Sequence record: NC_042056.1
Strand: one strand, 5' to 3'
Length of the DNA stretch: 64,000 nucleotides
Positions 1 through 64,000 of this stretch are shown piece by piece (position 1 is the first letter of the stretch; each line of letters begins with the position of its first letter). The translations under genes were made by a program, and so were the position numbers. The notes below the pieces were generated by a model that did not search any database, was not told the DNA's origin, and saw only the letters and a program-made list of their open reading frames with translations.

Positions 1-474
1 ATGACCACGATTGCGTACGACGGGAAAACGCTGGCGTCTGATAGCCAGACGACCCAAGACGGTATTCGCCTGTCGAACTCGGCAGTGAAAATCTTTTCAG
101 CCACACATCGTGACTGGGCAGTCGAGGGGAAGCGCATTGTCGCTTTCGGTGTAGCCGGTAATCTCCACGCCGCTAACGACCTCCGCAACGCAATGGAAAC
201 GTTTGCTGGCCACAAAGCCGGTGACCCGTTTGCCAAAGGTGTGACGTTCGCGTTCATCGCGATTGCCGAAGACCGTACCGTGTTTGTTGGCGGGAAGTAT
301 TCCGATGACGACCGTTCGTGGGTCGTACAAGCTGAATCTCCCGTTGCTGTTGGCAGTGGCGGTGATTTCGCCATAGGTGCCATGGCCGCAGGGGCCAAAG
401 CCGAAGACGCTGTGAGGATTGCATCGAAGTTTGATGTGAACACCAACGATTCGGTTACCTCCATCGATTGTTAG
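1..474 (+). CDS. HslV/proteasome-beta-like Ntn-hydrolase peptidase
   Basis: N-terminus MTTIAYDGKTLASDSQ gives a Thr1 nucleophile after Met removal. It also has GSGGDFAIGAM and a 157-aa size typical of phage HslV-like proteins. Confidence 0.6.
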   Translation: MTTIAYDGKTLASDSQTTQDGIRLSNSAVKIFSATHRDWAVEGKRIVAFGVAGNLHAANDLRNAMETFAGHKAGDPFAKGVTFAFIAIAEDRTVFVGGKYSDDDRSWVVQAESPVAVGSGGDFAIGAMAAGAKAEDAVRIASKFDVNTNDSVTSIDC

Positions 475-486
475 GGAGTTTCACAG

Positions 487-825
487 ATGTCTTCTCACGA
501 TAAACCGCTGATGCTGATTTACAATATCCAGTACACGCTGGATGAAATCGCCAACGCGTTGGGTAACACCCGGATTCCCAATATCCCGATTCTGAAGGAA
601 GTTGTTAGCAACGTTCAGATTCACCAATGGGATGGGTCTAACCACTGCACCGTAGCCGTCGTTACCACCCGCGGTCATATCTGCACGATGGATACATGGC
701 AAGAACCTAACGCAGAAAACCTGCACCGTGTTCTGAACGGTGCGTTGGAACACGCGTTGAAGAATGCAGCTCGGGCGTGGCTCGGTTCGCAAATCAACGG
801 TCTGTCCGACAACGTAGCGTTCTAA
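487..825 (+). CDS. hypothetical protein
   Basis: 112-aa ORF with a GGAG RBS, directly after the peptidase. Confidence 0.7.
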   Translation: MSSHDKPLMLIYNIQYTLDEIANALGNTRIPNIPILKEVVSNVQIHQWDGSNHCTVAVVTTRGHICTMDTWQEPNAENLHRVLNGALEHALKNAARAWLGSQINGLSDNVAF

Positions 826-858
826 AAAAGTCTAATTACAAGAATACCTTGTGATATG
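826..858 (+). promoter_or_regulatory. phage promoter driving tRNA-Trp (AAAAGTCTAATTACAAGAATAC-N7-TATG)
   Basis: The 22-nt motif is identical to 3994-4015 and has the same spacing to TATG. It resembles the phiKZ middle (AAanntTAC) and late (TATG) motifs. Confidence 0.6.
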
Positions 859-882
859 CTGAGAAGCACGTAAATGAATTTT

Positions 883-959
883 GGGGGAGTAGTTCAATTG
901 GCGAGAGCGTCGGATTCCAAATCCGGTTGTTGCAGGTTCGAGTCCTGTCTCCCCTGCCA
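883..959 (+). tRNA. trnW: tRNA-Trp (CCA)
   Basis: Cloverleaf with loop TT-CCA-AA, GTTCGAG T-loop and encoded CCA. Confidence 0.95.
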
Positions 960-1022
960 AATTTAGCCAGCAAGAATGTGAGAAACCGCGGAAGACCAAA
1001 TAGTCAATCGCTGGAGAATCTC

Positions 1023-1250
1023 ATGAACCTGTATTTGCTAGAACGTCAAGACGATGTCGGTTACGACGAGTTTGATTCCATAGTCGTTGCAGCTCCTTCG
1101 GAAGCTGTAGCGCGCGCAACGAAGCCCGGCTGGCGAGGGCGTTGGACTGATGTGTATTGCGACGAAGACGGAGTAATCCTGAGATGCGAACTCATTGGTA
1201 CCACGCACTTAGAGGCTGGGGTCGTCCATGCATCGTTCAATGCAGGCTGA
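1023..1250 (+). CDS. small hypothetical phage protein
   Basis: GGAG RBS before ATG 1023 (MNLYLLERQDDVGYDEFDSIVVAA). The ORF-track start at 927 lies inside the tRNA. Confidence 0.7.
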   Translation: MNLYLLERQDDVGYDEFDSIVVAAPSEAVARATKPGWRGRWTDVYCDEDGVILRCELIGTTHLEAGVVHASFNAG

Positions 1251-1280
1251 ATACCGGTGGGCTTCGGCCCACCACACCTT

Positions 1281-1354
1281 GGGGCGCTGGCCGAGTGGTT
1301 AGGCGCTGGATTGCAAATCCTGTTACCGCGGTTCGATTCCGCGGCGTCCCTCCA
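1281..1354 (+). tRNA. trnC: tRNA-Cys (GCA)
   Basis: GGGGCGC/GCGTCCC acceptor, TT-GCA-AA loop, U discriminator, CCA. Confidence 0.93.
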
Positions 1355-1496
1355 AATCTTCTGTCTCGCCCGACAGATATACTTTACAAAAAAACCCGTA
1401 GAGCCTTTCGGGGGTGAAGCTAGTTGGAGTGGTTGTTCACTCTACGGTCTTCTACTCCTGGGCGCTGGCTCACCCACCTAAAGGATAAAAAGAATT

Positions 1497-1922
1497 ATGT
1501 TCGGTCTTTTCAAAAAACGCGCTAACCGTGCTATGTCTGAAATCAAAAAATTCGACAAACGTGACCTGGCAGAAGCCGTGGTTAACGCCGCTTACCTGAT
1601 TGCGTACGCGGATGGCGAGCTGGAATCTTCTGAGAAATCGAAAATCGATCAGGTGCTGCGTGCCAACCCGGTACTGTCTAACTTCCAGTCCGAGCTGAAC
1701 ACAATTGCTTCTACAATCATCGCTCAGCTGGAAGCGGACATCGACATCGGTCGTCGTGCTGCCCTGCGCCAGATTGCTGATGTGAAAGGCGACCAGCGCG
1801 AGTGTGAAGACGTTCTGGACGTTGCTGTGGCTATTGCCCGTGCTGATGGCGAAATCGAACCGGCAGAAGTTGAAATGCTGAAACAGATCGCCGAAGCGCT
1901 GGGTCTGCGTTACGACGCGTAA
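1497..1922 (+). CDS. terB: TerB-family (tellurite-resistance-like) protein
   Basis: Motifs LIAYADGELESSE and AIARADGEIEPAEVEMLKQIAEALG. Confidence 0.85.
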   Translation: MFGLFKKRANRAMSEIKKFDKRDLAEAVVNAAYLIAYADGELESSEKSKIDQVLRANPVLSNFQSELNTIASTIIAQLEADIDIGRRAALRQIADVKGDQRECEDVLDVAVAIARADGEIEPAEVEMLKQIAEALGLRYDA

Positions 1923-1925
1923 GCC

Positions 1926-2108
1926 ATGAAGCTGAAAACCAAGTTATACATCGGGGCCGCGTTGCTACTGATGCTGCTTGGCAACTTCGTTGGGCGAGCC
2001 TTTACGTTAATCGCCTACGTAGCTGTAATCGGCGTAGTAGCCTATCTGGCCTGGCCTGTCATCAAGAAGTTTGCGGCGAAGTCGCAGGCGAAGGTGAAAG
2101 GCAAGTAG
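1926..2108 (+). CDS. small membrane protein
   Basis: 60 aa with two hydrophobic segments and a basic tail, in an operon with terB. Confidence 0.7.
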   Translation: MKLKTKLYIGAALLLMLLGNFVGRAFTLIAYVAVIGVVAYLAWPVIKKFAAKSQAKVKGK

Positions 2109-2115
2109 TAATTCG

Positions 2116-2148
2116 GTGCGGGGGTCGTTCCCTCCGCACCACCCTTTT
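2116..2148 (+). terminator. intrinsic terminator-like hairpin
   Basis: GGTGCGGGGG/CCCTCCGCACC stem followed by TTTT. Confidence 0.55.
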
Positions 2149-2174
2149 ATTCTCATCTAAAAATAGGTATAACC

Positions 2175-3014
2175 ATGAGAAAGGTGCTTTTCGGAATACT
2201 TGCAGCGTTGACGTTTAGCATGTCCGCAGTCGCGGCAGACGAAGTAGTGATTACCACAGGACAGCAGGGCCTGACCTATAACTCGGTCTATGGCGTTAAT
2301 CTGGCCGGTGCCATCAGCGAGTTCGGTACTCGTGCACGGGTCATCCCGTCGAAGGGGTCGTTAGACAACCTCGATAAAGTTGCCGCCGGTGAAGCCCAGA
2401 TTGGTTTCACGCAGGCAGATGCTTTCCAGTTCTGGCGCGCTAAGCACCCGAACGAAGCGCAGAACGTTGACATCGTCGGTCAGCTGGCCCGTGAATGTGT
2501 CTGGGTCGCTGTCAAGAAAGATGGCAAAGTTAAAGATGCGAAAGATTTAACCGATGGCGTGAAAATCGCAGTCGGTGAACCGGACTCTGGCTCCTACGCC
2601 AGTTGGCAATATCTGCAACAGTTGGTGAAAGAGTATTCCAAAGCGGAAACTTACGCCAAGGGCGGTATCCGTTCGTTGTCCAAAGTGGCAACGGGTGAAT
2701 ACGACGCATTCCTGTGGGTATCTGCGCCGGATAAAAGCAACAAATTCCTCGAAGCGGTCAATCAAGACAGTTCTGGTTTAGAGCTGATTGACATGAGCAC
2801 ATGGAACGTCAACGACAAACTGCCTAACGGCCAGTCTGTGTATACGAAAGAAACGGCCAAGACAGACAAGACCGCGTTCTTCGGTAAGAAAGTTGATGTT
2901 CCGTGCACCACCACACTCGTCGTGGCCAACACTGACGCTGGTGATGATCTGCTCGAAACCGTTTCTACCATCCTCCTGAAAAACAATTCACGAGTGATGG
3001 GGGACAAAAAATAA
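2175..3014 (+). CDS. TAXI-family TRAP solute-binding periplasmic protein
   Basis: Signal peptide plus motifs ITTGQQGLTY, SKGSLDNL, IGFTQAD and IAVGEPDSGS. Confidence 0.8.
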   Translation: MRKVLFGILAALTFSMSAVAADEVVITTGQQGLTYNSVYGVNLAGAISEFGTRARVIPSKGSLDNLDKVAAGEAQIGFTQADAFQFWRAKHPNEAQNVDIVGQLARECVWVAVKKDGKVKDAKDLTDGVKIAVGEPDSGSYASWQYLQQLVKEYSKAETYAKGGIRSLSKVATGEYDAFLWVSAPDKSNKFLEAVNQDSSGLELIDMSTWNVNDKLPNGQSVYTKETAKTDKTAFFGKKVDVPCTTTLVVANTDAGDDLLETVSTILLKNNSRVMGDKK

Positions 3015-3020
3015 AAATAT

Positions 3021-3668
3021 GTACTGACCCAGTGCATCTTTTCGGGCTGGGTAGGGTTAATGTCCCTACCTGCGCGGTGTTCGTTAAGGCTGGTAACGTT
3101 CGCTAAGACCTATCGCATACCCGTAAGTCGATAGCAGCCGGTTACACAAAGAACTATCCATGTGGTAGGTAACCGACCGTTCACGATCTCATTAGGTGAG
3201 CAAATAATCTATGCAAGGACTTCTAGGATTTGTGCTCGACATGATGGGCAGCTTACGCCGCCTCATCAAGCAGTTACGAATCTGGAAGCTTGCCCATTAC
3301 TGGTTTACAGGCGAAAAGGCATCTCGTGAGAGTGTGCCATGCAAACTGCGTATTTACATTAGTATGTTCACTGCGGTGAGCATAGGTCAAGCCCCGGAAC
3401 GATAAGCCGGTCAGCTACGCCTGTAAAATACAATCTGAAAATCATAATGGGATTAAGTTCCCAGATTTGAAAAGGCGACTGTGTGTCGTCGGCGATAACC
3501 CCCCGTCGTGGACTCGGTTATCCCAAAGGTAATGTGAAAGGGGTTGGTGCTTGGAGGCGCTAAGACCGGCGGATACGCTGGCTCAGAAGAAGAAGTCCAT
3601 CAACCCCGTTCTCACCTGAGTAACACCCTTTACAAGGCGTTACTTATATATGCGAAAGCGAGGTGAAC
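3021..3668 (+). ncRNA. putative large (~650 nt) structured ncRNA
   Basis: Intergenic, with more than 12 helices and three nested long-range pairings (see findings). Confidence 0.7.
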
Positions 3669-3995
3669 ATGGGAATGTATCGTGAAGGCCCTGAAAGCAC
3701 GGTGACTCACCGTAATCATGATTACTCTGTGGATGCATTGCTGGATATAGCGGAACGTCATAGCCTCGTTCAAATTCCAGTGTCTAGAATAGAATGGATT
3801 TTAAACGAGACTACGCTCGATGATGAGCGGGTTAAGAATGCAGATACGGATTATCCAATAATCGTGCTGCACGAAGGAAGTTTGTATATTGTATTAGACG
3901 GTGCCCATCGCCTTGCGAAGGCGGTAGCCGAAGGCAAAGACACCATCGCAGCCAAGATATTGGTGCCTGCGAATTTACCGAAACCGGTACGATAA
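3663..3995 (+). CDS. ParB/Srx-like domain protein
   Basis: YPIIV...IVLDGAHRLAKA motif. Start is GTG 3663 or ATG 3669. Confidence 0.75.
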   Translation: MNMGMYREGPESTVTHRNHDYSVDALLDIAERHSLVQIPVSRIEWILNETTLDDERVKNADTDYPIIVLHEGSLYIVLDGAHRLAKAVAEGKDTIAAKILVPANLPKPVR

Positions 3996-4026
3996 AAGTC
4001 TAATTACAAGAATACACTGTATTATG
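3994..4026 (+). promoter_or_regulatory. second copy of the tRNA-cluster promoter
   Basis: 22-nt exact repeat of 826-847 with TATG at 4023-4026. Confidence 0.6.
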
Positions 4027-4113
4027 TCGGAAACCCGATTTGATGTTGCACAGAGCGTTACGCTGCGGCGTTTGCTGGTGTGCAGGGTTAGGTCGGGATT
4101 CTGGCACCTATTT

Positions 4114-4199
4114 GGCGGGTTACTCAAGCGGTCAACGAGAGCAGACTGTAAATCTGTTGCCTTCGGGCTTCGTAGGTTCAAATCCTTCACACGCCACCA
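4114..4199 (+). tRNA. trnY: tRNA-Tyr (GTA)
   Basis: CT-GTA-AA loop, long variable arm and CCA, with one acceptor-stem mismatch. Confidence 0.9.
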
Positions 4200-4205
4200 A
4201 ACAAT

Positions 4206-4425
4206 GGTACCTGTCACAGCAGCCCTTGAGGCTTACGCGATGATGACTGGTCGCCCATTTTACCGGGTAACACATTCCTGCCAGCGCGCTATTGCCGCGA
4301 AGGTTTGCCCCCGGTGTTGTGCGTTATTCGGGTCTACCCACCATCTGCGGATGGTGCGTTGATGTCTCGATATACGCCATAGGGACGCCTTGAGAACTCC
4401 GTGAAATTCGGAGAGGTACCACCCA
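4206..4425 (+). ncRNA. ~220-nt RNA with tRNA-like acceptor stem and T-arm
   Basis: GGTACCT(4206-12)/AGGTACC(4414-20), immediately preceded by CTCCG-TGAAATT-CGGAG; ends ACCCA. Confidence 0.6.
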
Positions 4426-4429
4426 TTCT

Positions 4430-4494
4430 TGTGTTTCCTTATCCTGAAGACATTCCTAAGACAAATTCATTCATGGTCGAGGAAACACAGAACC
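4430..4494 (+). ncRNA. 65-nt stem-loop motif, copy 1
   Basis: 10-bp stem with a 40-nt loop that is conserved with 5563-5629. Confidence 0.65.
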
Positions 4495-4500
4495 TATTCA

Positions 4501-4576
4501 GGTGCTATCGTCTAGTGGCCGAGGATACTACCCTGTCACGGTAGAGACCGGAGTTCGATTCTCCGTAGCACCGCCA
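4501..4576 (+). tRNA. trnD: tRNA-Asp (GTC)
   Basis: Canonical cloverleaf, CT-GTC-AC, CCA. Confidence 0.95.
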
Positions 4577-4584
4577 TTTTCAAA

Positions 4585-4660
4585 TGCGTCTTAGCTCAGT
4601 TGGTAGAGCGCACCCCTGATAAGGGTGAGGCCACTGGTTCAAGTCCAGTAGATGCAACCA
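4585..4660 (+). tRNA. trnI: tRNA-Ile (GAT)
   Basis: Canonical cloverleaf, CT-GAT-AA, CCA. Confidence 0.95.
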
Positions 4661-4667
4661 GTATTGC

Positions 4668-4744
4668 ATTCCCGTCATCTAGTTGGTCCAGGATACGACA
4701 CTTTCACTGTCGGTACACGAGTTCAAATCTCGTCGGGAATACCA
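4668..4744 (+). tRNA. trnE: tRNA-Glu (TTC)
   Basis: Canonical cloverleaf, CT-TTC-AC, CCA. Confidence 0.95.
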
Positions 4745-4749
4745 TTTGT

Positions 4750-4840
4750 AGAGAATTGACTGAGTTGGTTTAAGGTGCTCCCCTGCTAAGGGAGTGTATG
4801 CGAAAGTGTACCATTGGTTCGAATCCAATATTCTCTGCCA
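4750..4840 (+). tRNA. trnS: tRNA-Ser (GCT)
   Basis: CT-GCT-AA, long variable arm, G discriminator, CCA. Confidence 0.95.
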
Positions 4841-4841
4841 T

Positions 4842-5015
4842 GTTCTCTTGCTGTGGGAAATAGAAGCGAACGTAGAAACGCCGGTTAGCTCAAAGCTTAG
4901 AGCGTCTCATCTTCGGATGAGAAGGTTGGGGGCGCAACCCGAAATCCCTATCGGCAACGGCCTGCTTGTCAGGATTAGAAACATCTACGTGGATGGGTAC
5001 TTCTACAGCAAGAAC
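4842..5015 (+). ncRNA. ~175-nt RNA containing a tRNA-like domain with a UUCG-capped anticodon arm
   Basis: 13-bp terminal stem (4846-58/5001-13) and a 7-bp inner stem enclosing a cloverleaf at 4879-4957. Confidence 0.65.
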
Positions 5016-5018
5016 AAA

Positions 5019-5140
5019 ACAGTGGGAGCATTGTCCACTGTGACACCGGCAAAGGTTTCGACCTTGCGGGTTGGGCGGAAGCCCGATGTTCCCCCGAACG
5101 CTGGCCTTCTGGCCAATACAGTGAAAGCTTACCCTTGCCG
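5019..5140 (+). ncRNA. putative structured RNA
   Basis: Several hairpins, two with UUCG and GGAA tetraloops, closed by CGGCAA/TTGCCG. Confidence 0.4.
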
Positions 5141-5221
5141 ATGATCACCTCTTCTGCTGCTGCCAACACACTGTATAACCAGAATCAGTCCTGCCTTAAA
5201 TGGCAAGCGTTCACCCTTTAC

Positions 5222-5299
5222 GTTTCCTCAAGGCGGCTTGGGGTGTTATCTCTCGGCTCTGTTGGGTAACATCGTGGTTCAACTCCATGGGAAACACCA
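5222..5299 (+). tRNA. tRNA-like RNA / pseudo-tRNA without a canonical anticodon loop
   Basis: GTTTCC/GGAAAC acceptor, TTCAACT T-loop and CCA, but a 9-bp arm with a 12-nt loop. Confidence 0.6.
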
Positions 5300-5305
5300 A
5301 ACAAT

Positions 5306-5397
5306 GGCTCCGTAGCTAAATCGGTAGAGGCAGACTTTAATTAGTTCTCCAACGATTTTATAATCGCGTGGTGTAGGTTCAAGTCCTACCGGAGCAA
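5306..5397 (+). pseudogene. degenerate class II (Leu-like) tRNA
   Basis: Acceptor, D-region and T-arm are present. The anticodon arm has a 6-nt TTAATT loop and there is no CCA. Confidence 0.55.
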
Positions 5398-5474
5398 GAG
5401 CACTGCTGTTAAGTTGGTTAACACCCGACCCATACTCGGATATTCGCACGTTCGATTCGTGCCAGTGCTCGCCC
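5398..5474 (+). tRNA. tRNA with CAT anticodon (Met or Ile2), atypical
   Basis: CC-CAT-AC loop (C at 33), 8-bp acceptor pairing, GTTCGAT T-loop; ends GCCC. Confidence 0.7.
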
Positions 5475-5481
5475 TTATTTA

Positions 5482-5557
5482 GACTCTGTAGTTCAGTTGG
5501 TAGAACGGTGGACTGTTAATCCATATGTCGCAGGTTCGAGTCCTGCCAGAGTCGCCA
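5482..5557 (+). tRNA. trnN: tRNA-Asn (GTT)
   Basis: Canonical cloverleaf, CT-GTT-AA, CCA. Confidence 0.95.
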
Positions 5558-5562
5558 CATTT

Positions 5563-5629
5563 TGCATTGCCCGAGTCCCGAATGACATTCCGGAAAAATA
5601 TCATCCATGGTCACGGGCAGTGCAGAACC
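5563..5629 (+). ncRNA. 65-nt stem-loop motif, copy 2
   Basis: 11-bp stem with a different sequence from copy 1 and a conserved 40-nt loop. Confidence 0.65.
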
Positions 5630-5664
5630 AAAATCCCAGCCTTCGCAGAAAAAGCTTACCTGCA

Positions 5665-5784
5665 TTAGCGGTCCCCTGCGGGGGTTGGGTACCACCTTTG
5701 TCCGTTTTGTTTTTTTCTTTCAATTGCCTGGCGGTATTGGTGGGAACAAAACGGGTAAAGCCCTAGCGGGGGAAAAGCCGTTAA
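5665..5784 (+). ncRNA. rod-like structured RNA or 5' leader
   Basis: 16-bp helix 5696-5711/5745-5760 plus outer helices 5665-72/5777-84 and 5673-77/5768-72. Confidence 0.5.
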
Positions 5785-5828
5785 CAACAACAGAAGCAGT
5801 AAAAACAGAAGTAAAAGCAGGAGTAGTT

Positions 5829-6641
5829 ATGTTTACTATCTTACGCAAAATCAATGGTAACCGCACACCAACCGAACACGAATCCCCTACGCTGGGTGAT
5901 ACGAAGTCACAAGTGTTCAAAGATGCGATGTCGCTTCTTACCGAATCCAATAACGTGCATAACTGCATGGATTCTGGGATGGATGCGAAGCCGTGGATTA
6001 ACGGCAAACCCAAACCGATTGAGGAGTGGGTAGAGCGCTTTAAGAAAGCGTACGGCGCGACAGACTCAGACAACCAAGAACTGGTTTCTCTGGTCAGTGA
6101 ACTCGCACCGGGAATGTTTGACAAAGCCAATGCGCGTTTTGCATCGGACTTTGGTCAACTGGAAGAAGCCTTCCTGAAAGATACCGGGCAAACTATCATC
6201 TGGAAATGTCCGAACGGACTCCCGATTGATATCCAGTTCCAAAACATTCCCCGTCAGTCTGTTGAAACACTACATACCACGCTCGATTTCATCGAAGCGG
6301 ATGAGTTGAAGTTTGCGGTGTTCAACAGCAAGGCGTTGTGGGATGGGTATAACTCCGCTGAACTGTTTGGCGGTGAAGCCACCGAGATTTCCTCGGTAGA
6401 ACTCCAACACGTTTACTTTGACGATACGGCCATGCCGCAAGAAGCGGTGCTCAAAGCCAACCGTCGTGGTACCCGCACTATGGAACAGGTCATCGGGGTG
6501 CTTGCTTATGGCAGCTCCGAACAACCCGACCCAACCACAGGCAACGTGCCGGTCACAGTGATGACCTACGAGTTTATCTACCAAGGCGATGAAGTCTACA
6601 TTACGAACCGTCACGGTAAGACCGTGGACTCCATCCGTTAA
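5829..6641 (+). CDS. hypothetical protein
   Basis: AGGAG RBS before ATG 5829. The ORF-track extension to 5607 overlaps structured RNA. Confidence 0.75.
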   Translation: MFTILRKINGNRTPTEHESPTLGDTKSQVFKDAMSLLTESNNVHNCMDSGMDAKPWINGKPKPIEEWVERFKKAYGATDSDNQELVSLVSELAPGMFDKANARFASDFGQLEEAFLKDTGQTIIWKCPNGLPIDIQFQNIPRQSVETLHTTLDFIEADELKFAVFNSKALWDGYNSAELFGGEATEISSVELQHVYFDDTAMPQEAVLKANRRGTRTMEQVIGVLAYGSSEQPDPTTGNVPVTVMTYEFIYQGDEVYITNRHGKTVDSIR

Positions 6642-6743
6642 GCATTAGCATGCTCGCTAATACCCGCCCTGAGGATTGGCCTCCTCATGCTTGAAGGGCG
6701 ACTCTCCTGTAGTACGCTTTGTAAGTCGACGTAAATCGGTACG

Positions 6744-6787
6744 CCCTCTCCCCGAAAAGGGAGAGGGTAGTATCGTATATTTTTTTG
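6744..6787 (+). terminator. intrinsic terminator
   Basis: CCCTCTCC/GGAGAGGG stem with a downstream T-run. Confidence 0.55.
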
Positions 6788-6792
6788 GATAT

Positions 6793-6807
6793 ATATTACC
6801 TAGGTGA
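6793..6807 (+). promoter_or_regulatory. putative early (virion RNAP) promoter
   Basis: TATATTAC as in phiKZ early promoters; fits ATATTAYC-N3-GTGA, seen six times in the window. Confidence 0.65.
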
Positions 6808-6856
6808 GATTAAACTATAATCTTTTACCCATCATTAGACTTTCGAGGATAAACTT

Positions 6857-7837
6857 ATGCGCATCACCCCAATGTCAGCCCATGAAACTTTCGCTATTCG
6901 TGGCTACAGCCCCGAAGAAGGCAAACGTATCCGCGGCTATCTCCCGCGTCGCTTTGGTGACATCAACAATGCACTGCCACTAACGAACGCCGAGTTCTGG
7001 TTGGCGTACGAGTGCATGAAACATTACAATGATAATTCCAGTGACCGTGGTCGTTTTTACAGCGTCGGGCCGTTTAGCTTCCAAGCCAACGGTAAAGTGA
7101 ACTACCGCTCTGAGAAGTTAAACGAAGATTTCTCCATGGTGGAATTCATTCGTCACTTCGGTGACACGGTCTTCACTGACTTCGATGCTGAACTGGGTAT
7201 GAAGGTCCCACGCACTAACGCAGACGGCTCGCTGGTAATGAAGAACCGCATGGTCGTCACTCGTCTGGTAGAGATTGAGAAGCAAGCTCAACCGAAAGAA
7301 GATTATTCCAGTTGGCACACCAACAGCTGGATGAACTTCCCGGTGGGGTCACTCTCCTTACCACCGACTGGGATGATATCGCCGGAAACTATCCTGATGG
7401 CATCCTTACATGGCGAGATGGCGCAAGAGTATGCCAATACGCAGAGCGGTCGTATGTTCCATCCCACGATTGATTACAAATGGGTGGCAACGTACGTTTA
7501 CCTGAAGCGTTTATACCATGCACGCGACCGCGAGTTCGGTCAGGATTATTACTCTGTTCGCTCATCCATTGAAATGAACCTGCGTTTCCGTTCAAGTAAC
7601 TCACTCTATCCGAGCGATGTCATGACACCACCTCACTTCTTCCACATTGATGGGGATCGTGTCATGTCCAAGAACGGCATCATTAACTGTCCACGCATCA
7701 ACAACATGAATCCGATGGGGTTCTACGAAAGGCTTTATCGCTTCAACAACAACGGCCATGTTTCTGCTATCGCAACCATCCCCACTACACTCTTCGAAGA
7801 GTACAGTGAAGAGGAATGGAAAGCAGTCTTAGCATAA
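6857..7837 (+). CDS. hypothetical (probably early) protein
   Basis: 326-aa ORF with a GAGG RBS, flanked by a promoter and a terminator. Confidence 0.8.
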   Translation: MRITPMSAHETFAIRGYSPEEGKRIRGYLPRRFGDINNALPLTNAEFWLAYECMKHYNDNSSDRGRFYSVGPFSFQANGKVNYRSEKLNEDFSMVEFIRHFGDTVFTDFDAELGMKVPRTNADGSLVMKNRMVVTRLVEIEKQAQPKEDYSSWHTNSWMNFPVGSLSLPPTGMISPETILMASLHGEMAQEYANTQSGRMFHPTIDYKWVATYVYLKRLYHARDREFGQDYYSVRSSIEMNLRFRSSNSLYPSDVMTPPHFFHIDGDRVMSKNGIINCPRINNMNPMGFYERLYRFNNNGHVSAIATIPTTLFEEYSEEEWKAVLA

Positions 7838-7842
7838 CCTTA

Positions 7843-7875
7843 GAGCGGGGGGTAAAACCCCGCTTTATTTTTTTA
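7843..7875 (+). terminator. intrinsic terminator
   Basis: AGCGGGG/CCCCGCT stem plus T-run. Confidence 0.7.
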
Positions 7876-7909
7876 CTTGAATACCTGATTTATATAGGAG
7901 GGTAACATC

Positions 7910-8350
7910 ATGAAATCCAATTTGGCTTACAGCTTTAACATTATTCCATTCTATCAACCCATCGAAATGACGCGTGCGTTAACCGACGGTATTTTACCTG
8001 AGACGTTTATACCGAAAGGTCGTTACGATGAAATGTTGCTGGAGACGCTGTTCCCCATCATCATTAGTCATCCATTATTCAGAGAGTTTTCATCTAAGCT
8101 GACACCCCAAGAAGGGTCGGGTTTCCGTAAGGGTGATGACGTGCCGGTAATTACCACCACGTATAACATCTCACGAGAGGAAGCGAAAGCCATGGCGCGC
8201 GACCCGGATGTTTTCTTCCGGTTCATGAAGTCAATGGCAGAGGCTTTAGATAAACGTGCCCTGCCGTTTGAGGAAATCTTCGCTGTGCTCCTCGACGCCA
8301 TCTGTGCAAGTGACTATGCCATGTTCCACAACACAGACAGTCTGCACTAA
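7910..8350 (+). CDS. hypothetical protein
   Basis: 146-aa ORF with a GGAGG RBS. Confidence 0.8.
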   Translation: MKSNLAYSFNIIPFYQPIEMTRALTDGILPETFIPKGRYDEMLLETLFPIIISHPLFREFSSKLTPQEGSGFRKGDDVPVITTTYNISREEAKAMARDPDVFFRFMKSMAEALDKRALPFEEIFAVLLDAICASDYAMFHNTDSLH

Positions 8351-8416
8351 AAATTACGCCAGAGTCCCTCCCTATAGGGAATCTGTGCCTGTATAGATTC
8401 CAATAGGAGATGAACC

Positions 8417-8803
8417 ATGAAGACGACACTGCGTCCGATGGACGTGATTCTCGCTCACCCCGACACGCTCAGCAAAATCGCACCACAGTCAGAACTCGAC
8501 CGCCGGTTATTAGAAAGCCTAGAATGGGGATTTACCCTCCACCCAGATGAGGTTTCCAACACACGCGTTCTTGATGTCTCCGACACCGTGGTGATTGACT
8601 GGACTGAACGTGAAGGATGTGACGATGTGCGAGAGTACGTGGCGCAAGCAACGGTACCTCCACGCGTACCCATCGCCGGACTGGCTGAACACACCATTTC
8701 TCTGCGCCGTTTATGCAACGCTCAAGATGAGATTGTTCGCAACGGTGAAGCGTGGAGTTATGGTACTGCCAGTCACCTGAAGAACGTGCTGCTTCAGGCG
8801 TAA
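8417..8803 (+). CDS. hypothetical protein
   Basis: 128-aa ORF with an AGGAG RBS. Confidence 0.75.
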   Translation: MKTTLRPMDVILAHPDTLSKIAPQSELDRRLLESLEWGFTLHPDEVSNTRVLDVSDTVVIDWTEREGCDDVREYVAQATVPPRVPIAGLAEHTISLRRLCNAQDEIVRNGEAWSYGTASHLKNVLLQA

Positions 8804-8819
8804 AAAAAGAAAAGAAGAT

Positions 8820-8856
8820 AACCCCTGCCGAAGCAGGGGTTGGTCTTTCTTTTTTT
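8820..8856. terminator. bidirectional terminator
   Basis: AACCCCTGC/GCAGGGGTT stem with A-run and T-run flanks, between convergent genes. Confidence 0.75.
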
Positions 8857-8858
8857 GT

Positions 8859-9671
8859 CTACGATTTGAAACGACCACCGGACATGTAGTTGTAACGGTT
8901 TCCGATGTCGTCGTTGTGAACCAACGCGCGCTTCATCGCAGGTAGGGTGTCATCAAACATCTGCCCCGCATCCGAATAACTTTCCACCACGTTACGGAAG
9001 GCACCGAACTCCATACCGTTCTCAATCTTACCGGAATCCATATCGAAGATGAGTTGGTTATAGATGTATTGCTTCGTGGCAAAGACCGCCAAGTCAGCCA
9101 CACGCGGATAGAATGGCGTCTTGATTTCGTTCAGTTCTTCACTGAGCTTATACATGATCGCAATCTTCGTGGCGTAGACAAACATACCGGGATCTTTAAT
9201 CTTGATGGTGTTCGGTCCCAGTACACGCACCTCAGGTGAACTGATGCGCGGTAAAGCAGAGTTCGAATCCACCACTAACTGCGTCGCAGCGAGCGCACCG
9301 GTGGTGGCCCCATCCAAATACGAGCCCGCAGGCGGGAGTGTATACGCCTGACCGGCCACCGGCGTAACTGCGATGTGCGCTTCGAGGATTTCGCGGCCAC
9401 CCGTTTTAAATTCATTGATGTGGTAAATGCGCGAGTAGTAGTCTTCCGTATCGTTCTCATAGGGCAACCCCTGCAAGTCAAGTTCGGTATATTGCCCCAT
9501 ACGGGACACTTCGGGAATCACATACTCACGAATCACTTTATCCATGATTTCGTTTTCAATGCTACTGGCCACGCCTAACATCCGGAGGTTCTCTGGTGTA
9601 AAGGCGACTTTCAGCAGCGGTAAAGGAATGTCTCGCCGGATTTTGCGGAGACAATAATCTATCACGTTCAT
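8859..9671 (-). CDS. conserved phiKZ-like protein, probably virion structural
   Basis: 270-aa ORF. Position and orientation recall a virion gene in SPN3US-like phages. Confidence 0.55.
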   Translation of the reverse strand: MNVIDYCLRKIRRDIPLPLLKVAFTPENLRMLGVASSIENEIMDKVIREYVIPEVSRMGQYTELDLQGLPYENDTEDYYSRIYHINEFKTGGREILEAHIAVTPVAGQAYTLPPAGSYLDGATTGALAATQLVVDSNSALPRISSPEVRVLGPNTIKIKDPGMFVYATKIAIMYKLSEELNEIKTPFYPRVADLAVFATKQYIYNQLIFDMDSGKIENGMEFGAFRNVVESYSDAGQMFDDTLPAMKRALVHNDDIGNRYNYMSGGRFKS

Positions 9672-9794
9672 TTTGGGCTCCAGAGTGGCGTTAGGCAGCT
9701 TTCATAGCATGGGTGGTGGGGTAGGATAGGTTATAGTAAAAAATACGCTATATGGCTATTATGTGCGTACCACAGTCTAATTAATTTGACATAG

Positions 9795-9809
9795 ATATTA
9801 TCTTTGTGA
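9795..9809 (+). promoter_or_regulatory. putative early promoter
   Basis: ATATTATC-TTT-GTGA upstream of the RBS of 9834. Confidence 0.6.
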
Positions 9810-9833
9810 CGAAACCATAAGGAGTATCTACTC

Positions 9834-10106
9834 ATGACGCGGGTGTTCTTTGAACTGAACTTGAAAACCAAGCGCGGTTACATCGGTCCCCACTGGATTA
9901 TCATCAACGCGATTCAAGAACTCATCTATCCGGGAACGTTCAACCTCGAGAAACGTTTACTGGAACGGGCCGAGGAATATTTCGGCACAGATGCATGGTA
10001 CATGATTGCGAAGTTGGGTCCGAACCACCGTCATCCATTTATTTACCACAACGGGGTTGTAGAAACATGGTCAAGCTATACATCAAACCAGCTGATGTGC
10101 ATGTAA
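9834..10106 (+). CDS. hypothetical protein
   Basis: AAGGAG RBS; first gene of an operon. Confidence 0.7.
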   Translation: MTRVFFELNLKTKRGYIGPHWIIINAIQELIYPGTFNLEKRLLERAEEYFGTDAWYMIAKLGPNHRHPFIYHNGVVETWSSYTSNQLMCM

Positions 10107-10720
10107 GCTTTTGGGGTGAGGCAGACAAGACGCCGTATGTGCAAGCATTACGCATGTCTGAGATGCAACGTCAGGAGGTGACAGTCCAGCTCCTCCACAC
10201 CGCATTAGAACACATCTTCCTTTCGCTCGAGGAGATGCCTTTCGCACAGCTGCATGACCACCTTGAGAAGTATGTTGATCAGGTGCTGCTGCATAAGCTC
10301 CTGCATCAAGACAAGAAGTTGGAAGAACCCGAGGTTATTCGCGGGCGAACCCGTATTGTAACAGAGACCATGTTCGGTAATGATATCCTCGATACCCGAC
10401 TGGTTGACCGCGTCGTTTATGCAACTATCCGTGAACTGATTGATGTGGCGTTCGGCGATATCTTCAACAAGTTCGTTGATCAGATTGAATCGATGATTGA
10501 GGAATCGTGCAAACTGTGTAAGCGCAAGTTCAACCGTTACGCGATTGTGACTATCACACCGAGACTGGGCGTTCGTGCGAAGCTTGTTTGTTTGGAACTC
10601 GAACTGGGTGATGATATTCGACATGTCTACTTCAATCAGCGTTTCCCAACCGGGCGGTATTGTTCAGATAACGATGATAAAATTCGTGACCTGCAAAGCC
10701 TACTTCCGAATATTGGCTGA
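10067..10720 (+). CDS. hypothetical protein
   Basis: Likely start ATG 10067 within the 9995-10720 ORF. Confidence 0.7.
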   Translation: MVKLYIKPADVHVSFWGEADKTPYVQALRMSEMQRQEVTVQLLHTALEHIFLSLEEMPFAQLHDHLEKYVDQVLLHKLLHQDKKLEEPEVIRGRTRIVTETMFGNDILDTRLVDRVVYATIRELIDVAFGDIFNKFVDQIESMIEESCKLCKRKFNRYAIVTITPRLGVRAKLVCLELELGDDIRHVYFNQRFPTGRYCSDNDDKIRDLQSLLPNIG

Positions 10721-11042
10721 GGAGGAAGGACTTAGCAGTTACGATGTGCAGGTCTTGCTCAAGGATATTATCCTCGACTTGTTCAACTATCTGTTATCCG
10801 GCTTTAACCCCACGGGTTCATGGGACGGCACTGCGGTGACAGTCATTGTGCGTTCTACACGTCCAAAGACCACAACGCATCAGGCCAACAATTGGGCGCG
10901 TCATGTTCGTCGTGCAATTTGCGAAGAACTGAATGTTCCCGCTAAAGGGTATCGGTTATGGTTGAATGTGACCGATGAGTTTATCCGCTTCATCCCGTAT
11001 AAGGATCAGGACTATGAAAACGCTTTACTTCGAGTTTCCTGA
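10674..11042 (+). CDS. hypothetical protein
   Basis: Likely start 10674 within ORF 10575-11042. Confidence 0.65.
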   Translation: MIKFVTCKAYFRILAEEEGLSSYDVQVLLKDIILDLFNYLLSGFNPTGSWDGTAVTVIVRSTRPKTTTHQANNWARHVRRAICEELNVPAKGYRLWLNVTDEFIRFIPYKDQDYENALLRVS

Positions 11043-11403
11043 AACTTATCGCGAGATTAATCGGGTGCTCGAGAAATTTACAAATAAAAACTATTTTGAT
11101 GACCCGGACACCATCGATCATTACATCGAGTTGCTCGTTCGCATGGAAACTCATCGGCGCTTGTACAACGCGGATATCGGTTCCCTGAAAAAGTGGATGC
11201 GTAGTGAAATGGTTCGATGGCCGGTTTCTGCCGACTATTTCTCCAATAACACGGTGCAGTTATACATTATTGAGTCTTCGGATCTTTGGGCTGCGATAGA
11301 CAAAGAAATGACCATCACGCCCAATCCCGATTTCATCATGTGGCATGTCGAGCGTGGTGTGTGGAAAATGATCACTTCAGGAGTCAACCTTTATGTTAAG
11401 TAA
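11014..11403 (+). CDS. hypothetical protein
   Basis: AGGA RBS before ATG 11014. Confidence 0.7.
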   Translation: MKTLYFEFPETYREINRVLEKFTNKNYFDDPDTIDHYIELLVRMETHRRLYNADIGSLKKWMRSEMVRWPVSADYFSNNTVQLYIIESSDLWAAIDKEMTITPNPDFIMWHVERGVWKMITSGVNLYVK

Positions 11404-11899
11404 CACCTATTGCCTCATTCCCGATTACCAAGAGGTGGCGGGACCGTTAACCGAGTTTGACCCTGCATCTGTTCTCCGCGAAGTCAACGAAGACATGAAC
11501 ACGATCATCAACCGCGCATTTACATTTGTTGAGTCGGGTCATTTGGACGGCTCGCTCGAGTTCAGCATGAGGAATACTTTCAACTACGTGGCGACCGAAC
11601 TGTCTACCCGTGGGATTGTGTTGGATAATGAGTCGACCGTGGTCTATGCGAACGCCATCCAGAATGTCGGTAAAGCATTCATGGTGGCTATCTCCTCCTC
11701 CCCTTACTGGTTCACCCGTTACGGTAAGTGGGTCGGTGCGCGTTATAGCCCGACGTGTATCGGTGGGGTTGATGTGTACCTTGACCATAACCAGCATAAA
11801 TTGCCGCAGTTCGAATCCGCTGAACAGTATCAGGCTATCACGCCGCGATTACTGACCGTGGTTGACATGCTGATTGGTAATCTGGGGGGTCGCCTATGA
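11393..11899 (+). CDS. hypothetical protein
   Basis: AGGAG RBS; translationally coupled. Confidence 0.75.
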   Translation: MLSNTYCLIPDYQEVAGPLTEFDPASVLREVNEDMNTIINRAFTFVESGHLDGSLEFSMRNTFNYVATELSTRGIVLDNESTVVYANAIQNVGKAFMVAISSSPYWFTRYGKWVGARYSPTCIGGVDVYLDHNQHKLPQFESAEQYQAITPRLLTVVDMLIGNLGGRL

Positions 11900-12468
11900 A
11901 GGTCTTTTACGATGTGTCCTCACGGGTTGTGGAGTTCGGGGCTACGCGCTTCTATGAACACGTCCGCGAACACATCTCCGCGATACTGACGGAGTGCCAG
12001 TTAGAGGTGACGAATGAAACCGTCGATAACCTTTACCATCTCTATCAGCGTTATGCCATGGCATATGTCATTGGGGTAACGACGCGGGACGCCGGTAAGT
12101 TTATCGAGAATTTGGTTGATGAATTTGCCGAGGGTGATGACGACAGTTACACCCTAGCAACTGATCGCTCAGGCTATGAGCTTCGACAACAGGGGTTACT
12201 ACTTGACCAAGCATTCGAAGACATTGTGGTGGATGAGTTACCGCTCATCTCGTCGATGATTGCACAGTTCCCCGGTTGTTCGGGTACGCAAGAGGAGCAT
12301 GAGAAAGCGATCAACATGGCCGCCGCTTTGTTCTTAGATGAAACCAGCACGGAACTGATGGGCCTAGCCAGCGTTATCGGTTCTGTGTGTCCGGGGAAAT
12401 ATATTGAACACTACGGCGATGATTTCAAAGGGTTAGTGGTGGTTTGCGAGCATGAAACTCTATTTTGA
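11896..12468 (+). CDS. hypothetical protein
   Basis: ATGA overlap with the previous gene. Confidence 0.75.
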   Translation: MKVFYDVSSRVVEFGATRFYEHVREHISAILTECQLEVTNETVDNLYHLYQRYAMAYVIGVTTRDAGKFIENLVDEFAEGDDDSYTLATDRSGYELRQQGLLLDQAFEDIVVDELPLISSMIAQFPGCSGTQEEHEKAINMAAALFLDETSTELMGLASVIGSVCPGKYIEHYGDDFKGLVVVCEHETLF

Positions 12469-12886
12469 CCTCAATGATATCTGCGATGTTCCCGCTATGC
12501 TTGACCGGGTTAACCAAGACAGCAACCGCTTCACGGAAGACTCGGCAAAAGCGTTTTACGCATTCACTGCGATGTATGCAGCCTACTCGCTCCGGTCTAT
12601 TATTAATGGCGCAGCAGGAAATAACTTTGTTACTTATGTACCCGTTAAGGCCGCCAGCGTGTTTTCGAACATGACCAAAGTGTGGTCGCATGACACCATC
12701 ATCGACTTGCGTGTGTGTTTCGACACCATCGATATGGATAACGTGGTGCGCTTTAACAATGTGATTGCTACCGTGGACCATGCGTTGTTAAGCGAGGGCA
12801 AAACGTTCGAATCAATAAAAGACGCCAGTCACATACACATCGACCTGACAAACCCAAAAGGGACGGTGGTGTGTCTGGAGTGTTAA
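12452..12886 (+). CDS. hypothetical protein
   Basis: Coupled ORF, 144 aa. Confidence 0.75.
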   Translation: MKLYFDLNDICDVPAMLDRVNQDSNRFTEDSAKAFYAFTAMYAAYSLRSIINGAAGNNFVTYVPVKAASVFSNMTKVWSHDTIIDLRVCFDTIDMDNVVRFNNVIATVDHALLSEGKTFESIKDASHIHIDLTNPKGTVVCLEC

Positions 12887-12895
12887 GGAGTTGCG

Positions 12896-13492
12896 ATGGT
12901 CTACAAAGTGGTAGCCTACCACACCTGGAGCATGCATTTGGGTGTGGTGGAGTATCTGACCGGCAGTGAGGCATTTTCAGAACTGGTGACACGAACCGTT
13001 GAATCGTTTCCCAAGATGAAGATTGCACTCCCCGTAGGTCCGTTGGAAGAAGACGCGATCTTCGCCGCGTTGCACAATACCATGCCCTCCTATCTTCAAG
13101 CCTTCATGCTCACCATGACACGGGCCGAAGAATCTCACGTTAAGAGCTTCCTGAAATCGCTCGATAAAGAATATCGTCGTTGGAAGTTTGGCACGGAAAT
13201 GGATTCGGGTTCAGTTGACGGTGTGCTGGAAGATCTGGTTCCGCTGATTAAGCTCTACAAAGCAAACAACGCCGAAGGGGCAACCGTGACCAAGACCTTA
13301 TTGGATTACTCGGTTGAAACATTGGCACAGTTCTTTGCCGGAGCAATTGTGGAAGAGTTCCGTGAAGCCGTGGATATGTTCCTGACGTGTCATTGCGGAA
13401 AGGTACAGTCCCTGAGTGTGGTGCTGAACTTCCCGCAATGTCAGTATAACCTCATGGATATGAGGCTATTAATTGATGTGTCGGAGGAATGA
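12896..13492 (+). CDS. hypothetical protein
   Basis: AAGGAG RBS, 198 aa. Confidence 0.75.
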   Translation: MVYKVVAYHTWSMHLGVVEYLTGSEAFSELVTRTVESFPKMKIALPVGPLEEDAIFAALHNTMPSYLQAFMLTMTRAEESHVKSFLKSLDKEYRRWKFGTEMDSGSVDGVLEDLVPLIKLYKANNAEGATVTKTLLDYSVETLAQFFAGAIVEEFREAVDMFLTCHCGKVQSLSVVLNFPQCQYNLMDMRLLIDVSEE

Positions 13493-13896
13493 TGTTTGAC
13501 GTGAAGAGTCTGGAGGAGGGGAGCATCGTAAACATCGTTTATGATACCCCGATGCTTCAACCCGAAACGCGTGTGACGGTGTTGGGAACCTGCGGCTATG
13601 AAATGGCACGCAGTATTGAAGATGTGACGGTGAAGCAGAAGAATATCTTCTCAACCATCGTCTCCCAACCAGAGAACAACGTAGCGAAGTACCGCTATCT
13701 GATGTTCAAAGGGGCGGACGGTAAAGCCCATGTGGCTGCCGACGCGTGGATTCGTAGTGTGTCGGTTATCAAGAACCTGCAAGTGCGGTTCATGACGATT
13801 GTGGACAACCGTGAGGAGATTGATTTAATCACCAAAGCGTTGGCCGACCGGGGCATTAACGATGTCACGTTTGAAATCGTTGACAACACCAACTGA
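13489..13896 (+). CDS. conserved hypothetical protein upstream of the DNA polymerase
   Basis: GGAGG RBS, ATGA overlap, followed by a terminator. Confidence 0.75.
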   Translation: MMFDVKSLEEGSIVNIVYDTPMLQPETRVTVLGTCGYEMARSIEDVTVKQKNIFSTIVSQPENNVAKYRYLMFKGADGKAHVAADAWIRSVSVIKNLQVRFMTIVDNREEIDLITKALADRGINDVTFEIVDNTN

Positions 13897-13901
13897 ATAC
13901 T

Positions 13902-13933
13902 CTCCTCGCTTCGGCGGGGAGGTTATTTTTTTT
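13902..13933 (+). terminator. intrinsic terminator
   Basis: CTCCTCGC-TTCG-GCGGGGAG plus T-run. Confidence 0.75.
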
Positions 13934-13997
13934 GATCTTTTTTCACGTCAGTGGGTAATGTTATAGATGAAGATCCCGCGACCCACAGGAGTACAGC

Positions 13998-16310
13998 GTG
14001 GAATATAACGAACCCTTTCGGCTGTCAAAAGACGAGTACAATCGTGACATTGATGTCATTGATGCGTACTTCGAACAAATGACGCTGTACATCTGGCACC
14101 AAACCGATCACAAGTACAGCAAAGAATTTATCCGTGCACAACTCGATGAGATGTTTGCGGAAGATGGCGAACTGGCTCACACTTACCCGAGTTGTAAGCT
14201 GTGGGTGCGCGACCAGCAAACGGGTGACCGTAAAGAGAAGTTCACCACCGTGGACAAGCTGCTGCGTGTGGTCATCGATAAGCAGATTATTTCTGCTCCG
14301 TCACTGACCTTCTATTTACCTGAGCATGTCAAGCGTTCGAAGCTCGCGGAATTCACCGCAGAGAACGTGCGTAAACGTGCGGTCATCAAAAACGAGATGT
14401 ACGAAGCGGCAGCAGCCGGTAACGACGTCTTAAAGACCAACAAGAAGAACGAACAGAACGCCGTTAAGACTCTGAACAACGGTATGTCCGGTGCGTTCTC
14501 TTCCCCGTATACTGTTATCTTCAACCAGTCGTCACACTCCGTACTGACCTCCACCTGCCGAACAGCGACGTCGTTTGGTAACGCAGGTAACGAGCGTCTG
14601 TTGGGTGGTAACCGACATTACGATACGCCAGCGCGTGTCATTGAGCACTTCCTCAGCATCGGTACCCTTACCGACTTTGCAGAATTCAAACGCTGTGTTG
14701 AGAAGTACAACCTGCATATCCCAACCGTCCAAGAAACCATGGACGTCATCAACTACTCTGCTAACCTGTACTGGCGTTCTGCCGTTGGGTCAGAGAAAGT
14801 TGAACACTACGTGTCCCGCGTCAGTGAACTCGAACGTGCGGCCTTCGTCTACATGGGTGACTTCTTCCATCTGGCGAAGTACAACGACAAGTTCATGCGT
14901 GGTTTCATCGGTGCACTGATCTCCGAAGAAGAGTTCGGCGATTGCGCCCATTGGACAGACGCTGATTGGTCAGCTGCTGAGAAAACCATCGACGGCGATA
15001 TGAAGATTGTGATTGCTCAGTTCCGTACCGATGTGGTACCGCTGGGTAAATCATTTGGGGATGTGAAGCTCAAAGATGAAGAAACGGAGAAAGCCTTACC
15101 GTGGAGTGAACAGGCCAAGTATAAAGAACTGATTAGCACCGCGATGTACTTGCAGCGCACTATCGGTGAATACGCTTGTCTGATTCGCAACGTCCTGACC
15201 ACCAAAAACCTGCCAATCAACATTGCCCGTATGCCGGACATGATTCGTCGTGTGGGTGTGGTATCCGATACGGACTCCACCATGATGACCGCGCAGTGGT
15301 GGGCACAGTGGTATACCGGTCAGCATTACGGTCGTGAAGCCACCCGTGTGTCAGATGCAATGATTTACATTGCGACTCAGCACCTGCGTCACCTCATGGC
15401 CAGTATGTCAGCGAACATCGGTGTGGCGAAAGAACGCCTGTTCCTGTACGCGATGAAGAACGAGTATAAGTTTGACTCGTTTGCACTGACCACGAAAGCG
15501 AAACACTACTTCTCCATTATTACCGGACAGGAAGGTCAGCTCAAGAAAGACCCAGAGTTGGAAGTAAAAGGTGTATCTCTGCGTACATCGAACATTCCAC
15601 CGGTTATCATGAAGGAATTCAAGAAAACGATTCGTGAGCTGTGCATGATTGTTGCACGCGGCGACCGCATCGAAATCGTTCCACTGCTGGAGAAAGTGGC
15701 GGCTATCGAGCACAACGTTGTAGACTCACTGCGTGCCGGTAATGCTGGGTACCTGAAAACGACCAACATCAAATCCCGTGATGCTTATCAGGGCGATGAG
15801 AAATCGTATCACTACCACCGCATGTACAACGCTATCTTTGGGCCGAAATATGGGTATCTGGAAGAACCACCGTATGATGCGGTGAAGCTGCCGGTGAACC
15901 TCGGGTCTAAAACCGCCATGAAAGATTGGATTGAGTCTATCGAAGACCCAGTCATCCGTAATGGTGCGAAGCAGTGGTTTGAAGACACCAATGGCCGCAC
16001 TTACGCAACCTTAATCCTGCCGGAATATCTGGTAGAGAACCACGGTATCCCACCGGAGCTGATTGCCGCGGCAGACTTACGCCGTACTGCGTTTGCCACG
16101 GTAGAACCGTATTACCACGTTCTTGAGTGCTTGGGCGTCTTCATGATTGATAAGAAGCGCACACGTCTGCTGTCAGACTACTACGGTGAAACACTGGATG
16201 CCGAAGAAGTGTTGCCAGAACTGAAAGATGTGAAGTACATCAAGAAATCTGAACGTGATGCGGAAGAAAGCGAGGAAGAAGAAGATGGTGAAGAAGATGC
16301 AGCTGAATAA
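13998..16310 (+). CDS. family B DNA polymerase, polymerase-domain subunit (phiKZ gp50-like)
   Basis: Motif B-like KTLNNGMSG, motif C SDTDS, KAKHY and KGV. Motif A and the exonuclease are absent here and lie at 44149-45927. Confidence 0.85.
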   Translation: MEYNEPFRLSKDEYNRDIDVIDAYFEQMTLYIWHQTDHKYSKEFIRAQLDEMFAEDGELAHTYPSCKLWVRDQQTGDRKEKFTTVDKLLRVVIDKQIISAPSLTFYLPEHVKRSKLAEFTAENVRKRAVIKNEMYEAAAAGNDVLKTNKKNEQNAVKTLNNGMSGAFSSPYTVIFNQSSHSVLTSTCRTATSFGNAGNERLLGGNRHYDTPARVIEHFLSIGTLTDFAEFKRCVEKYNLHIPTVQETMDVINYSANLYWRSAVGSEKVEHYVSRVSELERAAFVYMGDFFHLAKYNDKFMRGFIGALISEEEFGDCAHWTDADWSAAEKTIDGDMKIVIAQFRTDVVPLGKSFGDVKLKDEETEKALPWSEQAKYKELISTAMYLQRTIGEYACLIRNVLTTKNLPINIARMPDMIRRVGVVSDTDSTMMTAQWWAQWYTGQHYGREATRVSDAMIYIATQHLRHLMASMSANIGVAKERLFLYAMKNEYKFDSFALTTKAKHYFSIITGQEGQLKKDPELEVKGVSLRTSNIPPVIMKEFKKTIRELCMIVARGDRIEIVPLLEKVAAIEHNVVDSLRAGNAGYLKTTNIKSRDAYQGDEKSYHYHRMYNAIFGPKYGYLEEPPYDAVKLPVNLGSKTAMKDWIESIEDPVIRNGAKQWFEDTNGRTYATLILPEYLVENHGIPPELIAAADLRRTAFATVEPYYHVLECLGVFMIDKKRTRLLSDYYGETLDAEEVLPELKDVKYIKKSERDAEESEEEEDGEEDAAE

Positions 16311-16614
16311 AATTACAGCCCGCTTTATTTCTAACCAACCGTATAAAACCATTAACAACATTATCATACCCCCCAACCAAACCATTGGGCCGGTACCGGC
16401 GGGTTCGACGGCGTCCTACCCTAAGCAGGAAGTAGCCCCTCTCGTTCTTTGGGAGGGTAAGGCTTCTGACATTGACCCGCAGCATGAGCAGGTGGATTTT
16501 ATTCTGCGGACGTGGGTAGGGGTGTGTTTGCAAGAAAAAAGCATCGAACAGGTGCAGGCTGAGGAAGACGCTTATCGTGCACGATACCCTAAGCGGTTTC
16601 CTCCCAGACATTAA
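16297..16614 (+). CDS. hypothetical protein
   Basis: Likely ATG 16297, overlapping the polymerase stop. Confidence 0.6.
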   Translation: MQLNKITARFISNQPYKTINNIIIPPNQTIGPVPAGSTASYPKQEVAPLVLWEGKASDIDPQHEQVDFILRTWVGVCLQEKSIEQVQAEEDAYRARYPKRFPPRH

Positions 16615-16619
16615 GGTGG

Positions 16620-16802
16620 TTGGTCGTGTACCATGACATCAAATCGTCAAACGAGCGTATCGCTGAGATACGCCGGGAGTACACCGAAAAGGGGTACGAA
16701 AACATCACGGTCTGGCGAGCAGGGGAGCGGATACACATTCAGGCATACGACCCGAAGCGGAAACGCGACATTAACTGCTACGCCATTCCCAATCCATTGT
16801 AG
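16620..16802 (+). CDS. small hypothetical protein
   Basis: 60-aa ORF filling the gap in the operon. Confidence 0.45.
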   Translation: MVVYHDIKSSNERIAEIRREYTEKGYENITVWRAGERIHIQAYDPKRKRDINCYAIPNPL

Positions 16803-16810
16803 GGATTCCC

Positions 16811-17395
16811 ATGGAACAGATATTGTTGGAAAGGTTTAAACAGTTCTGCCGCAATGAACGCCTAAAAAGGATGCGGGAGAATCTCCGTGCAAGCATCTTA
16901 AAGATGGTAAATGATACAAACGAAAAGTCTGGGTATAACGAAGCCCTTCATCGTGAACTCGATGACGACAAACTGATCCCACACTTTCGGATGCCGCAGG
17001 CGAATAAGATTTATCAGCCCGGTGGTAAAGGCTCCACGTTGGTTGTGGAGATGAACCCGAACTGTACGCTCGCCAAACGTCTGCTGAAAGAAGCCCAGTA
17101 CCGTTACTTCGCTGTCTGGGATTTCGAAGAGATTGAGATGGACTACGGTTTAGCCGGGCACTGCCGTGTGACCGCATTGGCGGGGTTCCTCAATCGTTTT
17201 CCGGGTTTGAAGGGTAAAGTGTCTGTGGGTGAAGACACCCGTGGTCCAACATTGAATGCACCGAACGATGTGGTTGAGTTGGACTTCGTGGTGATTGCCC
17301 CCGATGGCAAGTATCATCTCCAGCGTTTTACCAACGACAACGTAGGGCATGTGTGTGCGCAATTGCACATCAGCTACTACCAGTCAAAAAAATAA
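16811..17395 (+). CDS. hypothetical protein
   Basis: 194-aa ORF with an AGGGA RBS. Confidence 0.75.
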   Translation: MEQILLERFKQFCRNERLKRMRENLRASILKMVNDTNEKSGYNEALHRELDDDKLIPHFRMPQANKIYQPGGKGSTLVVEMNPNCTLAKRLLKEAQYRYFAVWDFEEIEMDYGLAGHCRVTALAGFLNRFPGLKGKVSVGEDTRGPTLNAPNDVVELDFVVIAPDGKYHLQRFTNDNVGHVCAQLHISYYQSKK

Positions 17396-17485
17396 AATGA
17401 GGTAATTGCACCCTTTCGAGTGCAATTACAAGTTATTCCCTATTATATGTAAACCGGAATGGTTTACGGGGGAGGGAGTAAATTC

Positions 17486-18571
17486 TCATTTTTCAGCATG
17501 GTCTAACAAGGGCTGAATCAGGGTTTGCCGGAAGTGGTTATAGACCGCCTTTGGCAACTTGTTTAAGACCTTGGTATCTGAGTAGCGACCGATCTCATAC
17601 GAGACGTCCTTCAGGTACGCATCCATGTGACCTTTGTTGTACTGGAGACAGTGCAGCATCCAATGCCAGTTGACCAACGTCAGATGCCACGAGCCCTGGA
17701 ATGTTAATCCGGGGTCACGGTGAACGATGCGGTCAATCGCACTCCGGTCTCCATCTAATGGAAACTGGAATGGCTGGATGACGTGTGCCAATACGACCCC
17801 CGGTATTGGATTCCCCGTCAATAGCGACTGACGTGTCTGGGTGGCGTTGCGGATAGCAATATCGCGCAACGGCGGAACCGGAATCGTTCGCAAAGGTTGA
17901 TCCGTCTCTATATCTTGACCTGTCGCGACAAAGCGATGGATGTTAAGTAAAGAGATATCCATATAGCTCGGTAGCATACGGCTGATAACGTGTCGCCAGA
18001 TATACGTCGGGCTGGTCACTACTTCGTTGGAACGGTTGTAATAGGCAAATGCTTTAACGTGTTGCCACAGCAGCTCTACGAGATTGATCTCGATAATACT
18101 CACCCCACGCGGCTTGCCATTCCCGAGTTGCCAGTTTAGATTGGTGTACTCGTGATACAGGTAGCGGGCCGGTGCGTATTCGCGAAAGGATAACTCAGGA
18201 TCGATTGGGCGGGCCACGAGCGAGATGATCTCATCTTGGCCTTCGATGAACATACCGTTGAAGACTTTTCCGTATTCACCCATCGAGGTTAAGCGCTCGG
18301 CGTTGCCGATGCCAATCAACCGTCGACGACATGCCCACTCTACGGTTTCGTAGTCGGGGTCTGTTGAGTAACCGATGGCTGAGATTAACTTCGCGATGAG
18401 GTGGCCGGATTCTACACGGGTCTGTACCGAGTCAAAGTAGTTGCGAATACGTTGGTGGTTATTTTTTACAAGAGCTGCCAATTGTATAGCGGTAGGGTCG
18501 ACGTTATGCCCTTTGATTTCCACTTGCTTTAATTCGGCTTGACTGAACATGATTCTCTCCTGTGTTACCAC
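17486..18571 (-). CDS. conserved protein, probably virion structural (SPN3US gp21 position)
   Basis: 361 aa, divergent from chimallin; function by synteny only. Confidence 0.55.
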   Translation of the reverse strand: MVTQERIMFSQAELKQVEIKGHNVDPTAIQLAALVKNNHQRIRNYFDSVQTRVESGHLIAKLISAIGYSTDPDYETVEWACRRRLIGIGNAERLTSMGEYGKVFNGMFIEGQDEIISLVARPIDPELSFREYAPARYLYHEYTNLNWQLGNGKPRGVSIIEINLVELLWQHVKAFAYYNRSNEVVTSPTYIWRHVISRMLPSYMDISLLNIHRFVATGQDIETDQPLRTIPVPPLRDIAIRNATQTRQSLLTGNPIPGVVLAHVIQPFQFPLDGDRSAIDRIVHRDPGLTFQGSWHLTLVNWHWMLHCLQYNKGHMDAYLKDVSYEIGRYSDTKVLNKLPKAVYNHFRQTLIQPLLDHAEK

Positions 18572-18608
18572 ATAGGAACTAGGTCGTAGTCAAAGAAATT
18601 ACAGATGT

Positions 18609-18714
18609 ATATTATCATTGTGACGGTTCCGGTTATTCTTTCTGTTATGTGTTATTCATTAGGCGACGGCTTAACTGTATCCCACAAATTTACAGATTGA
18701 TATTATCACTGTGA
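18609..18714 (+). promoter_or_regulatory. tandem early promoters upstream of chimallin
   Basis: Two copies of AATT(T)ACAGAT..ATATTATC-N3-GTGA, with cores at 18609-23 and 18700-14. Confidence 0.65.
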
Positions 18715-18753
18715 ACTTACTCGTACTAATTATCTTTCAAGGATTATATAACC

Positions 18754-20565
18754 ATGGTTAAATATGTTGGCGAAAATAACACTCACGTTGAAGCTCAAGC
18801 TGCTGCTGCGGAGTCTGTAAACGTAACTCAGAACACCACCAAAGCTGCACCGGCTGCTGACTACAGCACTGGTAACCACGTCGATTCTTTCGACCAAGCG
18901 TTTGACTGGTCTTCTTCTTCTTCTAGCGCAAACGACTTCGTGCGTCTGCTGAAAGAAGCCGCTGAGAAAAACGAATACCTGTCCCGTTTCCGTTACGGTC
19001 TGGTAAAAGGCATCTCTGCCGAAATGGGTTCTGCCGCATACGTTGCTGGCGAACTGAACGGCGCATGGCTGTACGGTCTGGTCTTCTTCGAGAAGGGCCA
19101 GTCTATCCGTATCTACGAAACCACCAACCGTCAGGAAGATTACTTCACCCTGTCTAGCCTCATCAATAAAGATGTGCTGGCGAAGGTGTCTGAGTCTATC
19201 CGTGAAGACCACGGTATCGATAACGTCCACTACATGATCACCAACTGTGTGCCTGACTTCTCCGGCAACGTGGTTGACATCAACTGGGCGAAGTCTCTGA
19301 TGGGCCAGCTGCTGCTGGGCGTGTTCGGTCGTGCGGTAGGTTACTTGGGTACCATCGTGCTGAAGAAAACCGATCGCTTCGTAGCGAACGTTGCAACTCC
19401 GGAAACGGGCGTAGCAACCGACGTCAACGGTCACCCGAACCGTGCGGACATCGCTGTGTACGTTGAGCATACGCCGACCAATCAGGAAAGCGATACTCCA
19501 ACGCTGCTGAGCGATAGCATCCCAACTGCGTACCCACCGGTTCGTAGCTGCGGTTATCCGAACCTGCGCTTCACCGGCCTGAAAAAGGCAGTGGACGGCG
19601 TACAGGATCTGAAACAGCTGCAAGGTGAAGTTGTTGTGTCACTGATTGACTCTCAGGCGAAAGGCTCTAAGGCCCCGCTGGAGCGTCAGTTCATCGCATT
19701 CGGCGCGTTCGCGGATATCGCACAGAACGGCGGCTGGCGTGACCTGTACATCAACACCCTGAACAAACAGGATCGTAAGTTCTCCGCACTGGCTTCTCAT
19801 CTGAGCTGGGGTGCAGAGCAGGCTCCTGACCTGGGTAAACTGGATAGCTCTCGTGAGCTGGTTGACCGCGCACTGCGTGTGTTCGCACCAAGCTCTGCTG
19901 CGCTGGTAGTCCGTCATCGTGCGGGTAACGGTGTGGGTGGTCTGTCCAACATGTTCGCTGAGATTGCTCTGCGTAACACCAACACCCTGGGTCAGCTGCT
20001 GAACGTTCTGAACAGCATGTTTGGCGATGTTGATGGTGTGAACTTCACTACCTACCTCGGTCAGCAACTGGGTGTATCTACCATCACCTGTGCACATATC
20101 GTTGCAGCCGCAGTGCCGACTCTGGATGGCGTGTACACGTCTACCGCAGCGCATCGCTCACTGCAAGATATGGACCTGACCTCTGTTGCTACCCACCTGG
20201 GTGACAAACAGCAGGAAATGTACCGTTACATGCACGCCCAGTCTTACGCTAACCGTGAGCTGGAAGGTCATGCTCAGCGCATCTACCTGGCTAAGCTGGC
20301 TTCTGCAATGTACGGTAACCGTTCACTGCGCTTCACTGGCGAATCTCTGGATATGGCAATCCATCCGGTGTTCGCACGTTGCGTACTGGATAAGCTGCGC
20401 CAGAAAGCAAGCTTCCAGGTGAACGGCGTCAACGCCAACAACGAGCTGGACAACTCCCTGTTCTACAACCAGGGTGGTGAAACGTTCGTGCTGTCAGGTA
20501 ACGGCCAGACTGGTGGTATCGACACATTCGGTCTGGGTGTAACCCTTACCGACTACAAACTGTAA
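18754..20565 (+). CDS. chmA: chimallin, major phage-nucleus shell protein (phiKZ gp54-like)
   Basis: 603 aa, strong high-expression codon bias, tandem early promoters, immediately upstream of the nvRNAP beta-prime gene. Confidence 0.8.
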   Translation: MVKYVGENNTHVEAQAAAAESVNVTQNTTKAAPAADYSTGNHVDSFDQAFDWSSSSSSANDFVRLLKEAAEKNEYLSRFRYGLVKGISAEMGSAAYVAGELNGAWLYGLVFFEKGQSIRIYETTNRQEDYFTLSSLINKDVLAKVSESIREDHGIDNVHYMITNCVPDFSGNVVDINWAKSLMGQLLLGVFGRAVGYLGTIVLKKTDRFVANVATPETGVATDVNGHPNRADIAVYVEHTPTNQESDTPTLLSDSIPTAYPPVRSCGYPNLRFTGLKKAVDGVQDLKQLQGEVVVSLIDSQAKGSKAPLERQFIAFGAFADIAQNGGWRDLYINTLNKQDRKFSALASHLSWGAEQAPDLGKLDSSRELVDRALRVFAPSSAALVVRHRAGNGVGGLSNMFAEIALRNTNTLGQLLNVLNSMFGDVDGVNFTTYLGQQLGVSTITCAHIVAAAVPTLDGVYTSTAAHRSLQDMDLTSVATHLGDKQQEMYRYMHAQSYANRELEGHAQRIYLAKLASAMYGNRSLRFTGESLDMAIHPVFARCVLDKLRQKASFQVNGVNANNELDNSLFYNQGGETFVLSGNGQTGGIDTFGLGVTLTDYKL

Positions 20566-20584
20566 TCCGTTTGTAGTGTAGTCG

Positions 20585-20625
20585 GGGTGGGAGCAAATGC
20601 TCCCACCCTACCACCATCTTTTTTT
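20585..20625 (+). terminator. intrinsic terminator
   Basis: GGGTGGGAGCA/TGCTCCCACCC stem with a downstream T-run. Confidence 0.65.
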
Positions 20626-20638
20626 GGTTGAGGTAAAA

Positions 20639-22231
20639 ATGCAGGCACCAAAGTTTTATGGAATCTCAGGACGATTAGAGGCACAGGATCATTATCTGCG
20701 TGACCTCCTTATCGAGGCCGGAGCGAAACAAATTAAACCTCCGACCATCATCAATGACTTGGCCATTGGTGGTGACCCCATCAAAGTGGCTGAGCAGATT
20801 GACCTGCTGGTGCAAAACCGCATTATTGATGAACAGCTCAACTCTGCGCCAATTTGTAGCATCACTTGCGATAACCCGATCGCCCACCGTTACAATCTCG
20901 GTAAGCAATGTCCATGTTGTGGATATCGTGTCACCGAAAACCGTATTGAATCAGACGTGTGGTTGCGTGCGCCAGATGAGATTGAGTATTTCATCAACCC
21001 GCGCTTCTGGGCGATGTTCAATGCGTTCTTTAATAACAACAAGAAACCGCGCAAGTTTGATCGGACAAAAGTTGCCATCGGTAACGGATCTGATCTGATG
21101 ATGTGGTTCCTTGACCCGTATTACCGTGCCGATGAGCCAGACTCAAAACGTGCGGCTGTTGTGAAGCGAATCATGGAAGAACATGGTGTCCGTCGTGGGA
21201 TTCATTATTTCACCGGCCACTACAAACAAATCTTTGATATACTTACCCGGCCTGACAACTGGCGTGAGATTTATCCACCGCAACGCAACAATGCGAGTGA
21301 AAGCGAAATCCTGCGTACCCAATGGGTAGAGCTGATCGAAACCCAAGGTAAGGCTATACTCACCAAACATCTGCCGATTATTTCGTCGAAGATGATTGTG
21401 TCCGAGGAAGGTCGCCGTGGTGTGGTGATTGACCCTATCTTCACCGCTGCCATTGACTCGGTGAAAAACATTGCGCAGTTGTACACCCGTAAACGCAGTA
21501 TGGAATCACGCTTTGTTATCAGTAAGGCACTGAAAGCAAACCGTCAGTTGACGTATTTCCATATTGACTTCCGTCGTGAGACACTGGAACAAAAGCCGGG
21601 CCACTATCGTGCGAAAGTATCTTCAACGCATGTGTGTAACTCCGGTCGTGCAACAATCTCACCAATTGCCTCTCCGCATGATGCGTGGAAGTTGGTGGCA
21701 CCATGGCGTTGGTCAGTTGGCTTGCTCAGCGTAGACATCGAGTCGAAACTGTTGCAGCGTGGCTTCTCCTCACGTCAGTGTGAACGTATTGTTGCAAAAG
21801 CAGCGATGCAGTATGATCCGTTGGTCGATGAAATCTTCAAAGAGCTGATTGCGGAGTCACCGGGTGGCATGGGTATCCTTGTCCTACCACTGCGTAACCC
21901 AACGTTGGTTCAGCTGTCTGTACAGGCGCTGTGGATTGACCAAATCATCACGGATGTTGACCAGTGTTCGATTCGTATCTCTGACCGCGTCATTAAGATG
22001 GCTAACGCCGACTTTGATGGTGACCAGCTCATGGTTTACCGTCCGACCGATCAAATCGAAATCGATCTGGCGATGGCGTTCCGTCCAGACAACGGGTTCA
22101 TGTCGTCTACCAAAGTCAATGAGGTAGAAAGAGGCATGATTTTACATAGCGAACTTATCAGTATGCAGAACAGCTTCCTCTTAGAGGCCGAAGAGGATGA
22201 TGAAGTAGGTTTAGCACTCGAAGACTTATAA
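20639..22231 (+). CDS. non-virion RNA polymerase beta-prime N-terminal subunit (phiKZ gp55/56.1-like)
   Basis: Zn-binding CSITC...CPCC and catalytic NADFDGD. GAGG RBS before ATG 20639. Confidence 0.9.
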   Translation: MQAPKFYGISGRLEAQDHYLRDLLIEAGAKQIKPPTIINDLAIGGDPIKVAEQIDLLVQNRIIDEQLNSAPICSITCDNPIAHRYNLGKQCPCCGYRVTENRIESDVWLRAPDEIEYFINPRFWAMFNAFFNNNKKPRKFDRTKVAIGNGSDLMMWFLDPYYRADEPDSKRAAVVKRIMEEHGVRRGIHYFTGHYKQIFDILTRPDNWREIYPPQRNNASESEILRTQWVELIETQGKAILTKHLPIISSKMIVSEEGRRGVVIDPIFTAAIDSVKNIAQLYTRKRSMESRFVISKALKANRQLTYFHIDFRRETLEQKPGHYRAKVSSTHVCNSGRATISPIASPHDAWKLVAPWRWSVGLLSVDIESKLLQRGFSSRQCERIVAKAAMQYDPLVDEIFKELIAESPGGMGILVLPLRNPTLVQLSVQALWIDQIITDVDQCSIRISDRVIKMANADFDGDQLMVYRPTDQIEIDLAMAFRPDNGFMSSTKVNEVERGMILHSELISMQNSFLLEAEEDDEVGLALEDL

Positions 22232-22246
22232 CAGGAGCAAACGAGT

Positions 22247-22834
22247 ATGTCGATGTGGAAGAATCTCTCTACCGCGTTTACGAAACAAGAAACCGGTAGC
22301 GGCTTTCATGATTTCTTTGAAAGCAAATTTAACATCGACCTGATAGCCCCCGACATGCGTGATAGCGTGTTGGAGCATCGTCGTGAGTTAGCGAATATGG
22401 AAATCTTCCGTAAGACCACTGCGGCCGTACGCAAACTGCGCCATTCCGATGGTACAGAATGCATCCGCCAGCTGGAAACTATTGGGGAATTCCAACACGC
22501 CAATCCACTGCTGCAACCGTTCTTGGTCGCCATGCCTGAATACCGTAAACCGTATAACGAATTTATGGCATCAGGCTATGAGAAAGGTTTCTCCGAGCTG
22601 GATATCTTCCGTGGTAATGCGTATATGCACACGGACGATAACTATCGTGAGATGACCACTGACGTCTCTACCGAATACGATGAAGATCGTATCTGGCATT
22701 GGGTAACCAATGAAGACCGTCAGTACCGTCCGGACGCTGTCGCGAAGGTCGAGTTAAATATCAACCGCGTGAGAATGCGAGACTTTGATTGGGAAGATGC
22801 AGATCCTTGCTCCCAATTCAACGCCTCGATGTAA
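22247..22834 (+). CDS. conserved hypothetical protein
   Basis: AGGAG RBS, 195 aa. Confidence 0.8.
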   Translation: MSMWKNLSTAFTKQETGSGFHDFFESKFNIDLIAPDMRDSVLEHRRELANMEIFRKTTAAVRKLRHSDGTECIRQLETIGEFQHANPLLQPFLVAMPEYRKPYNEFMASGYEKGFSELDIFRGNAYMHTDDNYREMTTDVSTEYDEDRIWHWVTNEDRQYRPDAVAKVELNINRVRMRDFDWEDADPCSQFNASM

Positions 22835-22919
22835 TAGAAGAAGAGAGGGAGATAAGCACCCTCTCTTTTTTTCTTCTGTCAGCGCCCAAATCCTATGTCA
22901 GTAACTGGGGAGATTAAAA

Positions 22920-23306
22920 ATGGTCGTTGCAGTCGGAACACTTTCTACGCGGGGTTGGGCAAAAACAACCGGCGATATGATCACGGAACTGATGAACCAC
23001 TATACCGAAGCCGGGTATAGCCAGTCAGTGATTTACCGTGGGAATATCAAATCATTCTCTTTCCGCTGTGCTGCGTTCGCGCAAGACCCTGAGGAACTGG
23101 CATCCAAAGTCCAACAAGACTTGGTGTCCTTATACGGGGGTGTGTTCACAGCCGGAGTAGAGGTCGAGTGTACTTACGAGTACCTTAACGATTCAGACAT
23201 ACGCTACCGTCTGATCATCAGCCTGCGGGTGTTACCAGCAGTGGGCGGTGATTGGGTTGACGCCATGCGTTATGTGAATGTAGATAAAGGAGCTTACGGT
23301 GGTTGA
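22920..23306 (+). CDS. conserved hypothetical protein
   Basis: GGAG RBS; TATG (late-promoter-like) upstream near 22895. Confidence 0.75.
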   Translation: MVVAVGTLSTRGWAKTTGDMITELMNHYTEAGYSQSVIYRGNIKSFSFRCAAFAQDPEELASKVQQDLVSLYGGVFTAGVEVECTYEYLNDSDIRYRLIISLRVLPAVGGDWVDAMRYVNVDKGAYGG

Positions 23307-23970
23307 CGAACCGATTAAGTTTGAAAACAACGCCATGTACGACCTGAACAAGATGGGGCCACAGGAAGTCTTCGAGTTTAACCGCGCGATGGATATCGAA
23401 GCGGAGATTCGTGATAACCTCGACCCGTACGCTCGCTTTACCGAGAGCATGTTCCGTCGTCAGGCATTGCCAATTCTCAGCGGTCTGCTGGATGGGTCAT
23501 TTGATGACAATGCGTACATCAACTGCATTGGTTCTGCGATGGTACCGTTACAGGTAGTGCAGGACGAAGATCCGACCAAACTGATGTTCACCATTCCACC
23601 GTTGTTCTTTACCGGACAATCGTTGCTGCATGTGGAAGGACAACAGTCCCTGACCGATGAAGCGCTGGAGATTTCGTCGCGTGCGGAAATTCTGCCGATT
23701 CTGGGGCCACGCGCCAAACACGATCTCATTGTCAATACGCTGGACGGTATTGAGATGGCGTCGTACGAAACCAATCGTCGTCGCGCTAAGCAAACGATTG
23801 ATCTGCTGAACTGGGTGTTCAAGCGTTATAAGCTGAATGGCCAGATTGCGTATCCTGCGGGCATGGAAGATTTGATCCAAGCCGACGGTAAAGCTGCTGC
23901 ACCTGCGGCGGTTGTACAACGCCAGCCGATTATCTCAGACGATGGTATTGAAGATGGTGAAGACCTCTAA
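23299..23970 (+). CDS. conserved hypothetical protein
   Basis: AAGGAG RBS with a GTG start. Confidence 0.75.
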   Translation: MVDEPIKFENNAMYDLNKMGPQEVFEFNRAMDIEAEIRDNLDPYARFTESMFRRQALPILSGLLDGSFDDNAYINCIGSAMVPLQVVQDEDPTKLMFTIPPLFFTGQSLLHVEGQQSLTDEALEISSRAEILPILGPRAKHDLIVNTLDGIEMASYETNRRRAKQTIDLLNWVFKRYKLNGQIAYPAGMEDLIQADGKAAAPAAVVQRQPIISDDGIEDGEDL

Positions 23971-25123
23971 ATCCTCCATGGCCCGTGCCATTGAGAAGAT
24001 TTACAACGTCCCACCGAAACCACTGGATGTGAAGCGCATTTTAGCGTTGAGTGATTTGCACCTGTTGCATAAGCGGGTGCCGACATGGCACTTGGTTAAC
24101 GTGACCAAAACACTCATCCTGAAAGCCGGAAATACCCTCGATGCCATTTATATAGCAGGCGACCTCTTTGAGGATTCGCGACAACTTCGTCAGACCGACT
24201 CCCAAGAAGCAATGGGTTTCCTGTCGTGGTTGTTACAACATTGTAAAGCGAACGATATCGCCTTGCGTGTTGTCGAGGGTACACCATCACACGACCATGG
24301 CCAATCCAAGGTCATCGTGGAACTGAACGAAGCCATTGGCGCAGATGCGCTGTATTTAGATGGCATCGGCATCTTCTACGACCCGGCGATTCAAGCCACA
24401 GTGGGTTGGGTGCAAGACGAGTACAAAGACCGTATTGCGGCGAACACCGAAGCTGAGATGGCGGAACTGATGGCAACGCGTGGACTGGAGAAGGTTGATT
24501 TCTTCTTCATGCACGGGTGCTTTACGTTCCAGCTGCCGGTGGAATCTCCCCGTTCGTTCAATGAAAGTTTTTGGATTCCACGAACGCGTCTCGGTATTTA
24601 TATCGGACACGACCATCGTGAGAAGTTCTTCGACCTGATACGCGTTACGGGAAGCGTTGATAGGTTGTCACAAGGTGAGGAAGAAGACAAAGGGATGACC
24701 CTTATCGATTTCACACCGACCTTAGCAAGGAACTATTTCCTTGTGAACACGGAAGCCTGTCCACAGCGCTCTGTGGCAGCAAGCTTAGACCATGAGGCGC
24801 AGTACGCCAAATGTCTGGCTGCGTTGGAGTATATCGATACCCACGTCTCATCGGCAATCGGCCGGTTTAAAGTGGAATACTATCGAGACTCTCCTATCGA
24901 GGAGCACATCAACCGCTGGAAGCGTGAGTACCCATTCCACATCGAGGGAGTGCGTATTAACACCGACGAGGAAGAGAAGGCACTCGAAGCTGTGTTCTCC
25001 ACAGAAACAGTTGCGGATGAACGCATCGGCCCCGATAATGTTGAGGCCGTGATGTTGAACGGACTCGAAGGTCAGCAATATGACCTAGAGGTTGTATCCG
25101 ACGTCATTAGGAGCATTGCATGA
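23954..25123 (+). CDS. SbcD/Mre11-like metallophosphoesterase nuclease
   Basis: Motifs SDLH, AGDLFE, GTPSHD, MHG and GHDH. Confidence 0.85.
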   Translation: MVKTSKSSMARAIEKIYNVPPKPLDVKRILALSDLHLLHKRVPTWHLVNVTKTLILKAGNTLDAIYIAGDLFEDSRQLRQTDSQEAMGFLSWLLQHCKANDIALRVVEGTPSHDHGQSKVIVELNEAIGADALYLDGIGIFYDPAIQATVGWVQDEYKDRIAANTEAEMAELMATRGLEKVDFFFMHGCFTFQLPVESPRSFNESFWIPRTRLGIYIGHDHREKFFDLIRVTGSVDRLSQGEEEDKGMTLIDFTPTLARNYFLVNTEACPQRSVAASLDHEAQYAKCLAALEYIDTHVSSAIGRFKVEYYRDSPIEEHINRWKREYPFHIEGVRINTDEEEKALEAVFSTETVADERIGPDNVEAVMLNGLEGQQYDLEVVSDVIRSIA

Positions 25124-25965
25124 GAACCCCAATAAGCGTTGATCGTGTATTTGGGAACTATCAGATGTCAATCGCCACTTCACTGGCGATGGAAGGTTTA
25201 CTCCATACGGGCGAATATGCCGACTGGAAAGGCAAGCTGCCCATCCATGAGTATCAGGAAATTTATCTGAATCTCCGTACGTTGTTCCGTAATGCATTTT
25301 ACGCATTCGAAGATAATCGTGAAAGATTAACTGCTGAAGTTTTAAGAACTTGTGTCGAAGAAGATATAGAACAATTCACTGCCACCGCTGCGGCGGTGGC
25401 CCCCACGGTGGTATGTGTCCCTTATATCTGTCTGTACAAATCGGCCAATAAGCAGTTCCCTCTCGCGAAGTTCCGTAATGCGTTAGGTGGCGACGAAACA
25501 ATGACCCCGAATCAGGCGTTCTTCAATTCCGTTGAGCAGGATTTGTATCACATGCTCACGAACGAAGAGACGGGGATGGAAAACCTTCTGGCGTTTGATG
25601 TGTTTCCAAAGAACAACAAAGACACCCTGTTGTTAACCCACTATCCAGCCGATCTTATCCACAAAGAGCGGTTCCCGAAACTGGGCCTGCTTGAATCCCA
25701 CAGCGGGAAGGTAAAGAAACAACTGGAGTGGTACACGAAGATGTACAACAAGCCGAAGCAGATACCGTTTAACAAAGCGTTTCTGACTCTGTTTGGTGAC
25801 CAGTACATGTTCGCGCCACAAGACAGAAAGATTCGTAACGTGTTACTGAAAACGGCTGAGAAATACAACTGGGATCAGACCACGTCGATGGACCGTATTT
25901 ACAACTGCCTGAAGTTGGTCAACGAACCGCACGTTATTGATTACCTGCGCAAATTGAGCCACTAA
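25120..25965 (+). CDS. conserved hypothetical protein (possible nuclease-like fold)
   Basis: 281 aa, coupled to the SbcD-like gene; fold is a guess. Confidence 0.65.
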   Translation: MRTPISVDRVFGNYQMSIATSLAMEGLLHTGEYADWKGKLPIHEYQEIYLNLRTLFRNAFYAFEDNRERLTAEVLRTCVEEDIEQFTATAAAVAPTVVCVPYICLYKSANKQFPLAKFRNALGGDETMTPNQAFFNSVEQDLYHMLTNEETGMENLLAFDVFPKNNKDTLLLTHYPADLIHKERFPKLGLLESHSGKVKKQLEWYTKMYNKPKQIPFNKAFLTLFGDQYMFAPQDRKIRNVLLKTAEKYNWDQTTSMDRIYNCLKLVNEPHVIDYLRKLSH

Positions 25966-26027
25966 CTTTTTACACCACTGGGGTATCCTTTGAGGATACC
26001 CAAACATTTTAATTGAAGGACGCCAAC

Positions 26028-26690
26028 ATGGCCATGATCAACAAAGAACTCTTTAACGACAAATGGTGCTACCCGCAGACCGAGCCTGATAATCAGGGCA
26101 ACACACGTAAGCTGGGTATCGAGCCGAACTTCTTTAAAGACTCGCCCGATTGCGAAGGTCTGAAGTTCAGCTACTCGTTCGGTAAAGGCGAAGGCGTTTA
26201 TTACAACCTCGGCCCGACCATGTGTCAGGTGCTGGTTGATGCTCTGCAAGACATGCTGAAGAAGTCTGAAAAAGACGTTCTCAGTCTGCCATTCTCCGGC
26301 GGTAATAAAGGTACCATTACACTGTCTGTCGGCCGTGGCGATGACCTGATCCCGTTCATGGCGATTGGTGGTGAAATCAATGGTCAGCGTCGCACGAAGA
26401 AGTTCTTCTTCACCACACCGAAAGGTTACGGTATTGTGCGCAACGGTACGCCGGTGTCTGATCTCGAAAATGCGGAACGCATGTGTCGCGCCTTTATTGG
26501 TCGCTTCCATAAGTTCCAAGAGTGGCTGGATGATAGCTACAAGAAACGCGAATGGAATCAGAATGGCGGCGGTCGTCAGGGTAGTGGTGGTTACAATCGT
26601 CAAGGCGGTGGTAACAACAACAACTATCAAGGTGGCGGCAACCAGCAGTCTGCTCCGGCAGCAACGGACAATTTTGACGACTACGTTTAA
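26028..26690 (+). CDS. chmC: probable ChmC, nucleus-associated nucleic-acid-binding protein (phiKZ gp67 position)
   Basis: Directly upstream of the gp68-like gene, with a G/N/Q-rich disordered tail ending DNFDDYV. Assigned by synteny. Confidence 0.55.
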   Translation: MAMINKELFNDKWCYPQTEPDNQGNTRKLGIEPNFFKDSPDCEGLKFSYSFGKGEGVYYNLGPTMCQVLVDALQDMLKKSEKDVLSLPFSGGNKGTITLSVGRGDDLIPFMAIGGEINGQRRTKKFFFTTPKGYGIVRNGTPVSDLENAERMCRAFIGRFHKFQEWLDDSYKKREWNQNGGGRQGSGGYNRQGGGNNNNYQGGGNQQSAPAATDNFDDYV

Positions 26691-26809
26691 CTAAAATAAT
26701 GCCCACGGGACAACCCGTGGGCTTAGGATGATTATGTGTTCCGGTTGCATTCGATTCCTTTTTAGATAGATTTTATCGTCGTGCTAATAACAATCGGGGT
26801 TTCGCGATA

Positions 26810-28435
26810 ATGAAAATTGTAAAGAACAAAGAGATTATTACTATCAGCCACAATGGGGAGGAAGTACGGTTTGACCAGATTCCAACCCAGCGTAAACGGC
26901 AGGGTCCCGAGCCGCGTGATAGTAAGGGTGTCGTGTTAACAGCAGACCGTTTGCTGTTCAGTGAACTGAATCGTTATTGGGGTACGCTGACTGAGGCGGA
27001 ACAAGACGAGTTGTTCGGGGCTTATACGTTGTTGTCGGAATTAGCAGTAGAAGGCGATGAGGTTATAAGCGAACATGCACCGAAGGTCATGGAAATCATC
27101 GCGAAACACCACAAAGCCGAACGTTTCAGAGAGCTGTATCCGCTGAAGAACGTGTTCATTCCGCAGAAGCTGCATGCGTCGATTGCAGACATGTCACCGA
27201 ACTACACGGAGTCCATGACGTACTTTGTCCCGGACTATTATCATCTGATGATTTTGACGTTGTTAATCAAACCGTTTATTCCGGTGTTTGCGGTGCTTGG
27301 GGCATACGTGGCAGGTAAAGGTATCTCGCAGGAAGCTAAGCGTAAGGTTGTGTACAAAATCAACCTCGCGTTCGACCTGCTGTCCGATACAGAAATCCGC
27401 CAGTCCGAAGCTGTTCAGAAGCTGGAGTTGTTCTTACCGAGTCTGGTAGAGAAGTTCCAGAAAGAGATGAGTAACCGTGGCTCAGGTACCAGCCTGTCAA
27501 TCCTGTCATCCGTTATGGGGTACGGGTCTGACATGATGGATGAATACCTGTTGTCGTTGACGATTGTTCGTCTACTGGCGCTGCGTCCGTGCTATTGCGA
27601 TTTCCCAGACGGGTCACTGGAAGACAGTTCTATCGTCTCCAGCATCTATTTCGGTATTCGCACCGAAGTGGAATCCGGCTTTGCAAACCGCATCGCAGGT
27701 CAGCAGGTTATCTTGAAACAACATCCGACTGCCGTGGTGTTTAATGGGGAAAAGGGGAAGGTCAGTGCCATCGACTTAGTACAAGGTCGTAGCCCTGCAC
27801 CAATAAAGGAATATGTGCGTCCAGGCATGACGTTTAAGGATTACCGCCGTTTCATCAAAACGACCGGTTATGATATTGCGCCTGCCAACGCGAAGTGTCT
27901 GATTGATTCGCAAATCGTCAATCACACGGGGCCGACGTACGAACTGCATGAGTGGCTTACCGCCGCGGCTCTGCATCGCTTTACTGACCATCGGTCATTC
28001 AAAGATATTGATCCAGACAAGTTCCCGTATGGGGTTGGTCTTGCTCAGGCCATTTACCTGTACTACGGAATGCCGCAGTTAGCACAACTGCTCAGCTGTG
28101 AAATGTTGCCGGGGAATATCAGTGGTTATCCGATCGAGCCGATCGATAGCGAACTGAAAATATCTACAGATAGATATTATCCTCAGGCATACCGTTCACC
28201 CCGTAACGAATCACAGGAGAGTATCGTTCGCACATCGTTAGAGTTGTTGGTGCGTAATCACCTGAACCCGTATCACTTCCATCTCAAAGCGTCTCCAGAA
28301 GCCGCAGAGCTGTTGAAGTGTGAACCGGATATTCCGAACTATCGACCATACGGTCGTATCCTCACGCAGTTAACTGAGTTCCTCGCGATTCAAGCTCGCC
28401 AGAAAGTCAGTGAAGTAAAATGGTTTAATTCATAA
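26810..28435 (+). CDS. non-virion RNAP promoter-specificity subunit (phiKZ gp68-like)
   Basis: 541 aa; position in the conserved gp67-gp75 block. Confidence 0.65.
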   Translation: MKIVKNKEIITISHNGEEVRFDQIPTQRKRQGPEPRDSKGVVLTADRLLFSELNRYWGTLTEAEQDELFGAYTLLSELAVEGDEVISEHAPKVMEIIAKHHKAERFRELYPLKNVFIPQKLHASIADMSPNYTESMTYFVPDYYHLMILTLLIKPFIPVFAVLGAYVAGKGISQEAKRKVVYKINLAFDLLSDTEIRQSEAVQKLELFLPSLVEKFQKEMSNRGSGTSLSILSSVMGYGSDMMDEYLLSLTIVRLLALRPCYCDFPDGSLEDSSIVSSIYFGIRTEVESGFANRIAGQQVILKQHPTAVVFNGEKGKVSAIDLVQGRSPAPIKEYVRPGMTFKDYRRFIKTTGYDIAPANAKCLIDSQIVNHTGPTYELHEWLTAAALHRFTDHRSFKDIDPDKFPYGVGLAQAIYLYYGMPQLAQLLSCEMLPGNISGYPIEPIDSELKISTDRYYPQAYRSPRNESQESIVRTSLELLVRNHLNPYHFHLKASPEAAELLKCEPDIPNYRPYGRILTQLTEFLAIQARQKVSEVKWFNS

Positions 28436-28446
28436 GGAGAATCAAG

Positions 28447-30144
28447 ATGTTATTACGCGACTTACAGTTATTCCCAGTACGTGAAATCCCACAGCAGTAC
28501 CGTCGTCGTATCGCGTTCAACGCCACGACCGGTGCATTAGGCGAGTTGTCTGAAATCATCGAAGAAAATGGCCAATCTGCTTCGGGTACGCAAGCGTACC
28601 AAGATTCACTCAGTAACATCGTGGGCTTTGATGGTACACCGGACGGTTTCGAACGTCCGTTGGTCAACATCTCCGGCGATGACAAAAAGATTCAACCTTT
28701 CCAGTACGAAAGCCGCGATACTGGTCTGTATAACTTCGTGGCCGTATTGGTGGCAAACCCGATTAACGACACCCGATCTCAGGAGCTGCGTTATATCGTA
28801 ACCGGTTATACCTCACAGGCGGAGCAAAGCCTGTTTGGTAATCTGCCGAACGACATGGTGTTGTACATCAACGAAATCTACGGGATGCAAACGGTCTATG
28901 ACCGTACGCCTCTGGGTGAGCGGGTTATCAACCCGAACGGCTTTAAGATGGTGGATAACCTTGTCCTCTCGCGTGCTCTGGCAACGCAGGGTTATCATGA
29001 ATCCAGCATCAACGCCATCACCATCAGCAAAACCGCTGACATGATTAAGAAGATGAACCTCAACCCGGATGAGAAGTTCATGCCGAACGAGGATGAGATT
29101 TATGCGCCAACTGCCACAGCAGCACCATCGCTGTTGGCAGGCCAACTTAGCCAACCTGAGAACTTCGTGACCGCTATCTCGAACTCTTATCTCCGCACTA
29201 TGGGGATGGACAACGAGTTAACGCAAGTCGAAAGTTTCTTCGAAGGCACCGGCGGTAGTAATGTTGAGAGTGATCTCAACTCACTGGGTGTGGTGCGTAA
29301 CTTCTCGAACTACGACCTGATTAAAGCGTTCCGTCAGGCACTGACCAACTCATTGGGCAGCTCAGCTGACGCGTACAACGTGGCATCACGGGCGCAGTTC
29401 CGTCTGGGTGATCTCAAAGCCGCCGTGGCTAACCCAGAAGAAATCGATCGGCAGATTGTGGCATCGCTTGATCTCGCCCGCAAGCTCGGCCTGGGTGAAA
29501 TCGAACAGACTGACCAGTGGATTGGCCATAACGGTTATTCCACCATGGGCTCTCTGGTGTCGTACGAACTGGCCATGCAGCTAGGCGCGATTCTGTCGCG
29601 TAACCTTGTGAGCCGTGTGAGCTTTGACTTCGATAACCGTCACAGCGATTTCTTGACCCCGGCGCAGTTGACCGTTCACAGTGATTCTATTTACTCACTG
29701 AGCGACCGCCAGTTACCGCGCATTCTGGCAGAACGCTTCGAACGTGATATTCATGCGATGTTTGTGAAGGTGACTAAGCACAACCATATCCGTTGTGCAG
29801 TCAGGGTACATGCTCTGCTGGGTACCGTAACGCGTGTGGAAGTGCTCATGGATGGTGAGACGTCCAAAGAGTTCTTCACTTACGCATCGTTCATGTCTTC
29901 TCGTCTGCATAACGGTAACACCACCAGTCTCGCCTATACGGGTCGTCTGGCGAATGATACTTCGAAGCTGATGAAAGCCATCGAGACGGGTTTTCACGGT
30001 CACACCACCGCCAGCAATCGTAGCAACATCATCACCTCCGCACCGTCATCACCAAATGCGTTCCGCACGGGGAACTCATTGTTAGATGATGATACCCCGG
30101 CAGCAGGCATTCGCCTTGGTACCGGCAACAGCCTGTTAGATTAA
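28447..30144 (+). CDS. picA: probable phage-nucleus import factor PicA/Imp1 (phiKZ gp69 position)
   Basis: 565 aa, directly after the gp68-like gene; synteny only. Confidence 0.6.
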   Translation: MLLRDLQLFPVREIPQQYRRRIAFNATTGALGELSEIIEENGQSASGTQAYQDSLSNIVGFDGTPDGFERPLVNISGDDKKIQPFQYESRDTGLYNFVAVLVANPINDTRSQELRYIVTGYTSQAEQSLFGNLPNDMVLYINEIYGMQTVYDRTPLGERVINPNGFKMVDNLVLSRALATQGYHESSINAITISKTADMIKKMNLNPDEKFMPNEDEIYAPTATAAPSLLAGQLSQPENFVTAISNSYLRTMGMDNELTQVESFFEGTGGSNVESDLNSLGVVRNFSNYDLIKAFRQALTNSLGSSADAYNVASRAQFRLGDLKAAVANPEEIDRQIVASLDLARKLGLGEIEQTDQWIGHNGYSTMGSLVSYELAMQLGAILSRNLVSRVSFDFDNRHSDFLTPAQLTVHSDSIYSLSDRQLPRILAERFERDIHAMFVKVTKHNHIRCAVRVHALLGTVTRVEVLMDGETSKEFFTYASFMSSRLHNGNTTSLAYTGRLANDTSKLMKAIETGFHGHTTASNRSNIITSAPSSPNAFRTGNSLLDDDTPAAGIRLGTGNSLLD

Positions 30145-30153
30145 GGATAAACA

Positions 30154-31524
30154 ATGCACATCATTAAGTTTTATCAATCCATGTTGGAATCGCTTGGGTT
30201 CAATCGTGACGGTGACCTGATGGTCTATGCGGACGATGGCACTCCGGCGTATTTCACGTACAACAAAGAGAAGCGCCGTCTGGTGCTTCCTACCAATGCC
30301 ATGATTAAAGCGGGCATGGAAGATGCGAACGGCAAAGAATGCCACGCCTTCCATCCGCTGTGTGAATCCGTACTGACCGGGGAATCGGGCACCATCCGTT
30401 TCCTCAAACGTGCGATTCGCATGCGTCTGTGGATGAACAGCTTCGATCTCATCGATGCGATTCTTGACACGGCAGCAGAAGGCAAAACCATCAAGCAGGC
30501 GTCTTACAAGAAGTTCATGACGGATGTTATCTGTCAGGGCATCAAAGATCCGAAGCTCGATGATAAGCTGCGTGCGGCGTGGGTTACTCTGCGTAACCAC
30601 ATGATGGAAGTGGAGAACAAGAAGCAAACCAACTTGTTCATTGCCTCCGACATGTCCATCGAAGGTGTGAAGTATGTCCGTGTGGCAAACTTCAAACACA
30701 TCTTTGAAGAAGAGTCGTACGACGACACCGCAACCTACTTCGGGGTGAAGTTACCGCGTAAGCAGGATAAGGTGATTCTGCATCGCCTGCTGATGACCGT
30801 GTTCGGTTGGTATCCGAGTATGTGTGGTTCCAATGACAACCGTCCGTACTTCGGCTGTCTGGCACGCGGTTGGGCACAATGGGTCATGAACTACAACAAC
30901 GTAGTGAAAGCCTTACGTGAACACTGCGCGCTGAAACCACTGAGCGATGAATGGATTGGTCAGCTGGATGAACTCCAGCAATACGACAACGTGATTCAAA
31001 CGCTGCCGTATAACACCGGTTCATCATCCAAAGACCCGGAACGTGATACCACCGCGCGTGAGTATAGCGTAACGCCAACCACCACGAGTCGTTCAGTTGA
31101 TCTGTTAGCCTCCGAACAGAACAAGCCTGAGCAAGGTAGTCTGGAAGCGTTCTTCGACAAAGCACTGCCGAAGACAGTTACCTCTACCGGACTGGACATC
31201 AGCAAGCTGACCCCTGCCCAGCAGAAGTCGCTGCGTGAGAACGGACACCTTAACGGTACGTCTGACCAGTCCATCGTGGGCAAATCTCTGTCTGAAGCCA
31301 TGGGCCAAACACCACGTAACCCATTGGGCCTGACGTCTGAGATTGATCGTCGTAGTCTGCTGTCGACCAGCACTGCGAGTGGATTGTCCAGTAGCGGTAA
31401 CTCGTTGCTGAATGATGCCCCGCCGCGTCTGGGTGGGCTGGCGGGTCTGGGTGGCGAGACGTCAAGTGGCCCACGTCTGGGTGGTATCGATCCAACGAAA
31501 CCGAAAGACGGGTTCCACTGGTAA
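30154..31524 (+). CDS. conserved protein (phiKZ gp70 position)
   Basis: 456 aa with a low-complexity S/G-rich C-terminal third. Confidence 0.75.
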   Translation: MHIIKFYQSMLESLGFNRDGDLMVYADDGTPAYFTYNKEKRRLVLPTNAMIKAGMEDANGKECHAFHPLCESVLTGESGTIRFLKRAIRMRLWMNSFDLIDAILDTAAEGKTIKQASYKKFMTDVICQGIKDPKLDDKLRAAWVTLRNHMMEVENKKQTNLFIASDMSIEGVKYVRVANFKHIFEEESYDDTATYFGVKLPRKQDKVILHRLLMTVFGWYPSMCGSNDNRPYFGCLARGWAQWVMNYNNVVKALREHCALKPLSDEWIGQLDELQQYDNVIQTLPYNTGSSSKDPERDTTAREYSVTPTTTSRSVDLLASEQNKPEQGSLEAFFDKALPKTVTSTGLDISKLTPAQQKSLRENGHLNGTSDQSIVGKSLSEAMGQTPRNPLGLTSEIDRRSLLSTSTASGLSSSGNSLLNDAPPRLGGLAGLGGETSSGPRLGGIDPTKPKDGFHW

Positions 31525-31536
31525 AAAAATAAAAGA

Positions 31537-31565
31537 AGGAAGGGACCGAAGTCCCTTCTTTTTTT
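31537..31565. terminator. bidirectional terminator
   Basis: AAGAAGGGAC/GTCCCTTCTT plus T-run, between convergent genes. Confidence 0.75.
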
Positions 31566-31566
31566 G

Positions 31567-31890
31567 TCAGGTGGTAATGGTGTTCAAAACGTTCTCCACA
31601 ACCACCGGCGATGGAATACGTAGCACCGGATATTTCTCCGGCGTGAAATCCATCGGGTTCGATATCCCATTAATGAGCATAATGGGGTAAACTTGATTAT
31701 CCTGAATCTCGGCAAGTTTGCAGTATGCATAGAAGCTATGTATTTCTGGCCAAGCAAACTCCGCCTTTGTCGGGACATCCACAGTCTCTGGATGATTCCT
31801 AAAGTATTCAGTGTAGTCTTGCATTAGTTTGCGACGTTGACTATCGAGCGAAGGTACAACTTCACCGAGAGTGATCGAGCTGATAAGCAT
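31567..31890 (-). CDS. small protein, possibly LysM/T4 gp53-like baseplate component
   Basis: AAGGAG RBS before ATG 31890. YPIMLINGISNPMDF resembles gp53/LysM-type proteins. Confidence 0.5.
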   Translation of the reverse strand: MLISSITLGEVVPSLDSQRRKLMQDYTEYFRNHPETVDVPTKAEFAWPEIHSFYAYCKLAEIQDNQVYPIMLINGISNPMDFTPEKYPVLRIPSPVVVENVLNTITT

Positions 31891-31919
31891 GAGGTCTCCT
31901 TGAAAAGATCTACGAATAT

Positions 31920-31934
31920 ATATTATCTCGGTGA
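31920..31934 (+). promoter_or_regulatory. putative early promoter
   Basis: ATATTATC-TCG-GTGA upstream of the nvRNAP beta gene. Confidence 0.6.
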
Positions 31935-31960
31935 AGTAACCAAGAAGGAGTATTAAAGTA

Positions 31961-34174
31961 ATGAGCATGCCCGTACAATTAGTCGGCACCCACGCCGACC
32001 GTGAGTATTTGATTCGTAACCAATCGGGTGCGCGTGCATCGATGGTAGGTGGCCATATGAAATCGGCTGCACCCATTGACCACCCAACCCCGATGTTCCA
32101 TTTCACAGGTGCGGATTCAAACTACCACGACGTCCTCTTCAACGACATCGTTGAGGATTCAGGTAGCGTTTGTATCTATAACGATAATGGCACACACAAA
32201 AGAGCGGTGTTCACACGCCATGCCCAAATCGGCAGTGGCTCTCCGCTAGAGCATGCAATCTTCTTTCGTCGTAGTGAAACCAGTCCCGGCATGCTGAACA
32301 AGCCTGTCATGGATGTTATTGAAATAAACCACTATACTTCGCACGATAACGTCTTCACATCTGAGAAGCGTATCACCGATAAACTTCGGGCGATCTTACG
32401 TGGTGAAACCACCGTGTTGGAAAAGGATGAAATCCTGACCGAAATGAACTCCATGATGAACGGGGAATTTGTTGACGGTGTTGCGCTGCCAACAGTGACC
32501 ATGTCGCATCCGGATATCATTGAGGATTCCTACACGATCTCAAAAACCGCCGCCGCGTTAATGCATGCCTATGGTTTCAAAGAAATCTGGATATCGTTAC
32601 GCGAAGACGAGTTCTTGCTGGATACTTACGGTTACGACACACCCAACGGTCGTGTGCCGCAGTATTTCCCGAACGTGGGACAAGCAATCCGTGATGATGG
32701 TTTGGTAATCGCCACGCGTCAATTCGACCCGTTGTACGCGGCTATCAATGCTTCTATCGGTGAGCTACAGCATGTCTCGCCACACTTTGACCACTGTGAA
32801 TACGTTGACGCTGATCCGAAGCACTATGAAAACCCAACGGATGAAAACGGTTCACGGGTGATTGACATTCAGGTGTGGCGTGATGATGTTAGCTTTAGCA
32901 ATGGTAACAACAACATCAAAGCCACCGAAGAGAACAAACGCGTTCTTGACTCGTATGCTGTGGCGTTGAAAGACTACTACCGCGAAATCGTTCGCTTCTA
33001 CTTCCTCGTGAAAGATGATGTGGTGTGGTCACCGAAAGCCTGTGAGTTCTTAGAGAAAGCGTTCGCCTCTGAAACTCATGAAGTGTATCAGGAATTCCGC
33101 GAAGAGATTCGTGGTGTGGTTGAAGCAGCGGTACGCCGTGGTGAGTATAAGAAAGACACCATGGAAACCAAAATCATCAACCGTATCAACCGTCCAGTGG
33201 AACGTTCCCTGCGCGACCCTATCAACACGTACACCATTAAGCTTGTGGTGCGCTATCCGATCCCGGTCACTGTCTCGTCCAAGATTACGGACTTGTCAGG
33301 TACGAAAGGTATCGTTGGCGAAGTGAAAGAAGACGAAGACATGCCACTGAACGAATTCGGACAACGCGTCCATTCAATTCGTTCGATGAATGCTGTGGTT
33401 CGTCGCTCAACGTACTCTGCTCTGTTCCACATGTATTGGTCAGCTGCATCTGAACAACTCAAGATGCGCTTAAAGCCAATGTTGGATGCAGGCAAGGTGA
33501 ATGAATCGTGGAATGTCCTGATGGATTATCTCGCACGGTACAATCCCGATTGGGCAAACTGTCTGAACGTGACGCACGATACGCATCAGAAACGACTGGA
33601 ACTCTTCAAAGAGATCTACGACTTCACGATTCGTATCTGGCTACCGCATGAACTGGACAATACGCCGATTGGTATCACCAAAGCGTTGGGTGAATTTGCA
33701 CCGAAGAAGTCCCGTCTCCAGATCACCAACTACCAAGGTGAGAAGGAATGGACGAAGAATGAATTCTACGTGGGTAATGTCATGACCTTGCGTCTTGACA
33801 AAACCGGTCGTGAGTTCTCGTCTATCTCTTCGATGCACACGAACTATCTGGGCTGTATTGATGCATCAGGACAAGGGCGTGGGTCATATCCCATTAACTA
33901 CAGTCCGAAGAAGTGGGGTGGTGAAGCAGAGCACCGACTGACGGATGGCTACGGCCAAGGTCTGTTCGATGAAGCGCATAACCGTTCCAACTGTCCAGAT
34001 GTCCATCGTCAGATTGTTGAAGGGAAGTATGCTTCCGATACCCCAAGCAATCCGGGTGTGTTGGTTGACCGTGAACGTTACCCGCTGGGTGAATCGCAAG
34101 TGGATAAGATGATTGACAACATACACCGCTGTGAAGGGTTTGTGTTAGTGCGCCCCGCTCGGGAGGATAATTGA
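31961..34174 (+). CDS. non-virion RNA polymerase beta C-terminal subunit (phiKZ gp71-73-like)
   Basis: KITDLSGTKGIVG corresponds to the beta GDK...HGxKG motif; also HPDIIEDS and GGEAE. Confidence 0.85.
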   Translation: MSMPVQLVGTHADREYLIRNQSGARASMVGGHMKSAAPIDHPTPMFHFTGADSNYHDVLFNDIVEDSGSVCIYNDNGTHKRAVFTRHAQIGSGSPLEHAIFFRRSETSPGMLNKPVMDVIEINHYTSHDNVFTSEKRITDKLRAILRGETTVLEKDEILTEMNSMMNGEFVDGVALPTVTMSHPDIIEDSYTISKTAAALMHAYGFKEIWISLREDEFLLDTYGYDTPNGRVPQYFPNVGQAIRDDGLVIATRQFDPLYAAINASIGELQHVSPHFDHCEYVDADPKHYENPTDENGSRVIDIQVWRDDVSFSNGNNNIKATEENKRVLDSYAVALKDYYREIVRFYFLVKDDVVWSPKACEFLEKAFASETHEVYQEFREEIRGVVEAAVRRGEYKKDTMETKIINRINRPVERSLRDPINTYTIKLVVRYPIPVTVSSKITDLSGTKGIVGEVKEDEDMPLNEFGQRVHSIRSMNAVVRRSTYSALFHMYWSAASEQLKMRLKPMLDAGKVNESWNVLMDYLARYNPDWANCLNVTHDTHQKRLELFKEIYDFTIRIWLPHELDNTPIGITKALGEFAPKKSRLQITNYQGEKEWTKNEFYVGNVMTLRLDKTGREFSSISSMHTNYLGCIDASGQGRGSYPINYSPKKWGGEAEHRLTDGYGQGLFDEAHNRSNCPDVHRQIVEGKYASDTPSNPGVLVDRERYPLGESQVDKMIDNIHRCEGFVLVRPAREDN

Positions 34175-36273
34175 TGGATGCTCGCCAAGTACACGTACGC
34201 GATCTCCGTAACCTGAACTCGGATCAGGTATGGCGACTACGCGGACGTTATGATGTAACGTTTGATGATGGTGTGACTCAACCGATGTCGGGTCGCCACA
34301 TCAAACTCAGTTGGCCGTACTGGGGCATCTCTCGATTCTATCCGCAAGTACCGACGCCTTCCACGATGTGTTATCGTCGCGGGGGTGAGTGGGCAACGGA
34401 TGATCGTCATATCGACCTGATGTCCGAAGCTGCTGTACTCGCCCGCAAAGCGGGCATTGATTTAGCCGATACCCGTTATCTGTTAAGTCAGCACATCTAT
34501 GCCGATGCGTTCAACCTGACAGTGAAGAACTTGCTGTCCTATTGTACGACCATCGACATCGATACCATGATGCAGATTTACGACCATCCTGATTATCAGA
34601 TTATCCACGAGTGGGCAAAGCAATACCCAAGTGGTTATGATGAAGAAGGGGTCGATAAGGTTAACGAAGCGTACGAGATTATCGAGCGCATCATTCGTTC
34701 ACCTGAGCTGTCAGACAACCCGGTGGCAATGTCGGTACTCGACAAAACCATCAAGATGGATCAGGTACTCCAAGCCTACGTGCGTGGTAAAACCTCTGAA
34801 ATCGATTCCCGTGTCTACTCGAATCAGGTATGGGAAGGGTTCTTCGGTGGTCTGAACTCGGTTATCAGCCGACTGAAAGAATCGGGTGCAACGTCACGTT
34901 CGCACCTGTACAACACCGACAAGATTGCGGAAGCAGAATACGGCTCCCGTAAACTCCAGCTCGCTGCAAACGTGCTGACCCACTTCACCTTAGATGACTG
35001 TGGTACCGAGCACGCACACGAACATACGTTCCGTGACACCAAAGAAAGCCAGACGCAATACGACGCCATGGTCGGGATGCGTTTCCGCTTCAACGGTGAA
35101 ACGGGGCCGTGGCGCGTGTTCGAGAAAGGCCGCTTCGAGGATGTGGTTGATAAGCCGCTCCTGTTCCGATCTGCCATGACCTGTCGCCATATGGCGAAAC
35201 AGGGTATTTGTGCAGTCTGTATGGGCGACTTGGTGTACAACCTGTCGGAGAAAACCTCACCGGGCCACTTGGCATCCACCTCCATCTCGGAGAAGGGTAC
35301 CCAAGGGATTCTCTCAACGAAGCACCTCGACTTCCTGCGTGAACTGTTTACGCTGGTTATCGGTGGGCGCATCAAAGGCTACTTCCGTGGCTATGAGAAA
35401 GGGTCAGAGAAAGGTCTGCGTTTACTCGACAAGCCGGAGTTCGGTACGTGGAGTGAATACTCACTGGTAGTATCTGAGAAGATGCACTCTGAGCTGAGTC
35501 AGGTGGCGTACTACGACAACCTCGAAGACATTGATGAAACCTCTCTGCCAGATGTCACAGACGTTACGTTTGTGCGTTTGAATGCAGATGGCGAACCGTG
35601 TGGCGGGGAATCACTGGATGTCCGTATGGGCGTCTGCGGGAACTTCTCGAAAGCGTTCTTGGCGTACTTCCTAAAAGTGCGTGACGAGATCCAGTTCATC
35701 CGCAAAGGTGAGATTCGTATTCCAATGAGTGGCTGGAAGCCGAAAGCGCCGTTCCTCATTTATACTAACCGTTCTGAATCCATGGCAGAGTTCGTTGCCG
35801 GTCTTGAGACCAAGCTGCGTTCTGTTGCTGCGGACAAGAACGAAACACCGATGGACTTCACCACGGATGCCACGGTGAAAATGAGTAAAGATGGTAAAGT
35901 TAAGACGCTTACCTTGGTGGAGATGGGTGGGTCTACCGAACGTCAATGTACCTTTGCGATGTTCGATACCTTCCGCTACATTAACCGTAAGCTGAAAGGG
36001 ATTCCGATGACACACATCGGCATCATGCTTGCCATTTCTCGTGTGGAAAGCCCCATCAATCCGTTCCCAGCGGTAGGGTTTGATAAGGAAACTGCCATTG
36101 ATGGTATGGGTAAACGGTTCTTAGACCACAATACGCTGATTGCGATTCGTAGTGCTGCCCCGATGTTGTTCTTCCAAGGTCAGCAAGACAATCTCAACCG
36201 CGTAGGGTTCTATACCACACGTAAGATTCCGGCGTCGTTGTATGACGGGTCATTCAAAACACGGTTGCATTAA
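34171..36273 (+). CDS. non-virion RNA polymerase beta-prime C-terminal subunit (phiKZ gp74-like)
   Basis: DDCGT, C..(GI)CAVCMG Zn site and trigger-loop-like SISEKGTQGILSTKH. Confidence 0.85.
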   Translation: MMDARQVHVRDLRNLNSDQVWRLRGRYDVTFDDGVTQPMSGRHIKLSWPYWGISRFYPQVPTPSTMCYRRGGEWATDDRHIDLMSEAAVLARKAGIDLADTRYLLSQHIYADAFNLTVKNLLSYCTTIDIDTMMQIYDHPDYQIIHEWAKQYPSGYDEEGVDKVNEAYEIIERIIRSPELSDNPVAMSVLDKTIKMDQVLQAYVRGKTSEIDSRVYSNQVWEGFFGGLNSVISRLKESGATSRSHLYNTDKIAEAEYGSRKLQLAANVLTHFTLDDCGTEHAHEHTFRDTKESQTQYDAMVGMRFRFNGETGPWRVFEKGRFEDVVDKPLLFRSAMTCRHMAKQGICAVCMGDLVYNLSEKTSPGHLASTSISEKGTQGILSTKHLDFLRELFTLVIGGRIKGYFRGYEKGSEKGLRLLDKPEFGTWSEYSLVVSEKMHSELSQVAYYDNLEDIDETSLPDVTDVTFVRLNADGEPCGGESLDVRMGVCGNFSKAFLAYFLKVRDEIQFIRKGEIRIPMSGWKPKAPFLIYTNRSESMAEFVAGLETKLRSVAADKNETPMDFTTDATVKMSKDGKVKTLTLVEMGGSTERQCTFAMFDTFRYINRKLKGIPMTHIGIMLAISRVESPINPFPAVGFDKETAIDGMGKRFLDHNTLIAIRSAAPMLFFQGQQDNLNRVGFYTTRKIPASLYDGSFKTRLH

Positions 36274-36314
36274 TACAGAGGGGCAGATGCCCCTCTTTTT
36301 TTGTAGAGGGGTAT

Positions 36315-38021
36315 ATGCAGCAGATTAACATCACGCACACCACCATGGGGGTGCGAATTGAAGTTCCTATCCGACCCGTTGAGATTGCTATCAAGACATG
36401 GGCGGAACGGAATCTGCACGCCCCGAAAATGGGAAAAGAGCGCGGCAAGATTACCGTGGAACAAGGAGATGGCTACTACGCCCACATGGAAGGCGCACGT
36501 AGCTTTATCTTTCACAAAGCCCACCTTGAGGAAATCCTCTCCATTATCAAGAACGCTATCATTGAATACCGTCTTGAGGTGGAGGTTAAGCACCACAAGG
36601 TCGAGCGGGCGGAGCCTTACCGTTGCACATTTGAAAACTTCGGTACGCCGATGGTAGTGGACGATCCTGAATCACGCTTCTATTACCAGAACGACGTGGT
36701 AGAGAAAGCGCTTGATCCGAACCGTCTCCAGACCATCTTTGCCATCGATACTGGCCGTGGGAAAACGAAGTCGTTGCAAAAGGTGATGGTGCGTAAGAAA
36801 GTGCGTACCGCCCTCATCATGCGCCCGACGTATGTGGACAAATGGCTGTTCGATATCTGCGAAGACCCGACTGGGTTGCAGATTGACAAAGACAAAGTTC
36901 TGGTCTGTCGTGGCGTCCAAGGGATTATTGAAGCCTACGAGATGGGTATCAGTGGGGAGTTAGACCGTCGGGATATCCGGGCGATTATCTTCCCAACCGT
37001 TTCGCTGCAATTGTTCCTGAAAGAGTACATCAACACCGGCCACTCAATGGGGATTGACATTGAGCGGTTCTACGATGTGATGGGTGTGGGTCTGATCGGA
37101 ATGGATGAGGTGCATGAGCATTTCTATTTGGTGTATCTGGCTGGGATTATCCTGAACCCATGTGCATCGATTGAAATGTCAGCCACCTTAGAACCGGGTG
37201 CCGCGAAGACGTTTATCATCGCGCGCTATCTGGAACGTTTCCCAGTCGACTTACGGCTGTCCGTTGAACGTATTAAGGTTGTTGATATCCGCGCGTTCTA
37301 CTACACGCTGGATGATAAGAAGTTGGCGTGGTGGGCGACAAAGATGTCCCCGTACAACCACAAGTTGTTTGAAGGTAAGTTGATTCGCGAAGGCTTCCAC
37401 GTTTCGTATTGTGAGATGTGGTGGAATCTGATCGAGAAGGTCTATCTGTCCAATTACCAACCGGGACAGAAAATCATCATCTTGTTCTCAACCGTTGACA
37501 TGTGTGAGTTCTTTACCCAGTTCCTGCATCAGAAGCTGGCGGGGAACGAACAGTTCAGCGAGTTGATGGTGGCGAAGTATAACGGTGGTGATTCGTATGA
37601 TGACTTCATCATGGCGGAGTTTGGTGTCTCTACGCCGAACAAAGCCGGTACCGCGATAGACAAACCGGGTATGGTCCACATGATTGTGACAGTGCCAGTT
37701 GATGACCAACAGCTGAACTTACAGATTGCCGGACGTCCACGTCCTGTGCGTGAGGTGTTCGGTTGGGACATGAACCCAATTGTGTGGTTCGGGCATTGCA
37801 TGAACATTGCTAAACACGGTACGTACCTGAACTCACGTATGCGTTCGCTGCGCGACACGGTATTGTCATTCAAGGTTGCGACTTCCCCTTATGTTGTAAG
37901 GAAAACGTATGATAACGCCCCCACTTCCAGCCGCCCCAACAGCCCCTTACGCCGGATTGACGTTGGCAGACTTTCTCGTAAAGGTTCTAAGGGCCTATCC
38001 CGGCGCAGAAAGCGCCGCTAA
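36315..38021 (+). CDS. superfamily 2 helicase (phiKZ gp75-like)
   Basis: Walker A TGRGKT, DEVH, SAT and QIAGRPR. Confidence 0.85.
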   Translation: MQQINITHTTMGVRIEVPIRPVEIAIKTWAERNLHAPKMGKERGKITVEQGDGYYAHMEGARSFIFHKAHLEEILSIIKNAIIEYRLEVEVKHHKVERAEPYRCTFENFGTPMVVDDPESRFYYQNDVVEKALDPNRLQTIFAIDTGRGKTKSLQKVMVRKKVRTALIMRPTYVDKWLFDICEDPTGLQIDKDKVLVCRGVQGIIEAYEMGISGELDRRDIRAIIFPTVSLQLFLKEYINTGHSMGIDIERFYDVMGVGLIGMDEVHEHFYLVYLAGIILNPCASIEMSATLEPGAAKTFIIARYLERFPVDLRLSVERIKVVDIRAFYYTLDDKKLAWWATKMSPYNHKLFEGKLIREGFHVSYCEMWWNLIEKVYLSNYQPGQKIIILFSTVDMCEFFTQFLHQKLAGNEQFSELMVAKYNGGDSYDDFIMAEFGVSTPNKAGTAIDKPGMVHMIVTVPVDDQQLNLQIAGRPRPVREVFGWDMNPIVWFGHCMNIAKHGTYLNSRMRSLRDTVLSFKVATSPYVVRKTYDNAPTSSRPNSPLRRIDVGRLSRKGSKGLSRRRKRR

Positions 38022-38289
38022 GGCATTGTGTCAGGACCCGGTGATTAACCGGGCCTTTCACTATTACACGATTACGGAACACTTCACATCCTGCTTTATC
38101 ATGCAGCGTGGGTTAACGTATTTCGTCACTCGTACGTCCAGTATTCGTGGTACTGCGGCGTACGAACTTTATTCTTACGAACTGTGGAACAACAATCCCG
38201 CAGGGAATACCGATGAAAACCCGAAGGTGGCCTACCGCCTCTTCTCGGACAAATGGCATGATTGGGTGACTGTACCACATAACGGTTAA
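37909..38289 (+). CDS. hypothetical protein
   Basis: Overlaps the helicase 3' end; the true start may be further downstream. Confidence 0.55.
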   Translation: MITPPLPAAPTAPYAGLTLADFLVKVLRAYPGAESAAKALCQDPVINRAFHYYTITEHFTSCFIMQRGLTYFVTRTSSIRGTAAYELYSYELWNNNPAGNTDENPKVAYRLFSDKWHDWVTVPHNG

Positions 38290-38343
38290 TTACACGGTTA
38301 GTGTATATTGTGTAGAGTCACTTTCATTAATAAGGAATATCCG

Positions 38344-38955
38344 ATGTCTCGTCGTAAAAAGCAGCCTGGTTTTAGCCCGCGTGAAGCAGCACGCGAACGT
38401 GTCCGTAGCATCATGCGTGGCATGAACACGACTGAGAATGTTTTCCTCGGTCATTCGAAAACGCACGCCGAGAAAATCGACCGTGAGTTTGAACGTATCA
38501 ACTCGCTGATGGGCGAAGACCTGAAAGCGTATTTGACGGAGTGGTTAAAGCACTCACAGGCTGCCTTCTTGGGTGCCATGCACGACTTCAAAACGCGCCT
38601 GTTTGCGGTGCGTACTGATGCCGATGCAAAGGCAACCAAACTGATGGCGGTCATCGACGGCCACAAGTGGGACGAAATCAAAGATGTCGTGATTGTGGCT
38701 GAGCTGGAACTGGCGGACTTTGACATTCAGGTGGACAACGTGGCACAGGAAACCCTGCTGTCTATCGTTGAAGCCGGTGCGGCGTATGAACAGCGTCGTG
38801 AATGTGTCCGCGTGGGCCTGAACAACAACTGGACCCATGAAGCAATCCTGACCAAGCTGCGCGAGCTGGATGCCCAAGCTGCCGCCGAAGCACTGGCAGC
38901 GGCAGAAGCAGCAGCTGAATCTGTAGTAGAGCAAGAGGAACCTGCGAATGTCTAA
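38344..38955 (+). CDS. helical hypothetical protein
   Basis: AAGGA RBS before ATG 38344. Confidence 0.75.
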   Translation: MSRRKKQPGFSPREAARERVRSIMRGMNTTENVFLGHSKTHAEKIDREFERINSLMGEDLKAYLTEWLKHSQAAFLGAMHDFKTRLFAVRTDADAKATKLMAVIDGHKWDEIKDVVIVAELELADFDIQVDNVAQETLLSIVEAGAAYEQRRECVRVGLNNNWTHEAILTKLRELDAQAAAEALAAAEAAAESVVEQEEPANV

Positions 38956-40978
38956 CGATCCGCGTCCGTCGTTCGGTGCTGCCGAACCGGAAACGGCTGA
39001 GGTGCGACTTCCTCCGCGTGACACCCTTGTGGGTAAGTCCGCGGAAGAGGTGGCCTTCGAGCTGGTAAAACTCAATCCCACTTTTTCTTTTGCCGAAGCA
39101 ACTGAACGCGCGAAAAGTCTGGTGATGTTAAATGCCCCGGTAGAAGATACCCCACCCCCTGTGGTGGATGTACTCGATCAACCGATGATTCGTGAAGCGT
39201 CACCAGAAAACCTAGCGGCCCTGCAAAGCACTGAGAACCAACTGGAGCAGCCGGTCAAGCTTGATCTCTCTCCGGCACAGCCCGCAGTTGTTGAACCTGC
39301 GCCGCAGCCAGCGGTACAGCCGCGTGCTGAGCATATTGCTGAGCCACCACCGGTTGTGCGTCAAGAACCGGCCCCGCAACCCGCGCCTGTTAAAGCGGAA
39401 GTGATCCCGGCTCCGGCACTCGATGCCGAAGATACTCCGGCTGACCGCGATGAGCAGACGCCGAACCTCTCAAAAGAGAAACGTCGTCAGATTGATTTCG
39501 GGCCAGAACCGCACCGTGCTGAAATTGCCAGCATGGACCCGGAAGACCCACATCGTGTGCTGACTCAAAGTGATGAGCTGGTCGGTACTACATTGCCGCT
39601 GGCCGGTGAGCAGGAAGTCATGCAGTTCTTCGCCAGCATCCCACGTAATCGTGAAGGGCGTCCGATGTTCCGTTCAGCCGCCGAAGAGGAGCGTTATCAG
39701 AAGCTCTTTACGGCGCTGGAACTGACCCCGCCTATCATGATTAACAACCGCGCTGCGTTTGACATGGCGTTGGAGCGTGAAGATACGTCGTGGCAACAGA
39801 CCATCCAACTGTCGAACGGTAAGTATGTCTCTGCGGTCACCGACCGTGGTGCAAATGCCCAAGGTGCGATGGCTGCCCTGCGTCGTCGTCGTGGTTCCGG
39901 TTCTCCGGTCTCAGTGTGGTTGCCTGCAACCGGTATCTTTGTCGGTTTCCGTGCCCCGCATGAAAACGACATGTGTGACTTCGACATTCGTATCACGTCA
40001 GAACAGTCGAAAATCGGGATGTTCACTTACGGTCTGCTGTTGGCCTCGTCTTCGGGCGTGTATCTCCAGCACATGATCGAACACTCGCTGAACTTTGCGG
40101 TGGACACCACGTACGACTGTCAGGGTCTGGACATTAAGACCGCCCTGATGGACATCGTGGATGTGGACGACTACTGGCTGCTGGTCATTGGCCCATTGAT
40201 GGCGAAGTTCCCAGCGGGTATTCCGTGGAAGCTGCTGTGCCCTAACCACGAATGTGGTCATGAGCGTGAAGTGCGTCTGAATCTGGCCCGCTGTATCCGT
40301 ATGGCAGATGGCCTGTTCTCTGACCTGCACCGTTCGCTCTGGCTGCGCCAGCGTGGTAAAGGCCCGGATGCAATTATCGGCAACGCCGAGTATCTGGAAT
40401 ACCGCAAAGAGCTGCCGAAGTCCAAAGCCGCCCGTTTCCATTACGAGCAGCTGGGTATCACGGTAGAGTTCGGTCGTTCGACCATCGGTCAGTTCATTGA
40501 CAACACCAATGCGTGGGTAGAGAAGATTAACAGCTCTGCCACGAACGCACTGGCGAACCATGCAACTGAAACCGAGCGCTCGCAATACATCCGTCTGGCT
40601 GCTGAGAACCGCCGCCTGACCCGTTATGCGACACACGTTAAAGCCATCATCGTTGAAGAGACGGTGAAAGGTGAACCGGTTGAGACCCGCGAAGAAGATC
40701 CAGACCGTATTTTCGAAATGTTAGAAGAACTCTCTTCTGACCGCATGTACGTGCTGGCATTTGAAAACGCGCTGTCCACTTACAACGAAGAATCGCGCAT
40801 GGCCGTGTTTGGTTACATGGGTCACGCGTGTCCGAGCTGTAAGACCGGAGAGGGTGAAGAAGACGGTCCGTTCCGTGGTATTGTTACCATTAGCCCGGAC
40901 AAGGTTTTTTTCGCGCTATCTCGTGTGGTGTTCGAGATACAGAGAGTCTACTTACAACAATTCGAAAATATTGGATAG
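38948..40978 (+). CDS. conserved protein, candidate tail/baseplate assembly chaperone
   Basis: P/A/E-rich N-terminus, CPNHEC and CPSC, and KVFF encoded by a slippery T7 run. Confidence 0.7.
   Translation: MSNDPRPSFGAAEPETAEVRLPPRDTLVGKSAEEVAFELVKLNPTFSFAEATERAKSLVMLNAPVEDTPPPVVDVLDQPMIREASPENLAALQSTENQLEQPVKLDLSPAQPAVVEPAPQPAVQPRAEHIAEPPPVVRQEPAPQPAPVKAEVIPAPALDAEDTPADRDEQTPNLSKEKRRQIDFGPEPHRAEIASMDPEDPHRVLTQSDELVGTTLPLAGEQEVMQFFASIPRNREGRPMFRSAAEEERYQKLFTALELTPPIMINNRAAFDMALEREDTSWQQTIQLSNGKYVSAVTDRGANAQGAMAALRRRRGSGSPVSVWLPATGIFVGFRAPHENDMCDFDIRITSEQSKIGMFTYGLLLASSSGVYLQHMIEHSLNFAVDTTYDCQGLDIKTALMDIVDVDDYWLLVIGPLMAKFPAGIPWKLLCPNHECGHEREVRLNLARCIRMADGLFSDLHRSLWLRQRGKGPDAIIGNAEYLEYRKELPKSKAARFHYEQLGITVEFGRSTIGQFIDNTNAWVEKINSSATNALANHATETERSQYIRLAAENRRLTRYATHVKAIIVEETVKGEPVETREEDPDRIFEMLEELSSDRMYVLAFENALSTYNEESRMAVFGYMGHACPSCKTGEGEEDGPFRGIVTISPDKVFFALSRVVFEIQRVYLQQFENIG
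40906..40939 (+). other. putative -1 ribosomal frameshift signal
   Basis: T TTT TTC in the correct frame plus a 7-bp hairpin at 40917-39. The -1 frame is open from 40894 to 41385. Confidence 0.65.
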
Positions 40979-41016
40979 ACGCCGACGACGTTCCAGCCGA
41001 AGCTATTATCACTGCC

Positions 41017-41385
41017 ATGAAGCTGGACACCACCTCGCTGTTCAAACGGCGAGACAGTCGACCTATCACGTATCAAGAAGCGCATGACGAGCTACTCTCC
41101 ACGTACGACGGGATACTCGGGTTAGAGACCGGTGAGAACAACATCAGTGTCTCTGACTTCGAGAACCCTATCAACCAGAGCTTGTATGAAATCTGGGCGA
41201 CCACGTACGTGCGTGAAGGTATCAAGGAGCTGTTTGGTTACGACCTTGATACCTGGCTTGATAGGCCGCGTTGGAAGTTGATGAAGCATCTGGAAATCGC
41301 AAAACGTCGTCGCGCAGAGCTAGACAATGCTAAGAAAGGCGCAATCCCGCCAGAACTTGAGAAAGAACTGAAAGGGCGCATCTAA
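41017..41385 (+). CDS. conserved protein, probably the C-terminal part of a frameshift fusion
   Basis: No RBS before ATG 41017; the frame is open upstream through the slippery site. Confidence 0.65.
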   Translation: MKLDTTSLFKRRDSRPITYQEAHDELLSTYDGILGLETGENNISVSDFENPINQSLYEIWATTYVREGIKELFGYDLDTWLDRPRWKLMKHLEIAKRRRAELDNAKKGAIPPELEKELKGRI

Positions 41386-41444
41386 GGGAGCTTCGGCTCC
41401 CTTATATTTTTTTGTTGTTATGAGACCCATTTTAGGAAACCGTC

Positions 41445-42299
41445 ATGACTGACTTATACGAAGACTATGCCGACACACTCGGTCTGGTGAGACAAGAAGG
41501 CCGTCTGGCCCCGGTGTTAGACTTAGTGTCGTTAGCTATCGAGTATGGTTACGATACGACGCTGATGGACATTTATACCGGTCAAATCCCGGACATGAAC
41601 GAAGAGTGTCTGCGGCTGGAAGCGCTGATTAACCGTTGTGCCTGTGCATTGGCGCAGCGTCTGGGTGTGGGCTTGAACCCACAGGTGGCTTACCGTAAAC
41701 CAAAAGAAGTCGTGCGCATCCTTCACGGCCTGACGTCTGCCTTCGAAGAGTTCGAAGACACCGATACCCTGTACGGGATTCTGTTGTCGGGTGAACCGCC
41801 TGCGTACATTCTGGAAAACATGGTGCGTTATGTGTACGGGGATAATGACATCCACTTCGAAGACCTTATTGTCGTGGTGGAGCCGCGTGTCATGAACGTG
41901 ATGCGCAACTTCCTTGCAGCTACGTCTGCTGAACAGCAAGCCGAAGGTACCGATAACCCACGCACCCAACGTGTGGTGCAATACCTGCGTGTGTATCCGC
42001 AGAACCCGTCGGCTTACGTGTTCCTGAACCTGAGCGACACCTCTGACATTAATAGCGTCATCAGTGCGCTGGATTTCAGTGAAGAGGGTGGTGTCGGGGA
42101 AAGTGAACTGCTCACCATCTACGCGGTAGGACTATCCATCATTGAGAACGATACCTTTGATGAAGCCTACGCAGCGCTGGAAGGGATGCTCGAGCTGATT
42201 AACAGCGATGAAGCCCCAGAAGACCCTATCCTGCGGGATGGCTTAGCAGGCTTGAAATCAATTTACGGGGAAGAGGAGCAAACTGATGAACCGGATTGA
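41445..42299 (+). CDS. conserved acidic protein, probably virion-associated
   Basis: 284 aa, AGGA RBS, TATG upstream. Confidence 0.7.
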   Translation: MTDLYEDYADTLGLVRQEGRLAPVLDLVSLAIEYGYDTTLMDIYTGQIPDMNEECLRLEALINRCACALAQRLGVGLNPQVAYRKPKEVVRILHGLTSAFEEFEDTDTLYGILLSGEPPAYILENMVRYVYGDNDIHFEDLIVVVEPRVMNVMRNFLAATSAEQQAEGTDNPRTQRVVQYLRVYPQNPSAYVFLNLSDTSDINSVISALDFSEEGGVGESELLTIYAVGLSIIENDTFDEAYAALEGMLELINSDEAPEDPILRDGLAGLKSIYGEEEQTDEPD

Positions 42300-43584
42300 G
42301 TATTTGATTGCTGCGTGTAATGCCGAGGCGTGGCGACGACTCGTCTGGCGTATTGGTTTGTTCAACGTCTGTATCTTTCCCGAAGCGCATGAGCGACCGG
42401 AACAGTATGACCTGAACTTCATTGAAGGGATGGCGCATTACTGGGACGAGGTGAATGGCCACTGGGAGTGGGTGCCGATTAAGGACGCTGTAAAGGACGC
42501 TGAGCTGTTTGTGCCTGAAATGCGATTCCAGCTACCGGTTGGTGGTTATCCGGGCTTAGAGAGCGCGGTAGAGACGTCTGTGGGGCGTTACGTCCTGAAC
42601 TGGATCGTCATCTATTACGCTTTTGAGAAACGGATGCCGTATCTGGAAACTGGCCACCCGATGGACATCCGTAAAGAGATGTACAGTCGTTGTGTGGACT
42701 ACGAGGAAGATGACCCGGAGAACGTGGGTGCTATCCGTCCGAGTATGGTTGACCGGTTCGTTAACGGTCTGGCCGAACTGGCCCCACTGGCCAAAGCGAT
42801 TGCCCCGACCGGTACACTACGTTCATGGACGGTTCACCCCGACACGTACAAAATCCGTGATGCCCTGCTTGAGAAACACAAAGACGAACTGGATAACCCG
42901 GCCGTCATCGTGAAGATTGAACAGGCGCTGGATGAGCTCGATAGAGAGTGGTTGTCCGGTGACCAGTCTGTGCAGTATTACTCCTCGAAGAAATCCCGCA
43001 TGCGCCGTCGTAAGCTGATGCTGATGTACGGGATTGAATCCGCCTTCCAGGAAGGCGCGGACTTTACCCTGATACCGAATGCGCTGGTTGAGGTGGATAA
43101 AGAAGGGCTCAAGAATTTGGTCGCGAAGTATAACTCGATTCGTGACGGGTCATTCTCCCGTGGTGCAGAAACCGCGAAAGGGGGCGAGCAGGTACGTATC
43201 ATCCAGATGATTTTCCAGAACCACAAAATCGTGGAAGGTGATTGCGGCACGAAGCTCGTCCATCAGGTCTTTATCACCGAACTCAATGTGAAGCGTTATC
43301 TTGGCATGAACGCCATGGTCAATGGCAAGCTGACACCGATTACCGACGGCTTCCTGAAAGCCAATCTGGGCAAAATCATTAACCTGCGACGCCCCATCCT
43401 ATGTCAGATGGGTCACGTTGACTGCTGCGCGGCTTGTGCCTCGAATGAGAAAGCCAAAGAACCGCGCGCAATTGCCGCCGATATTTCTACCGCGTTCTCA
43501 AACGTCATGGGTGTGGCAATGGCAAAAATGCACGGTTCTGACACCGTGGTCGTCGAGTTCAAACCCAAACTTCACATCACTTAA
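42286..43584 (+). CDS. virion RNA polymerase beta-prime middle subunit (phiKZ gp80 / SPN3US gp42-like)
   Basis: EGDCGT, LRRPILC and DCCAAC Zn site, AETAKGG; synteny. Confidence 0.75.
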   Translation: MNRIEYLIAACNAEAWRRLVWRIGLFNVCIFPEAHERPEQYDLNFIEGMAHYWDEVNGHWEWVPIKDAVKDAELFVPEMRFQLPVGGYPGLESAVETSVGRYVLNWIVIYYAFEKRMPYLETGHPMDIRKEMYSRCVDYEEDDPENVGAIRPSMVDRFVNGLAELAPLAKAIAPTGTLRSWTVHPDTYKIRDALLEKHKDELDNPAVIVKIEQALDELDREWLSGDQSVQYYSSKKSRMRRRKLMLMYGIESAFQEGADFTLIPNALVEVDKEGLKNLVAKYNSIRDGSFSRGAETAKGGEQVRIIQMIFQNHKIVEGDCGTKLVHQVFITELNVKRYLGMNAMVNGKLTPITDGFLKANLGKIINLRRPILCQMGHVDCCAACASNEKAKEPRAIAADISTAFSNVMGVAMAKMHGSDTVVVEFKPKLHIT

Positions 43585-43595
43585 AAGGATATATC

Positions 43596-44105
43596 ATGTC
43601 TCAGCCAGTTAAAGACACGAGCACCCAAAATGCTGCGCGTCCTGAAACCCTTTCCGTCACCGGTCCAACGTATGGCAACGATGAACAGAGTCAAGTTAAA
43701 CTGATTGCCGATATGCTGGACACTGCTGGTAACACCGTTGGCCGTAACAAGTCACCGAGTGCACAGAAGAAAGCGGAAGCGTACGGTCAGCTGCACAATG
43801 CGTTCCGTAACCTGTTCAAACTGCGTGGCCAAGCGTTCCTCGATGGCTTCGCATGTTTCGTAACCGCCGTGAACAAATACCCGGACGGGATTTTCTATCT
43901 GCCACTGGTTAACGAAAACCTGTCAGACTTCAGCAATCAGGCTGAGCGTGAAGTGTTCATGATCTTCATCAACAACACCGTGCGCTTCGCGCGTTCTGCG
44001 AACAAAGCGAGCTTCGGCCAGCTTAGCAACATCGATCGTCTGACCTCGCGGATGTCTGACCCGGAACTGCGCAGCTTGCTGCGTGCTGCGTTCCTCGTCG
44101 AATAA
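43596..44105 (+). CDS. conserved hypothetical protein
   Basis: AAGGA RBS, 169 aa. Confidence 0.75.
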   Translation: MSQPVKDTSTQNAARPETLSVTGPTYGNDEQSQVKLIADMLDTAGNTVGRNKSPSAQKKAEAYGQLHNAFRNLFKLRGQAFLDGFACFVTAVNKYPDGIFYLPLVNENLSDFSNQAEREVFMIFINNTVRFARSANKASFGQLSNIDRLTSRMSDPELRSLLRAAFLVE

Positions 44106-44114
44106 AAAATAAAG

Positions 44115-44147
44115 CTACCTACTCCCGATGGAGTAGGTAGTCTTTTT
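44115..44147. terminator. bidirectional terminator
   Basis: CTACCTACTCC/GGAGTAGGTAG stem between convergent genes. Confidence 0.75.
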
Positions 44148-44148
44148 A

Positions 44149-45927
44149 TTAAAACCCTTGTGCGTATTCTTCAGCAGGTTCACTGTTGGCCACACGACGG
44201 TTAAACACCTCCAACACGTCATCCTTATCCGGTAACAGGAAGAAGGTGTTGGCAATGTCCATGGCGTTCACACGACCGGCTGTCAGGTTCACACCGGTAC
44301 GACGACGTACCTCTTCAGACACCCCATTGATGAACAGCAGTTCAAAGATGGTGGTTTCACGAGACTGGTTCATCATGTTGGTCGCTGACGGATAAGCCTG
44401 TGTCAAGTCCGCATCTGCCGTCTGACCACGGAAGGCAGAATAGAACTGTGGCAGCTCCTTCAAGACATCCAACCCGTTCTCGGCATTCATACACGCCGTT
44501 AACGTGACGATCCAACCGTCTGTCCCGATAACCTCCTCATCGTAGTTGTTACGCATCTCTGCACCCACACTGCCCGCCACGTAGCCTTGGGCTAACAGGT
44601 AGTAGGTGAAGGCGATACAGATACGCTTCGGTAACGACGGGAAGATGTCGTACATCGAGTAACCGGCCAAAATCGTTATCGCTGAGGAAAGGTCGTTGGT
44701 TTTCTTATCCAACAAGACAATCATCAGGTTATCGAAGATGTTATAGACACAATATTCCAACGGGAACTCTCGTTGGGCTTTTAAGTGCCAATCCAGTTTC
44801 TCCTCGTACGGCAATCCCGGTATGTCAAGTTTGTTCAGGCCCAGCTCTGAATCCAGAATCGCATTCAGTTTATAGCTGGGTCGCTGACCCTCATGCACAC
44901 GCAGGGAGCGGAACAACACCATGGCATCCACGCAGAAGAACGACGCCATACAGTACAAGACGTGCCACTGCTGGCTCGGTGCTTTGGTAAGCGACTTGGA
45001 CTCCGTCTTCTTCGACGCCAAATCTTTCTTGAACCACACCTTACGGTACTGCCTTGGCACATCCGGGTGACAGAACACGTCTTCCGGCTCGATACAGCCA
45101 CGCTCTAACGCTTCCATCATACGGGTGATATCGAACTCGTGGTTCCATGCCACTAACAGGTCAGGCAGACGTGGGTGAATCTCTTCAAACATACGGACGA
45201 TACATTGCGCCGAGTCTAAGCACTCGTAAGTGAAGATTTTGTAATCGGCAATGACGTTCTTCACTTTGACTTCGGTTTCGCCCGTCTTTTTATTTTTTTC
45301 TCTGAACTCAATCTTGCTCAGCAGTTCCTGCGCTTTGGCAACCAGGCGGTTATCCCAGTTCTTGCCGATACGCGCCACGTAATCCTTCGTGCAGAACATG
45401 TGAATTTCATCGTCCAGTACAAAGGACATGATCCACGGGTCACGCGATTTGTCTTCTTCGCGTGTTTCTACGTCGTAGACACAGATGCGGTTCGGTGTGG
45501 TGCAGTCTTTGTACTTCGCCATGTACTTCTGTTTAATCCAGCTAGTGACCGGTAAGTCCGCCAGATAAACAAACGGGCTAGTACAGACCTGACGAAGACG
45601 CTTCTTCGGATCAGGGAAACGGGCACCCAGACCCATTTGCAATGTCTTGGCCATTAACGCATCGGTCGTCAATAACTCCTGACAACGCGACTTCAATTCG
45701 AACTCTTTCTTTTCCTTGTGATTACGGTACGGCTCTTGCGTCACGTACACCGGACGCTTCACATTTTCACGCAGCTGAATACGCGGAATAAGCCGTCCAT
45801 CCTTAGTATGGATGACCTCTTTAATGAGGACTAAGTCGTTTTCTCCGCTTTCGTCAGTGGCATAAGCGACGTGCTTACACTCCTTCGCTATGACGTCATC
45901 GGGGCTGAAATACATGTTGGTTTCCAT
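44149..45927 (-). CDS. family B DNA polymerase, 3'-5' exonuclease/motif A subunit (phiKZ gp82-like)
   Basis: ExoI YDVET, ExoII WNHEFD, ExoIII YNIFD and motif A DLTQAYPS. Confidence 0.85.
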   Translation of the reverse strand: METNMYFSPDDVIAKECKHVAYATDESGENDLVLIKEVIHTKDGRLIPRIQLRENVKRPVYVTQEPYRNHKEKKEFELKSRCQELLTTDALMAKTLQMGLGARFPDPKKRLRQVCTSPFVYLADLPVTSWIKQKYMAKYKDCTTPNRICVYDVETREEDKSRDPWIMSFVLDDEIHMFCTKDYVARIGKNWDNRLVAKAQELLSKIEFREKNKKTGETEVKVKNVIADYKIFTYECLDSAQCIVRMFEEIHPRLPDLLVAWNHEFDITRMMEALERGCIEPEDVFCHPDVPRQYRKVWFKKDLASKKTESKSLTKAPSQQWHVLYCMASFFCVDAMVLFRSLRVHEGQRPSYKLNAILDSELGLNKLDIPGLPYEEKLDWHLKAQREFPLEYCVYNIFDNLMIVLLDKKTNDLSSAITILAGYSMYDIFPSLPKRICIAFTYYLLAQGYVAGSVGAEMRNNYDEEVIGTDGWIVTLTACMNAENGLDVLKELPQFYSAFRGQTADADLTQAYPSATNMMNQSRETTIFELLFINGVSEEVRRRTGVNLTAGRVNAMDIANTFFLLPDKDDVLEVFNRRVANSEPAEEYAQGF

Positions 45928-45999
45928 CGGTTCTCTCTCATCGATCCGCCTCTATATTGATCGGTGGTGACGTAAAAACTTTTTAAAGGAACGTCTGAT

Positions 46000-47358
46000 A
46001 TGGGCTACTGGTCTAAGCACGCACAGAGCGTGAAAGAACTCAAGCGTGTTGCCGCTGAGTCAATTAAGTTTCAAGATAAGAAAAAACTGGCATCACTCGC
46101 CGATATCGTTGCTAAGTTCCAGGCTGCGGGGGATTTCTCCGTGGCTGCATACGACACCTCCGGTATCAAAGAGTGGATTCAGAAAAACCACGGCATTGGC
46201 GTCGTCTTCACAAACGGGGCTGAACTGGGTCTGGAGTCGGAACTGTTTGCGGCGATTCAACCGCCACAGATTGATGCCAATAACCCGATTGTGGCGCAAT
46301 TCCACCGTGTGGTGTATCAGGGCAATAAAGACCTTGACCTGTACAGCAAGTTTATCAAAGACAACGAGCTGAATGGCGAGTTCGATGATAACAACGCGGT
46401 ACTGAAAGGCGACCTGTCGAAAATCACCTCACCGCTTTACGTGACCCCACCGATCTTCAATGGTCGTGCTGAACTGACCGCGTATGAAATCGCCGCCATC
46501 ATTCTGCACGAAGTGGGCCACGTCTACTATTACCTGCGCACGCTGATGCGTGGTGTGATAGTGAACCTGTTGGCGGATGCTGCGGCAAACCGCATGATGG
46601 AGATGGATTCACCGCAAGAGAAACTGCGCGTAGTCAAAGACGTTGAACGTATCCTCGATACGAAAATCAACCAGCCGGAGACTATCTGTGACTCGTTCAA
46701 AAAAGAAAACATCTACATGCACCTCGTTACCCAGACACTGCTTGAGCGGCCGAACATCACCGGCGGTAAAGGGTTTGGTAACCGTAGCTGGGAACGTGCT
46801 GCCGATGACTTCTCTGCCCGAATGGGTGCTGCGCCTTACCTTGCGTCCGCGCTCTACAAGATGGAAATGAGCCAGTGGTGGATTCTGCGTCATAACTCGT
46901 ATACCAACATCTATACACACCTGTTTGGCGAACTGCTGAACATGGCGGTGTTGATTGTGGGTGCCACTACACCATTCGGTATTGTGTATGCCTCGGTGAT
47001 GGTTGCGTTCGGGTTAATCATCAACGACCCGGAAAACACCATTTACGATCCACCACAGGAACGCTTCGAAACGCTGCGTCGTAATCTGGTCGAGGAACTG
47101 AATGTCCTCAAAGGGTTGAACACCAAAGCCGCGAACGAACAGCGTCAGCGTTGTTTGGACGGTATTGCCGGGCTTGACCAGATTCTGAAGACGGTCAAGG
47201 ATAAAGATAACATCTATGCCTTCATCATGAAAACCTTGACGCCTGCGGGTCGTAAGGAACGTGCCGCGGTAGACTACCAGCGTGCCCTTGAAGGCTATAT
47301 GTCCAACGACTTGCGTGTTGCCTCTGCGAAGATGTCTCAGCTGGCCAACGCTAAATAA
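46000..47358 (+). CDS. virion head-associated protein with an M48-like zinc peptidase signature
   Basis: ILHEVGH, then ERAADDFSARMG..YLASALYKM and a hydrophobic segment. Confidence 0.65.
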   Translation: MGYWSKHAQSVKELKRVAAESIKFQDKKKLASLADIVAKFQAAGDFSVAAYDTSGIKEWIQKNHGIGVVFTNGAELGLESELFAAIQPPQIDANNPIVAQFHRVVYQGNKDLDLYSKFIKDNELNGEFDDNNAVLKGDLSKITSPLYVTPPIFNGRAELTAYEIAAIILHEVGHVYYYLRTLMRGVIVNLLADAAANRMMEMDSPQEKLRVVKDVERILDTKINQPETICDSFKKENIYMHLVTQTLLERPNITGGKGFGNRSWERAADDFSARMGAAPYLASALYKMEMSQWWILRHNSYTNIYTHLFGELLNMAVLIVGATTPFGIVYASVMVAFGLIINDPENTIYDPPQERFETLRRNLVEELNVLKGLNTKAANEQRQRCLDGIAGLDQILKTVKDKDNIYAFIMKTLTPAGRKERAAVDYQRALEGYMSNDLRVASAKMSQLANAK

Positions 47359-47382
47359 CTTGATTACTGACAAGGTAAAATC

Positions 47383-47823
47383 ATGACGCATAAACTTTCT
47401 CTGAATTCCCTCGTGCTCGACTTCAAACGCGACAACGAAGGGAAAGGTGTGCAGGGCTCACAGGCACTGACCGCACTGGTGGCTTTCACGTTGGCTTACT
47501 CCGTCCGTTTGCCGGACAACGGCGCATACGGCTCTACAGAAGCCGCACAGGCGTTCCTCGTACCTATCATGAAGAACATCGTCTCGGATGTGAACGAGTT
47601 GTACTGCGTTGACCTCGGTACCGTGCTGGACTTGACCTCTGCACTGTACTGCAACCGTTACGACAACGTCTGGGGTGGTCGCCGTGCGCTGGATGCGTTC
47701 TCACCGAAAGCCGTCATTGACGAAGCGTACGGTGTGGATTGCTACCCGACCGTTCAACTGTGGGCTGAGCGTTTCTTCGAAACCGTTGGCTTCTACATCA
47801 GCGAAACAACTCAGAAGGCGTAA
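47383..47823 (+). CDS. probable virion protein
   Basis: 146 aa in the structural operon. Confidence 0.65.
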   Translation: MTHKLSLNSLVLDFKRDNEGKGVQGSQALTALVAFTLAYSVRLPDNGAYGSTEAAQAFLVPIMKNIVSDVNELYCVDLGTVLDLTSALYCNRYDNVWGGRRALDAFSPKAVIDEAYGVDCYPTVQLWAERFFETVGFYISETTQKA

Positions 47824-47826
47824 ACC

Positions 47827-49584
47827 ATGACCAGCATGACCGAAGTAGGTGGGCTGGTCTCTACCGCCCCACAGTGGCGTCTCGGTGAAATGGGCAACCT
47901 GCTCCAAGAGCACATGAACCACAAGATTGGCAGCCTCGACCAGCTAAACTTGTACATGCAGCGTAACGACGCTGACTTGCTCTACGGTAGCCGTATCCTT
48001 GCGCAGGTGGAAGCCATTCTGGATGATGTCCGCCGCCATGGGATTTCACGCGACCTTGCGGTTGCCGTGGAGTCTACCCGTCCGGGCACCATTCCAAAGA
48101 ACGTGCAGAAAATCCTGACTTCCAACTACACCGGTACCCATCAACAGGAAACGGTTGCGGCACTGGAGTCGTGGAAAGAAGCCGGGCGTATGGGCCTCAT
48201 TATTCTGGTACTGACCGCCATCCTGAAAATCATCAGTTGGATTGTGGAGTCGGGCAAAGGGTATAAAGGTAACACCAACCCGAAAACTGCCGCAGACAAA
48301 GTCGAAGAATACAAAACCAAGACTGACGAGAAATGGCAAGCCGCCGCCGAAACACCTCCCCCGGCTCCGAAGTCCGTTAAGCCGGATGACTGGAAGCGGG
48401 AGTACGAGTCGCTGGCAGATACCCTGACCTGCGCGTCTGTCAAAGCCGCGTATCTCGACGCTACCAAAGAGCTGTCCAGTCGTAGTCTGTCACAACTGAC
48501 TGCGGCCGCACTGCGTTACGACGCGTTGATTAAGAACGCCAACGCAAGCGATTACGTGGACACGGTGACAGCGGTCTCTGGCCGTAACCCTATCGTACCC
48601 CTGCTGAAAGACGTGGCTTCGGGTGAGAAAGGGGCCGGGTCTGTCGGTGGTCTGGTCGCTGAACTGCTGCGCATGAACGTATCCGAAGGTATCTTCACAC
48701 CGCAGGCTGCGGCGAAAGCATATTCGATGTTGCCAAAAGGCATGCACGAAGCAGGCGTTCGTATTCCTAACGAATCTGTCTTCCGCATGATGGCTAACCG
48801 TGCACCAGAACTGAACAACTTCTTCCAAGCTGCCGGTAAAGGGTTCGATGCGCTGTCTTCGATGATGTCGCAGAAGCACGAGCAGAACAAATGGAATGAC
48901 GACGACCTGCACAAGCCGGGAACGGAATTTGCCCACGCGATGCGTTTCCTCAACGACTACCTTGCTACCGTAATTCCGGTCGTGAAAGGCGGGAAGTTCA
49001 CCGCGGAAACCTCCCCGACAATTGCTGTGGTTGGCACACTGTCTGGCGGTGGCTTAATCGGTTACGACGAGCCTACGGAATTCCTCGGTAACACGGTGTT
49101 GGTGTGCGCGCAGTACGGTGCCTACCTGAACAGCAGCTTCCTCTCTTCCTACACAGAACGCCGTGGGTTGAACGATGACGAGGCAGGCGGTGTCTTGCAG
49201 GCATTGGTGGTCATGGCCAACGGCCTGTCAACGAACAGTGGCGTCACAAACTTCAACGCGTACAGCAAGATGGAAGGTGAGGTGAAGACCCTCATCGACC
49301 GTATTCAGTCGTGGGAGAAGTCCATGTCCCGTAGCCGTGAAGGCGCACATGCGTTGCAGGTGATTGGCGCAGGTCTGCTCAGCGTGATGATGGAAGAACG
49401 TTCCGACAGCCTGAATATGGGCCGTGAACTGTCAGCGGATTACAAAGACCAAGGCTCCGGTGATTTCTGGATGGGTCTGCGTAAGAACCTGAACTACATC
49501 CGTCGTATCTGCATGGGTACGGTTGGGATGCAGAACATCATCAGTAAAAGCCAGAACAACCCGTTCATCAAAGGCAAAAATTAA
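47827..49584 (+). CDS. probable internal head protein
   Basis: AVES and ALES (AxE-type protease sites) before WKE plus a hydrophobic segment; synteny with SPN3US gp47. Confidence 0.6.
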   Translation: MTSMTEVGGLVSTAPQWRLGEMGNLLQEHMNHKIGSLDQLNLYMQRNDADLLYGSRILAQVEAILDDVRRHGISRDLAVAVESTRPGTIPKNVQKILTSNYTGTHQQETVAALESWKEAGRMGLIILVLTAILKIISWIVESGKGYKGNTNPKTAADKVEEYKTKTDEKWQAAAETPPPAPKSVKPDDWKREYESLADTLTCASVKAAYLDATKELSSRSLSQLTAAALRYDALIKNANASDYVDTVTAVSGRNPIVPLLKDVASGEKGAGSVGGLVAELLRMNVSEGIFTPQAAAKAYSMLPKGMHEAGVRIPNESVFRMMANRAPELNNFFQAAGKGFDALSSMMSQKHEQNKWNDDDLHKPGTEFAHAMRFLNDYLATVIPVVKGGKFTAETSPTIAVVGTLSGGGLIGYDEPTEFLGNTVLVCAQYGAYLNSSFLSSYTERRGLNDDEAGGVLQALVVMANGLSTNSGVTNFNAYSKMEGEVKTLIDRIQSWEKSMSRSREGAHALQVIGAGLLSVMMEERSDSLNMGRELSADYKDQGSGDFWMGLRKNLNYIRRICMGTVGMQNIISKSQNNPFIKGKN

Positions 49585-49594
49585 AATAAAAAGA

Positions 49595-49628
49595 CCTACT
49601 CTCCTTCGGGAGAGTAGGCTTTCTTTTT
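49595..49628. terminator. bidirectional terminator
   Basis: CCTACTCTCC-TTCG-GGAGAGTAGG plus T-run. Confidence 0.8.
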
Positions 49629-52577
49629 TTATACCGGCGCAGTATCGTGACGGTTGTAGCTTGCAACAATGTCGTCTTTCAGACCGACACGGCCGTTAGC
49701 CTCAATCACCAACTTCTTACCGACAGTGACCTGTGTGGCATCGGACATGACCGTAAACAGACGCATGTCTTGGTCAGGCCCCATCCCACCCACTACCACA
49801 CCCAAGATGGTGTCTTTTAACGCATCTTGCAGGGCTTCACCCAACGCCACCGCAGACACGGTGCTGTTGTTAATCAGGTACTGACTGATAACCTCAGAGG
49901 TCTTCTTCTGGATGGCTTTAATCAAGTCCGCATTCTGACGGTTCACCGCAGTCAGGTAATAGCTTACCGTGAACTGTTGCTCAGCAGGGATTGGTGTAAT
50001 GGCACCGTTCTCCGTGCGGGCATCGATGTACCCCATGGTGGTGATAGGCACGAAGTACGCATCGGTACGCTCCAACAGCAGTGGGGTCAGTTGTGGCATG
50101 TTCACCGTGATTTGATTGATCATGTAATCAACCACCGATTGACGGTACGCCGCCACTTCATCACTGTCTGCAAACAGGTAACGGGCATCAAAGACCGCCA
50201 TCTCGTTACGGAACCGGATGCTGCGTGGACGGTCAATCACGGAGTTACCGTCACTGTCCTTCACCAACGTCCCTTTCTCGTGCAACACTTCCTGTACCCC
50301 GTTATCATCAAGCACCGGGTCACCTTTACGGTGCAGGTACGTTAACTGTAACGGTGGTGTCTTGGCTGCGTCGTACGTGTACTCAGGCACACCACGCTCG
50401 TTCGTCTTCACCACATCCGCCTCGTAGAACTTCAGCACGTCGGCTTCGTAATACTTGTAGTTGATGCTGTCGGTGATAGGACGGGCTTTACGCCAGTATG
50501 CGGTTAAGGCTTTACCCAGTTCGATTTTGAAAATCTCATGGGTGATGCCAATCGCATCACGAGACGGAGCCACAATCAGGGTGTCCATGTTCGCCCGTTC
50601 GTAGTTCTTCGGATAGTACCCTGTACAGCCATAGAAGATGTTGAAGTCTTCAGTCAGGCTAACCGGGATATTCACCGTTGACGACGACGTGGTGCGGGTG
50701 TTGGTGATAATCATCTCATCGTTACGGTCAACGTCAAGATTGGTCTCCAACAGGAACTCCCACACACGCTCACTGCCCTGCTTACCAACGAGTGTCCCCT
50801 GAACCCATGCGAGGCTTTCAGAGTTACGCGGTTGGAAGGAGAGTTGGGCGAACACCTGTCCATCGTCCAGTGCTTGGTACGGGGATTCCGACTTGGTCAC
50901 TGTGCGCAGGACATAACCTTGGTCGGTCATCAGAATCTGATAGTCGGCCGTGACCACACTCAATTCAGTTGTGATATTGGTGCTGATGAAGCGCTTCGAC
51001 ACGAGGCTCGGACGGTCAAGCTGGTAGATACGCACGTCGATGGAGTTGTTGTTGATGTCCAGCACGTAATGGAATGGCGTGAAGAGATACGAACCACCAT
51101 TCCCCGCATTCACCAAATCCTCTTTACGCATGGTCTTCAACAGTTCCGTCATCGTGGTTTCCACCGACAACGTGCTACCGTCAAACTTGTACAGCGTATT
51201 CGGCAGTACGGTCATACGGTTATCATTGATACGCACGGTCGAGAGATTCGACAACTCATCCCAGCTGAAGTACAACGCCGATGTCACCGAACCAATCGGC
51301 GAGCTGACGTTCTTCAGGGTGGACGCCGGTAACGGGGCTGACATCAGATACGTACGACTGGTGACATAGTCGATAGCGTTCTGAAGGGTCAGGTTGAAGT
51401 CGGCCGCCACGGCGGTCAGTTGCTTCTCCGTAATCGGTGCTTGACGTAAGCCCACGGCGTTATTCACCACACGGTCGCGCAGTTCCGTAAACGGCAATTC
51501 TGCTCGTCCGCCAGACGTCACACCCACACCGCTCTCTGCCACTATCTGGAAGATAGAGAAGTTACGCAGGGGGTTCACGTAAGACGCGTCGTATTCCCCG
51601 TTCAGGTCACGGAAGTCCCATGAGAACTGGTCAGTGGCATAGCTGGACAAATCCACTCTCAGCACACCCATGGTGGTGTAGACGTCCATACGCACTTCAC
51701 CTGATACCAAACCGGTGGTCAGGTAAATAGAAGGAATGGTACAACGAATGTTCTGGCCCACAACCTGAATGACCGCAGTGGCCACATTCGGGTCATACAC
51801 GTCACGGCTGTGCGTGTGCGGAATCTCCACCCAACCGGTACCAGCAGCATCACGTTGCCAGACACGGGCGTAAAAGAAGCTGTTGGTGAAGCTGCGGATG
51901 ATTTGCAGTTCGTTCGTCCCGACGGTGGTGTCGGTGTGGCTCTTGACGTCGTACTGCTTCACCGGAATCTTGATACGCAACAGAATCGAGTTAGTGGATG
52001 GGGATGAACCCAAGTCCCATTCGAGGGCGTTGGTAGAAACCGGAGCAATCGGTGATTGTGTCTCGGTAATCCACAGCACTTCGAAAGCCGGGTTGTCCGG
52101 TGTCCCGTATGGCAACACACGAATCTCAATCGGGTATTGAATCGAGAAGGTGTAGCCGGACACTTTGAAGACGGTGTCGCGTGGGATAACCAGTTTGCGC
52201 ACACCGGCGTAAACCAGCGGCATGGCTTTGCTCAGTAACGAATCCACGTCGATAATCAACTGGAGTTCGGCACCTGACGGTTGTGAGAACACATCGACGT
52301 AATCCACATCCGACATATGGCGGAAGAGGTCGTCCATGGTCTGGGCCTGAGACGGGTATGTTTTCGGTACCGTTGCCCGACACCCTTCAATCGCAGTGTG
52401 TGCCAACATCACACCGGCTTCGGCTAAGAAGACCACGGGGTCTGTTGGGCTGCGGAGGGTAATTGAGGCGGCGTTGTCGCTGACGTTTTGGAGCTGCTTT
52501 AATAACAGCGTCTGCATCGCGGCGGGGTTATGCGCCAACAGCAACATATTCGATGCCAGCTTATCATAAGTGTCCAT
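49629..52577 (-). CDS. large virion structural protein, probable baseplate wedge
   Basis: 982 aa; GGRAELPFTELRDRV resembles T4 gp6/baseplate J; synteny. Confidence 0.6.
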   Translation of the reverse strand: MDTYDKLASNMLLLAHNPAAMQTLLLKQLQNVSDNAASITLRSPTDPVVFLAEAGVMLAHTAIEGCRATVPKTYPSQAQTMDDLFRHMSDVDYVDVFSQPSGAELQLIIDVDSLLSKAMPLVYAGVRKLVIPRDTVFKVSGYTFSIQYPIEIRVLPYGTPDNPAFEVLWITETQSPIAPVSTNALEWDLGSSPSTNSILLRIKIPVKQYDVKSHTDTTVGTNELQIIRSFTNSFFYARVWQRDAAGTGWVEIPHTHSRDVYDPNVATAVIQVVGQNIRCTIPSIYLTTGLVSGEVRMDVYTTMGVLRVDLSSYATDQFSWDFRDLNGEYDASYVNPLRNFSIFQIVAESGVGVTSGGRAELPFTELRDRVVNNAVGLRQAPITEKQLTAVAADFNLTLQNAIDYVTSRTYLMSAPLPASTLKNVSSPIGSVTSALYFSWDELSNLSTVRINDNRMTVLPNTLYKFDGSTLSVETTMTELLKTMRKEDLVNAGNGGSYLFTPFHYVLDINNNSIDVRIYQLDRPSLVSKRFISTNITTELSVVTADYQILMTDQGYVLRTVTKSESPYQALDDGQVFAQLSFQPRNSESLAWVQGTLVGKQGSERVWEFLLETNLDVDRNDEMIITNTRTTSSSTVNIPVSLTEDFNIFYGCTGYYPKNYERANMDTLIVAPSRDAIGITHEIFKIELGKALTAYWRKARPITDSINYKYYEADVLKFYEADVVKTNERGVPEYTYDAAKTPPLQLTYLHRKGDPVLDDNGVQEVLHEKGTLVKDSDGNSVIDRPRSIRFRNEMAVFDARYLFADSDEVAAYRQSVVDYMINQITVNMPQLTPLLLERTDAYFVPITTMGYIDARTENGAITPIPAEQQFTVSYYLTAVNRQNADLIKAIQKKTSEVISQYLINNSTVSAVALGEALQDALKDTILGVVVGGMGPDQDMRLFTVMSDATQVTVGKKLVIEANGRVGLKDDIVASYNRHDTAPV

Positions 52578-53845
52578 CAGATGAGACCTGCCCTTTTCAG
52601 AATGCGTTGGTAATCAGATTGGTACACCCACCACGTCAGTTTCCGGCGTACCGGGTCGATGTGGGGGTATCCGTAATAGTTGAACAGCGGGAGGAATTGC
52701 GGAATGACCTGCACCAACTGGTCGCGAGCTGTCGGTACGAAGTTACCGGTTTGCAGGCTCTCTGGGGTCGGTGACATATCCGGGTTAAAGTAAGACACGG
52801 TGGCGTTAAACATCTCCATGTAGAGCGGGTCGTCGTAACGTGCCCCGATACACTGCCATTGCAACGTGATGTTGGTGTCATCGTTGCTCATCGGTTTGGA
52901 GTTATCCACCTGTGCCTGTTGTCCGGCGTTGTTGTTCATTGGCCATGCCACGCACGCTGTCCAGAAGCGGGTGATGTTCCCCATGGGGTCGTACTTCATC
53001 CCGTACATGCGGGTTTGGTAATCGATACGGCGTTGAATCGAGTTACGAATCTTCGGCATGAACTGACCACGACGCACCCCAGACATGTACTCCAGCCACA
53101 CACTGGCCATGCGCATAATCGCATTACCGTACGGGTTGGTTAAGGTCGAGGACATGGTGTAGCCGTAGTTCACAAGGTTCGTGGAATCGACCATCCCCCA
53201 CTGCTCACGTAACAGCCCCTCGTCCGACATCCAGTTATCCACGGACTCATCCGGCATCCCCGACAAGCTAATCAGCTGCGTGGAAAGCAATGGTATGAAA
53301 GCCTGTAAATTATCGAAGGGGATATCGGGCAGGAACGGGGTTCCCAACCGGTTCTTTCGTAATCCCCTTGCGGTAAGCGGCGAGTCGGAAAACCCCAGTT
53401 CGAAATCAGGGTCGAGGGCTGCCAGAATCGAATAGTCGAGAGACGACTTCGGCTGCATTGCCATGTTTGACATGCGGCGTGAATTCGAAATGTTGTCGTA
53501 GCTAAGGTTAAAATCCGGTCGGGTAAAGAAGGTCATCCCCCCGTATTCCCGGTTCACCGGCACGGGGTTGTTGGCCATCATATGGTTGAACCCCATCAAG
53601 GGGTTGGTCATACGCTGCGCAGCGATACCTAGACCGACTGACAAGCGAATGCGGTCTGCCCACACGGATAACTCATCATCGAAACTCTTCTTTTGAGTGG
53701 GAGCTGCCGATGAAGAACGACCGTCAATGTAACCCGCTAAAGAGGGAACGGCATCGGAATTGTTCGGGTTTGGGACGGTATAGTCGATATCCGTATTAGG
53801 GTCGTAACCGGGATCTGTATTCTTCTTTTCAGTCTCGTCACTCAT
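52577..53845 (-). CDS. virion structural protein (tail-tube/baseplate-hub-like)
   Basis: 422 aa, coupled to the baseplate gene. Confidence 0.55.
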   Translation of the reverse strand: MSDETEKKNTDPGYDPNTDIDYTVPNPNNSDAVPSLAGYIDGRSSSAAPTQKKSFDDELSVWADRIRLSVGLGIAAQRMTNPLMGFNHMMANNPVPVNREYGGMTFFTRPDFNLSYDNISNSRRMSNMAMQPKSSLDYSILAALDPDFELGFSDSPLTARGLRKNRLGTPFLPDIPFDNLQAFIPLLSTQLISLSGMPDESVDNWMSDEGLLREQWGMVDSTNLVNYGYTMSSTLTNPYGNAIMRMASVWLEYMSGVRRGQFMPKIRNSIQRRIDYQTRMYGMKYDPMGNITRFWTACVAWPMNNNAGQQAQVDNSKPMSNDDTNITLQWQCIGARYDDPLYMEMFNATVSYFNPDMSPTPESLQTGNFVPTARDQLVQVIPQFLPLFNYYGYPHIDPVRRKLTWWVYQSDYQRILKRAGLI

Positions 53846-53874
53846 GAAATTTTTACTCCGGAGTAAAGTATAAA

Positions 53875-55116
53875 ATGGCAGAAAAAACTGTTGAGACGAG
53901 TGTCATCTCGTTTCTCTCTAAATTCCCAGACCTGTTTCGGCAGCGTGCCGACTCGCTGGAAGAGTTCAACCAGATTCTGTATAACGAATACACTACGCTT
54001 GTTGAACAGTCGCTGTTAGGCGTTGATTACCTGCCAGGCATTCTGGATAAGTTGCAGATACTGCTGGCCGCTAACCAATTAACTGCCATCTCCCTGCTGA
54101 TTGGCGTGCCTGAGGTGGATGTTATTGGAACGCTGGACAAAATCTCCACGCGCCGTAACAGCCTCGATGCCGCCGCCCGTAGCGGTTCCCGTCTGGCCAC
54201 AATGGCTATCGGCGAACGCCGGGGTCGCTTTGGTTTACCGTCATACGATAGCCTCGCCATCGCGGTGGGTGAATCGAGCCGTCGTGGTAGCCGTCCGGTG
54301 AACCAGAACAACCAGTTCAACGGAAACACCGAGGTTACCAACAACAACGACAACAGCCGTACTGAGAACTTTAACTCGACCACCAACAACTACGACAGCA
54401 AAGCGGGTAAAGTGGCCTCTACGCTACCGACCAACTTCATGAAGCAGATGATGGAGCAGGAAGGTCTGGCGGGTGGTAAGGTGTTCAGCGCGACCTTTGA
54501 ACGTAACGGGAACAAAACCGAAGTGCCGATGCGTCTGCGCCTCGATGTGAAGTCTGTGCCGACTGACGGCATGGAAACCCTGATTGCGTTTGCTTCCGAG
54601 CAGAAAGACTTCTGGGAGCGTTACATCCGTCTGCAACACAAAGGCGATCGTAACGGGGGTTGGCTGGATAAACTGGCGGCTGCAAAAGACCTCGCGTTCT
54701 CTAACGACCTGATGGAAGAGTACCGTAAGAATCGCTACCGCGATAAGACGGGCTACTACACCAAGATGATGGAGAAGCGCAACGGTAACTGGCTGTCTGG
54801 TCTGCTGACCCTGTCGCCGTCTATCAACAACGCCTCTGGTGTGATGGTGGTCTCTCAGGAAACCATCGATGGTCTGGAAGCACAGCTCGGTGGTAGCTTC
54901 GAAGACTTCAACGTGCGTCAGCGCGTGTTCCAAGATACCCTGACCGTTTACTACGTCGTGGTTGATACAACGTGGAACCGTGTGACCATCTACACCCGTG
55001 GCCTGAACGGCTCGCAGGAACTGGATAAGTCTGACTTCTCCAAATCGAAATCTGGTGCGGCTGATGTGAACAAAATCATCGAAGCCTACCGCTCTGGCGC
55101 ACAGCCGGTTCTTTAA
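53875..55116 (+). CDS. virion head protein
   Basis: 413 aa with an Asn-rich linker; synteny. Confidence 0.6.
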   Translation: MAEKTVETSVISFLSKFPDLFRQRADSLEEFNQILYNEYTTLVEQSLLGVDYLPGILDKLQILLAANQLTAISLLIGVPEVDVIGTLDKISTRRNSLDAAARSGSRLATMAIGERRGRFGLPSYDSLAIAVGESSRRGSRPVNQNNQFNGNTEVTNNNDNSRTENFNSTTNNYDSKAGKVASTLPTNFMKQMMEQEGLAGGKVFSATFERNGNKTEVPMRLRLDVKSVPTDGMETLIAFASEQKDFWERYIRLQHKGDRNGGWLDKLAAAKDLAFSNDLMEEYRKNRYRDKTGYYTKMMEKRNGNWLSGLLTLSPSINNASGVMVVSQETIDGLEAQLGGSFEDFNVRQRVFQDTLTVYYVVVDTTWNRVTIYTRGLNGSQELDKSDFSKSKSGAADVNKIIEAYRSGAQPVL

Positions 55117-55127
55117 GGGGTTTAGCA

Positions 55128-56063
55128 ATGCCTATTCCAAATATGCTGTCGGTGCTCTTACCGAGCTTCGAAGCAACGAATCTGAAAAACACGCTGAATG
55201 CAAACTGCGACGCCATCAGTGAATCACTGCTGCCACAGTTTGAAAACCTGCGTGACCTGGTCGGTACTGAACAGGGCAAACCATTCATCTCCAAGCCGGT
55301 GCAAACACTGAGCGAAGAGTTGGTAAAAATGTTGCGCAGCTCTGGCCTCGAAGTCAAAGGTCTGCGTGACCCATCCGCACTGGAATATATCGTCGCTGCC
55401 ATGCGTAACACGCTGGAACTGCGTCCGTTTATTGAACAGTGCATTAACCGTGACATCGGTAAGCAGGTTGTGACTGCTTCACTGACGTTCAACAAATCCA
55501 CGCTCCTTCAATTACTGGACCTCATTAACTTCTTTGTTCTTTACAGCGGTACGCTCGTAAACTACATCACCGCCGAAGAACTCGGCGCGGTGAAAGACTC
55601 GAACATTGCAATGAAAGGTATCGGTCCAAACGATTTGCAGTACCTCCATGTTCGCATGGTAACGTACGGCATCGCTTGTCGTGTTCTGGCTACGCCACAG
55701 TCGAAGCTCAAAGCAGACTATGCGGAAATCCCGGAAGCGGTATTTGATGAAGACACCTACAATGATCTGGTTAAGTCTTTCGGCTCGAAAGCGACCGATC
55801 CGTTGGGTCTCTCCGCAGTACCATTCCCGCTGACCATCATTTATCGGATTAATCTGTCGTGGAACGAATGGCAGATGGACAACTACGATGAAGTGTGTGA
55901 AGCGGCGAAAGCAGCCGAGTACCGTATCTTACTGTTCAAGAAACAGCAAGCGGAAGGTAAAGGCGATGCGGCGTTGGAAATCCTTATCGAGAAACACGAG
56001 AAGCGTCTGGATTCCCTGAAACGCAAACGCGAACGTCTGGCGAAAAAGAACGGTCTCGAATAA
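55128..56063 (+). CDS. virion structural protein
   Basis: 311 aa with a C-terminal coiled coil. Confidence 0.6.
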   Translation: MPIPNMLSVLLPSFEATNLKNTLNANCDAISESLLPQFENLRDLVGTEQGKPFISKPVQTLSEELVKMLRSSGLEVKGLRDPSALEYIVAAMRNTLELRPFIEQCINRDIGKQVVTASLTFNKSTLLQLLDLINFFVLYSGTLVNYITAEELGAVKDSNIAMKGIGPNDLQYLHVRMVTYGIACRVLATPQSKLKADYAEIPEAVFDEDTYNDLVKSFGSKATDPLGLSAVPFPLTIIYRINLSWNEWQMDNYDEVCEAAKAAEYRILLFKKQQAEGKGDAALEILIEKHEKRLDSLKRKRERLAKKNGLE

Positions 56064-56078
56064 CAACAGGAGAGACTG

Positions 56079-56639
56079 ATGAACCCGATTAACAATCCCG
56101 ACTTTAACGTGGCCGAACGCCTCGTTAAACGTTACATGGCCAAACTGTCCGAGAACCCGACAGAAGTCCATGATGATGACCTCATTCATGAGACGCTGAC
56201 CGCGGCAGCCGTTATCCTGCCTTACTTCCGGCTCTTAGCCGCGGAGTCTGTGCAACAGGTATTATATGACGAATTTCCACAAATCGGTTTTACGTTTAAT
56301 ACGTTTTACAATGAAACAGTTGCGTTTGTTGTAGACGGAAAGAAACGTCCAACCAATGTCGGTACCTGGTCTGTGCTGATGTCGACGTACATGAATGATG
56401 TACACGGCACCAAATACGTTCAGGAGAAAGGCAGCTTGGGCTCGCGTATGATGTCTGCCGCTTTCGGTCAGGCTGGTAAAGTTCGTAACATGGGCACGCA
56501 ACACCAATCCATGCAACCGGATACTCGCCTCTTATCTTATGCAGACCACGAACTGCTTGCGCGGTGGATGACACGTACTAACGGATTGTCCGATATGATT
56601 ATGTCGCTGGCAGTATTCTTGAAAATCGCACGTCCCTAA
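56079..56639 (+). CDS. probable virion protein
   Basis: AGGAG RBS, 186 aa. Confidence 0.65.
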   Translation: MNPINNPDFNVAERLVKRYMAKLSENPTEVHDDDLIHETLTAAAVILPYFRLLAAESVQQVLYDEFPQIGFTFNTFYNETVAFVVDGKKRPTNVGTWSVLMSTYMNDVHGTKYVQEKGSLGSRMMSAAFGQAGKVRNMGTQHQSMQPDTRLLSYADHELLARWMTRTNGLSDMIMSLAVFLKIARP

Positions 56640-56696
56640 GGGGGCCCCTTTCTAGGGGCGTGTAATTCGGTTATAACCAAACAGGAACTAGAACAA

Positions 56697-58025
56697 ATGG
56701 CAAATTTTGCACAACGCAGAGCTGCTCGTGAAAGCATCGAAAACACCGAAGCGGGTGAAATCGACGGCCTGTCTAACGTAGAACCGGGTGTAGAAAACCT
56801 GGATACCCAACTGGCTGAAATGGCATCGGAAGATGCACAGCTGGAAGGTCTGGCTGGCGATCAGGATACCCTGGGCGCGGACACCGCACGTACTGAAGAC
56901 GCTATCGACGATGCGCAAGACGCAATCGATAACGGCGAAGAACAAGCTGAAGAGTCTATTGCCCACACCGAAGTGGCGCAAGAGTCTATCCGCCGTCGTT
57001 GGGGTATCGACCGCACCAAACTGGCGCGCGAAAGCTTCCGCCGTGGTCGTGGCATGACTGCCGCTGCGCAGGAAGGCTGGAAAGAAACCCTGAAAGATCT
57101 GTGGAAACGTTTCCTTGAGCTGATCAAGTCAATCGTTAACAAGATCAAAGAGCTGAAACTCAAGTACATCAACGTGGGTAAAACCGCGCAGAGCCGTGCT
57201 AAGAAGTATCAGGCTGCAATCAAAAACCTGGGCAGCAAAAAGACCAAAGATGAAATCGGCGGTAGCTGGATCAGCAAACTGTCCATCGAAGGCGCTTTCA
57301 ACGTTGACGGTTCTATCGGCATCGCGAAAGAAGTTACTCAGGGCAAAGCCAAAGGCGCGATCGCTGCAATGACCAGCCAGGCTGGCGCAGCTGCAACCTA
57401 CGTCGTGAAAGCGGCTGACGGTGAAGTGTCCGCATCTAAAGCCTCTGGTGGTTCTTCTGCCTCTGGTCCGGGTGTTATGCTGGCGTCTGATGCACCGAGC
57501 TACGACAAAGTCGAGCTGTTCGGTACCGCGGCAACCAAACTTCAGAATCTGGAAGAGTTCGCTGATGGCGAATACCAGAAACTGCAAGCACTGCCGGGCA
57601 ACGCCTACATTCAGGTCGGTAACAAGAAACTGGCTGGCGGCGTGGACTTCGCTGCTATCGGCTTCATGACCACCGGTGATGCAACTGAAGACAAACAGAT
57701 CGCCACTCCAGAAGTGGGCAAACTGTCTGCGGCTGCTCAGGGTCTGGAAGCAATCGGTAAAGGCTTCGAGAAAGTCCTGCAAGACTTCCGTACCTTCGAT
57801 AGCGAAGTTGAGAAACTGCAACGCGCTGCTGAGAAAGCTGCCGGTGCTGTGGATAAAGCTGACGACGCGAACCGCGAAGCGCTGCAATCTGCACGTACTG
57901 CTGCTGACCAGTCTGTGAAGAACTATCAGGTTCTGAACCGCGCTGTGTCTTACGTTGCTAACACCGTTATCGCTGGCCTGAACGGCTACATCGGTGCTGG
58001 TATCGGTGCGTACGGTAAGAAGTAA
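56697..58025 (+). CDS. high-copy internal head protein (phiKZ_IP family; SPN3US gp53-like)
   Basis: Acidic propeptide with ARES, AQES and AQE-G cleavage-type sites; high-expression codons. Confidence 0.75.
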   Translation: MANFAQRRAARESIENTEAGEIDGLSNVEPGVENLDTQLAEMASEDAQLEGLAGDQDTLGADTARTEDAIDDAQDAIDNGEEQAEESIAHTEVAQESIRRRWGIDRTKLARESFRRGRGMTAAAQEGWKETLKDLWKRFLELIKSIVNKIKELKLKYINVGKTAQSRAKKYQAAIKNLGSKKTKDEIGGSWISKLSIEGAFNVDGSIGIAKEVTQGKAKGAIAAMTSQAGAAATYVVKAADGEVSASKASGGSSASGPGVMLASDAPSYDKVELFGTAATKLQNLEEFADGEYQKLQALPGNAYIQVGNKKLAGGVDFAAIGFMTTGDATEDKQIATPEVGKLSAAAQGLEAIGKGFEKVLQDFRTFDSEVEKLQRAAEKAAGAVDKADDANREALQSARTAADQSVKNYQVLNRAVSYVANTVIAGLNGYIGAGIGAYGKK

Positions 58026-58101
58026 GCCTTCTTAACCCGTAAACGACCCGACGTTAATCATTGAGGTGGGGCACGCTGCCCCACCTAGAGGAAAAGTGAA
58101 A

Positions 58102-59382
58102 ATGGCAAACTTTGCACAAAAACGCGCTGCTCGCGAATCCATCGAAGGCACCGGTACTGTTGTTCCGGATGGCCTGGAGCTGCCAGCAGAATCGGTTGAA
58201 GGTATTCTGGCCGAGCTGGCTGAGAAAGAACGTGATATCGATACCACCGACTCTGAGCACGATGTGCTGATTGAAGATGGTAACGAAACTGATGCGCAGC
58301 TGGACGCGGTAGACGCGGCTGACGACGCAGCAGCAGAACCGGCCGACGACAAAATGGAAGCGGAAGAAGACATGCCTGACGAAGCAGCGGAAGCGCTGGA
58401 CGTTGCGCAGGAATCTATCCGTCGCCGTTGGGGCTTCGACCACCGTACCAGCGTAGCGCGCGAAAGCTACGGCAGCCGTAACCGTCGTAGCGTAGCCCGT
58501 GAAAGCCTGTGGGAAGACATCAAAGCCTTCCTGAAGCGTGCGTGGGAATGGCTGAAAGAGCAGGGTCGTAAGATCAAAGACCGCTGGCTGAAATTCAGCA
58601 ACCAGGGTAAATCTGTTCAGGGTCGTTCTAAGAAGTTCGGCGAGCAGATCAAAAACCTCGGCAAGCAGAAGTCTGGTAAAGACAAGCTGTCTGGTGGCTT
58701 CATCAAAGATCTGACCATCGCCGGTAAGTTCGAAGGTACCAACACTGCGGCTCTGGATCAGGTATTCTCCAAAAAAGGCGACTTCGCCAAAATTCAGGAT
58801 GAAGTGCTGGCTGAAATGACCGGTGCGGTCGATGAAGTGGCTAACGCGTCTGAAGCCGACTTTGCCAAAACTGGCAAGAAAGCGAAAGATCTGGCTAATG
58901 CTATCTCCAGCGATCTGAAAGGTGAGCATCCGATGCTGGGCAACCAGGTGTTCAAAGTTGAAACTGAAGCCACTGAAGACGGCGACAGCTTCGAAGTGAG
59001 CACCACCGTTGTTGAAGCAGAGCACAGCGTAGAGAGCGATATCTCTACTCCGTCTATTGCACAGCTGGGTGCGGTGAATACCTTCTTCAACAAAGTCGGT
59101 GTAGAGATCGAGAAGAAGGTTAAAGCGTATCACGCGACTAACCAGAAACGCGATCGCTACGAAGCGGCCATCGAGAAACTGCTGAAGAAAATCGACGGCG
59201 TGAAAATCGATGAGCAGGGCGGCGAGTTCTCCAAGTCAATCCGTCTGATCCGTAAAATGATCGGCGCGACTAACCAGTTCCTGGGTGCTGCTGAGCGCGC
59301 AGACGCTTCCAACACCAAGAACATGGTTTCTGGTCTGAACGGCCTGCTGGTCGCCGGTATCGCTGCTTACGAGAAAAAGTAA
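58102..59382 (+). CDS. high-copy internal head protein paralog (SPN3US gp54-like)
   Basis: Same MANFAQ[R/K]RAARESIE start, AQES/ARES sites and similar C-terminus as 56697-58025. Confidence 0.75.
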   Translation: MANFAQKRAARESIEGTGTVVPDGLELPAESVEGILAELAEKERDIDTTDSEHDVLIEDGNETDAQLDAVDAADDAAAEPADDKMEAEEDMPDEAAEALDVAQESIRRRWGFDHRTSVARESYGSRNRRSVARESLWEDIKAFLKRAWEWLKEQGRKIKDRWLKFSNQGKSVQGRSKKFGEQIKNLGKQKSGKDKLSGGFIKDLTIAGKFEGTNTAALDQVFSKKGDFAKIQDEVLAEMTGAVDEVANASEADFAKTGKKAKDLANAISSDLKGEHPMLGNQVFKVETEATEDGDSFEVSTTVVEAEHSVESDISTPSIAQLGAVNTFFNKVGVEIEKKVKAYHATNQKRDRYEAAIEKLLKKIDGVKIDEQGGEFSKSIRLIRKMIGATNQFLGAAERADASNTKNMVSGLNGLLVAGIAAYEKK

Positions 59383-59404
59383 GTTAGTGTGCTGACACGG
59401 AATA

Positions 59405-59440
59405 CCCTACTCCTTCGGGAGTAGGGCTTTTCTTTTTTTA
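59405..59440 (+). terminator. intrinsic terminator
   Basis: CCCTACTCC-TTCG-GGAGTAGGG plus T-run. Confidence 0.8.
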
Positions 59441-59460
59441 TTTTAAAAGTTTTCAGATAG

Positions 59461-59475
59461 ATATTATCTTGGTGA
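59461..59475 (+). promoter_or_regulatory. putative early promoter
   Basis: ATATTATC-TTG-GTGA. Confidence 0.6.
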
Positions 59476-59508
59476 GTATTCATCCTATTCACCTTTAAGG
59501 AGTATCAA

Positions 59509-60141
59509 ATGTTAACTTCATCGAGAACTCAAACTGTCGTCAATGTTGGCACATACCAGAATCCGAAAGTCCGTTACAACCGCCGTGAAGACAAAGTGTC
59601 TGTCACCTCTGGTAAGGCGGAGTTCACCTGTAGCTATCTGGAGTTCTACGCGTTGCTGATGTGGGCACGTCTGTGCTACCACGAAGAAGAACAGATGGCC
59701 TTCGTTGCCGGTAACACCCGTTATGAATTAGACCCGCCGTACGGCACCACACATCGTGACCGTATCAAAGGTCTGCTGGAAGCTGCCAAAGGTTTCCTAC
59801 CGATGCCAACCGACCTCCCAGCAACGTATACGTGGGATGATGAAGTCATCTACGGGAGTGACTTAGAGCACATCTACCTGCGTGAGTCGGTCGATTCATG
59901 GCGGCCGGTGTTTGCGCTGCGTGTCACTTTACCGAAGACCCTGAAGCGTGACGATGGTTTAGCCCTGTACCATCAGGCGAAAGAGACCATCAACGAAGGG
60001 CGTGCCCTGCCCGCCGGTACCGAAGACATCAGCATCATCTACCCGAAAGAAGATGCGAAGTCGCCGACATACCGCGGCATCAATAACCGGAAAATCTTTG
60101 AAGAGTTTTCTGGGGTACCTGTGCCAAACGCACCGGTCTAA
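59509..60141 (+). CDS. hypothetical protein
   Basis: AAGGAG RBS, 210 aa. Confidence 0.8.
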   Translation: MLTSSRTQTVVNVGTYQNPKVRYNRREDKVSVTSGKAEFTCSYLEFYALLMWARLCYHEEEQMAFVAGNTRYELDPPYGTTHRDRIKGLLEAAKGFLPMPTDLPATYTWDDEVIYGSDLEHIYLRESVDSWRPVFALRVTLPKTLKRDDGLALYHQAKETINEGRALPAGTEDISIIYPKEDAKSPTYRGINNRKIFEEFSGVPVPNAPV

Positions 60142-60306
60142 AAGGCTACCCCACCTTCGGGTGGGGTGCTCTTTCTTTTTTACAAATCCCCTTTTGGTTA
60201 TGCGAGGGGGTAGGCCCTTTTATGTCTTTGGCCGATCGATCGGCGCTTGTCGTTCAGACAAGCTGCCTTATTGCTGTTGACCTTTATCGTTTATCGAGGA
60301 ACACGT

Positions 60307-60672
60307 ATGTTGGAACCAACCAGCTTTGCCTTTAAGATGGAAACCATTACTCATCCGGTGATGATATTTAAATCGCCTACCCGCCCCCAAATCAAGCTGT
60401 TTGTCATGCTGGAAGATTTGGAAGCGGCACTCCTCGAACTGGGGAGTCGTGATTATCGCGGCCCTATCACTATCCGACTGGCTACGCCGTTCTACGGCAA
60501 GGAGACGTACGCCAACAGTCGAATGGATGGGATTGTGTTCGATGTGGAACACCGTACCGTTTCCACTGCGGTGATTACTGACAGTGTTGAGCTGTTTACA
60601 TTCTCCCGCAGAACGTTCACCACGTACCTGCGTGAACTTATCAAAGAAATCAATAAGGATAAACAATCATGA
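60307..60672 (+). CDS. hypothetical protein
   Basis: GAGGA RBS before ATG 60307. Confidence 0.7.
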   Translation: MLEPTSFAFKMETITHPVMIFKSPTRPQIKLFVMLEDLEAALLELGSRDYRGPITIRLATPFYGKETYANSRMDGIVFDVEHRTVSTAVITDSVELFTFSRRTFTTYLRELIKEINKDKQS

Positions 60673-61211
60673 AGTTGAGTATCATTGCTGCGACCGACCG
60701 TAAGAACGCCATTGGTAAAGAGAACACGCTCCCGTGGCGTTTACCGGCTGACCTCAAGAACTTCAAAGCCTTGACCGACGGCAAGCTCATCATCATGGGG
60801 CGTAAGACGTGGGAATCGCTCGGTTCCAAGTCCCTGCCCAACCGCCAGTCCATCGTCATTACCCGTGACCATACGCGTGTAACGGAAAACAGTCCTAACA
60901 ACGAACGCGGTGTGATTATCGCCCCTAACCTTGCGGATGCGATTGGTTGTGCAGAAGCACTGGTCAAACAAGGGACGTACCCGGACGAAGTGTTCATCAT
61001 TGGCGGGTCTGAAGTCTATCACCAGACCATCAAAAAAGCTGACCGCATTTACGTCAGTCGGGTGGACACGGTGGTGGAAGGGGCAGATGCGTTCTTCCCG
61101 GATATCGACCGTGATTATTATCAGCAGTCTATGTCGGTTCGTCACCTGAAAGACGATGCAGGTAACACGTACGACTGGCATTACCAAATCTGGGACAAGA
61201 TTAGGGGTTAA
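60669..61211 (+). CDS. folA: dihydrofolate reductase
   Basis: AIGKENTLPW, IMGRKTWESL, LPNR, IIGGSEVY and DAFFP. Confidence 0.95.
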   Translation: MKLSIIAATDRKNAIGKENTLPWRLPADLKNFKALTDGKLIIMGRKTWESLGSKSLPNRQSIVITRDHTRVTENSPNNERGVIIAPNLADAIGCAEALVKQGTYPDEVFIIGGSEVYHQTIKKADRIYVSRVDTVVEGADAFFPDIDRDYYQQSMSVRHLKDDAGNTYDWHYQIWDKIRG

Positions 61212-61232
61212 TTACAAACCCTTCTAAAAAGT

Positions 61233-61260
61233 GGGGAGCTTCGGCTCCCTGTTTTTTTTT
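61233..61260 (+). terminator. intrinsic terminator
   Basis: GGGGAGC-TTCG-GCTCCCC plus T-run. Confidence 0.8.
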
Positions 61261-61328
61261 GCATTTGCGTTCAGTGATATGTATAAGCACAAGCAATGGC
61301 CACCATGTGGACGGCCTGAGGGGATGAA

Positions 61329-62855
61329 ATGCAACAGTATTTCGAAGTGCCGTCACTTGATGTGACCATCCGCAAGGCGGTTATTGACGGCATCGTCTAT
61401 CGATTATTAAACGAATCGGGGATGGACAAGTCCAACGCAGTCTTCTTAGACTCGTTCAACACAGCCCACCAACCCGGCTCGACGCTCGGTGATGCAACCG
61501 ATGTGGAATACGCCTCGACTGACCGCGTCTATGTTGAAGTGGACGAAGAACGTGATGAAATGGCACGCATCAATCGCGGTGTGGGTCTGAACATTGAACT
61601 GCCGTTCTTCCACGATGAAACCAACGGTATTAAAGCGTGGCCGATTCGTACCAAATACAAAGTCACCATCACCTTCCGCCGTAACGCCCAGTCTGAGGAC
61701 GAGCTGTTACGTTGGACAAACCGTTTGAACAGTTTACTGGACATGGGCCGCTATTCATTAGTGACGGAGTCCGAAGCCTACTTCGTGATTCCCAAGCCCC
61801 TGTTCAATCTGCTGAATGCCTGTTGGGTCGCTTCTGAAACCCGTGTGCCCGCGTATCCTACATTTAAGGAATATCTGGCCGCCAACTTCGAAGAGACGGT
61901 TGGGGTAGTGGCCAACGACAGTGGCGGCCAGCAAACGCTGATGGTGCGGTATTCACCGACCCGCGTCGAGATGGTGTACGATGTTAACCCACCGGCATGG
62001 AGTAAGGAAGATAATCACTACGAAGCCACAATGACCGCGAGCTTCGAATATGACCGCCCGGAAGAAGTCGGGTGTGTCTATCCGTACATCATCAATCAGA
62101 CACCGTTACCGGATGCCTACTTCCCGCAAATCGATCCGCCGTGGATGGAAAACGAAGACAGTGTCGAACGCAGCGAAGTGCAGACATCCTTTGACGGTAC
62201 ATGGTGGCAGAATGAGCGCCGTCAGTTGATTCGACTGCCTTACCTGTTGTGTCCACCAGAGCAACTCCACCGTATCCATTCGCCGTTAGAGGCAAAGCTT
62301 CTGCGGATGTTTGGTACCGATGTGTGTTTCGGTGAGGAGAACATGTCGAACCCGGTGGTGATGTCAACCTCTGACTTGCCGTATGAGTGGAACCCGGTAC
62401 TGCTGCCGTATATCGAGCACTGCCGCACGATTGACCCGACGGGGATGACGGGTGTGTTCCGTACCGAGCTGTTTGAAAACGGTTTACGTATCGAACCCCG
62501 GTTGTACCACTGGCAGGATGATGAGTTCTCCTTAACCCGTGAGATGGATGTGCACAAAGCCTACTTCCTGACCGAGTCAGTGATTTACGACTGGCGGGGA
62601 TTAGACCTGTGGCCGCTCCAGAAATACCCGAAGGCCGCAGAGCTGCTCATCAAGTGGTTGTTCCCGAATCTGGACTTCCCGGATTGGTGGTGGGACTTAC
62701 CGACGCTCCCGCCGAGTGCGTGGGAAGAGATAGAAGACAAAACCACCCAAGACGAGACCGGTGCAGGCACCAACCGCAAGCATTTGCTGCTGACCGTCTT
62801 TAACACCACCATCATTGCAATACGAGGTACTTCGAATGCTGCAAGCGAAGGGTAA
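61329..62855 (+). CDS. virion structural protein
   Basis: 508 aa with TATG upstream; synteny with SPN3US/phiKZ structural genes. Confidence 0.6.
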   Translation: MQQYFEVPSLDVTIRKAVIDGIVYRLLNESGMDKSNAVFLDSFNTAHQPGSTLGDATDVEYASTDRVYVEVDEERDEMARINRGVGLNIELPFFHDETNGIKAWPIRTKYKVTITFRRNAQSEDELLRWTNRLNSLLDMGRYSLVTESEAYFVIPKPLFNLLNACWVASETRVPAYPTFKEYLAANFEETVGVVANDSGGQQTLMVRYSPTRVEMVYDVNPPAWSKEDNHYEATMTASFEYDRPEEVGCVYPYIINQTPLPDAYFPQIDPPWMENEDSVERSEVQTSFDGTWWQNERRQLIRLPYLLCPPEQLHRIHSPLEAKLLRMFGTDVCFGEENMSNPVVMSTSDLPYEWNPVLLPYIEHCRTIDPTGMTGVFRTELFENGLRIEPRLYHWQDDEFSLTREMDVHKAYFLTESVIYDWRGLDLWPLQKYPKAAELLIKWLFPNLDFPDWWWDLPTLPPSAWEEIEDKTTQDETGAGTNRKHLLLTVFNTTIIAIRGTSNAASEG

Positions 62856-64000
62856 GGGTAAAACCACATTCGAGCCGGTTAAGACGGAACCCGAATACCT
62901 GAATCAGGCTCAAGACGGTGTCAAGGAAAAAACCAACATCGTCACAGAGCCTACCAGAACGACTGTAGTCGATTTAGAGCGCACGCCTGCCGTTAACCTG
63001 CTTCCTGTCGTTGAAGGCTCCTCGTGGCCGCTGCTGGCGTATTATCGCCGGTTAATGGGCAAGAACGACCCGAAGATGCTGTTCGACCCGAAACAGGACA
63101 CGCCGGTACAGCAATACGACTGCATCCACTATCTGGAGCTGCGGGTTAACAGTCCCTTGTCGCGTGACCAAGACGGGGGCAACAAAACCTTCACCATGTC
63201 GGGTAGTGCCACCATGGCCACGTCCGTGGTACCGAACGAAAACGACATCTTCACGGCTTCCCTCGGGGATAACCGGGTCGGTATCTTTAACGTCACCACT
63301 ACCACCCGTAATTCGAACAACAAGGTTGCCACTTATTCCATTGAGTACACCTTACTCTTTGAAATGACACCTGCCCACAAAGCGATTCTGGACAAGTGTA
63401 CGGCACATGAGTTCTATTACGTTAAGGAACGTGCGTATACCGGTGGTGACACGTTACTCACCCCGAACGAGTACAACGCCTACTTGGCACTCGGTGAGCA
63501 CGTCAACGGGATTGAGGAGACTTACCTGCGTCGTTTCTTTAACGAGGACGCGCAAACAATTCTCTTCCCGGATGATCGTTACGGGTATGCCTACGATGTG
63601 TTCTTGGCGCAGTTCGTCCGGGACATTGGCCTGCGTATGGTGGGTAAAGATGTGCGTATCTATCCGCACCCAACCAAACCGATTCGTGATATCGAAACGC
63701 TGTTCACGGTCATCATCGCCCAACAGCCCCTGTTCCTGCAAGATGTCAATCGCAAGAACAAAGGGTTGTCAGTGCGGTCGTTCCGTACCATGCAGACGTA
63801 CAACAACGTGGGTTGGTCGAAGATTGCAGTAACGCGCTACTTCTCTGACGATGCGCCGTTGCGTCAAATGCCTGCGGAATGGCCGAAGTTCGATGACTTT
63901 ACCAGCACAGATGTGTTGCTGGAAGGCTCGAACGAAACGGTGCCGGGCTTCCTGCCGTTAACGTACACGCCCTACCTGCTGACTGACGTGTTTTACAACG
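62836..64000 (+). CDS. virion structural protein (partial, runs off the window)
   Basis: ATG 62836 (MLQAKGKGKTTFEPVK...) appears open to the window end. It is absent from the ORF track because there is no stop. Confidence 0.65.
   Translation, partial: MLQAKGKGKTTFEPVKTEPEYLNQAQDGVKEKTNIVTEPTRTTVVDLERTPAVNLLPVVEGSSWPLLAYYRRLMGKNDPKMLFDPKQDTPVQQYDCIHYLELRVNSPLSRDQDGGNKTFTMSGSATMATSVVPNENDIFTASLGDNRVGIFNVTTTTRNSNNKVATYSIEYTLLFEMTPAHKAILDKCTAHEFYYVKERAYTGGDTLLTPNEYNAYLALGEHVNGIEETYLRRFFNEDAQTILFPDDRYGYAYDVFLAQFVRDIGLRMVGKDVRIYPHPTKPIRDIETLFTVIIAQQPLFLQDVNRKNKGLSVRSFRTMQTYNNVGWSKIAVTRYFSDDAPLRQMPAEWPKFDDFTSTDVLLEGSNETVPGFLPLTYTPYLLTDVFYN

Follow-up and report, generated by a model that had tools for sequence, protein, structure and literature searches.

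The tRNA array of the Erwinia jumbo phage Machina raises the question of whether two similar hairpins placed within it are mere spacers or RNAs in their own right and, if they are RNAs, how they would be released and what they might do. In the usual reading, a phage tRNA cluster holds tRNAs and, between them, junk spacers or small hypothetical ORFs. The window analysed here is a stretch of 64,000 nucleotides, bases 1-64000 of the Machina genome (NC_042056.1), and both hairpin copies lie on its + strand inside the tRNA array. The copies, their parts and the elements beside them are as follows, with R1 scores from the covariance model described further below.

4206-4424, + strand: conserved structured element of 215 nt with tRNA-like ends, directly 5' of copy 1 (paired 5' and 3' strands, a T-arm-like hairpin and an ACCC tail)
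4426-4495, + strand: copy 1, whole unit of closing helix, folded 40-nt interior and CCU tail (R1 61.9 bits, E 4e-14)
4426-4439, + strand: copy 1 closing helix, 5' strand, pairing with 4480-4492 (C4428 bulged)
4440-4479, + strand: copy 1 interior with its inner pairs (fold, pair counts, TRF)
4480-4495, + strand: copy 1 closing helix, 3' strand (4480-4492), and single-stranded CCU tail (4493-4495)
4501, + strand: start of tRNA-Asp, downstream of copy 1
5482-5557, + strand: tRNA-Asn(GUU) with encoded CCA (ARAGORN; Rfam tRNA 76 bits)
5560-5630, + strand: copy 2, whole unit, at the conserved 'end of tRNA array' position (R1 97.6 bits)
5560-5573, + strand: copy 2 closing helix (14 bp), 5' strand, pairing with 5614-5627
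5574-5613, + strand: copy 2 interior with its inner pairs (MFE and centroid folds)
5614-5630, + strand: copy 2 closing helix, 3' strand (5614-5627), and CCA tail (5628-5630)
5634-5694, + strand: H2, a second covarying hairpin directly 3' of copy 2, ending in ACCA-like nucleotides (RNAalifold)

A sequence-only reading of this stretch had described the two copies as different stems around a conserved loop, and most of its anatomy was upheld. The arms given for copy 1 (4430-4439/4480-4489) are present and perfectly complementary, and those for copy 2 (5563-5573/5614-5624) are present with one U.G pair. Both loops are exactly 40 nt (4440-4479 and 5574-5613), the three loop blocks quoted are common to both copies, both 3' arms run into CAGAACC, and each copy follows a tRNA or tRNA-like 3' end, that of tRNA-Asn for copy 2 and that of the 215-nt element for copy 1. 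The stems extend outward by three more pairs (5560-5562 with 5625-5627, and 4426-4429 with 4490-4492 around one bulged C), and the closing helix measures 13-14 bp in Machina (relatives: 12-16 bp; ~14 bp overall). A pattern of two shared loop blocks matched twice in the 64-kb window, at exactly the two copies, with 0.00 matches expected from 100 shuffles, and the whole Machina genome (242 kb) holds exactly two copies, 1.1 kb apart. The MFE folds reached -21 kcal/mol for copy 1 (z = -3.7) and -26.5 kcal/mol for copy 2 (z = -4.1), and none of 200 shuffles folded as well as either real copy.

The inner GAC/GTC pair of the same reading had to be revised, with the comparative data favouring other pairs instead: the 40-nt "loop" consists of further small helices of CC/GG, GAA/UUC-type and AUU/AAU pairs. 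In copy 1 these are CC 4443-4444 with GG 4475-4476, GAA 4446-4448 with UUC 4470-4472, and AUU 4452-4454 with AAU 4464-4466, beneath an apical loop at 4455-4463. In copy 2 they are CC 5577-5578 with GG 5609-5610, an inner helix of GAAUGA 5580-5585 with UCAUCC 5601-5606 containing one A.C mismatch, and AUU 5587-5589 with AAU 5597-5599, beneath the apical loop CCGGAAA at 5590-5596. The apical loop of the family is conserved and 7-9 nt long. The inner fold of copy 2 was predicted independently in ChrisDB, SNU9, L140, Kwan, and L147, and the inner structure is weakly defined in members with a longer apical loop. Covariation extends to these inner pairs, with an A-U to G-C change in the GAA/UUC-type helix and a change from AUU/AAU to GUU/AAC in Stratton and L144.

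Among Machinavirus orthologues the interior is nearly invariant, whereas stems and flanks vary. The interior of copy 1 contains an 11-nt tandem duplication at 4442-4463 (TRF period 11, 1.9 copies), and two loop versions with differing central sequences swap at one genomic position in close relatives. Judged by its near-invariance among orthologues, the interior is under functional constraint, and its upper part probably binds protein. A protein-binding aptamer, one of the functions suggested earlier, appears plausible: conservation is higher in the loop than in the stem, and the loop carries the internal 11-nt duplication.

Across 20 distinct sequences the closing helix was 98.9% paired, compared with 39-64% for slid-helix controls, and double compensatory changes occurred at 7 of its 14 pairs (26 cells in all), a level of covariation reached by none of 500 shuffles. 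The helix of copy 2 in SNU6, for example, shows a double change from G-C to A-U together with a change from U.G to U-A. In the orthologues of copy 1, an A-to-G change in the 3' strand produces a U.G pair, which is tolerated only on the + strand. G.U pairs are frequent throughout the closing helix and compatible with the + strand only, and R1 scores on the minus strand were just 12-23 bits. The G.U pairs and the weak minus-strand scores place the structure on the + strand.

Close relatives were found through an alignment of nine homologues of a neighbouring protein, a single-protein query having recovered Machina alone. The covariance model was built from eight cleanly aligned array-end copies because the stems of copy 1 and SNU29 fell out of register when all copies were aligned with MAFFT, and the remaining sequences were re-aligned to the model. 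The model search covered the phage genomes and loci examined here. Further homologues, which the sequence-only reading had named as its check, were found in four phage genera: members in Machinavirus, Erskinevirus, and Seoulvirus (including Salmonella phages) scored 40-98 bits with R1, and those in Wellingtonvirus were weak at 19-26 bits. Orthologues of copy 1 occupy the same place in five other Machinavirus genomes and one metagenome contig, and orthologues of copy 2 lie directly 3' of the last tRNA in every related genome examined, SNU11 excepted (flank unconfirmed).

Outside this clade the element was not seen in what was searched. The other 182 kb of Machina gave no R1 match, unrelated loci totalling 832 kb contained no element (best R1 score 21.7 bits), and the Klebsiella jumbo phage L137, which lies outside the clade, gave no model match. 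About 119 IMG/VR loci had been collected with a loose two-block pattern; all 80 that were tested with the model were negative, and the IMG/VR pattern matches are therefore chance; these loci provided the 832-kb negative control. A scan of 185,579 bacterial and archaeal genomes with the exact pattern returned 16 matches, all in unrelated MAGs and none confirmed by the model. The family had not been recognised from its sequence, and at E<=10 the 4227 models of Rfam 15 gave no match on copy 1 and a single overlap with copy 2, a minus-strand chance match of 11.8 bits to a human lncRNA model. ARAGORN and the Rfam tRNA model RF00005 (E<=10) detected nothing at 4426-4495 or 5560-5630; the element is a single irregular hairpin, not a cloverleaf. 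A literature search turned up neither an account of the motif nor small-RNA data from this clade of phages. Because relatives in four genera, orthologues and paralogues alike, keep the fold through compensating mutations in the helix, the functional structured RNA claimed earlier is strongly supported, and we concluded from the comparison that the element represents a real, structured, previously undescribed RNA family of ~70 nt in the tRNA arrays of SPN3US-like jumbo phages.

Members of this family occupy a tRNA slot. A tRNA or tRNA-like 3' end, most often that of the last tRNA (Asn), precedes the element by 0-6 nt. The model match begins 0-6 nt past the CCA or 3' end of tRNA-Asn in Machina, ChrisDB, SNU4, SNU9, Caitlin, Asesino, Stratton, SPAsTU, Kwan, L140, L143, L147, and L152; in the 240,413-bp contig L150 the preceding unit is a weak tRNA, and in SNU29 it is an unannotated T-arm plus CACCA. 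In Machina, 2 nt separate the CCA of tRNA-Asn from the helix of copy 2. Copy 1 begins 1 nt after the 215-nt element, whose 3' end AGGTACC-ACCC has the paired 5' partner GGTACCT and which received no Rfam or ARAGORN call, and it lies between this tRNA-like 3' end and tRNA-Asp with spacers that resemble the 5-9-nt tRNA-tRNA spacers of the array. The idea that the 215-nt element and copy 1 are a duplicated unit of tRNA-Asn plus motif was dropped, there being no meaningful similarity to the tRNA-Asn of ChrisDB or Machina. For H2, RNAalifold on nine phages gave 21 pairs and compensatory double changes at 12 of these, and H2 by this evidence shares the design of the element, a covarying helix followed by ACCA-like nucleotides.

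The ends of the element are broadly acceptor-like as well, with some variation in the tail. CC(A/U/C) comes 0-2 nt behind the helix in 16 of 18 members. CCA stands after the helix in 8 of 14 array-end copies; other tails include CCU or CCC in copy 1, CCC in SPAsTU and Kwan, and CAC in Stratton and SNU11. The nucleotides after the helix are CCAAAAUCCC in copy 2 and CCUAUUCAGG in copy 1. The element's own 5' and 3' ends are paired over at least 12 bp, approximately the length of an acceptor stem plus T stem, as is the case in hairpin substrates of RNase P. Of the functional options offered by the sequence-only reading, a processing signal fits this anatomy best (the element abuts a tRNA 3' end, forms a helix from its own ends and mostly carries an NCC(A)-like tail), while the decoy option did not hold.

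Release by the tRNA-cutting enzymes of the array appears most likely because the element sits in a tRNA slot and has termini like those of an acceptor stem with its 3' tail. The reading that we favour, with a probability of roughly one half, is that each copy is a tRNA-sized hairpin RNA with acceptor-like ends that would be excised by the tRNA maturation machinery (RNase P). Transcribed on the + strand within the tRNA array, the hairpin would be cut by RNase P at the 5' base of its closing helix, and its 3' end would then be matured by exonucleolytic trimming and CCA maintenance. With the cut made, the preceding tRNA, in most cases the last one, would keep a trailer of just 2-6 nt, the same outcome as if another tRNA came next, and its 3' end would also be freed. 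The freed tRNA-sized RNA would show its conserved upper part, probably to a protein. A point against this reading is that copy 1 would be dispensable as a processing handle, since tRNA-Asp begins only 8 nt further on.

E. coli RNase P cleaves model hairpins made of an acceptor stem plus T stem-loop, with a 3'-proximal CCA influencing cleavage; other substrates of the enzyme are pre-4.5S RNA, phage M3 RNA, and the C4 antisense RNA of P1/P7 (PMC11143913). The element resembles such hairpin substrates, two of which are of phage origin, in its helix closed by its own ends and, less uniformly, in its short CC(A)-type 3' tail. It differs from them in that its ~14-bp helix has an internal loop, not a T-loop, on top, and that cleavage is here a prediction. 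Recognition by RNase P is plausible but not assured because the element presents this continuous ~14-bp stem and internal loop in place of a 12-bp acceptor/T stack with a T-loop.

The alternative that survives best, possible although on the unlikely side, is a purely cis-acting processing or insulating hairpin at the 3' border of the tRNA array, with the excised piece having no function of its own. Such a hairpin could be where a host endonuclease, RNase III or RNase E for instance, enters or cleaves, or it could protect the 3' end, and it would separate the tRNAs from the downstream mRNA. It would agree with the conserved copy always lying at the array end, before a conserved leader and gene, with further hairpins downstream as in a structured leader, and with a rod of ~23-26 stacked pairs with internal loops, a size that suits double-strand-specific processing. 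However, structural punctuation would not require an interior stricter than the stem, copy 1, flanked by a tRNA-like RNA and tRNA-Asp, does not stand at an mRNA border, and the conserved CC(A) tail would be left without a role. The element is not an intrinsic (Rho-independent) terminator, because no U-tract follows either helix, and neither copy was listed in the terminator scan. These jumbo phages encode their own multisubunit RNA polymerases, and sigma-70 promoter rules are inapplicable to those of Machina; promoter and terminator predictions did not exceed those in shuffled sequence.

A decoy or anti-defence RNA, whose loop would mimic a type III antitoxin, a CRISPR repeat or part of a tRNA and sequester a host defence nuclease, is improbable, and the earlier suggestion of such a decoy, modelled on pseudo-ToxI and RNA anti-CRISPRs, received no support. 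A conserved loop on a stem of free sequence would suit a protein-binding RNA, as would the tandem duplication inside the loop; the array is rich in tRNAs with GUN anticodons (Tyr, Asp, Asn), and phage tRNA clusters are known to counter tRNA-targeting defences (PMC11464382). ToxI, pseudo-ToxI and RNA anti-CRISPRs are likewise small structured phage RNAs with conserved parts that bind protein (binding here being presumed), but they form tandem arrays that copy a host RNA, whereas Machina has two separated single units. Instead of the 34-36-nt tandem repeats of ToxI, TRF found only the 11-nt, 1.9-copy duplication inside copy 1.

No Rfam model of ToxI, CRISPR repeats, Y RNA or tRNA matched the motif at E<=10. 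The sole regional match among CRISPR-DR models (17 bits) was on the minus strand at 4720-4760, at the tRNA-Glu/tRNA-Ser junction, and the sole regional match to YrlA, a weak one, fell on tRNAs at 5444-5506. Bacterial Y RNAs resemble the element in pairing their 5' and 3' ends in a long stem, and YrlA, some forms of which occur in phages, mimics tRNA (PMC4201824), but the motif has no tRNA-like domain. No host original for mimicry is known, because the 16 bacterial and archaeal pattern matches were all unconfirmed by the model. For the eight neighbouring proteins, Pfam, PHROG (functional) and PADLOC gave no function and revealed no partner protein; among the neighbours tested there was no toxin, Cas or defence gene and no Ro60-type protein, and the proximity to type III toxin-antitoxin or other defence loci proposed earlier was thus not borne out.

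As a separate observation on the proteins of Machina, the product annotated as a 'ribonuclease' has an RNase H domain, and a DEDD-type 3'-5' exoribonuclease-like protein is encoded next to it. The latter is a suggestive fit to 3' trimming, without a link to the hairpin motif.

Very unlikely is a base-pairing small RNA, C4-like, whose conserved loop would pair with a phage or host mRNA. The design is C4-like, a small phage hairpin with paired ends of the type processed by RNase P (PMC11143913), and the loop is conserved and exposed. However, the longest complementarity to either loop, on both strands of the 64-kb window, was 10 nt, with 9-10-mers at chance level, so that target complementarity of the type seen with P1/P7 C4 was not found there; the Rfam models of C4 and small SRP RNA gave no match on the motif (E<=10), and two loop versions swapping at one position are hard to square with one fixed target.

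Least credible of all is a DNA-level element (a cruciform, or a recombination, replication or packaging site), a tRNA remnant in decay or a piece of a coding sequence. In favour, the array recombines often, as tRNA content varies greatly among relatives, the 3' strand of copy 1 resembles the 3' end of a tRNA-like element at 5222-5301, and the GenBank CDS gp19 is annotated from 5607 with its start inside copy 2. Against this, the many + strand G.U positions would turn into A.C mismatches on the minus strand or if the DNA formed a cruciform, conservation over four genera speaks against a decaying remnant, and pairing rather than codons is under selection, the gp19 homologue of relatives starting 160-290 nt further downstream, with intervening indels that are not multiples of three, and the ATG frame of copy 1 running into tRNA-Asp. 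Two Machina CDS calls probably lie over RNA.

Several known systems are partial parallels to the element. T4 RNAC and RNAD are encoded beside tRNA genes and are about twice as long as the present element. Compared by description only, they share with it the status of non-tRNA small RNAs of a large virulent phage, and they differ in that the family described here is confined to SPN3US-like jumbo phages. They are discrete detectable RNAs 'of yet unknown functions' (PMC9697503). Plant mitochondrial t-elements are non-tRNA, tRNA-like structures beside genes, with transcript ends made by tRNA-processing enzymes (PMC1920247). These t-elements are cloverleaf-like, whereas the present element is a plain irregular hairpin; organism and enzymes differ, and the interior of the present element is conserved beyond what a processing handle would need. 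In murine gammaherpesvirus, a tRNA-like unit is reportedly followed by stem-loops that are freed by the tRNA 3' processing enzyme. The likeness, a tRNA directly followed by a hairpin, is a conceptual parallel only: virus and host are eukaryotic, the enzyme is another, and the hairpins feed a microRNA pathway that is absent from bacteria.

The reading as an RNA excised by RNase P can be extended to a function, although this extension is tentative and rather unlikely in its full form. The element would be a 'hitch-hiker' RNA, with acceptor-like ends that secure excision by the host tRNA machinery and an apical module that captures a specific host or phage protein. Its target could be a tRNA-targeting defence nuclease, or an RNA-traffic or translation factor.

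What lies in the spacer of a tRNA array is thus, by the comparative evidence, a covariation-supported RNA family in four jumbo-phage genera infecting Erwinia and Salmonella, with at least two further structured RNAs that have tRNA-like ends, H2 and the 215-nt element, beside it. The finding corrects the annotation of Machina, where two CDS calls probably lie over RNA, and the hairpin is a small, concrete candidate for RNA-protein studies of jumbo-phage infection. If release by RNase P is true, tRNA arrays would be a general expression platform for phage non-coding RNAs, and T4 RNAC and RNAD would gain relatives in design. If the 'hitch-hiker' reading is true, the element, H2 and the 215-nt RNA would make the 'tRNA array' a production line for non-tRNA effector RNAs.

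Two hairpin RNA units of about 70 nt, copy 1 (4426-4495, +) and copy 2 (5560-5630, +), lie in the tRNA array of Machina, a jumbo phage of 241.7 kb that infects Erwinia amylovora and has genes for several beta-type RNA polymerase subunits. The 2-kb region around them is 100% identical to the Erwinia phages Machina and Huxley, and the window, whose coordinates coincide with those of Machina, corresponds to Machina 1-64000. A sequence-only reading had described them as two copies of a functional RNA motif of no recognised family. Every string that it quoted was present in its place, the pattern formed by two shared loop blocks matched the window twice, only at these copies, versus 0.00 expected, and Rfam matched neither copy, whether at gathering thresholds or with the cutoff relaxed to E<=10. 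The stems proved longer than quoted, with three additional outward pairs each (13-14 bp in total), and were followed 3' by CCU in copy 1 and CCA in copy 2; both copies folded significantly better than shuffled sequences (z = -3.7 and -4.1). The claim that both adjoin a tRNA or tRNA-like 3' end also held, as in copy 2 the helix begins 2 nt past the CCA of tRNA-Asn, and copy 1 starts 1 nt past the terminal ACCC of a 215-nt element and is followed by tRNA-Asp 8 nt downstream of its end. The features of the locus are as follows.

4113-5557, +: tRNA array (Tyr, Asp, Ile, Glu, Ser, an odd 'Ile(aat)' and Asn)
4206-4424, +: candidate structured RNA of 215 nt, flanked by tRNA-Tyr and copy 1
4880-4958, +: unannotated tRNA-like cloverleaf without a usable anticodon, the 'anticodon' arm being a 7-bp stem with a UUCG cap
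5222-5301, +: unannotated tRNA-like cloverleaf without a usable anticodon, whose central arm spans 10 bp and which ends in ACCA
5399-5470, +: tRNA(CAU)-like gene (Rfam tRNA, 38.9 bits), absent from ARAGORN and GenBank calls
5634-5694, +: second hairpin (H2), directly 3' of copy 2 and ending in ACCA-like nucleotides
5696-5760, +: third helix, an inverted repeat with 16-nt arms, 88% complementary

Same-place orthologues of both copies were found in Parshik, pSal-SNUABM-04, pEa_SNUABM_43, pEa_SNUABM_10 and pEa_SNUABM_6, with a double change from G-C to A-U plus a U.G to U-A change in SNU6 copy 2 (SNU denotes SNUABM-named phages) and an A to G change yielding a U.G pair in the 3' strand of copy 1 in three phages. 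Sensitive BLAST located more distant versions directly 3' of tRNA-Asn in ChrisDB, SNU4/8, SNU9, Caitlin, Asesino, Stratton/phiEaH2 and SNU29, and partial loop matches in Kwan, Wellington and SNU11. A covariance model (R1), for which eight copies that aligned cleanly were used and the outer helix was the sole structure specified, extended the family to further related phages and uncultivated jumbo-phage contigs, the latter found via a conserved downstream gene. Its scores were 61.9 bits for copy 1, 59.8 for Stratton, 45.7 for Salmonella phage SPAsTU, 40 for SNU29, 33.5 for a 240,413-bp contig and 19-26 for the Wellingtonvirus versions; the best score among unrelated loci from IMG/VR and from bacteria, 832 kb in total, was 21.7 bits. 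The other 182 kb of Machina gave no R1 match at E<=1, and the genome therefore has just two copies, each within the tRNA array. When one genome per species from 185,579 bacterial and archaeal species was scanned for the exact pattern, 16 matches were returned, approximately the chance prediction and all in unrelated MAGs, none of which was confirmed by R1. Klebsiella jumbo phage vB_KpM_FBKp24, outside the clade, had no R1 match; right after the last tRNA of its array (4256-4365 of locus L137) stands a structure of ~105 nt with a closing 7-bp helix (TCTCCAT/ATGGAGA) followed by ACC, which may be an array-end unit analogous, though not homologous, to this one.

Among 20 distinct sequences aligned to R1, the closing helix was 98.9% paired, with double compensatory changes at 7 of the 14 pairs (26 cells); partner-slid controls paired at only 39-64%, and none of 500 shuffles reached the observed covariation score. 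G.U pairs were frequent on the plus strand, and R1 scored 12-23 bits on the minus strand versus 40-98 on the plus strand, so the molecule under selection is the plus-strand RNA rather than a DNA cruciform. Structure is also predicted inside the 40-nt 'loop', where RNAalifold and single-sequence folds run independently concur on a CC/GG pair step, a GAA/UUC-type helix (middle pair A-U in 10 sequences, G-C in 2 and A.C in 3), a 3-bp AUU/AAU helix that becomes GUU/AAC in Stratton and locus L144, and an apical loop of 7 nt. The sequence of this apical loop is CCGGAAA in Machina copy 2, ChrisDB, SNU9, Stratton, L144 and Kwan. Copy 1, SNU4, Caitlin and Asesino carry a second version of the loop, in which the apical loop measures 9 nt and 11 nt are internally duplicated in tandem (in copy 1, 4442-4463, +; period 11, 1.9 copies). 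Close relatives differ in which of the two versions occupies the end of the array. The duplication in copy 1 suggests that the conserved 'loop' was enlarged from within. Support is strong for the outer helix and moderate for the inner helices, and we put the probability of a real structured RNA family at about 90%.

The position of the array-end copy (copy 2 and its orthologues, after the last tRNA) was constant despite array content, both in phages with 11 ARAGORN-called tRNAs and in locus L140 with three. Immediately upstream of it stand a weak tRNA (30.6 bits) in the 240,413-bp contig and an unannotated T-arm plus CACCA in SNU29, and CC(A/U/C) stands 0-2 nt past the helix in 16 of 18 members. 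Covariation in H2 exceeded that of the closing helix, with double changes at 12 of 21 pairs in nine phages. A conserved leader and the third helix stand upstream of the next gene; since this inverted repeat takes up the U-rich run, the run is probably not a terminator tail. The ends of the 215-nt element pair like an acceptor stem (5' GGTACCT with 3' AGGTACC), with a T-arm-like hairpin upstream of the 3' strand and an ACCC tail; it is kept in six Machinavirus genomes, and its internal hairpin shows compensatory changes. Neither Rfam nor ARAGORN called this element, which may therefore be a second undescribed RNA family.

The hairpin element occupies a tRNA slot and is a conserved plus-strand RNA fold whose termini resemble those of an acceptor stem. 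We give roughly even odds to a model in which the unit would be excised by the same enzymes that dice the tRNA array. E. coli RNase P cuts hairpins of an acceptor stem and T stem-loop, aided by a 3' CCA; the hairpin RNAs that it processes further include pre-4.5S RNA, phage M3 RNA and the P1/P7 C4 antisense RNA (PMC11143913). A cut at the helix base would leave a 2-6-nt trailer on the preceding tRNA, comparable to the 5-9-nt spacers at neighbouring tRNA-tRNA junctions. Conservation of the interior is tighter than a processing-handle role requires, and copy 1 is dispensable as a handle; both points argue that the released RNA would also act in trans, most likely via protein binding. At Machina 179263-181538 (19264-21536 of locus L179) are two adjacent nuclease-like genes. 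One encodes a protein resembling DEDD-type 3'-5' exoribonucleases (Pfam Rv2179c-like, E 1.4e-12), which could help to trim the 3' ends of array RNAs; the product of the other has an RNase H domain (E 1.4e-19).

A purely cis-acting processing or insulating hairpin would agree with the array-end position, but we consider it unlikely, as it disagrees with the loop conservation and with copy 1. A protein-binding loop would suit a decoy RNA, an option raised in the sequence-only reading, but the exact-pattern scan of bacterial and archaeal genomes brought up no host original, and neither a tandem array nor a defence context was found, making a decoy improbable. Still harder to sustain is a C4-like antisense RNA, as no antisense target was found in the window and either loop version can take the place of the other. 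A DNA-level element, remnant or coding sequence is highly improbable, being contradicted by the strand-specific G.U pairs, the covariation and the gene starts in relatives. The genes neighbouring the copies were uninformative, and our literature search found no expression data on these phages.

In the annotation, the gp19 CDS begins at an ATG inside copy 2 (5607), its homologue in relatives starting at the ATG corresponding to 5829, downstream of AGGAG, and the gp16 CDS (4848-5144, +) overlies tRNA-like RNA. The Machina, Huxley and Parshik records probably contain annotation errors at 4848-5144 and 5607-5828 (+).

The element did not qualify as a tRNA, ToxI, CRISPR-repeat mimic, C4, YrlA or intrinsic terminator. 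Among the closest, by description and in likeness of design, are T4 RNAC and RNAD, whose function is still unknown (PMC9697503). Equally among the closest, RNase P-processed hairpin RNAs and plant mitochondrial t-elements (PMC1920247) are akin to it by design and not by sequence. The hairpin element is a new family of a general kind already known. A 13-nt junction (CACCA, AACAA spacer, TGG) is identical at two unit boundaries, 4195-4207 and 5295-5307 (+), which suggests that array units were duplicated along with their spacers. As the locus holds tRNA-like units and hairpins besides tRNAs, it is a chain of paired-end units with NCC(A) tails, of which the tRNAs are only some.

What the first reader, a model, noticed from the sequence alone, without database searches (positions are those of the whole stretch)
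4842..5015. tRNA-like domain with its anticodon loop replaced by cUUCGg, nested in a long terminal stem (Y-RNA-like topology)
Seen: the acceptor-like helix GCCGGT/ATCGGC has a C1:A72 mismatch, as in initiator tRNA. The D-arm is TAGCTC..GAGC, the arm TCTCATC-TTCG-GATGAGA has no anticodon, the T-loop is enlarged, and there is no CCA. It is enclosed by ACGTAGA/TCTACGT (4870-76/4984-90) and a 13-bp terminal stem. Established: bacterial YrlA Y RNAs join a tRNA-like module to a long terminal stem. I do not see the canonical Ro60-binding sequence. Inference: a tRNA-shaped decoy resistant to anticodon nucleases, or a Y-like adaptor RNA.
Basis: partly seen in the sequence, partly recalled or inferred. 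Interest (0 to 1): 0.75.

Follow-up and report, generated by a model that had tools for sequence, protein, structure and literature searches.

The report
tRNA-shaped non-decoding RNA in phage tRNA array
A jumbo Erwinia phage carries, inside its tRNA gene cluster, a highly conserved 174-base RNA gene (wrongly annotated as a protein) in which a tRNA-derived cloverleaf that cannot read codons sits inside a long hairpin; it is real and new, but it is not a Y RNA and its job is still unknown.

Summary
The window is Erwinia phage Machina/Huxley (Machinavirus, nucleus-forming jumbo phage). The unit (U1, 4842-5015) is the best-conserved stretch of the tRNA array (97.7-99.4% identical in four relatives). 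All stem substitutions keep pairing. In pEa_SNUABM_43 the anticodon-equivalent arm is swapped for a different, still complementary hairpin with a CUAGC loop. A covariance model built from U1's core finds the neighbouring true tRNA-Ile (E 2e-4), so the core looks tRNA-derived. It cannot decode: it has no 7-nt anticodon loop, no G18G19/TΨC loops and no free CCA end. Salmonella phage SPAsTU carries the same outer hairpin without the 136-nt insert, and GUGG repeats flank the insert. U1 is one of at least five anticodon-less tRNA-like or minihelix units packed like tRNA genes in this array, and some of them recur in other phage genera. The Y-RNA reading fails its tests: no YrlA model hit, no TROVE gene annotated in a close relative, no conserved D/T-loop nucleotides. 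The annotated CDS gp16 is not conserved as a reading frame. My best reading is a processed, stable tRNA-mimic RNA that binds a tRNA-recognising factor. The function itself is inferred, not shown.

The parts
4842..5015 (+). U1: the whole 174-nt structured RNA unit (the finding). It lies directly after tRNA-Ser(GCU) and 8 nt before unit U2.
   Evidence: It is 97.7-99.4% identical in pSal04, pEa10, pEa6 and metagenome contig L013.
4846..4858 (+). P1 5' strand. It pairs with 5001-5013 to give 13 bp.
   Evidence: The A->G change at 5010-5011 in pEa43 and pEa6 turns U-A into U.G.
5001..5013 (+). P1 3' strand.
   Evidence: Window 4989-5012 is 24/24 identical to the simple hairpin of Salmonella phage SPAsTU (E 2e-3).
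4859..4869 (+). 5' side of the internal loop between P1 and P2 (AAUAGAAGCGA). It is invariant in all six sequences.
4991..5000 (+). 3' side of the internal loop (GGAUGGGUAC). In SPAsTU the part UGGGUAC belongs to the apical loop of the hairpin.
4870..4876 (+). P2 5' strand (ACGUAGA). It pairs with 4984-4990.
   Evidence: It never varies.
4984..4990 (+). P2 3' strand (UCUACGU).
4879..4957 (+). The tRNA-derived cloverleaf. It has a 7-position acceptor (C.A plus 6 bp), U8 A9, a 4-bp D stem with an 8-nt loop lacking GG, G26, a 7-bp arm, a 5-nt variable loop, a 5-bp T stem with a 12-nt loop, and A73.
   Evidence: Model R1, built from 4870-4990, hits tRNA-Ile(GAU) at 4576-4684 with 21.5 bits and E 2e-4. 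ARAGORN and Rfam tRNA do not call it.
4905..4922 (+). The anticodon-equivalent arm, UCUCAUC-UUCG-GAUGAGA. It is the only variable part of U1.
   Evidence: In pEa43 it is replaced by CUUACC-CUAGC-GGUAAG. pSal04 has C->U giving U.G.
4928..4949 (+). The T-like arm: GGGGG / 12-nt loop CGCAACCCGAAA / UCCCU.
   Evidence: In pEa43, G.U becomes A-U at the first pair.
4961..4973 (+). Small hairpin CCUG-CUUGU-CAGG between the cloverleaf and the P2 3' strand.
   Evidence: It is invariant.
4857..4992 (+). The 136-nt segment that is absent from the SPAsTU hairpin. It is bounded by a GUGG direct repeat (4853-4856 and 4989-4992).
   Evidence: plus direct reading.
5024..5093 (+). Context unit U2: a 70-nt cloverleaf with a 9-bp terminal helix and all three loops reduced (CACUGU, UUCG, GGAA).
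   Evidence: Homologues occur in Seoulvirus and Erskinevirus. In Asesino it stands alone between tRNA-Ile and tRNA-His and is followed by CCA.
5096..5216 (+). Context unit U3: a multi-branch domain closed by GAACGCU/AGCGUUC, with a T-arm-like hairpin UGCC-UUAAAU-GGCA and an ACCC tail. It contains the core sequence most conserved across Machinavirus.
   Evidence: GAACG/CGUUC changes to GGACG/CGUCC in Caitlin, which is compensatory.
5221..5299 (+). Context unit U4: a tRNA-like RNA with a mini D hairpin, a long arm without an anticodon, a canonical T arm and an encoded ACCA.
   Evidence: The acceptor covaries across genera.
4206..4424 (+). Context unit K: a roughly 220-nt structured RNA with terminal helix GGUACCU/AGGUACC, an adjacent 5-bp hairpin and an ACCC tail.
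   Evidence: z -4.2. Homologous 3' parts occur in Kwan and pEa29.

Best explanation
U1 is a discrete non-coding RNA gene of the phage's tRNA operon, not a protein gene and not a tRNA. Its outer part is a 13-bp hairpin that also exists alone in Salmonella phage SPAsTU. Its inner part (136 nt) is a self-closed domain made of a 7-bp helix, a cloverleaf derived from an elongator-type tRNA, and a small hairpin. The cloverleaf keeps the tRNA stems and their lengths (7/4/5 bp, 5-nt variable loop, 12-bp acceptor/T stack). It has lost everything needed for decoding or charging: the anticodon loop, G18G19, TΨC and a free CCA end. I infer that U1 is transcribed with the tRNAs and is cut out by the host's tRNA-array processing enzymes, like its neighbours K, U2, U3 and U4, which carry acceptor-like terminal helices and ACCA/ACCC tails. 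I further infer that it accumulates as a stable tRNA-shaped RNA that binds a factor which recognises tRNA bodies, acting as a mimic, decoy or adaptor. Under this reading the specific contact surface is the invariant loops (internal loops, D loop, enlarged T loop), and the anticodon-equivalent arm is only a strut of fixed length. Shown here: the structure, its conservation, the similarity to tRNA, the non-decoding nature and the array context. Inferred: transcription, processing, stability and the protein-binding role.
For: The element lies in a tRNA array on the tRNA strand.

The annotated ORF gp16 is broken by a 1-nt indel in relatives, and the relatives do not annotate it.

U1 is the most conserved segment of the array: 1-4 changes in 174 nt, against up to 13 changes per tRNA gene.

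All substitutions in stems keep pairing. The one-sided ones give G.U or A-U on the + strand only.

The pEa43 arm swap keeps a 6-7-bp hairpin of the same total length while the sequence and the loop change.

Model R1 aligns U1's acceptor, D arm, arm, variable loop and T stem to the true tRNA-Ile.

SPAsTU has the hairpin without the insert.

The neighbouring units show the same design and recur, re-ordered, in Seoulvirus and Erskinevirus with compensatory changes.

Precedents exist. T4 makes two stable RNAs of unknown role from its tRNA region (PMC3014915). RNase P processes several non-tRNA RNAs (PMC11143913). YrlA shows that tRNA mimics can be protein adaptors (PMC4201824).
Against: No expression, end-mapping or binding data exist for these phages.

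Statistical covariation is weak.

The high identity could partly reflect recent lateral spread within a mosaic array rather than selection.

The D/T elbow that most tRNA-binding proteins and RNase P read is remodelled, so body mimicry is incomplete.

P2 sits only 2-3 nt from the acceptor and may block RNase P.

No candidate partner protein was found next to the array or in the relative's annotation.

The element is confined to one small clade, so it is dispensable for related phages.
Confidence: 0.45

Rival explanations
1. Processing or punctuation element. The embedded tRNA-like fold, the long P1/P2 duplex, or both, only recruit RNase P, RNase Z/E or RNase III to cut the polycistronic tRNA transcript. 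This would resemble plant mitochondrial t-elements, mascRNA/MALAT1, or the stems that flank rRNAs. The pieces would have no function in trans.
For: U1 sits between tRNA-Ser and further units with spacers as short as those between tRNAs. The 12-bp acceptor/T stack and A73 are kept. P1+P2 give about 20 bp interrupted by an internal loop, like known RNase III sites (own knowledge). t-elements and non-tRNA RNase P substrates are documented.
Against: A cleavage signal does not need 174 nt with invariant loops. Related phages (ChrisDB, Caitlin, pEa4) process the same array without U1. U1 is more conserved than the tRNAs it would serve.
Confidence: 0.2
2. U1 is the 5' domain of one large ornate RNA (U1-U4, about 460 nt, 4842-5299). 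This would be functionally akin to ROOL or GOLLD, which are phage RNAs found near tRNA islands and which sometimes carry tRNAs in a linker.
For: The whole 460 nt is conserved and densely structured with only 2-10-nt linkers. ROOL and GOLLD are phage RNAs near tRNA islands, and tRNAs sometimes lie in the GOLLD linker. The D loop of U1 holds a 6-nt palindrome (AAGCUU) that could mediate self-association (direct reading).
Against: Each unit is closed by its own terminal helix. Units occur separately and in other orders in other genera: U2 alone between two tRNAs in Asesino, and U4 without U1 in ChrisDB. No inter-unit pairing was found. There are no Rfam ROOL or GOLLD hits. The MFE of the whole region is not unusual (z -1.2).
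Confidence: 0.12
3. A tRNA-shaped decoy for anticodon nucleases (VapC, PrrC, RloC type). It would bind the nuclease through the tRNA body but could not be cut, because the anticodon loop is replaced.
For: Phage tRNAs are thought to counter tRNA-targeting defences (PMC10264068, listed). The acceptor end C1.A72, G2-C71, C3-G70, A73 is the same as in initiator tRNA (own knowledge), which is the VapC target (reference list seen). Several neighbouring tRNA-like units also have altered anticodon arms.
Against: Known anticodon nucleases recognise the anticodon stem-loop itself (own knowledge), and that is exactly what U1 lacks. The arm is the one region free to vary. The tRNA elbow is not preserved. 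No experiment bears on this.
Confidence: 0.1
4. A Y RNA (YrlA/Yrn1-like) that tethers host or phage Ro60/Rsr to a partner.
For: The topology is a terminal stem plus a tRNA-like module, in the Yrn1-like order D-AC-T. AGCGAACG at 4865-4872 is one mismatch from the GNCGAAN0-1G motif. Salmonella, the host of one relative, encodes Rsr (PMC4201824).
Against: There is no RF02553 hit at E<=10. No TROVE gene appears in the relative's Pfam/CDD annotation or next to the array. The D and T loops lack the conserved tRNA nucleotides that define YrlA. A one-mismatch match to so short a motif is expected by chance about once in 174 nt (own estimate).
Confidence: 0.05
5. A decaying tRNA pseudogene or insertion scar with no function, or a real small protein gene (gp16).
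For: The arrays of these phages hold several aberrant tRNA-like genes that come and go between close relatives, and a homing endonuclease is present in one array. Machina annotates a CDS at 4848-5144.
Against: U1 is the best-conserved part of the array. Stems are maintained through substitutions and through a whole-arm replacement. The ORF is frameshifted by an indel in pEa10, pEa43, pEa6 and L013 and is not annotated in four relatives.
Confidence: 0.06

Closest known systems
Bacterial Y RNAs (S. Typhimurium/M. smegmatis YrlA; D. radiodurans Yrn1), Rfam RF02553
   Same: A non-decoding tRNA-like module is joined to a stem formed by the RNA's two ends. Arm order and the position of the terminal stem match Yrn1. 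Some Y RNAs are encoded by phages (PMC4201824).
   Different: U1 gives no model hit and has no Ro60 gene nearby. YrlA keeps the canonical D/T-loop nucleotides (substrates of DusA and TruB) and has the permuted order T-AS-D. U1 has a remodelled elbow and lies in a tRNA array, not beside rsr.
Phage T4 RNAC and RNAD (stable RNAs from the T4 tRNA region)
   Same: They are small stable non-tRNA RNAs encoded inside a lytic phage's tRNA cluster, and their function is unknown (PMC3014915).
   Different: No sequence similarity was detected: blastn of U1-U4 against 50,697 phage records finds only Machinavirus. The structures were not compared here.
tRNA-like processing elements: mascRNA/MALAT1, plant mitochondrial t-elements
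   Same: They are tRNA-shaped folds without decoding capacity, embedded in a longer transcript and read by RNase P and RNase Z.
   Different: They are eukaryotic or organellar, and they keep a recognisable T loop. The Rfam mascRNA model hits only true tRNAs here. U1's cloverleaf is enclosed by two extra helices.
ROOL and GOLLD large ornate RNAs
   Same: They are phage or prophage RNAs of unknown function near tRNA islands, and GOLLD can carry tRNAs in a linker.
   Different: No Rfam hits were found. U1 is far smaller, and the surrounding 460 nt looks like separate units rather than one fold.
tmRNA tRNA-like domain
   Same: It is a tRNA mimic lacking an anticodon.
   Different: The tmRNA tRNA-like domain is built from the 5' and 3' ends, is charged with alanine (G3.U70) and has a canonical T loop and CCA. 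ARAGORN and Rfam find no tmRNA here, and no conserved tag frame exists.
Engineered 'tRNA scaffold' RNAs (own knowledge: Ponchon and Dardel 2007)
   Same: A tRNA body is kept for processing and stability while the anticodon arm is replaced by another hairpin. Neighbouring units U5 and the phiEaH2/Asesino 'tRNA-Ile(aat)' carry 40-65-nt inserts at exactly that place.
   Different: Those are artificial constructs. In U1 the replaced arm is a plain hairpin, and the whole body is itself nested in another hairpin.

Membership tests
Y RNA / YrlA (RF02553) | Scores against the family covariance model | tested here: not met
   No hit at the gathering threshold or at E<=10 on 4700-5500. The model is active in the library: a 22.9-bit sub-threshold hit falls on a tRNA dimer in L028.
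Y RNA / YrlA (RF02553) | Encoded beside, or together with, a Ro60/Rsr (TROVE) gene | tested here: not met
   No TROVE, RtcB or RNA ligase appears in the Pfam/CDD-based annotation of the whole genome of the close relative pSal-SNUABM-04. Ten ORFs flanking the array give no relevant Pfam family. Machina's remaining ORFs were not scanned individually.
Y RNA / YrlA (RF02553) | D and T loops keep the invariant tRNA nucleotides that allow the elbow contacts | tested here: not met
   The D loop is AAAGCUUA (no GG). The T loop is the 12-nt CGCAACCCGAAA (no UUC-purine-A).
Y RNA / YrlA (RF02553) | GNCGAAN0-1G motif in the 5' strand of the Ro-binding helix | tested here: not met
   The nearest match, AGCGAACG (4865-4872), has one mismatch and spans an internal loop and P2. 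A near-match of this kind is expected by chance.
Y RNA / YrlA (RF02553) | Bound and stabilised by Ro60 | not testable with these tools
   This needs immunoprecipitation from infected cells.
tRNA (RF00005) | Recognised by tRNA detectors | tested here: not met
   ARAGORN and Rfam tRNA at E<=10 give nothing at 4879-4957.
tRNA (RF00005) | Cloverleaf with canonical stem lengths and linkers | tested here: met
   The acceptor has 7 positions (first one C.A), then U8 A9, a 4-bp D stem, G26, a 5-nt variable loop and a 5-bp T stem. The reciprocal model hit to tRNA-Ile has E 2e-4.
tRNA (RF00005) | 7-nt anticodon loop with U33, and a free 3' CCA end | tested here: not met
   The loop is a 4-nt UUCG (5-nt CUAGC in pEa43) on a 7-bp stem. 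The 3' side continues as ACGG into a hairpin and P2.
tmRNA | Detected by ARAGORN or Rfam; tRNA-like domain formed from both ends; tag reading frame | tested here: not met
   Searches find nothing. No frame-conserved stop is seen across relatives (reading).
ROOL / GOLLD | Scores against the family covariance models | tested here: not met
   No hits.
ROOL / GOLLD | Phage-encoded, next to tRNA islands | tested here: met
   This is a contextual feature only.
T4 RNAC/RNAD-type stable RNAs of phage tRNA clusters | Non-tRNA RNA gene inside a phage tRNA cluster | tested here: met
T4 RNAC/RNAD-type stable RNAs of phage tRNA clusters | Sequence relatedness to the T4 RNAs; accumulation as a stable RNA | tested here: not met
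   blastn (distant mode) finds no T4-like record. Stability cannot be tested with these tools.

The most novel reading that the evidence does not exclude
Nucleus-forming jumbo phages of Erwinia, Salmonella and Proteus (Machinavirus, Seoulvirus, Erskinevirus) encode a previously undescribed repertoire of non-decoding 'tRNA-scaffold' RNAs: U1, U2, U3, U4, K and the aberrant U5 type. These would be matured by the tRNA machinery and would keep a tRNA-like body or minihelix. Their anticodon arm is deleted, capped by a tetraloop or replaced by variable inserts. Together they would form a dedicated RNA-based system, for example to titrate or redirect tRNA-recognising host defence or processing factors, or to mark RNAs for transport out of the phage nucleus. 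U1 would be its most elaborate member.
Probability: 0.25. Interest if true: 0.8.

Novelty: new variant of a known kind. Interest (0 to 1): 0.6.

Why it matters
Why phages carry tRNA genes has been debated for fifty years, and the answers offered are codon supply and escape from tRNA-targeting defences. These arrays also contain conserved RNAs that look like tRNAs but cannot decode. They are annotated as spacers, hypothetical proteins or odd tRNAs such as 'tRNA-Ile(aat)'. If they are stable and bind tRNA-recognising factors, tRNA mimicry would join the known phage strategies, and it would do so in phages that wall off their DNA in a nucleus-like shell. The practical consequences are smaller. 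gp16 of Machina, Huxley and Parshik should be re-annotated as ncRNA. Several tRNA calls in these genomes are not decoders. U1's natural design, a tRNA body nested in a hairpin with a freely exchangeable arm, is a ready-made scaffold for RNA engineering.

Tried and rejected
Known families. Rfam at gathering and at E<=10 on the region and on four related loci gave only tRNAs. ARAGORN found no tmRNA or tRNA at U1. I considered RNase P RNA (the motif ACAG...GCUUAC in U3 recalls CR-V) and tmRNA (T loop UUCAACU, ACCA end). I dropped both because there are no model hits, the 3' tRNA-like unit has its own covarying 5' acceptor strand, and no tag frame is conserved.

Wider homologues. Exact-pattern scans of IMG/VR (four scans), JGI metagenomes (one) and GTDB genomes (one) returned only the same phage clade plus one metagenome contig, L013. 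A 17-mer from the 5' internal loop gave six IMG/VR hits, all in unrelated coding sequence, so they are chance matches.

Model search. Model R1 found no U1-like element in ChrisDB, Caitlin, pEa4, pEa9, phiEaH2, Kwan, pEa29 or SPAsTU.

Transcription signals. The sigma-70 promoter and terminator scan was uninformative, with counts at shuffle level. This phage also uses its own RNA polymerases.

Partner proteins. Pfam on ten neighbouring ORFs gave only DUF7484.

Coding reading. gp16 is rejected because of the indel.

DNA-level hairpin reading. It was considered because the reverse strand folds as well. I rejected it because of the G.U pairs, the one-sided changes to G.U and the tRNA homology on the + strand.

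Inter-unit pairing. A search by eye for pairing between units (for example the U4 loop GGCUCU) found nothing convincing.

Literature. Searches found no description of these RNAs.
Full report
Identity of the window. blastn places the region at 100% identity in Erwinia phages Machina and Huxley (and 99.9% in Parshik). These are 241-kb Machinavirus genomes, and window coordinates equal Machina coordinates. The genome carries split multisubunit RNA polymerases and phiKZ-like head proteins, so it is a phiKZ-like jumbo phage. The finding lies in the phage's tRNA array, which ARAGORN and Rfam show as Tyr, Asp, Ile, Glu, Ser ... Ile(aat)?, Asn, all on the + strand. Specifically it sits in a 460-nt tRNA-free stretch (4841-5304). 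Machina annotates that stretch as hypothetical protein gp16 (4848-5144), while four relatives leave it unannotated.

The observation. Reading the sequence confirms every element at the stated coordinates; the full map is in the field 'parts'. MFE folding of the single sequence, RNAalifold on six homologues and the pEa43 homologue alone all return the same architecture. That architecture is P1 (13 bp), an 11/10-nt internal loop, P2 (7 bp), and then a multiloop holding a cloverleaf and a 4-bp hairpin.

The cloverleaf fits the canonical tRNA frame closely:
- C1.A72 followed by six pairs;
- U8 A9;
- a 4-bp D stem;
- G26;
- an 18-nt arm where tRNA has 17 nt;
- the 5-nt variable loop AGGUU;
- a 5-bp T stem GGGGG/UCCCU;
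- A73.

What is not tRNA-like is the loops. The D loop is AAAGCUUA (no G18G19), the arm loop is UUCG, the T loop is a 12-nt CGCAACCCGAAA, and there is no CCA. It is supported by pEa43, where the first G.U becomes A-U, whereas the alternative stem UUGGG/CCCGA would be broken by the same change.

Is it more than chance? Thermodynamics is not decisive. The z-score is -2.8 for the + strand but -3.9 for the reverse complement. Formal covariation is also weak, because only six nearly identical sequences exist. On those, 98% of cells pair (36-52% if partners are slid), but there is only one formally compensatory pair, and 88 of 500 column shuffles do as well. Four other lines carry the case.

(i) Conservation. 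U1 differs by 1-4 bases in 174 from pSal-SNUABM-04, pEa_SNUABM_10, pEa_SNUABM_6 and a metagenome contig. In the same comparisons the flanking true tRNA genes differ by up to 13 bases in 76-86, and the gp20 CDS is 81-92% identical.

(ii) Every substitution inside a helix keeps the pair. The five one-sided ones create G.U or A-U on the + strand, and they would be A.C mismatches on the other strand.

(iii) In pEa43 the whole anticodon-equivalent arm is replaced. Fourteen of the fifteen differences fall in 24 nt, yet the new sequence again forms a 6-7-bp hairpin of the same overall length, with a CUAGC loop. The arm's shape is therefore kept, while its sequence and the cUUCGg loop are not.

(iv) A covariance model built from 4870-4990 finds the genuine tRNA-Ile(GAU) next door at 21.5 bits, E 2e-4, aligned arm for arm. 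It also finds a tRNA-Asp of ChrisDB at E 0.085. The core therefore resembles a tRNA arm for arm and is most simply read as tRNA-derived, although tRNA detectors do not call it.

Not a protein gene. A 1-nt indel at about 5068 (GGUUUCG-ACC versus GGUUUCGUACC) shifts the gp16 frame in pEa10, pEa43, pEa6 and L013. The substitutions follow helices, not codons.

Origin of the nesting. Salmonella phage SPAsTU (Seoulvirus) has, in its tRNA array, a plain hairpin whose stem and loop are the P1 stem and the 3' internal-loop sequence of U1. Twenty-four consecutive bases are identical to window 4989-5012 (E 2e-3). Relative to it, Machina has 136 extra nucleotides (4857-4992) in the apical loop, bounded by a GUGG direct repeat. 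U1 is therefore an older hairpin plus a self-closed insert (P2, cloverleaf, small hairpin). Equally, SPAsTU may have lost the insert by recombination between the repeats; the direction cannot be decided. No other record in 50,697 phage genomes has either form.

Context. The 460 nt are not one featureless spacer but a run of units, each closed by its own terminal helix and packed as tightly as the tRNA genes.
- U2 (5024-5093) is a 70-nt cloverleaf with a 9-bp terminal helix whose three loops are reduced to CACUGU, UUCG and GGAA. Its helices show compensatory changes within the clade (GGGAGCAUU/GAUGUUCCC to GGGAGUAUU/GAUACUCCC). It recurs in Seoulvirus and Erskinevirus. In Asesino it stands alone between tRNA-Ile and tRNA-His and is followed by CCA.
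- U3 (5096-5216) is a multibranch domain closed by GAACG/CGUUC, which becomes GGACG/CGUCC in Caitlin. It has a T-arm-like hairpin next to the 3' strand and an ACCC (in Caitlin, ACCA) tail. It contains the 35-nt core that is the most conserved sequence across all Machinavirus.
- U4 (5221-5299) is a tRNA-like RNA with a mini D hairpin, a canonical T arm, an encoded ACCA, and an 'anticodon' arm whose loop differs in every lineage. Its acceptor covaries across three genera.
- Unit K (4206-4424) is a further RNA of about 220 nt with the same acceptor-like helix, adjacent hairpin and ACCC design.
- The 'tRNA-Ile(aat)' at 5305-5398 has about 40 nt in place of the anticodon arm. Its counterparts carry a tetraloop-capped stem (SPN3US-type Proteus phage 7, pSal04) or 39-65-nt inserts (SPAsTU, phiEaH2, Asesino).

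Anticodon-less tRNA bodies are thus a recurring theme of these arrays, and U1 is the most elaborate case. Units occur singly and in different orders in other genera. That argues that they are separate RNAs rather than domains of one 460-nt molecule. I keep the single-molecule reading as a rival because ROOL and GOLLD set a precedent for large phage RNAs at tRNA islands that can carry tRNAs.

The Y-RNA interpretation. The comparison is fair in topology. In D. radiodurans Yrn1 the terminal stem takes the acceptor position and a short 'anticodon arm' lies between D- and T-like arms, whereas YrlA is permuted (PMC4201824). The defining features fail, however:
- there is no RF02553 hit even at E<=10;
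- the D and T loops lack the invariant nucleotides on which YrlA's tRNA mimicry rests;
- the GNCGAAN0-1G motif is matched only with a mismatch, in the wrong structural place;
- no TROVE, RtcB, RNA-ligase or CCA-enzyme gene appears in the Pfam/CDD-annotated genome of the close relative pSal-SNUABM-04 or among the ORFs flanking the array.

A host Rsr could still be the partner in Salmonella, but nothing points to it.

Mechanism. What is shown is an RNA-level, + strand, tRNA-derived, non-decoding structure under strong constraint everywhere except the anticodon-equivalent arm. It lies in an operon whose other non-tRNA units mimic the acceptor/T minihelix and the CCA end. From that I infer co-transcription with the tRNAs and release by the usual array-processing enzymes. 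RNase E cutting in the spacers and RNase P cutting at acceptor-like helices are established for tRNA operons and for several non-tRNA RNAs (PMC11143913). I also infer accumulation as a stable RNA. The pattern of constraint (invariant single-stranded loops, exchangeable arm) fits a specific binding surface presented on a tRNA-shaped frame, that is, a mimic, decoy or adaptor for a tRNA-recognising factor. I put this at about 0.45. The rivals, with their weights, are:
- a pure processing signal (0.2);
- a domain of one large RNA (0.12);
- a Y RNA (0.05);
- junk or a CDS (0.06).

Novelty and value. The closest documented parallel in kind is the pair of stable RNAs of unknown role from the T4 tRNA region (PMC3014915). 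The closest in design are Y RNAs and tRNA-like processing elements. U1 belongs to none of them by sequence or model and is absent from Rfam 15. I rate it a new variant of a known kind (tRNA-mimic ncRNA). Its distribution is very narrow: one subclade of Machinavirus plus one metagenome contig. It is made more interesting by the wider, multi-genus set of anticodon-less units around it.

Noticed in passing
window 5024-5093 (U2); L028 1267-1345, L027 1365-1443, L029 903-980, L030 906-984: A 70-79-nt cloverleaf RNA with a 9-bp terminal helix and all three loops reduced (its long arm ends in UUCG or AUUCGNA, its T-like arm in GGAA). It is conserved in Machinavirus, Seoulvirus (about 20 Salmonella SPFM phages, Proteus phage 7) and Erskinevirus. 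In Asesino it sits alone between two tRNAs and is followed by CCA. It is unannotated everywhere.
   Followed up: partly
window 5096-5216 (U3) and 5221-5299 (U4); L006-L009, L025, L027: A multibranch RNA with an ACCC/ACCA tail is followed by a mini-D-arm tRNA-like RNA whose 'anticodon' loop differs in every lineage. The 35-nt core at 5181-5215 is the most conserved sequence across Machinavirus. The U4 type is also present in phiEaH2 and pEa_SNUABM_29, with covarying acceptor stems.
   Followed up: partly
window 4206-4424: Another unannotated structured RNA of about 220 nt (MFE z -4.2). It has terminal helix GGUACCU/AGGUACC, an adjacent 5-bp hairpin with a 7-nt loop, and an ACCC tail. Its 3' part (GAGAACUCCGUGAAAUUCGGAG...) recurs in Kwan and pEa_SNUABM_29.
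   Followed up: partly
window 5305-5398: The gene called tRNA-Ile(aat) (Rfam 31 bits) has about 40 nt, forming two small hairpins, in place of the anticodon arm. ARAGORN calls the L013 and pEa6 versions 'tRNA-???'. Counterparts in other phages have either a tetraloop-capped stem or 39-65-nt inserts. It is probably not a decoder.
   Followed up: partly
window 5399-5473: An unannotated tRNA(CAU) (Rfam 38.9 bits in the local search). ARAGORN and the Machina annotation miss it in this window, but relatives annotate it as tRNA-Met.
   Followed up: no
L004 2160-2740 (pEa_SNUABM_6): An HNH-type homing-endonuclease-like ORF (172 aa) is inserted in the T loop of the U4 tRNA-like unit. It replaces 21 nt, including the 3' acceptor strand and the CCA. 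Evidently this phage tolerates loss of U4.
   Followed up: partly
window 4201-4206, 5301-5306; many sites in L006-L009, L025-L030: The spacer (A)ACAAUG recurs immediately upstream of the non-canonical units (K, U2, U3, U4, U5 types) in several genera, but not upstream of most ordinary tRNAs. It may be a shared processing signal or a trace of common descent.
   Followed up: no
L002 1647-1752 and L005 ~1400-1500: pSal04 and pEa43 carry one more aberrant class-II-like tRNA-like gene directly upstream of U1 (acceptor GCCGGUG/UACCGGC, ACCA end, loop GUAAAAG). ARAGORN does not call it. Its acceptor resembles that of the U1 cloverleaf.
   Followed up: no
window 4892-4899 and 4937-4941 / 4994-4998: The D loop of U1 contains the 6-nt palindrome AAGCUU flanked by A residues, which could mediate a kissing dimer. 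The T-loop ACCCG is complementary to UGGGU in the 3' internal loop, which could form a pseudoknot. Both sequences are invariant, so neither idea can be tested by covariation.
   Followed up: no
window 4848-5144: The annotated CDS gp16 (Machina, Huxley, Parshik) overlaps U1, U2 and part of U3 and is frameshifted in relatives. It should be removed or re-annotated as ncRNA.
   Followed up: yes

Follow-up and report, generated by a model that had tools for sequence, protein, structure and literature searches.

Whether genes 55 and 56 of the giant Erwinia phage Machina encode two separate proteins, or a single protein made in a short and a long form, is the question raised by the locus described here. 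Both genes, gp55 (676 aa) and gp56, lie within the 64,000-nt window of record NC_042056.1 that we analyzed. The initial annotation of this DNA had proposed that -1 recoding fuses the 676-aa ORF to the ORF downstream, and our analysis bears this proposal out, with the heptamer, the relation between the frames and the coding character of the -1 frame all conserved. The locus combines a conserved slippery signal with coding in both frames and the lack of a conserved start codon, and we consider it probable that gp55 and gp56 are joined by a programmed -1 ribosomal frameshift on the sequence U_UUU_UUC. The features of the locus are as follows.

38948..41385, + strand: whole putative recoded gene (gp55 ORF plus -1-frame extension), intact, with no lesions
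38948..40978, + strand: zero-frame ORF gp55, 676 aa, homologue of SPN3US gp39 and phiKZ gp77
40906..40912, + strand: slippery heptamer U_UUU_UUC, in register, with UUU in the P site and UUC in the A site, both encoding Phe
40912..41385, + strand: -1-frame extension of 157 codons plus stop, small helical domain, phrog_7580
40913..40978, + strand: dual-coding overlap, the 21-codon zero-frame tail and stop, also readable in the -1 frame
40917..40939, + strand: hairpin, 7 bp long in Machina and with a 5-bp core in most relatives; a role as stimulator is not supported
41017..41385, + strand: annotated gp56, 122 aa, corresponding to the 3' portion of the -1 extension; the ATG lacks an SD-like core and varies among relatives
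41383..41413, + strand: terminator-like hairpin and T run, beginning at the -1-frame stop codon and probably marking the end of the transcription unit

According to the proposed mechanism, gene 55 would be decoded in two ways. Most ribosomes would continue to the stop codon at 40976-78 and release the 676-aa protein, while some would slip back by one base on U_UUU_UUC (40906-12), where both tRNA-Phe could re-pair with UUU codons, and would then read the -1 frame as far as 41383-85. The two predicted products of the recoded gene are thus of 676 and about 812 residues; counting residues gives 655 + 157 = 812 aa for the long form, in agreement with the fusion of about 810 aa first suggested. The isoforms would have residues 1-655 in common and differ in their ends, the last 21 residues of the short form being exchanged for a 157-residue helical domain that is partly annotated as gp56, and their ratio would be set by the efficiency of the slip, as in lambda G/GT.

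The slippery site in Machina

The codons GTT TTT TTC occupy positions 40904-40912 in the frame of the 38948-40978 ORF, which places T_TTT_TTC in X_XXY_YYZ register within a run of seven T residues (40905-40911). The shift site lies 22 codons ahead of the zero-frame stop. The -1 frame is free of stop codons from 40894 to the stop at 41383-85, a stretch of 163 sense codons, and its first ATG, GTG or TTG codon is the ATG at 41017. An SD-like core precedes eight of ten neighboring starts and is lacking before this one. On each of these points, namely the heptamer and its register, the stop-free -1 frame from 40894 to 41385 and the ATG at 41017 without a ribosome-binding site, the initial annotation was accurate.

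Taken alone, these features of the Machina sequence are not beyond chance. There are 22 T7 runs in the window, compared with 12.4 ± 5.2 expected, and one other heptamer in register with the same ORF geometry occurs in the 64 kb, at 11884; this we rejected as a second frameshift site, as it is an ordinary ATGA stop/start overlap. The significance of the site in gene 55 therefore comes from comparison with relatives rather than from the single Machina sequence.

Conservation of the site and the nature of the proposed slip

Machina is supported as a phiKZ-like phage with gp55 homologous to phiKZ gp77, and gene 39 of SPN3US is likewise linked to phiKZ ORF077. The T7 run followed by C, starting from codon position 3, is kept in 23 of 24 loci of the SPN3US/Machina type, and in 22 of these 23 it stands 67 nt upstream of the zero-frame stop. 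The heptamer persists although the preceding residue changes between Val, Leu and Ile and protein identity falls to 27-34%, and the synonymous sites of its three codons are invariant across these loci. The T run, proposed at the outset as a feature to be looked for in orthologs, is thus conserved in the same register. This conservation is partly confounded with that of the hydrophobic-Phe-Phe motif that the run encodes.

The open -1 frame is conserved more widely still. Every one of the 33 loci examined, which represent at least 15 lineages and include phiKZ (gp77/gp76.4), PhiPA3, RSF1 and Ea35-70, has the downstream ORF in the -1 frame; in the 32 loci other than Machina the -1 frame is open for 158-209 codons, as anticipated for orthologs. 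The window in which a shift could take place is narrow in locus L009, where the -1 frame opens one codon ahead of the heptamer, and in phage D6, where the zero-frame stop follows nine codons past the Phe-Phe pair. A UUU_UUY site at the homologous Phe-Phe is found in most of the other phiKZ-like clades examined. Together with the -1 relation it is present in phiKZ gp77/gp76.4, PhiPA3 074/073, RSF1 ORF196/195, Ea35-70 263/262 and SPN3US gp39/gp40, and the full U_UUU_UUY heptamer stands at the aligned position in phiKZ, RSF1, Ea35-70, Xoo-sp14 and SNUABM_48. The sites of PhiPA3 (G_UUU_UUU), D6 (A_UUU_UUU) and HPP-Temi (A_UUU_UUC) are imperfect, and two relatives, PhiEaH1 and Vibrio phage pVp-JHP1101, have no slippery site.

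In E. coli, heptamers of the H_HH.U_UU.Y class rank with the most efficient, and IS elements make use of U_UU.U_UU.C (PMC4066793). The perfect hairpin TATCTCG/CGAGATA, described by the initial annotation as lying 4 nt past the heptamer, is indeed present (arms 40917-23 and 40933-39, 9-nt loop, -7.1 kcal/mol). A function for it as frameshift stimulator finds no support, as hairpins equal to that of Machina arose in 51 of 200 shuffled sequences, and the 85-nt stretch from the heptamer onward folds no better than its shuffles (z = +0.5). Nor is the conservation of the hairpin in orthologs persuasive; 3 of 16 lineages have a disrupted core, a compensatory change is seen in one sequence only, so that covariation is not convincing, and 78.6% of cells are paired compared with 77.8% in shuffles, the former value being reached by 57 of 500 of these. 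No conserved SD-like element was found upstream of the heptamer among the relatives, and the sole conserved upstream stretch, CCGGA, was set aside as a stimulator of this kind, its conservation being due at least in part to Ser-Pro-Asp codons. As no convincing stimulatory element was found, the efficiency of the slip could be low.

The main rival to a ribosomal frameshift is transcriptional slippage, in which the phage or host RNA polymerase would stutter on the T7 or T8 run, producing some mRNAs with an altered run and from these the same long protein; we regard this as quite unlikely. A homopolymer of 7-8 T could equally permit the polymerase to slip (PMC4066793), and the run here consists of seven T residues, or eight in RSF1 and Ea35-70. 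Enterobacterial genes also contain fewer UUUUUUU heptamers than expected, whichever the frame, and slippage is a possible reason (PMC4066793). That phages of this group have their own multisubunit polymerases, and that a convincing ribosomal stimulator is missing, is consistent with the same explanation. However, the run is exactly seven residues long and in constant register in 23 loci, and such fixed length and register count against slippage by a polymerase, which needs no register and would favor longer runs. Efficient slippage by bacterial polymerases usually requires runs of about nine or more, and HPP-Temi, PhiPA3 and D6, with only 5-6 T residues, nevertheless retain the in-register UUU_UUY and the -1 ORF. 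We infer that it is the ribosome, rather than RNA polymerase, that slips at this site.

Coding in both frames and the start of gp56

In the overlap (40913..40978), codon identity given the same residue is 0.744, compared with 0.510 ± 0.044 upstream, where the highest value among 327 windows is 0.611 (z = 5.4 for the overlap). Divergence at third codon positions is correspondingly low, at 0.349 in the overlap as against 0.594 upstream (z = -5.8), and this suppression of synonymous variation sets in at the heptamer. From the heptamer to about 48 residues beyond it, alignment of the -1 translations requires no gaps. Between the zero-frame stop and the ATG of Machina, divergence at the three codon positions of the -1 frame is 0.46, 0.31 and 0.67, so that the coding periodicity ahead of the annotated start equals that of the undisputed coding part. 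Of 63 records matched by the -1 piece in a tblastn search, 62 were matched from its residue 1 or 2 onward, and in the Pseudomonas phages the conserved -1-frame residues start immediately past the T run.

These observations bear on the simplest alternative, that the two genes are independent, with gp56 initiated at ATG 41017, at some non-canonical codon or through re-initiation past the stop of gp55, and with the T run merely encoding Phe-Phe. Separate CDSs are annotated in all of the records examined with the exception of SEGD1, and the ATG of Machina, 39 nt past the stop of gp55, fits such a reading. The Vibrio phage pVp-JHP1101, which has no slippery heptamer, carries GAGGAG 3 nt ahead of an ATG, so that this phage can apparently translate the downstream domain independently. 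No canonical start codon in the -1 frame is conserved among the loci compared. Measured from the zero-frame stop, the first ATG, GTG or TTG falls between -150 and +117 nt, with phiKZ at +219 nt; none comes before +114 to +219 nt in Caitlin, L012/L013, Derbicus and phiKZ, and conserved coding sequence precedes these late start codons. In phiKZ the -1 piece matches phrog_12109 (E = 1e-23), one of two families related to the phrog_7580 domain of the Machina extension (the other being phrog_13274), from residue 33, while its first start codon is residue 92. The absence of an SD-like core at 41017, the invariance of the -1 relation in the 33 loci and of the synonymous sites of the heptamer, and the dual-coding constraint on the overlap likewise argue against independent genes, and we hold this explanation to be very unlikely. 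On the frameshift reading, gp56 would not, or not only, be a separate gene.

No full-length natural fusion was found among 45 homologues of gp55 (389-706 aa), nor among 23 matches to the -1 piece in a set of 1.84 billion representatives; these matches are 80-165 aa long, save for two long proteins that match over short parts only and one 312-aa fragment whose frame is disrupted. This 312-aa metagenomic protein (P0047), encoded on a short contig and interrupted by more than one disruption of the frame, was rejected as a natural fusion. The single 795-aa ORF of SEGD1 is most likely an artifact or an isolated variant; this record keeps the T7 run, and what separates it from SPN3US is a single cluster of changes elsewhere, altering the net length, in DNA that is otherwise identical. 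The possibility that the gene is decaying, or that a homopolymer miscounted in sequencing or assembly splits one ORF, can be practically dismissed: homopolymers are prone to such errors and SEGD1 has a single ORF, but the same run length and split recur in dozens of independently sequenced genomes of several genera, SEGD1 has the T7 run too and differs from SPN3US elsewhere, and the zero-frame tail of gp55 is itself conserved. None of the records examined annotates a frameshift, and we found no published report of one.

Relation to known systems and candidate function

The arrangement proposed here recalls the tail-assembly chaperones lambda G/GT and P2 E/E', in which two proteins have an N-terminal part in common and the longer takes its C-terminal domain from the -1 frame; that of G/GT is conserved despite great divergence of the proteins (PMC5009743). 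The initial annotation had tentatively taken gp55 and gp56 for the equivalent pair, while noting that no tape-measure gene follows, and on this point we part from it, since gene context, protein size and family matches are all against it. Lambda G has roughly 140 residues, and gp55, at 676, is about five times as long. The pair does not lie between tail tube and tape-measure genes; its neighbors are a helicase, gp53/54, a homologue of phiKZ gp79, noted as a structural head protein in the phiKZ record, and the virion RNA-polymerase beta subunit. The slippery motif of gp55 also differs from that of G/GT in being of the U-rich class. Neither gp55 nor the extension matches a chaperone family in Pfam, PHROG or NCBIfam, and the only entry named tail assembly chaperone in the BFVD results has E = 4.7. 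Any analogy with G/GT would be one of decoding, and not one of shown family membership.

Two other systems offer partial parallels. In the OrfA-OrfAB frameshift of IS3 and IS911, a heptamer-driven -1 shift fuses two overlapping ORFs, and U_UU.U_UU.C is among the heptamers of IS elements; these have defined stimulators, such as those of IS911 and the pseudoknot of IS3 (PMC4066793), whereas none is evident at gp55, and their product is a transposase in an unrelated genetic context. The gp55 site also resembles E. coli dnaX in having a homopolymeric heptamer and two predicted isoforms. In dnaX, the -1 programmed frameshift on such a heptamer sets the ratio of tau to gamma, aided by an upstream SD-like element and a strong stem-loop, and the shifted frame ends almost at once to give the shorter isoform. 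In gp55, by contrast, the shift would lengthen the protein, and no such stimulators were found.

The N-terminal 280 or so residues of gp55 are rich in Pro, Ala and Glu and mostly of low confidence in the predicted model (mean pLDDT 68.5), the exception being a short helix-forming segment around residues 20-60 that is predicted with confidence; the conserved domain, at about 280-655 and with four conserved Cys residues, is modeled well. In BFVD this domain finds two matches of interest: a model named 'Baseplate hub assembly protein, bacteriophage T4-like' (E = 6.9e-6), with TM scores of 0.24 for the query and 0.50 for the target in a comparison of one predicted model with another, and a protein of 687 aa from an uncultured myovirus, named 'Baseplate protein' (E = 1e-16). 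Searches of both domains against Pfam, NCBIfam, PDB sequences and PDB folds gave no match, and hmmscan of 28 + 9 family members against Pfam did not recover the baseplate hub assembly family even at E <= 1. A profile search of a set of 5.8 billion proteins brought no new relatives, the low-complexity N-terminus probably being limiting.

Any likeness to the T4 gp26-type baseplate hub assembly protein, which we take to be the InterPro/Pfam T4-baseplate family, concerns the predicted fold of the conserved domain, as compared with the BFVD model. Against it, gp55 matches no Pfam or NCBIfam sequence profile and no solved structure, its gene lies outside any baseplate cluster, and the Churi homologue of phiKZ gp077 is listed with the early-expressed proteins (PMC11849849). 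As a tentative suggestion from these models, somewhat on the unlikely side, gp55 may be an assembly or scaffolding factor of T4 gp26-like fold that needs both a short and a long form. T4 has been noted as an exception to the conservation of G/GT (PMC5009743). A broader proposal, which we think unlikely, is that an ancient frameshift across the nucleus-forming phiKZ-like giant phages (Chimalliviridae) fixes the isoform ratio of a T4 gp26-like core assembly factor and so provides a functional counterpart of G/GT in a contractile-tailed lineage for which none has been recognized.

If the frameshift is real, the annotation of the gene pair would be corrected in 175 phage records, those with a homologue of gp55; phiKZ gp76.4 would become the last part of an extension of gp77 that is 171 codons long; and a deeply conserved recoding event would be added to phages studied for their nucleus-like compartment. 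The locus would offer a natural U-rich frameshift site for the study of translation in cells infected by phiKZ-like phages. It would also give a handle on a widely conserved protein, since two isoforms in fixed ratio usually indicate a role in assembly or regulation. We found no literature on the function of SPN3US gp39/gp40, phiKZ gp77 or 201phi2-1 gp136, most papers on 'gp77' or 'gp136' concerning other proteins.

The gp55/gp56 locus of Machina

The window corresponds to the initial 64 kb of Erwinia phage Machina (KX397370), at 100% identity and with the same coordinates. Upstream neighbours of gp55 are two RNA-polymerase beta-subunit genes, a helicase gene, gp53 and gp54; gp57 and one more RNA-polymerase beta-subunit gene neighbour gp56 downstream.

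Features of the gp55/gp56 locus
38948-40978: gp55, 676 aa, annotated 'hypothetical protein'
40894 to stop 41383-85: open -1 frame
40904-40912: codons GTT TTT TTC in the gp55 frame
40906-12: heptamer T_TTT_TTC in X_XXY_YYZ register, within a T7 run
40917-23/40933-39: perfect 7-bp hairpin, -7.1 kcal/mol
41017-41385: gp56, 122 aa, annotated 'hypothetical protein'
41383-41413: strong terminator-like hairpin, 9 bp (5 GC), plus T run, beginning at the -1-frame stop codon

The initial annotation proposed that a -1 frameshift fuses gp55 to the downstream ORF, and the elements it described were all found. The codons GTT TTT TTC place the T-run heptamer in X_XXY_YYZ register, the -1 frame is open, the hairpin is perfectly paired, and the earliest ATG, GTG or TTG of the -1 frame is the annotated gp56 ATG at 41017, which has no Shine-Dalgarno-like core ahead of it, while eight of ten neighbouring starts do. 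By count, the long product would have 655 + 157 = 812 aa, in line with the earlier figure of about 810 aa. The gene is intact in Machina, with no breaks. As a single sequence, the site is statistically ordinary: there are 22 T7 runs in the window against 12.4 expected, and 51 of 200 shuffles equal the Machina hairpin.

Of the other in-register heptamers in the window, a single one shows comparable ORF geometry: a GGGGGGT at 11884-11900, four codons ahead of a stop and with a 194-codon -1 ORF. The next gene there begins at an ATGA stop/start overlap, and we rejected the site in favour of ordinary translational coupling.

Conservation of the slippery run and the -1 frame

The initial annotation suggested a comparison of orthologs. 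For the SPN3US/Machina-type clade we compared 24 loci, taken from phage records, IMG/VR and metagenome assemblies. In 23 of these a T7 run begins at codon position 3 and has a C directly after it; in 22 the run lies 67 nt ahead of the zero-frame stop. The -1 frame stays open across the run, over 158-206 codons. The residue ahead of Phe-Phe varies (Val, Leu, Ile) and its codon ends in T every time, and the pattern is kept at protein identities as low as 34% and 27% in the distant homologues P0040 and P0041. The first canonical -1-frame start is scattered from -150 to +117 nt relative to the zero-frame stop, and annotators have therefore picked different starts: Machina and SPN3US were given an ATG, Caitlin a TTG far downstream. 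The -1 translations align gap-free from the heptamer to about 48 residues beyond, and when the -1 translation was used as a tblastn query, the matches in 62 of 63 phage records began at its first or second residue.

A tblastn search with the conserved domain returned 175 phage records, including phiKZ (PHIKZ077), PhiPA3 (074), RSF1, RSL2, Ea35-70/RAY and Xoo-sp14. Independently of this search, a supplementary table pairs SPN3US gene 39 with phiKZ ORF077 and gives no phiKZ partner for gene 40 (PMC5105663).

Features in relatives (coordinates within each locus)
L026 4068-4583 (NC_004629 reverse strand): phiKZ PHIKZ076.4, 80 aa, the 3'-terminal part of a 171-codon ORF
L005 3381-3875: downstream ORF of Vibrio phage pVp-JHP1101, -1 relation kept, T5 only, out of heptamer register
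L035 2373-2921: RAY gp266 (protein version 2), start re-annotated 136 nt inside the upstream gene
L004 614-3001: SEGD1_042, a single deposited ORF/CDS of 795 aa, T7 unchanged

In phiKZ, RSF1, Ea35-70, Xoo-sp14 and SNUABM_48 the aligned Phe-Phe is encoded by a run of seven or eight T that makes up U_UUU_UUY, and the -1 frame stays open over 171-209 codons that include the small annotated downstream ORF. The phiKZ ORF opens within gp77, 12 nt ahead of the T7 run. The 219 nt from the gp77 stop to the first -1-frame start codon, the gp76.4 ATG, are annotated as non-coding, yet encode residues homologous to phrog_12109, which the -1 translation matches from residue 33 (E = 1e-23) although the ATG is residue 92. 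PhiPA3, D6 and HPP-Temi have UUU_UUY in register, but preceded by G or A in a run of 5-6 T. PhiEaH1 and pVp-JHP1101 have no such slippery site at the locus; in the latter, GAGGAG lies 3 nt upstream of the downstream-ORF ATG, and this lineage looks, from its sequence, like one with an independent start of the downstream domain.

The downstream ORF lies in the -1 frame in 33/33 loci, and the -1 products are homologous between clades in their helical C-terminal part. Conserved -1-frame residues begin immediately after the run in the Pseudomonas phages; across relatives, the interval in which the frame change would have to happen shrinks to between about one codon before and nine codons after Phe-Phe. 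The re-annotation in RAY, of the more distant Agricanvirus clade, suggests that annotators saw the long -1 ORF without considering a frameshift. The proposed frameshift is strongly supported by this conservation of site, frame relation and -1 coding, and would be a -1 frameshift of the canonical type in a new giant-phage gene family that is widely conserved. The literature searched, with incomplete coverage, linked no frameshift to SPN3US, phiKZ gp77, Chimalliviridae or jumbo phages.

No full-length natural fusion was found among 45 upstream-protein homologues (389-706 aa) or the 23 matches of the -1 translation in 1.84 billion representative proteins. These matches are 80-165 aa, with the exception of two long proteins that matched only in part, over short stretches, and one frame-disrupted 312-aa fragment (P0047, from a short metagenomic contig), which carries more than one disruption. 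A joined CDS is annotated in 0/18 phage records examined. SEGD1_042 was considered as a true fusion and rejected as probably an assembly artefact or isolated variant: its DNA, T7 run included, is identical to that of SPN3US apart from a single cluster of changes, which alters the net length and with which a highly conserved motif is lost.

Dual-frame selection and the proposed mechanism of slippage

Codon-level tests were performed on 16 distinct sequences.

Region: codon identity given the same residue; third-position divergence
Upstream of heptamer: 0.513; 0.587
Three heptamer codons: 1.000; 0
21-codon overlap (zero-frame tail after the heptamer): 0.744; 0.349

Against 327 same-size upstream windows (mean codon identity 0.510, sd 0.044, maximum 0.611), the overlap gives z = 5.4 for codon identity and z = -5.8 for third-position divergence. 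In the stretch from the zero-frame stop to the Machina ATG, -1-frame codon positions 1/2/3 diverge by 0.46/0.31/0.67, a pattern that matches the downstream part whose coding status is not in dispute. Protein-level conservation extends to the zero-frame tail as well. The overlap constraint, the -1-frame periodicity and the conserved tail together indicate that both frames are under selection, as expected if the short and long products both matter. In addition, the Pro codon at 40895-40897, three before the heptamer, is CCG in 16/16 sequences, with a third-position divergence of 0 while adjacent codons vary freely; this may reflect either an influence of sequence context on slippage or a -1-frame constraint.

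A -1 slip on U_UUU_UUC would leave both tRNA-Phe facing Phe codons again. In E. coli, H_HH.U_UU.Y heptamers are among those with the highest efficiency, and IS elements make use of U_UU.U_UU.C (PMC4066793). Transcriptional slippage on the T run would yield the same protein and is a possible source of it; however, the fixed register, the length fixed at 7 and the relatives with only 5-6 T favour the ribosome, and on this sequence pattern we favour ribosomal over polymerase slippage.

A role of the hairpin as a stimulator of frameshifting found no support. In relatives 78.6% of cells are paired vs 77.8% in shuffles, a single compensatory change was seen, and three lineages have a disrupted core. 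Dual coding confounds the conservation of the hairpin. Energies in relatives (-4 to -5 kcal/mol) are worse than in shuffles, and no consensus structure was found.

Protein models, gene context and the gp52/gp53 overlap

The AlphaFold model of gp55 (mean pLDDT 68.5) has a mostly low-confidence N-terminal region of about 280 residues, with a short confident helical segment near 20-60, and then, at about 280-640, a mixed alpha/beta domain that is modelled with confidence and contains four conserved Cys. It matched no solved structure. In BFVD it matches giant-phage homologues and, more weakly and among predicted models only, entries named 'Baseplate protein' (E = 1e-16) and 'Baseplate hub assembly protein, bacteriophage T4-like' (E = 6.9e-6); sequence profiles (Pfam, NCBIfam) gave no support for this resemblance. 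The model of the -1 domain is a small bundle of helices (pLDDT 72), for which the PDB gave no match.

The decoding logic is common to lambda G/GT (PMC5009743), whereas gp55 lies among replication, transcription and head genes, with tail genes absent. This context and the lack of a profile match to any chaperone family leave the tail-assembly-chaperone identity first put forward unsupported. The Churi homologue of phiKZ gp077 appears in a list of early-expressed proteins (PMC11849849).

A further overlap lies upstream. At 37900-38021 the gp53 frame is open and protein-conserved for about 40 codons within the 3' end of the gp52 helicase gene (+1 frame), as in relatives (L002 1483-1604; L003 1083-1204), and the basic tail of the helicase is conserved too. 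Machina has an ATG at 37909, and SPN3US has one at the corresponding position. From this pattern, the TTG at 37957 that is annotated as the start probably lies too far downstream; an upstream start would give a conserved overlap with the helicase of about 113 nt.
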